Notes under the pieces: model-generated
What the model saw: only the letters and a program-made list of their open reading frames with translations
What the model was told of the DNA's origin: nothing
Databases searched by the model: none
Part shown: positions 1 through 10,858 of the stretch, piece by piece
Position numbering within the stretch: the stretch's first letter is position 1
Layout: the number at the start of each line of letters is the position of its first letter
Program-made: the position numbers and the translations under genes
From: Candidatus Odinarchaeia archaeon
Lineage (GTDB): Archaea > Asgardarchaeota > Odinarchaeia > Odinarchaeales > Odinarchaeaceae
Direction of reading: 5' to 3'
Assembly: GCA_029856525.1 (NCBI GenBank)
Contig: JAHQXC010000044.1
Location: forward strand, 1 to 10,858
DNA length: 10,858 bases

Positions 1-2
1 GT

Positions 3-1667
3 AAAGGCTTGATATATGAAAGAGAGATAGAGCTACCCTACTGTGAGAGATGCGCCAGGTATCTGCCTGACCGTTATGTTTACGGTACATGCCCTTACTG
101 CGGTTTCGAGGATGCTAGAGGAGATGAATGTGATGTCTGCGGGAGAGCGCTTTCAATAGGGGAGCTTATCAACCCTAAATGCGTAGTCTGTAAATCCCCT
201 GCTATAAGTAAAACAAGTAAACACTGGTTTCTAAAACTGTCAAGCTTCCAGGATTGGTTAACAGATTGGATTACTAAAACTGAGGGATTACTCCCGGTGA
301 TAGGTAAAAGCTATCTTATCAACCAGTATCTTCAACCTGGATTAGAAGATGTCTGTATAAGCAGAGATCTAGACTGGGGGGTGCCTATACCTTTACCTGA
401 AGCGGAGGGGAAAGTTTGTTATGTATGGTTCGACGCCCCGATCGGATATATAGACAGCACTAAAGAATTATTTCAGAAACTAGGCGACCCAGACGGTTGG
501 CGTGAATTCTGGTTAAATAATAACACAGAGCTTATTCATTTTATAGGCAAAGGCATCTTATACCATCACGCTTTATTCTGGCCTGCTATGCTAAAAGGCG
601 TAGGCTATCGTGTTCCAACCGTGATAGCCGCATTCTCATATGGTAACCTTGAAGGTAGAAAAATGTCTAAAAGTAGAGGATGGTATCTATCTTTAAAAGA
701 CTTCTTAAATATTTTTGAAGCGGACTCACTCAGATATTACTGGATAGCAGCTTCACCTTTAACCGAGGACGCTGACTTCGTATTCGATGATTTCAGCAAA
801 AAATATAATAGTGAATTAGCAGACACCCTGGGGAACTTTATTCACAGAGTTCTTGTTTTCTGCGCGAAATATTATAATTCAACAATACCAGCTGTCACCG
901 AGCTGGTGGAGCTTGAAAAAGTTGAAAAAATAATAGAGGAAACCGTTATTAAAGTTGAGAAGAGCATTGAAGGATTTGAATTTAGAGATGGGCTTTTATC
1001 AATAATAGGACTCGCACGCTTTGGGAATAAACTATTTAACGACAGCGAGCCCTGGCATAATATTAAAGATAATCCTTCAAAAGCCGCTAACACTATAGGG
1101 TTATGTCTGAGAATAGTTCAAGCTATCGCCGTGCTTATAAATCCATATCTCCCGGATACAAGTTTAAGAATACTTGAAATGTTAAACTTGAAATCTGAAA
1201 ACTTAAAATGGTCGGATGCGTTGAAGCATCTACCTGTAAACCATAAGATAGCGACTCCGACTCCTCTATTCAGTAAAATAGATGAGACTCAAATATCTAA
1301 GTTAAAGAATATGTTGTATGCGCGTATAGAGGGGGGAGCCGGTATTAGTCTACAGCAGGTGGAGGTTAAAGAAATCGCCAAATTAGATTTAAAGGTTGGT
1401 GTGATAATTAAAGCTGAACCGGTTAAAGATGAAAGAGACAGCTTTAACTTAGATATTAAAATATCCGAGAAGGAAACTATAACTGTGAGGGAGAGATTGA
1501 CTAGCAGTTTAACTTCTAAAGATTTGGAAGGTTTAAAGATAATTTTGAAATCTAACAGTTTTAGAAAAGAGGGGGGGCAGTGGAGTATTCTAAAAGTAAA
1601 GTGTAAGGGAGGCTATAAACCTATAAAACTAGACAAGGATATCAGTATAGGCGCATCTGTGAGCTGA
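3..1667 (+). CDS. metG: Methionyl-tRNA synthetase, 5'-truncated at the window edge
   Basis: The frame is open to the window edge (aaa ggc ttg...), so the TTG at 9 is internal and the HIGH motif must lie upstream. Contains four CxxC Zn-knuckle motifs (CERC, CPYC, CDVC, CVVC), ISRDLDWGVP, YVWFDAPIGY, HFIGKGI..HH..FWPAML, KMSKS, and a C-terminal OB-fold-like appendix. Confidence 0.97.
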   Translation, partial: KGLIYEREIELPYCERCARYLPDRYVYGTCPYCGFEDARGDECDVCGRALSIGELINPKCVVCKSPAISKTSKHWFLKLSSFQDWLTDWITKTEGLLPVIGKSYLINQYLQPGLEDVCISRDLDWGVPIPLPEAEGKVCYVWFDAPIGYIDSTKELFQKLGDPDGWREFWLNNNTELIHFIGKGILYHHALFWPAMLKGVGYRVPTVIAAFSYGNLEGRKMSKSRGWYLSLKDFLNIFEADSLRYYWIAASPLTEDADFVFDDFSKKYNSELADTLGNFIHRVLVFCAKYYNSTIPAVTELVELEKVEKIIEETVIKVEKSIEGFEFRDGLLSIIGLARFGNKLFNDSEPWHNIKDNPSKAANTIGLCLRIVQAIAVLINPYLPDTSLRILEMLNLKSENLKWSDALKHLPVNHKIATPTPLFSKIDETQISKLKNMLYARIEGGAGISLQQVEVKEIAKLDLKVGVIIKAEPVKDERDSFNLDIKISEKETITVRERLTSSLTSKDLEGLKIILKSNSFRKEGGQWSILKVKCKGGYKPIKLDKDISIGASVS

Positions 1668-1706
1668 ATCCAGCCATCATGGTGGCAAGAAAACAGGATT
1701 TACACG

Positions 1707-1720
1707 GTTAAATTTATATA
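1707..1720 (+). promoter_or_regulatory. BRE-TATA-like element (GTTAAA-TTTATATA) with no sense gene directly downstream
   Basis: GTTAAA (1707-1712) matches the RNWAAW BRE and directly abuts TTTATATA (1713-1720). It lies between two convergent genes. Confidence 0.35.
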
Positions 1721-1744
1721 TAATCAACAATCCCATTCAACCTT

Positions 1745-2164
1745 TTAAACACTACCTCCACCAGCTTCTAAAAGAGGGCGGAGACTACTTAGAAATTTTT
1801 CTAAAGAAATACCTTTCGAAATATTATGCTGATTTACCACGTAACTGTTATCAGAGCATCTATCTAAACTATCTAAGTTAAAAACAAGCCATTCACGTGC
1901 ATGCTTTCTTTTAATTATTAGAATAGGTGTAGCTTTCAACATTCTACTATACTCGATTACAGGTTGAATATCCCGTTTGAAATTTAAGTATAATGGGAGT
2001 TTAGAATTTTTAACTTCAGCTACGAAAATCAAACCGTTATTACCTAAAATAATATCAGGTCTATGAACGCCACGTCTGCCACCGCCGCTAGCCGGAACAG
2101 GTATTACAAGCCAGCCTAACCGTTCTATGAAACGCCAGAGTTTATATTTATAACTCTCCTTCAA
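1745..2164 (-). CDS. Hjc/Hje-like Holliday junction resolvase family PD-(D/E)xK nuclease, divergent
   Basis: 139 aa with GW-V-x-x-PASG, PDII-GN and AEVK motifs, plus P-L-I-K...W and G-SLE--L. The TTG start is preceded by SD-like GAGGGT at 6 nt. Confidence 0.8.
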   Translation of the reverse strand: MKESYKYKLWRFIERLGWLVIPVPASGGGRRGVHRPDIILGNNGLIFVAEVKNSKLPLYLNFKRDIQPVIEYSRMLKATPILIIKRKHAREWLVFNLDSLDRCSDNSYVVNQHNISKGISLEKFLSSLRPLLEAGGGSV

Positions 2165-2243
2165 CTCTGAACCCTCAATATATATTAAGTATTACATTAA
2201 TTGTTAAATATATTAGTTTAGAGGAGGGTCTTTTATAAAAACA

Positions 2244-3719
2244 GTGTTAAACTTTATAGACGGTGAATGGGTTGAAAGCGAGTCTGGAAGATGGGTGGAA
2301 AGAGAGAATCCCGCCGATAGCCGGGTAACCGTTGCAAAAATAACTCAATCCGTTAAAGAAGATGTTGAAAAAGCCGTTGCAGCGGCGGCTAGAGCTTTTG
2401 AAAAGTGGAGGAGGATACCAGCGCCGCGGAGAGGTGAAATCTTATTCAAAGCAGGTGAAATTCTTAAAAATAGAAGAGAAGAGTTGGCCAGAATTATAAC
2501 ATTGGAGATGGGTAAGATACTGTTAGAGGCTCGAGGTGACGTTCAGGAAGCGGTTGATATGTGCTATTATATGGCAGGAGAGGGGAGAAGATTATACGGT
2601 GAAACCACTCCTTCAGAACTCCCTGATAAAGATATAAAGACGATAAGAGAGCCCATCGGTGTGGTTGCGGCTATCACACCCTGGAATTTTCCGATAGCGA
2701 TCCCATCCTGGAAGATTCTACCCGCATTAATCTGCGGGAACACTGTTGTATTAAAACCTTCAAGCTATACAAGTTACAGTGCTTCAGCGTTTATCGAATG
2801 CCTTAACGACGCCGGGCTTCCGGCTGGCGTGGTCAACCAGGTAAACGGAGGCGGGGAGATCGGGGAAATTCTTATAAAACAAAGCGAGGTTAAAGCAGTC
2901 TCATTTACCGGTAGCACGAAAGTAGGATTTGAAATAGAAAAAACCGCGGTTGAGCGGCATATACCTTTCATGTGCGAGATGGGGGGTAAAAACGCTATAA
3001 TAGTGTTAGATGACGCTGATATAGATTTAGCGGTTAACGGCGCTGTCTGGGGAGGTTACGGCACCACTGGGCAACGCTGCACAGCCGCCTCCAGACTAAT
3101 AGTTCAAGAAAGCATTCTCAACAAATTTAAGAGTAAACTTGTCAACGAGATTAAAAAATTAAAAATAGGGTCAGGGTTAGATGAAACAGTTCAGATAGGG
3201 CCGCTTGTAAGCGAAAATCAGAGAAGAAGAGTCCACGATTACACTCAAATAGGCCTGGAGGAGGGCGCTAAGCTAGTAACAGGTGGAAAATATTATATAG
3301 AGGGGGGCTGCGAGCACGGCTACTTCTATGAGCCGACGTTATTTGAAAATGTGACACCGGATATGAGAATAGCTCAAGAAGAAATATTCGGGCCAACTGT
3401 AGCCTTAATTCAATGCGAAGATTTCAAAGATGCTTTAGAAATAGCTAATGGAACCAACTATGGACTCTCGCTTGCAATATATACACGTGATATTAATAAA
3501 GCAGCTATAGCTGAAAAAGAGCTTCAGTCAACATTAGTGTATATAAACGCTCCTACAATAGGAGCTGAAATCCATGCGCCGTTTGGAGGAATAAAAAACA
3601 CAGGGCTATTACATAAAGAGGCTGGTGGTAGAGGGGGTGCAATAGACTTTTATAGTAGGGTAAAAGTGGTTTACCGGGATTACAGCGGTCGCCTGCAGAG
3701 AGCTCAGATAGATAAATAA
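2244..3719 (+). CDS. NAD(P)-dependent aldehyde dehydrogenase (resembles the AldH/CAJ73105-like subfamily)
   Basis: PWNFP, FTGSTKVG, catalytic Glu in EMGGKN, catalytic Cys in GQRCTA, EEIFGP and PFGG motifs. The true start may be ATA at 2235. Confidence 0.95.
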   Translation: MLNFIDGEWVESESGRWVERENPADSRVTVAKITQSVKEDVEKAVAAAARAFEKWRRIPAPRRGEILFKAGEILKNRREELARIITLEMGKILLEARGDVQEAVDMCYYMAGEGRRLYGETTPSELPDKDIKTIREPIGVVAAITPWNFPIAIPSWKILPALICGNTVVLKPSSYTSYSASAFIECLNDAGLPAGVVNQVNGGGEIGEILIKQSEVKAVSFTGSTKVGFEIEKTAVERHIPFMCEMGGKNAIIVLDDADIDLAVNGAVWGGYGTTGQRCTAASRLIVQESILNKFKSKLVNEIKKLKIGSGLDETVQIGPLVSENQRRRVHDYTQIGLEEGAKLVTGGKYYIEGGCEHGYFYEPTLFENVTPDMRIAQEEIFGPTVALIQCEDFKDALEIANGTNYGLSLAIYTRDINKAAIAEKELQSTLVYINAPTIGAEIHAPFGGIKNTGLLHKEAGGRGGAIDFYSRVKVVYRDYSGRLQRAQIDK

Positions 3720-3725
3720 GAAAAG
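3716..3725 (-). terminator. Probable oligo-T terminator after tRNA-Val
   Basis: The minus strand reads TTTTCTTATT just after CCA-CGCC. Archaeal intrinsic terminators are T-rich tracts. Confidence 0.45.
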
Positions 3726-3728
3726 GCG

Positions 3729-3805
3729 TGGTGGGCGGGGAGAGTTTTGAACTCTCGACCTCCGCGCTGTCAACGCGGCATCATAACCAACTAGACTACC
3801 CGCCC
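3729..3805 (-). tRNA. tRNA-Val(GAC), intron-less, CCA encoded
   Basis: Minus strand reads GGGCGGG-TA-GTCTAGTTGGTTATGAT-G-CCGCG-TT[GAC]AG-CGCGG-AGGTC-GAGAG-TTCAAAA-CTCTC-CCCGCCC-A-CCA. Acceptor, anticodon and T stems pair fully. Confidence 0.97.
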
Positions 3806-3862
3806 GTGAATAATAGATAACACTTATTTAATAAAAGGCTGGTGCGGCTGCCGGGATTTGAA

Positions 3863-3890
3863 TTCCCGACTTAACGGTTAACGCTAAGTT
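3863..3890 (-). other. tRNA-Gly intron 2, non-canonical 53/54 position (T arm), 28 nt
   Basis: Sequence A-ACTTAGCG-TTAAC-CGTTAAGT-CGGG-AA. 8-bp hairpin with one G-U pair; perfect central helix CCCG/CGGG; bulges GGA and AAT; short outer helix GA/TC. Confidence 0.9.
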
Positions 3891-3905
3891 CCCGGGTCGC
3901 AAGCG

Positions 3906-3934
3906 CTCCGAATCTAATACGATAGTATTAGATA
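3906..3934 (-). other. tRNA-Gly intron 1, canonical 37/38 position, 29 nt
   Basis: Sequence T-ATCTAATAC-TATC-GTATTAGAT-TCGG-AG. Perfect 9-bp hairpin; central helix CTGC/TCGG pairs 3 of 4; 3-nt bulges CAT and AGC. Confidence 0.92.
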
Positions 3935-4003
3935 TGGCAGGCTCGCGTCCTAATCCAAACTAGACTACAGCCGCATAGCTACAATGCTAATATATGATAC
4001 ATA

Positions 4004-4017
4004 TTTTTAAATTTTAC
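4004..4017 (-). promoter_or_regulatory. BRE-TATA promoter of tRNA-Gly
   Basis: The minus strand reads GTAAAA-TTTAAAAA, ending 29 nt before the mature tRNA 5' end. Confidence 0.65.
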
Positions 4018-4025
4018 CTATAAAA

Positions 4026-4128
4026 TGGTGGACCGGGCGAGATTTGAACTCGCGGCTTGCGGTGTTTAAATCTATTAAATACATCTCCGCCATGCCAAGG
4101 CGGCGATCTTCCGCTGATCTACCGGCCC
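4026..4128 (-). tRNA. tRNA-Ala(GGC) with one variable-loop intron, CCA encoded
   Basis: GGGCCGG/CCGGTCC acceptor with the G3-U70 Ala identity pair; D stem GATC/GATC; anticodon arm CCGCC-TT[GGC]AT-GGCGG; T arm GCGAG-TTCAAAT-CTCGC. Length is 75 nt after removing 28 nt. Confidence 0.96.
4057..4084 (-). other. tRNA-Ala intron, non-canonical 45/46 position, 28 nt
   Basis: Sequence A-TGTATTTAATAGATTTAAACA-CCGC-AA. Imperfect AT-rich hairpin; perfect central helix GCGG/CCGC; bulges AGA and AAG. Removal restores a 5-nt variable loop, AGGCC. Confidence 0.88.
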
Positions 4129-4156
4129 TTAAAAACAGTATAAATAAAACATCTTA

Positions 4157-4345
4157 TTAAACTATTCTGACCTTATTAACCTTCTTATTAGCCCAATTAT
4201 ATTTTCTTAAACGGCTTGAACGACCGAAACCGCAGGCTGCGCAGTATCTCTTCCTAGCCAGATAAGAGTGGCGCCCGCATCTCCGACACCTGATATGTGT
4301 GAATTTATTACCTCTCTTACCAAAAGACGGTGTACCTTTACTCAT
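4157..4345 (-). CDS. rpl37e: 50S ribosomal protein L37e
   Basis: [11 protein letters not shown]...[13 protein letters not shown]....YCAACGFG Zn-finger signature; SD GAGGTTGA 4 nt upstream. Confidence 0.97.
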
Positions 4346-4418
4346 ACAGTCAACCTCTTAAAGTTGTTTAAATACGAGTGTTGTAAAATTTAAATTCAAG
4401 CTTATTAAAGATATCGCT

Positions 4419-4652
4419 TCAGGTAGGCGGAGGCGAGATTATTATAACATTATCCCCTCTAACTATAACTGAACCCAGACTTTTACAAGGCTCATCGTTT
4501 TCACCGATCTCCTCAGCATCCGCTAAAACAAGATTCATATGCTGATCGAAACCTACTAGTCTACCTCTTATGCCCTTACCACCCTTCAAAGTAACTAAAA
4601 CATTTTTATCAACAGATCTACCTAAAATATCTAAAGGTCTTTGACCACTCAT
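4419..4652 (-). CDS. Sm-like (Lsm/SmAP1) RNA-binding protein, 77 aa
   Basis: Sm1 motif (V-V-LK...G-L-GFDQHMNLVL-DAEE) and Sm2 motif (VIVRGDNV). Start moved from 4682 to ATG 4652 (MSGQRPLDIL), which follows SD-like GGAGCTGA. Lsm-rpl37e linkage is typical of archaea. Confidence 0.95.
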   Translation of the reverse strand: MSGQRPLDILGRSVDKNVLVTLKGGKGIRGRLVGFDQHMNLVLADAEEIGENDEPCKSLGSVIVRGDNVIIISPPPT

Positions 4653-4778
4653 ACTTTCAGCTCCAGAAATAAATTCTAACATTTTAGATTAGCAGATGTT
4701 ATTTAAAAATATCGCTTAAATAAAAACTTTTTACGATAGAATTTAAATACACTAATTAAAAAGTTTAAAGGGAGTTTT

Positions 4779-5288
4779 ATGGAGGTTAAAAACAGACATT
4801 ATTTAAGCTCTAAAGATATTAAAAAGCTAAAAGAGGAGATAGTTAAAGCGTACCCTCATCTAGAAAGCGCGCTCGATTTGAAGAATTCAACGGTTGAAGC
4901 CATCACTTTAAATGAAGGCGTTAAACTATATGTTGTCAACAATAAACTCGATTGGATAATAATAAAAGATAGGCTAATACCGTCTATAAGTCTTCTTAAC
5001 AGAGGATTAGAAATACCATTTATAACAGTTGACATGGGTGCTATTCCATTCATCACAAAGGGGGCTGATGTTATGCGCCCTGGAATAGTAGGCTACTCTG
5101 ATAAAATATCGAAAGGCGGCATAGTTAAAATAATAGATGAAAGATACAGTAAGACAATAGCTGTAGGGGAGAGTTTAATCTCCTACGAGGAGTTTAAAAT
5201 AAAAAAGCAGGGTAAGGCTATCAGAGTTCTACACCACGTCGGTGATAAAATATGGAGTATAGCAAACTCCTTAAACATTCAACAATAG
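4779..5288 (+). CDS. Pre-PUA (DUF1947-like) + PUA domain RNA-binding protein, MCTS1/Tma20-like
   Basis: RHYLSSKDIKKL N-terminus; TVDMGAIPFITKGADVMRPGIV PUA motif; HHVGDKIW C-terminus. Confidence 0.9.
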   Translation: MEVKNRHYLSSKDIKKLKEEIVKAYPHLESALDLKNSTVEAITLNEGVKLYVVNNKLDWIIIKDRLIPSISLLNRGLEIPFITVDMGAIPFITKGADVMRPGIVGYSDKISKGGIVKIIDERYSKTIAVGESLISYEEFKIKKQGKAIRVLHHVGDKIWSIANSLNIQQ

Positions 5289-5349
5289 TTAATAATAAAT
5301 AATGTAAAAACCATTTAGTATAATAATTAAGCTAGAGTGTGAGAGAGGA

Positions 5350-5778
5350 TTGGGGTTATTAAATAAGATTTTTAGAAGAAGGAAAAAAATCGGGGAGGAG
5401 TCTTTAAGCACGGAGACGACTACAGTGAACGAAGAGGATGTCGACTTCATAGAGGAATGTAACACAGAGTTGAAAACGAGTGGAGAAGAGGAGAAACTGG
5501 TTGTAAACGAGCGTTATCTTAAAGTTATCCACTTATATGGTTTAACAGATGTGGAAGAAGTTCGAAACGAACTGGAGTCCGGGAATATAGTGATCGCGGA
5601 TATAACAGCGCTGAAAAAAGACGGAGGCGGCTCAATAGAATTAAAACGAACAGTTGAACAGATGAAAGGAGTGGTGAAAGTTAAAAACGGGGATATAGCC
5701 CAGCTATCAGACCGATATATTATTATAACACCGCCAGGGGTTAAGATTTGGAGAAGAGTTGAAGAGCTGAAAACATAA
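5350..5778 (+). CDS. sepF: Cell division protein SepF (archaeal type)
   Basis: N-terminal amphipathic helix MGLLNKIF plus basic RRRKK, an acidic linker, and the core ELESGNIVIADIT...GDIAQL...IIITPPGVKIWR. TTG start after GAGAGGA. Confidence 0.85.
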   Translation: MGLLNKIFRRRKKIGEESLSTETTTVNEEDVDFIEECNTELKTSGEEEKLVVNERYLKVIHLYGLTDVEEVRNELESGNIVIADITALKKDGGGSIELKRTVEQMKGVVKVKNGDIAQLSDRYIIITPPGVKIWRRVEELKT

Positions 5779-5792
5779 AATCGCTTATAAGA

Positions 5793-7700
5793 TTATTTTA
5801 AACGGATGGATTCTAAATTATCTGGAGCCCTCGTCTCTATTCTATAAGTCTTATGAATATAACCTGCAAGGTTCACGCATTTACTGTTCTCGCCGTGGCA
5901 GGTTAAAATCCTCTCCGGTTTCGGTCGAATCCTCTGTATAAAGCTTAACAGCTGTCTTCTATCAGAGTGCCCTGAAAATCCTTCAATCGTGTGAACCTGC
6001 ATTTTAACATTAACCATCTCTATTTTACCATCCCTGTTTTTCATAGGAATATCCTTCAACCCCTTCTGAACCCGTCTGCCTAAGGTTCCCTCAACCTGGT
6101 AGCTTACAAATATAAGAGAGTTTTTAGGATCATCTGCTAAAAGCCTGAAGTATTCGACTGAAGGCCCTCCTTGAAGCATCCCGGAAGTGGCTAGAATAAT
6201 ACATGGATCACCGCTTACAATATCCGTTCTCTCACTCATATTATCGACTTGAACGAAATACTCTGCTAAAAACGGGTTGTGACCGTAGTGAAATATTTTC
6301 TCTCTCAGTTCAGCGTTAAGATACTCTGGGTGAGTGGTGTGAATAGCTGTGGCTTCAGAGATCATACCGTCTATGTAAACCGGTGCCGTCGGTATCGCAC
6401 CGCGCCTCATAAACTCCTCTATTACCAGTATTATCTCTTGAGCTCTACCGACTGCTAAAACAGGTATTAAACATTTACCGCCCCGGCTGATAGTGGCTTT
6501 CAAAATTTCAACTAAACTAGCTTCAGTATCCTTTTTAGCTGGCATGATATCAGTTGGAGCGCCGTAGGTACTCTCTATTATAAGGGTTTCAAGACGTGGA
6601 AAATTATAATTAGCCTGCTCTAAAAGCCTTGACGGCCCGAATTTAAAATCACCTGTATATGCTAGGTTGTAAAGCCCGTCGCCTATGTGCAAATGAACTA
6701 TCGAGGAGCCTAATATATGCCCTGCGTTGTGAAGCGTCAACCTTATATCAGGGGCTATGTCTGTAACCTCACCGTATTCTAGAGGAATAGTGTGTAAAAC
6801 CATTTTTTTAACATCTTTAGGGCTGTAAGGGAGCAGCTTCCCCTCTCTTGAAGCTACATCAATATAGTCTAGTTGAAGTAAAGTCATCAAATTAAGCGTA
6901 GCACTAGTGCAGTAAACAGGCCCCTCGTATCCGTATTTATATAGGAATGGGACGAAGCCTGAATGGTCTAAGTGAGAGTGAGTTACAATCACCGCGTCAA
7001 GCTTATCCAACTCGAATTCAGGCATGTCCAATCTAGGAAACGGCTGAAGCGTTGAGCCGACGTTAACACCGCAGTCAATTAACACACTGCTCTCTATTGT
7101 TTGAAGAAGAATAGAAGTTCGCCCAACCTCTCTGAATCCGCCTAAAGCAGTGACCCTTATAAAATCACTTTTAAGAACAGGGGGCCTGTGAATTCTCTCC
7201 CCTATCTTTCTAAGAATTTTTTTCCTCAACTCGCTTTCATTTTGGAGAATAGCACGGATTTGGCTCACTGTCTTAGATGCTAACGGCGGGGTTCTAACAA
7301 CCACAGGCCGCCATAAAACTTTACCAGCGATCTCTTTAAGAGTCACCCCGCTTCGCCCTATCACCAATCCAGGTTTTTTAGCCTCGATCACCACTTCTCC
7401 CAGATTATGATCAAAATAAAGACTGGTGATCTCGGCTTCAGCGGGAACAATACTTTTAATAGCGGCTTCCGCTTCTGCAGGATCAGATCTTATAGACGGG
7501 TCTGATCTTAAAACAATCCTCTTCCTAATCTTGTGAACAAGCTCTTTTACAAAATCCTCGTTATCCATTAATATCTGAGGGTTCTTGGAATAAACCGCTA
7601 TCTCAGGGCCCTCGAATTCTACAGCTGTAACCATCGCTTTCTGTGGTATAGAGTTAAGTATTGTTTCACGAAGCTCCTCTAAAACATCCTTCGAAGACAT
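5793..7700 (-). CDS. fttA: aCPSF1/FttA beta-CASP ribonuclease with N-terminal KH domains
   Basis: EFEGPEI and KPGLVIG KH motifs; LGGFREVGR; THSHLDHSG metallo-beta-lactamase motif; AGHILGS; ESTYG; FSGHSD; CHGE; 635 aa. Adjacent to the proteasome beta gene as in many archaea. Confidence 0.96.
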   Translation of the reverse strand: MSSKDVLEELRETILNSIPQKAMVTAVEFEGPEIAVYSKNPQILMDNEDFVKELVHKIRKRIVLRSDPSIRSDPAEAEAAIKSIVPAEAEITSLYFDHNLGEVVIEAKKPGLVIGRSGVTLKEIAGKVLWRPVVVRTPPLASKTVSQIRAILQNESELRKKILRKIGERIHRPPVLKSDFIRVTALGGFREVGRTSILLQTIESSVLIDCGVNVGSTLQPFPRLDMPEFELDKLDAVIVTHSHLDHSGFVPFLYKYGYEGPVYCTSATLNLMTLLQLDYIDVASREGKLLPYSPKDVKKMVLHTIPLEYGEVTDIAPDIRLTLHNAGHILGSSIVHLHIGDGLYNLAYTGDFKFGPSRLLEQANYNFPRLETLIIESTYGAPTDIMPAKKDTEASLVEILKATISRGGKCLIPVLAVGRAQEIILVIEEFMRRGAIPTAPVYIDGMISEATAIHTTHPEYLNAELREKIFHYGHNPFLAEYFVQVDNMSERTDIVSGDPCIILATSGMLQGGPSVEYFRLLADDPKNSLIFVSYQVEGTLGRRVQKGLKDIPMKNRDGKIEMVNVKMQVHTIEGFSGHSDRRQLLSFIQRIRPKPERILTCHGENSKCVNLAGYIHKTYRIETRAPDNLESIRLK

Positions 7701-7756
7701 TTAAATCCGCCTAGCAAAATTTTATACTACGGTTATAGTGAGCGAAGTAACCTGCT

Positions 7757-8398
7757 CTAGGAAACATATTTGTTTACTTCAGCCTGCGGTAGTTTTTCAA
7801 CACCTTTACCCGTTATCTTAACCACATCCACGCCGTCACCTGAAGCTATATCCCTGTTTATAGCGGAGTTAACAGCGTGAACTGCTAGTGAAACAGCTTC
7901 TGCAACTGTTATATTATCCGAGTATCCGTTCTCTAAGACACCTAACGCTATAGGTGAACCTGAACCTGTAGAAGTGAACTTCTCTTCTGTTAAACTCCCG
8001 AATAAATCTAGGACAAACAACCTTGGACCTGTATCATCGAATCCGCCGATTATCAATTGCAATATGTAAGGAAGCAGTCTGGATTGAAATAATATGTTTG
8101 ATAGAAGCCTTGAAGCTGATTTAACTGGTATAGGTTTACCGCTTCTTATCTTATAAAGTTTAGCCTCAGCTGTGATGATATCCATTATATTCTGAGCGTC
8201 AGCCACTGAACCAGCTATTGTAGCGGCTAAATGATCGTCTAAAATATAAATTTTCTGAGCGCTCCTATTAGCTACAAGATAGCCTGCGGTAGCGCGACGG
8301 TCGGTAGCTAATATCACGCCATCCACGCATCTTATCCCAACGGTGGTTGTCCCTGTTGTAAGCCTATCAATATTATTTATGATTTCATAGTAATCCAT
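7757..8398 (-). CDS. psmB: Proteasome beta subunit
   Basis: 16-aa propeptide ending TTG, then the N-terminal nucleophile TTTVG; ATDRRAT; K33-equivalent; TGSGS; RDIASG. ATG at 8398 follows SD GAGGGGTG; the GTG at 8404 is part of that SD. Confidence 0.97.
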   Translation of the reverse strand: MDYYEIINNIDRLTTGTTTVGIRCVDGVILATDRRATAGYLVANRSAQKIYILDDHLAATIAGSVADAQNIMDIITAEAKLYKIRSGKPIPVKSASRLLSNILFQSRLLPYILQLIIGGFDDTGPRLFVLDLFGSLTEEKFTSTGSGSPIALGVLENGYSDNITVAEAVSLAVHAVNSAINRDIASGDGVDVVKITGKGVEKLPQAEVNKYVS

Positions 8399-8516
8399 TA
8401 ACACCCCTCAGTTTAAAAACAGGATATTAAAGGGTTTAAAAACCGGTATAATAGATATTAATCAATTTAACAATAACGTATTTAAATATAGCGATAAGAT
8501 TACAAGAGTGATTTAA

Positions 8517-9569
8517 ATGTCAACGCAACATCACATGCAACTTCCCAGAGAAATCCTCGTAGGCCCTGACGCTATTAGAGAAGTTCAGAAAATACTTGAG
8601 AAACTTGGTTTTAACGGGAGAATCCTCATACTAACAGGTGAGAAAACTAGGTTTATAGCAGCGGAAAAAGTGGAGAAGCAGCTAAAAGATAAAGAGTACA
8701 ATATCAGTGTTAGAATCGTAGGCAGAGCCTCTATTGAAGAAGCTGCTATAATAGCAGGCGAGAACAAGGAAAATAACCCGGCTATAGTAATAGGCATAGG
8801 AGGCGGAAGCGTGATAGATATGACTAAAGTAGTCGCTAGTAAGCTAGCTAAACCTTACATCAGCGTACCTACAACCGCCTCCCATGACGGCATAGCGTCA
8901 CCGCGTGCTTCGATAAAAGGAACAGATAAAGTCTACTCTATAGAAGCGGAAGCCCCTCTCGCAATAATAGCGGATACGAATATAATTAAAATGGCACCTT
9001 ATAGGTTTTTCGCATCAGGGTGCGCTGATCTCATCTCTAATCGCACAGCAGTCATGGACTGGAAACTAGCCCATCTTAAAACCGGTGAATACTTCGGAGA
9101 ATACGCCGCCTCCCTCTCGAATATGGCTGCTGAAATAATTATAAAAAACGCTCAACTTATAAAAGAATTTAATGAGCAATCCATACGATTAGTTTTAGAA
9201 GCGTTAATTTCCAGCGGAGTAGCTATGTCGATAGCAGGGAGCAGTAGACCGGCAAGCGGTTCAGAGCATCTTTTCAGTCATAGCATAGATCTGCTAACAG
9301 AGAACACGGCTTTACACGGAGAGAAGTGCGGGGTTGGAACGATTATAGCAATGTATCTTCATAAGGGAGATTGGAAGCTGATTCGGAAAACGTTAAAAAC
9401 TATCTGCGCGCCTACAACCGCAATCGAATTAGGGATACCTAAGAAAATACTGTTAGAAGCGCTTGTTAAAGCACCTCAGATAAGACCTGATAGGTATACA
9501 ATCCTTAACGAGGTTAAACTAGACTACAGTAAAGCTGAGAGAATATTGAAAAAAACTACTATAATATGA
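8517..9569 (+). CDS. egsA: sn-glycerol-1-phosphate dehydrogenase
   Basis: GIGGGSVID, SVPTTASHDGIASP, SRPASGSEHLFSH and LHGEKCG motifs; 350 aa. Confidence 0.95.
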   Translation: MSTQHHMQLPREILVGPDAIREVQKILEKLGFNGRILILTGEKTRFIAAEKVEKQLKDKEYNISVRIVGRASIEEAAIIAGENKENNPAIVIGIGGGSVIDMTKVVASKLAKPYISVPTTASHDGIASPRASIKGTDKVYSIEAEAPLAIIADTNIIKMAPYRFFASGCADLISNRTAVMDWKLAHLKTGEYFGEYAASLSNMAAEIIIKNAQLIKEFNEQSIRLVLEALISSGVAMSIAGSSRPASGSEHLFSHSIDLLTENTALHGEKCGVGTIIAMYLHKGDWKLIRKTLKTICAPTTAIELGIPKKILLEALVKAPQIRPDRYTILNEVKLDYSKAERILKKTTII

Positions 9570-9600
9570 AAAAATAATCATAATTTGAGAGGTAGAATAG

Positions 9601-10047
9601 ATGGGGATAATAACGTTAATCAGTGTTCAACAGGCTAGAATCGGGCATAAATTCATCTTTTATAATGAGCTGCCCGAATGCGTGGAATGCAATCTTAAAA
9701 CAGTCTGCTCAGATAATCTGATTAAAGGCAGATTATACCAAGTTGTAAAAATTCTTTCTAAAAAACATGCTTGCAAAATCCTTGAAACCGAGATGGCTGT
9801 AGTCGAAGTGGAATACCCGCCTATAGAAGCGTTAATAGATACTAGAAAAGTTTTCGAAGGCGCCATCATAGTTTTTGAGCCTATTGAAGAAGAACTGCCG
9901 GAGGAGCTGGAAAAATACAGAGAGCCCCCGGGGTTAAAGAAAGGGGATAAATGTAAGATAATCCAGGTGATTGAACACCCGGCTACTATAAAACAAAATT
10001 TTAAACTATGTCAACTAGAGCTTGTCCCACCTATATCAGGTAAATAA
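9601..10047 (+). CDS. UPF0179 family protein
   Basis: ITLI...G-FIF...ECxxCxxxxxC-NL--GR-Y-VV...H-C and K-FEGA motifs; SD GAGGT upstream. Confidence 0.8.
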   Translation: MGIITLISVQQARIGHKFIFYNELPECVECNLKTVCSDNLIKGRLYQVVKILSKKHACKILETEMAVVEVEYPPIEALIDTRKVFEGAIIVFEPIEEELPEELEKYREPPGLKKGDKCKIIQVIEHPATIKQNFKLCQLELVPPISGK

Positions 10048-10790
10048 GATTCTATAAAAGAAACCTTAGAGATACCTGGAATATACTTGTAAATGTCTTT
10101 GGAGATACCCTTCTTAGAATACTGAACCCCCTCTTTAAAATACTGTGAAGAAGGCAGTTCAATAGCCAGCTCCCCGTCTTTAACAGATACATTAATCTCA
10201 TCGAAATCCACATCCTCTAATCTCCACTGAACTAAAGCCTTAACCTTATCAGCTAACTCAACCAGTTTTCTCCGCGTTATAACCGTGTAGACAATAGTTT
10301 TGCCGGCTAAGGGGAGATTGAAATCTAAGGTTACCCGGCCGCTGCTAACATTCTTAACCGTAGCTGAAACTGAACCTAATCTCACCCTCATCCCGGGATA
10401 CGGGTTAATATTCTGCTTTTTAAATTCACGTAAAGGTACAACCCTTATAGCCTTAGGGTCACGTTCACCGAAAGCTCTCTCAGGGGGAAGTTCAAAGGTC
10501 TTCTCCTCCGGGATCTTCATCTTCAAAATCTCCTCATCCAATCCTTTAACAACCCATCCCTCCCCGGCGATAACAAGACGAGGCCGATAAACCATTTTAT
10601 CACTATAAACTTTCTCAGCTTTAGCAACCGACTCGACAGTTACATCAAATAATTCATTAGTCTCCTTAACCCTGCCTATAAAATCAACTAATAGAAAATC
10701 ACCTTTCGAAATACTTGAAAAGCCCTCGCCTTCAACTTTTCCAGCATCAGCTTCAGATCCCTTTTTCTTCAAACCCGGTTTCTCAGACAT
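10011..10790 (-). CDS. Long-type archaeal FKBP peptidyl-prolyl isomerase/chaperone (SlyD-like)
   Basis: GDFLLVDFIGR...FDVT, G-GWVVKGLDE, PPERAFGERD, an insert-in-flap region, DFNLPLAGK, and the long-type C-terminal extension. Confidence 0.93.
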   Translation of the reverse strand: MSEKPGLKKKGSEADAGKVEGEGFSSISKGDFLLVDFIGRVKETNELFDVTVESVAKAEKVYSDKMVYRPRLVIAGEGWVVKGLDEEILKMKIPEEKTFELPPERAFGERDPKAIRVVPLREFKKQNINPYPGMRVRLGSVSATVKNVSSGRVTLDFNLPLAGKTIVYTVITRRKLVELADKVKALVQWRLEDVDFDEINVSVKDGELAIELPSSQYFKEGVQYSKKGISKDIYKYIPGISKVSFIESYLPDIGGTSSS

Positions 10791-10858
10791 AAAACAACAC
10801 CACTATTCCACTCTTCAATGAAGAAACATATAATATAAGAGTTGAAGCTAGCCGGATA

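Follow-up and report, generated by a model that had tools for sequence, protein, structure and literature searches.

Genomic context of an interrupted tRNA-Gly gene

The window analyzed here is the 10,858-nt contig JAHQXC010000044.1, part of a 1.32-Mb Candidatus Odinarchaeia archaeon assembly that consists of 127 contigs and is 93% complete. The spacer between an aldehyde dehydrogenase gene and the L37e gene holds three tRNA genes, all on the minus strand, and the one at positions 3840 to 3974 is a 135-nt pre-tRNA-Gly(GCC) with two introns and an encoded CCA end (Table 1). None of the open reading frames of at least 60 amino acids in the window overlaps this gene. The A/T-rich candidate promoter element listed in Table 1 has comparable counterparts upstream of the neighboring tRNA-Val and tRNA-Ala genes.

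The lineage is Odinarchaeia, within the Asgard archaea, and not TACK. An earlier reading of the same DNA, made from the sequence only, had taken the nearby sepF gene as a hint of a lineage other than Thermoproteales, and the neighborhood bore this out: aCPSF1 (5793 to 7700, minus strand) is 94% and 92% identical to its counterparts in two Candidatus Odinarchaeota metagenome-assembled genomes (MAGs) that share the gene order. One related Odinarchaeota MAG has a CRISPR array about 3.3 kb upstream of aCPSF1 (L002:2483-2760) that is absent from the window; its four repeats score 32 bits against Rfam CRISPR-DR7, which is under the gathering threshold.

The adjacent tRNA-Ala(GGC) gene has a G3:U70 pair and a 28-nt intron (4057 to 4084) at 45/46, in the variable loop. 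The motif around this intron combines a perfect central helix (GCGG with CCGC) with a 3-bp inner helix, and ARAGORN in intron mode miscalled the gene as tRNA-Leu(taa).

Table 1. Positions in the window of the tRNA-Gly(GCC) gene, its parts, and the features around it. A slash within a bulge marks the predicted cut.
Feature	Position	Strand	Remarks
Aldehyde dehydrogenase gene	2244-3719	plus	spacer boundary
tRNA-Val(GAC)	3729-3805	minus	intron-less
Candidate terminator	3830-3836	minus	T-rich tract, 3 nt past CCA; putative
Exon 3	3840-3862	minus	23 nt including CCA, tRNA positions 54-76: T-loop, 3' T-stem strand, 3' acceptor strand, A73, encoded CCA
Intron 2	3863-3890	minus	28 nt, site 53/54
Intron 2 bulges	3890-3892, 3862-3864	minus	GG/A and AA/U
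Intron 2 central helix	3893-3896 with 3865-3868	minus	CCCG (tRNA positions 48-51) with CGGG (intron 3' end)
Intron 2 inner hairpin	3882-3889 with 3869-3876	minus	8 bp, directly adjacent
Exon 2 (micro-exon)	3891-3905	minus	15 nt, tRNA positions 38-53: 3' anticodon-stem strand, 4-nt variable loop, 5' T-stem strand
Intron 1	3906-3934	minus	29 nt, site 37/38
Intron 1 bulges	3934-3936, 3905-3907	minus	CA/U and AG/C
Intron 1 central helix	3937-3940 with 3908-3911	minus	CUGC with UCGG, 3 of 4 pairs
Intron 1 inner hairpin	3925-3933 with 3912-3920	minus	9 bp; outer helix is the anticodon stem
Exon 1	3935-3974	minus	40 nt, tRNA positions 1-37: 5' acceptor strand, D arm, 5' anticodon-stem strand, loop 32-37 (CUGCCA) with anticodon GCC
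Candidate archaeal TATA box	4000-4014	minus	A/T-rich, 26-40 nt upstream of mature 5' end; putative
tRNA-Ala(GGC)	4026-4128	minus	one intron
L37e gene	4157-4345	minus	spacer boundary

Structure of the gene

The locus matches the Rfam tRNA family (RF00005) at positions 3843 to 3974 of the minus strand, across all of the model (positions 1 to 71 of 71), with a score of 30.5 bits against a gathering score of 29. The margin is small because the alignment contains two large inserts, one of 31 in the anticodon loop and one of 35 in the T-loop. ARAGORN missed the gene with and without its intron mode, and a genome-wide Rfam look-up returned without the locus even at E <= 10, in line with the sequence-only reading, which had warned that standard annotation often overlooks such genes.

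To parse the locus, a SPLITS-like routine enumerated bulge-helix-bulge (BHB) candidates, removed up to three of them, and asked ARAGORN whether the product was a full-length tRNA. The sole solution at this locus was a 78-nt tRNA-Gly(gcc) with introns after pre-tRNA positions 40 and 84; among the enumerated BHB candidates, every other choice of boundaries in the region lacked either a BHB-like motif or ARAGORN's acceptance of the product. The sequence-only reading had proposed a double-intron tRNA-Gly(GCC) with introns at 37/38 and 53/54 that leave exons of 40, 15, and 23 nt. Its coordinates, strand, and parse were reproduced by Rfam, the BHB scan, and ARAGORN, and its boundaries proved to be the unique joint solution of the last two.

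ARAGORN called the spliced 78-mer a tRNA, and its cloverleaf has stems of 7, 4, 5, and 5 bp. The spliced anticodon loop reads CUGCCAC, with the anticodon GCC at 34 to 36, U33, and a purine at 37, and the mature sequence further contains U8, A14, G18G19, A37, G53-U54-U55-C56, A58, C61, C2:G71, G3:C70, and A73. The identity elements of glycyl-tRNA synthetase are C2:G71, G3:C70, C35, C36, and A73. All of them are present in this tRNA, which is predicted to be charged with glycine. The folding z-score of the gene is -6.7.

Two BHB introns lie within 135 nt of one contiguous gene, which places the locus among multi-intron tRNA genes, defined by at least two such introns in a single contiguous gene. 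Split and tri-split tRNAs are encoded at separate loci and joined in trans; the exons here are contiguous and on one strand. Group I and group II introns have a self-splicing ribozyme fold and measure hundreds of nucleotides. The inserts measure only 28 and 29 nt, and no Rfam intron family matches in the window.

Folding of the two splice motifs

A strict BHB was defined as a 4-bp helix flanked by two 3-nt bulges, one on each strand, with the cut after the second base of each bulge. Intron 2 has such a motif (scan entry 84,112), with 4 central pairs, an inner helix of 8, and an outer helix of 2 bp formed by G45-C56 and A46-U55. The unconstrained minimum free energy (MFE) structure contains exactly this motif at 60 and 75°C, whereas at 37°C it instead pairs CGGGA of intron 2 with the 3' strand of the T stem.

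Intron 1 is bounded by a relaxed BHB (scan entry 40,69) with 3 central pairs, an inner helix of 9, and an outer helix of 7. Its central helix consists of C-G, U.G, and G-C pairs and one C.U mismatch, and neither the BHB scan nor a check by hand found a perfectly complementary 4-mer pair for this intron in any register. An alternative register with 1-nt bulges is 3 to 5 kcal/mol more stable between 37 and 75°C. The imperfect central helix and the greater stability of the alternative are the reasons for classing the motif as relaxed, and an imperfect first BHB would make its recognition depend on an enzyme of relaxed specificity. The register favored by MFE was itself rejected as the splicing structure, since a G-to-A variant present in a relative would break it.

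The first motif spans pre-tRNA positions 30 to 75 and the second spans positions 77 to 115, so that both can coexist on one precursor. Drawn jointly, they give -50.5 kcal/mol, compared with -61 kcal/mol for the unconstrained MFE structure at 37°C. The sequence-only proposal that both motifs can fold at once therefore stood in that they do not overlap and can be drawn together, and needed amendment in that the first is a relaxed motif and not a canonical one.

Conservation and covariation across the order

Comparisons were made among seven genomes, all kin and from few independent lineages: four of the genus, including a closed genome assembled as a single 1.418-Mb contig, and three of the sister genus. 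The gene and its gene order are conserved in 7/7 genomes of the order, and both introns are kept in the tRNA-Gly(GCC) of the three further genomes of the genus. Variation among the four genomes of the genus is confined to the introns: 16 of the 57 intron columns vary, whereas the 78 exon columns are all identical (P = 2.5e-7).

The substitutions within introns are found in hairpin loops, in bulges, or at the loop-side end of the inner hairpin, or else they preserve a pair. For example, the intron 2 hairpin of the closed genome has lost two pairs on its loop side and carries a compensatory change from A-U to G-C at its base, and the intron 1 hairpin of a second relative (G003) has lost one pair, likewise on its loop side. 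In one relative, a G-to-A substitution turns the U.G of the intron 1 central helix into U-A, which strengthens the canonical register and therefore argues against the alternative.

In the sister genus, tRNA-Gly(GCC) has an intron at 37/38 only, with the same CUGCCA/C junction (slash, splice junction). The alignment gap there matches the 28 intron 2 columns precisely, and the sister genus accordingly has the predicted junction between exons 2 and 3 as plain DNA. Between the two genera, compensatory changes affect four pairs. Two of these join exon 1 to exon 3 in the acceptor stem and the other two join it to exon 2 in the anticodon stem, so that all three exons are linked as parts of a single molecule under selection. 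Across 21 stem pairs in six sequences, 126 of 126 cells are paired, compared with 36 to 48% when the partners are slid.

Copy number and demand for the gene

A genome-wide Rfam look-up that misses the very gene in question is unfit to prove the absence of a second copy, and the search therefore used BLAST and a 5'-exon pattern. With the whole precursor as the BLAST query, the only match elsewhere in this genome was to the 3' end of tRNA-Gly(UCC). In the three further genomes of the genus, the 5'-exon pattern found exactly three tRNA-Gly genes apiece (GCC, UCC, and CCC); it found two of these in the present assembly, where the CCC gene is not assembled. Neither approach found a second tRNA-Gly(GCC), intron-less or otherwise, in the four genomes of the genus, one of them closed. 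The sequence-only reading would have given way to the lack of a spliced product together with an intron-less tRNA-Gly(GCC) elsewhere in the genome; no such gene turned up here or in the three other genomes, including the closed one. As the assembly is 93% complete, the absence of a second copy rests partly on the closed genome of a related species.

Among the ten open reading frames of the window, GGU and GGC account for 119 of 218 glycine codons, so that about half of the glycine codons (GGY) would depend on two predicted splicing events.

Splicing enzymes and proposed processing

The genome contains two genes with EndA domains, encoding proteins of 188 and 187 amino acids. The 188-amino-acid protein aligns with the catalytic alpha subunit of Aeropyrum pernix (3P1Z_B) with E = 6e-44; no gap interrupts this alignment in the Crenarchaea-specific loop, K44 equivalent included, and the protein retains its Tyr/His/Lys triad. 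In the 187-amino-acid paralogue, the catalytic His is replaced by Ala, as expected of a structural beta subunit. Judged by these sequences, the genome encodes a predicted EndA of the alpha-beta type with the Crenarchaea-specific loop. A gene for the RNA ligase RtcB is also present. In a survey by Kaneta et al. (2018, PMC5829648), Asgard archaea were assigned an alpha-beta endonuclease with an L1 loop, and the alpha and beta subunits found here agree with that assignment. By analogy with crenarchaeal enzymes (PMC3241643), the endonuclease would be expected to accept the relaxed first motif.

Taken together, the locus is very probably a functional tRNA-Gly(GCC) gene, the only copy found, whose two BHB introns are spliced by EndA and RtcB. 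The 135-nt precursor would be transcribed from its own A/T-box promoter and would fold two independent BHBs. The relaxed motif surrounds the canonical site 37/38, and the strict motif surrounds site 53/54 of the T arm. In each 3-nt bulge, the cut would follow the second base and would be made by the endonuclease, a presumed heterotetramer of catalytic alpha and structural beta subunits with the Crenarchaea-specific loop that is linked to a broad substrate range. Ligation by RtcB would then turn the exons (40, 15, and 23 nt) into a 78-nt tRNA with a CCA end that the gene itself encodes. The gene structure, the two motifs, conservation with covariation, the enzyme genes, and the lack of a second copy in the genomes searched are what the sequences show; that the gene is transcribed, that the cuts fall at precisely these bonds, that the exons are ligated, and in which order the two introns leave are steps that we infer from them.

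Competing explanations

The relaxed first motif gives reason to consider that the gene is real and that intron 1 is removed otherwise, either in another register or at another boundary, or with intron 2 excised first. Such processing would place a different base at 37 or 38 or would impose an obligatory splicing order. A central helix with only 3 of 4 pairs and the MFE preference for 1-nt bulges both speak for it. Against it, no other boundary in this region combines a BHB-like motif with an acceptable ARAGORN product, the helix has a single substitution, favorable to the canonical register and disruptive to the other, and the sister genus uses the same 37/38 site with an identical junction. 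Altered removal of intron 1 is therefore improbable.

The low Rfam score and the missing ARAGORN call could also be read as signs that the locus is a tRNA pseudogene, decaying or silent, and that another gene has taken over its function. A gene in decay would not be expected to have invariant exons around variable introns or to maintain every stem by compensatory changes; moreover, no other GCC gene to take over the function was found in four genomes, one of them closed, and GGY makes up more than half of the glycine codons in the window. On these grounds, a pseudogene is very unlikely. A chance resemblance to tRNA in an AT-rich spacer has the modest Rfam score in its favor and nothing else. 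It is contradicted already by the ARAGORN call on the spliced product, the exon invariance, and the covariation, and it is equally at odds with the folding z-score, with a full cloverleaf that appears once two motif-bounded inserts are removed, and with conservation alongside the gene order throughout the order. Its probability is close to nil.

Relation to known interrupted tRNAs

The sequence-only reading had held that multi-intron tRNAs are established mainly in Thermoproteales and a few other TACK groups, a view that is outdated, as Asgard tRNA genes are now known to be heavily interrupted (PMC5829648, PMC11291895, bioRxiv 10.64898/2026.10.13.758758). Kaneta et al. (2018, PMC5829648) included Odinarchaeota LCB_4 in their tRNAscan-SE and SPLITS survey. 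In Atabeyarchaeia and Freyarchaeia, the majority of tRNA genes have several introns (Valentin-Alvarado et al. 2024, PMC11291895), and T-arm introns are prominent in a census of 90 Asgard genomes (2026 preprint, bioRxiv 10.64898/2026.10.13.758758). The multi-intron tRNAs of these three sources resemble the present gene in coming from the same phylum, in having several short BHB introns per gene that are concentrated at 37/38 and in the T arm, in their alpha-beta endonuclease with an L1 loop, and in that some were missed by standard annotation; they differ in having up to five introns per gene, compared with two here. This particular gene is not described in these papers (for Kaneta et al., in the main article), and Odinarchaeia are not named in the text of the 2026 census.

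Multi-intron tRNAs of Thermoproteales (Sugahara 2007, 2008; Fujishima 2010, as cited in PMC4033280) have 2 to 3 BHB introns at canonical and noncanonical positions. According to that citing account, they share with the present case an alpha-beta endonuclease with the Crenarchaea-specific loop and the occurrence of similar introns in different tRNA species. Thermoproteales belong to TACK, whereas the gene described here is from an Asgard archaeon, and the copying of introns between tRNA genes that is documented there is only weakly suggested here (P ~0.05). The tri-split tRNA-Gly of Caldivirga maquilingensis (Fujishima et al. 2009, as cited in PMC4033280) is likewise made of three pieces by BHB-dependent cutting and joining, but its pieces are described as separate genes joined in trans, whereas the exons here form one 135-nt transcription unit. 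A eukaryotic nuclear tRNA gene is similar in having several ectopic introns, one of them in the T arm, and differs in being a nuclear gene, in its eukaryotic enzyme, and in its intron positions.

The phenomenon is therefore already published for Asgard archaea. Multi-intron tRNA genes are also common in this genome, so the gene is a correct but ordinary further case. Its value is that of a well-supported example, with covariation across a 15-nt micro-exon, of how heavily interrupted and under-annotated Asgard tRNAs are. Because routine tRNA finders under-call this genome, tRNA-based estimates of completeness or codon capacity for Odinarchaeia would be too low.

Possible intron turnover at position 53/54

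With the routine that couples BHB enumeration to ARAGORN, at least 10 other tRNA genes of this genome were found to have two introns, including Gln UUG, Gln CUG, Glu UUC, Glu CUC, Thr UGU, Lys UUU, Trp, and Leu GAG. A pattern for a 53/54 intron in a T arm of this kind matched 38 of 400 sampled Asgard genomes, from at least 7 families, and none of the controls. Such introns occur in tRNA-Gly(CCC), Gly(UCC), Asp, and Glu and, in this genus only, in Gly(GCC).

Among 34 distinct 53/54 introns, the nearest non-orthologous matches to intron 2 are the Glu(CUC) introns of the sister genus. Their score is only 0.19 to 0.26, with P ~0.05 relative to random hairpins of matched composition, so that intron 2 was not accepted as homologous to any other 53/54 intron. 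The tRNA-Glu(CUC) gene, both in the sister genus and in G000 (C99:1425-1540), has an intron within the anticodon, at 34/35, with a strict BHB (GGGC with GCCC); the sister genus has the 53/54 intron in addition, and its similarity to intron 2 is about 80% with the flanking exons counted in. A tRNA-Asp(GUC) gene (G000:C5:232-335) has a 26-nt intron at 53/54 that all four genomes of the genus keep. In the closed genome, Gly(GCC) intron 2 has come to share both of its ends (TG... and ...CCGGGA) with the Asp intron, which could reflect local gene conversion or coincidence.

The presence of intron 2 in one genus but not in its sister, together with a presence-absence polymorphism in tRNA-Gly(UCC), suggests that introns have recently come or gone at this site, for which the palindromic CCCGGG of the T arm would be permissive. 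One tentative scenario, for which we would not claim more than modest odds, is that intron 2 was a lineage-specific gain in the Odinarchaeum genus, copied from a tRNA gene with a palindromic CCCGGG T arm, with Glu(CUC) and Asp(GUC) as possible donors and with 53/54 still being colonized. If so, the genus would offer natural before-and-after pairs for how archaeal tRNA introns arrive. For studying intron origin, the presence or absence of the 53/54 intron between the sister genera and the Gly(UCC) polymorphism may prove more useful than the tRNA-Gly(GCC) gene itself.

The polymorphic tRNA-Gly(UCC) has a precise 20-nt BHB intron at 53/54 in G003 (G003:C104:1500-1800) and is intron-less in the three other genomes of the genus (including G000:C77:5703-5780). 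A comparison among the 53/54 introns yielded no convincing donor for the G003 intron. The T stem of this tRNA has an A52.C62 mismatch in three genomes, whereas the closed genome pairs G52 with C62. In three genomes of the genus, tRNA-Gly(CCC) combines a strict 37/38 BHB (CCCC with GGGG) with a 53/54 intron (CGCG with CGCG), and its spliced anticodon loop reads CCCCCAA, with C at position 33 instead of the near-universal U.

Follow-up and report, generated by a model that had tools for sequence, protein, structure and literature searches.

Three introns of 28–29 nt, two in the tRNA-Gly(GCC) gene and one in the tRNA-Ala(GGC) gene of an Odinarchaeum genome, are probably ordinary archaeal tRNA introns of the bulge-helix-bulge (BHB) type that differ in age and belong to an intron-rich genome; their common layout would be imposed by the splicing enzyme, while their almost identical length would reflect the modal length class together with chance. 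Comparison at the sequence level confirms that all three introns are real. The pattern they display is that of the known splice motif, and both the introns and the endonuclease type of this lineage have already been described, so that it has little significance as originally stated. A modest by-product is a curated catalogue of 64 Odinarchaeum introns, whose non-canonical members show an upper edge at 30 nt that can be tested.

The tRNA genes and their introns

The whole stretch of DNA analysed (10,858 nt, hereafter the window) contains a minus-strand run of three adjacent tRNA genes and, on the plus strand, two protein genes that are informative about the host:

3732–3805, minus strand: tRNA-Val(GAC), the intron-less neighbour
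3843–3974, minus strand: tRNA-Gly(GCC) gene with two introns (Rfam RF00005 match; spliced 75-nt cloverleaf)
3863–3890, minus strand: Gly(GCC) intron of 28 nt at 53/54 in the T arm, with an 8-bp hairpin
3891–3905, minus strand: Gly(GCC) middle exon of 15 nt (tRNA positions 38–53)
3906–3934, minus strand: Gly(GCC) intron of 29 nt at the canonical site 37/38, with a relaxed BHB and a 9-bp intron hairpin
4029–4128, minus strand: tRNA-Ala(GGC) gene with one intron (Rfam match; spliced 72-nt cloverleaf)
4057–4084, minus strand: Ala(GGC) intron of 28 nt at 45/46 in the variable loop, with an AT-rich hairpin
4779–5288, plus strand: PUA-domain protein
5350–5778, plus strand: SepF (Pfam PF04472, E 4e-15)

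An Asgard host had been guessed, and SepF noticed, from the letters alone, and both proved right. The PUA-domain protein is 83% identical to its counterpart in Ca. Odinarchaeota J65_bin.29, with the next match at 38–43% identity, and the region is 84–89% identical to three genomes of the same genus, which places the host in Odinarchaeum. A sigma-70 promoter scan was uninformative for an archaeon. The CCA of tRNA-Gly(GCC) is encoded (3840–3842), and the tRNA-Val(GAC) counterpart in the sister family has two introns.

Removal of the introns leaves a 75-nt Gly and a 72-nt Ala cloverleaf similar to those encoded by two intron-less genes of this genome, Gly(TCC) and Ala(CGC). All three introns consist of 1 nt, a hairpin, and 4 nt, with AG, AA, and AA as the final bases, and their free parts are unrelated (local scores of 8–11 vs. 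best pairs near 19 in shuffled sets). The central helix is complete (4/4 pairs) in Gly 53/54 (3896–3893 with 3868–3865) and in Ala 45/46 (4090–4087 with 4062–4059), where imposing the BHB motif costs about 1 kcal/mol. Thus, the shared layout, the lengths, and the unrelated interiors reported by the sequence-only reading stand, but its four-base guide is imperfect in Gly 37/38, which forms 3/4 pairs (3940–3937 with 3911–3908) and carries a C35·U mismatch retained in 4/4 Odinarchaeum genomes; here, the imposed motif lies about 6 kcal/mol above the MFE. Other splice registers for Gly 37/38 gave no better helix, and the orthologues favor 37/38. A hairpin is indeed present in each intron; that of Ala is only marginal (−0.6 kcal/mol, z −0.2), and that of Gly 53/54 shows one compensatory change across four species. 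Within the four close genomes compared, 93% of the cells in the BHB pairing are paired vs. 25–38% in slid registers, but with only one two-sided change.

Splice motif and splicing enzymes

In archaea, the splice motif has a 3-nt bulge on either side of a 4-bp helix, and a cut is made in each bulge (PMC4090602). Seen from the intron side, the BHB motif is 1 nt, a hairpin, four exon-complementary bases, and 2 nt, that is, the very blueprint that had been taken as a sign of a common gain mechanism. Since every spliceable archaeal intron must form this motif, the blueprint is not evidence for such a mechanism, and the same layout recurs in nearly all introns of the genome.

For the genome-wide view, tRNA genes were catalogued by means of our own parser and a search of our own for acceptor stems, followed by curation by hand, because many genes, Gly(GCC) among them, had been overlooked or wrongly called by ARAGORN and by Rfam at the genome level. 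The catalogue comprises 41 tRNA genes, 33 of them intron-bearing, with 64 introns of 12–62 nt (median 23.5) from a 93%-complete genome in which five isoacceptors were not recovered; the boundaries are uncertain by 1–2 nt in a few cases (Phe, the Leu variable arm, the D-loop). The central helix forms 4/4 pairs in 48 and 3/4 pairs in 15 of the 64 introns, the penultimate base is A in 58/64, and the first base is A in 46/64. Given these helices and the penultimate A, the layout is a requirement of the enzyme and is silent on how the introns arrived.

In the precursor, four exon bases would pair with four bases near the 3′ end of the intron, leaving two 3-nt bulges (two exon nucleotides plus the first intron nucleotide, and the last two intron nucleotides plus the next exon nucleotide) closed by the intron hairpin. 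As suggested by the motif and by the enzyme residues, an (αβ)2 EndA, whose catalytic subunit bears the crenarchaeal-specific loop, would cut both bulges, relaxed and non-canonical sites included, and RtcB would ligate the exons. The common layout would then be imposed by the enzyme, whereas the common length would come from a modal class of 28–30 nt within a broad distribution, plus chance.

The genome encodes two EndA paralogues in separate genes (contigs C56 and C61). The C56 protein (188 aa) aligns end-to-end with EndA of A. pernix (E 6e-44) and has the lysine of the crenarchaeal-specific loop (K44) together with the triad Y126/H134/K165. The triad assignment is the one we take to hold for the A. 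pernix enzyme, and the His-to-Ala change in chain 3ajv_B agrees with it. The C61 protein (187 aa) lacks both the loop and the His. By its residues, EndA is thus of the broad-specificity (αβ)2 type, the loop K44 and the Tyr-His-Lys triad being present only in α. It resembles the Aeropyrum pernix enzyme with the CSL/L1 loop (PDB 3P1Z/3AJV), where the same loop Lys44 and triad are found and the second subunit likewise appears to be without both the loop and the His. LCB_4 was among the genomes whose tRNAs Kaneta et al. (2018) surveyed, and that study described the Asgard EndA as (αβ)2 with the L1 loop (PMC5829648). The match to human SEN2/SEN34 is far weaker (E 1e-5 to 1e-8), and therefore the locus adds nothing specific on the origin of TSEN, for which its endonuclease had been thought relevant.

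The ligase gene is also interrupted, in this case by an intein with a LAGLIDADG domain:

contig C95:1–1314, minus strand: rtcB (tRNA splicing ligase) with an intein (locus L164), truncated at the contig end and full-length in congeners

rtcB is also split in genomes G003 and G005 and uninterrupted in G001 and G002.

The trio agrees with the archaeal BHB tRNA introns surveyed by Marck and Grosjean (2003), as presented in PMC4090602, in the 4-bp central helix, the two 3-nt bulges, and the existence of relaxed forms. The sites 37/38, 45/46, and 53/54 are all among the archaeal intron positions listed there; the lengths lie within the reported 11–129 nt, slightly over the usual medians of 12–25 nt, and in these respects the trio does not differ qualitatively. 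Catalogues of tRNA introns in Asgard archaea appeared in 2024 and 2026 (PMC11291895; bioRxiv 10.64898/2026.10.13.758758). Together with the LCB_4 tRNAs in PMC5829648, this means that the lineage was largely covered by existing catalogues, although the main text of the census preprint does not name Odinarchaeia. The 2026 census reports Asgard median lengths of 22–23 nt, introns enriched at BHB boundaries, and no general route of arrival (bioRxiv 10.64898/2026.10.13.758758). The Odinarchaeum genome shares with the intron-rich Asgard genes of both catalogues the interruption of most genes, several introns per gene, and BHB boundaries; it likewise has a similar median, no copying across tRNA types, and two EndA paralogues, but its 1.56 introns per gene remain below the 2.2 of the focal families.

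Intron lengths, ages, and origin

A single size for the genome is not borne out by the catalogue, where lengths are scattered: 28 nt is the single most frequent length (8/64), yet introns of 28–29 nt make up only 12/64 and those of 28–30 nt 19/64. A random trio of introns spans no more than 1 nt with a chance of 1.5%; at least one such length-matched trio among the 11 neighboring trios is expected with a probability of about 16%, and the remaining neighboring trios span 4–21 nt. The length match is thus not clearly beyond chance. Moreover, length is not constant among orthologous introns (Val(TAC), 20 vs. 25 nt; Lys(TTT) 46/47, 26–29 nt).

The three introns also differ in phylogenetic depth, and it is therefore unlikely that they stem from one event. 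Ala 45/46 occupies the same site with 27–28 nt in 7/7 Odinarchaeales genomes examined; its central helix is retained across two families, while its interior is unrelated in the sister family. Gly 37/38 has a 27-nt counterpart in the sister family, whereas Gly 53/54 occurs only in the four Odinarchaeum genomes and is absent from the sister-family genes examined. Introns of the relatives were parsed automatically, with some errors. A 20-nt intron at 53/54 of Gly(TCC), present in G003 only (locus L115, G003:C104), is a candidate recent gain.

The best surviving alternative is that BHB introns of Odinarchaeales, whether in tRNA or in protein-coding genes, originate with a length of about 28–30 nt or are kept close to it, which we regard as possible but unlikely. 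Introns would be born at about 28–32 nt by one insertion route, or capped near 30 nt by selection on the folding and splicing of the precursor, and then mostly eroded by deletion, the trio being uneroded; we put little weight on this scheme either. The 43 non-canonical introns span 14–30 nt, with 15/43 at 28–30, and the four introns longer than 30 nt are all at 37/38. The pile-up has P 0.005 against a uniform distribution and P 0.02 for none above 30 nt under a normal fit, while a skew test is not significant. A similar pile-up at 27–31 nt is seen in the automatic parses of relatives, including sites absent from this genome (11/18 in G005), and Ala 45/46 keeps its length across two families despite the unrelated interior. 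On the other hand, the pattern was noticed post hoc, 28/43 of the non-canonical introns are shorter, and the canonical ones reach 62 nt. The sole species-restricted intron, that of Gly(TCC) in G003, is 20 nt long, and simple erosion does not fit the old Ala 45/46 intron, which is still 28 nt. In the published set of Atabeyarchaeia-1, 58 introns (transcribed) span 13–69 nt with 22 above 30 nt; hence, there is no Asgard-wide cap, and the end of the Odinarchaeum non-canonical introns at 30 nt differs from that genome.

Protein genes bear on the same question. A scan for BHB-shaped mRNA inserts of 18–60 nt without a length prior gave three strong single-hairpin, frame-joining inserts of 29 nt and one of 32 nt in kae1:

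contig C23:3669–3697, minus strand: 29-nt insert in an amidase-family gene (locus L162; Pfam 2–153 and 156–445 across the break)
contig C123:4019–4047, plus strand: 29-nt insert in gcvPA (Pfam 9–99 and 101–426 across the break)
contig C124:8175–8203, minus strand: 29-nt insert in a radical SAM gene (partial Pfam coverage)
contig C27:13284–13315, minus strand: 32-nt insert in kae1 (Pfam continuity)

A first scan was too loose (96 matches vs. 63–75 in controls), and only homology-checked matches were used. The amidase insert is 28–30 nt long in three congeners, with differing frames and one compensatory pair change; that of kae1 is 28 and 25 nt in relatives, and kae1 is uninterrupted in two other Asgard genomes. 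However, the scan is biased to long hairpins, and shifted-geometry controls gave similar total counts. A preferred size, if true, would be a footprint left by the arrival route of archaeal introns, and it could serve as a direct filter for recent insertions and for mRNA introns that have gone unnoticed. The 2026 Asgard census names the arrival of archaeal intron DNA as the central open problem (bioRxiv 10.64898/2026.10.13.758758); if introns do have a birth size, fewer mechanisms would come into question.

Far less probable is a transposition of the Thermoproteales style, in which the copying of introns across tRNA genes would account for the C·U mismatch as well as for the shared size, given that the Gly 37/38 guide, read directly, would pair 4/4 with a YUGA exon such as that of Phe or Ile. 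Pairwise comparison within the catalogue found no intron families across tRNA types above the shuffled null (the best pair scored 18; the null averaged about 19), which leaves transposition unsupported. Helices of 3/4 are common in the catalogue, and Gly 37/38 in the sister family likewise forms 3/4 pairs, with the mismatch at a different position. Cross-type families amount to 1.5% in the Asgard census vs. 28% in Thermoproteales (bioRxiv 10.64898/2026.10.13.758758). The multi-intron tRNAs of Thermoproteales, as outlined by Sugahara (2008) and Fujishima (2010), share with Odinarchaeum the high intron load, the non-canonical sites, and the (αβ)2 enzyme, but in Thermoproteales, families of similar introns turn up in different tRNA types, and none does so in the Odinarchaeum genome. 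Judged by intron sequences, copying between tRNA genes appears largely refuted. Finally, one mechanism yielding fixed 28–29-nt introns throughout the genome is almost certainly wrong: 28 nt being the commonest length speaks for it, and the catalogue's 12/64 and its 12–62-nt range refute it.

Ordinary BHB introns of different ages thus remain the preferred reading. Two further candidates were tried and rejected. A TTAA shared by intron loops (19/51 vs. 9 expected from shuffles) is 1.6-fold enriched genome-wide and is not kept in orthologous loops, and a derivation of intron arms from their own host tRNA was unsupported in a crude test (mean rank 0.43, P 0.06).

Other peculiarities of the tRNA set

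A tRNA-Ile gene with the anticodon UAU has three introns (contig C78:6166–6310, minus strand); a TiaS domain was not found in five Odinarchaeales genomes, including a closed one. tRNA-His (contig C11:23502–23630, minus strand) apparently contains two abutting 37/38 introns of 21 and 13 nt, where the helix partner of the second is the guide of the first, implying ordered splicing, and the same holds for Val(CAC) on contig C18.

The initiator tRNA-Met gene (contig C11:9853–10010, plus strand; locus L140) has four introns of 26, 14, 17, and 27 nt, a first acceptor pair A1·A72, and no CCA after it; typical archaeal initiators differ in both the pair and the CCA. In G002, the tRNA-Cys(GCA) gene (G002:C1:1305850–1305921) differs from the Cys gene of this genome and resembles that of the sister family; with a second tRNA match of 71 nt (G002:C1:183515–183585), G002 possibly has two Cys genes.

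In tRNA-Tyr (contig C71:10389–10534, minus strand), the 49-nt intron holds a second copy of exon positions 38–43, which is kept in G002 and G003. tRNA-Trp (contig C71:2730–2895, plus strand) combines a 30-nt intron at 43/44 with a 62-nt intron at 37/38, and the latter equals the known box C/D guide intron in size.
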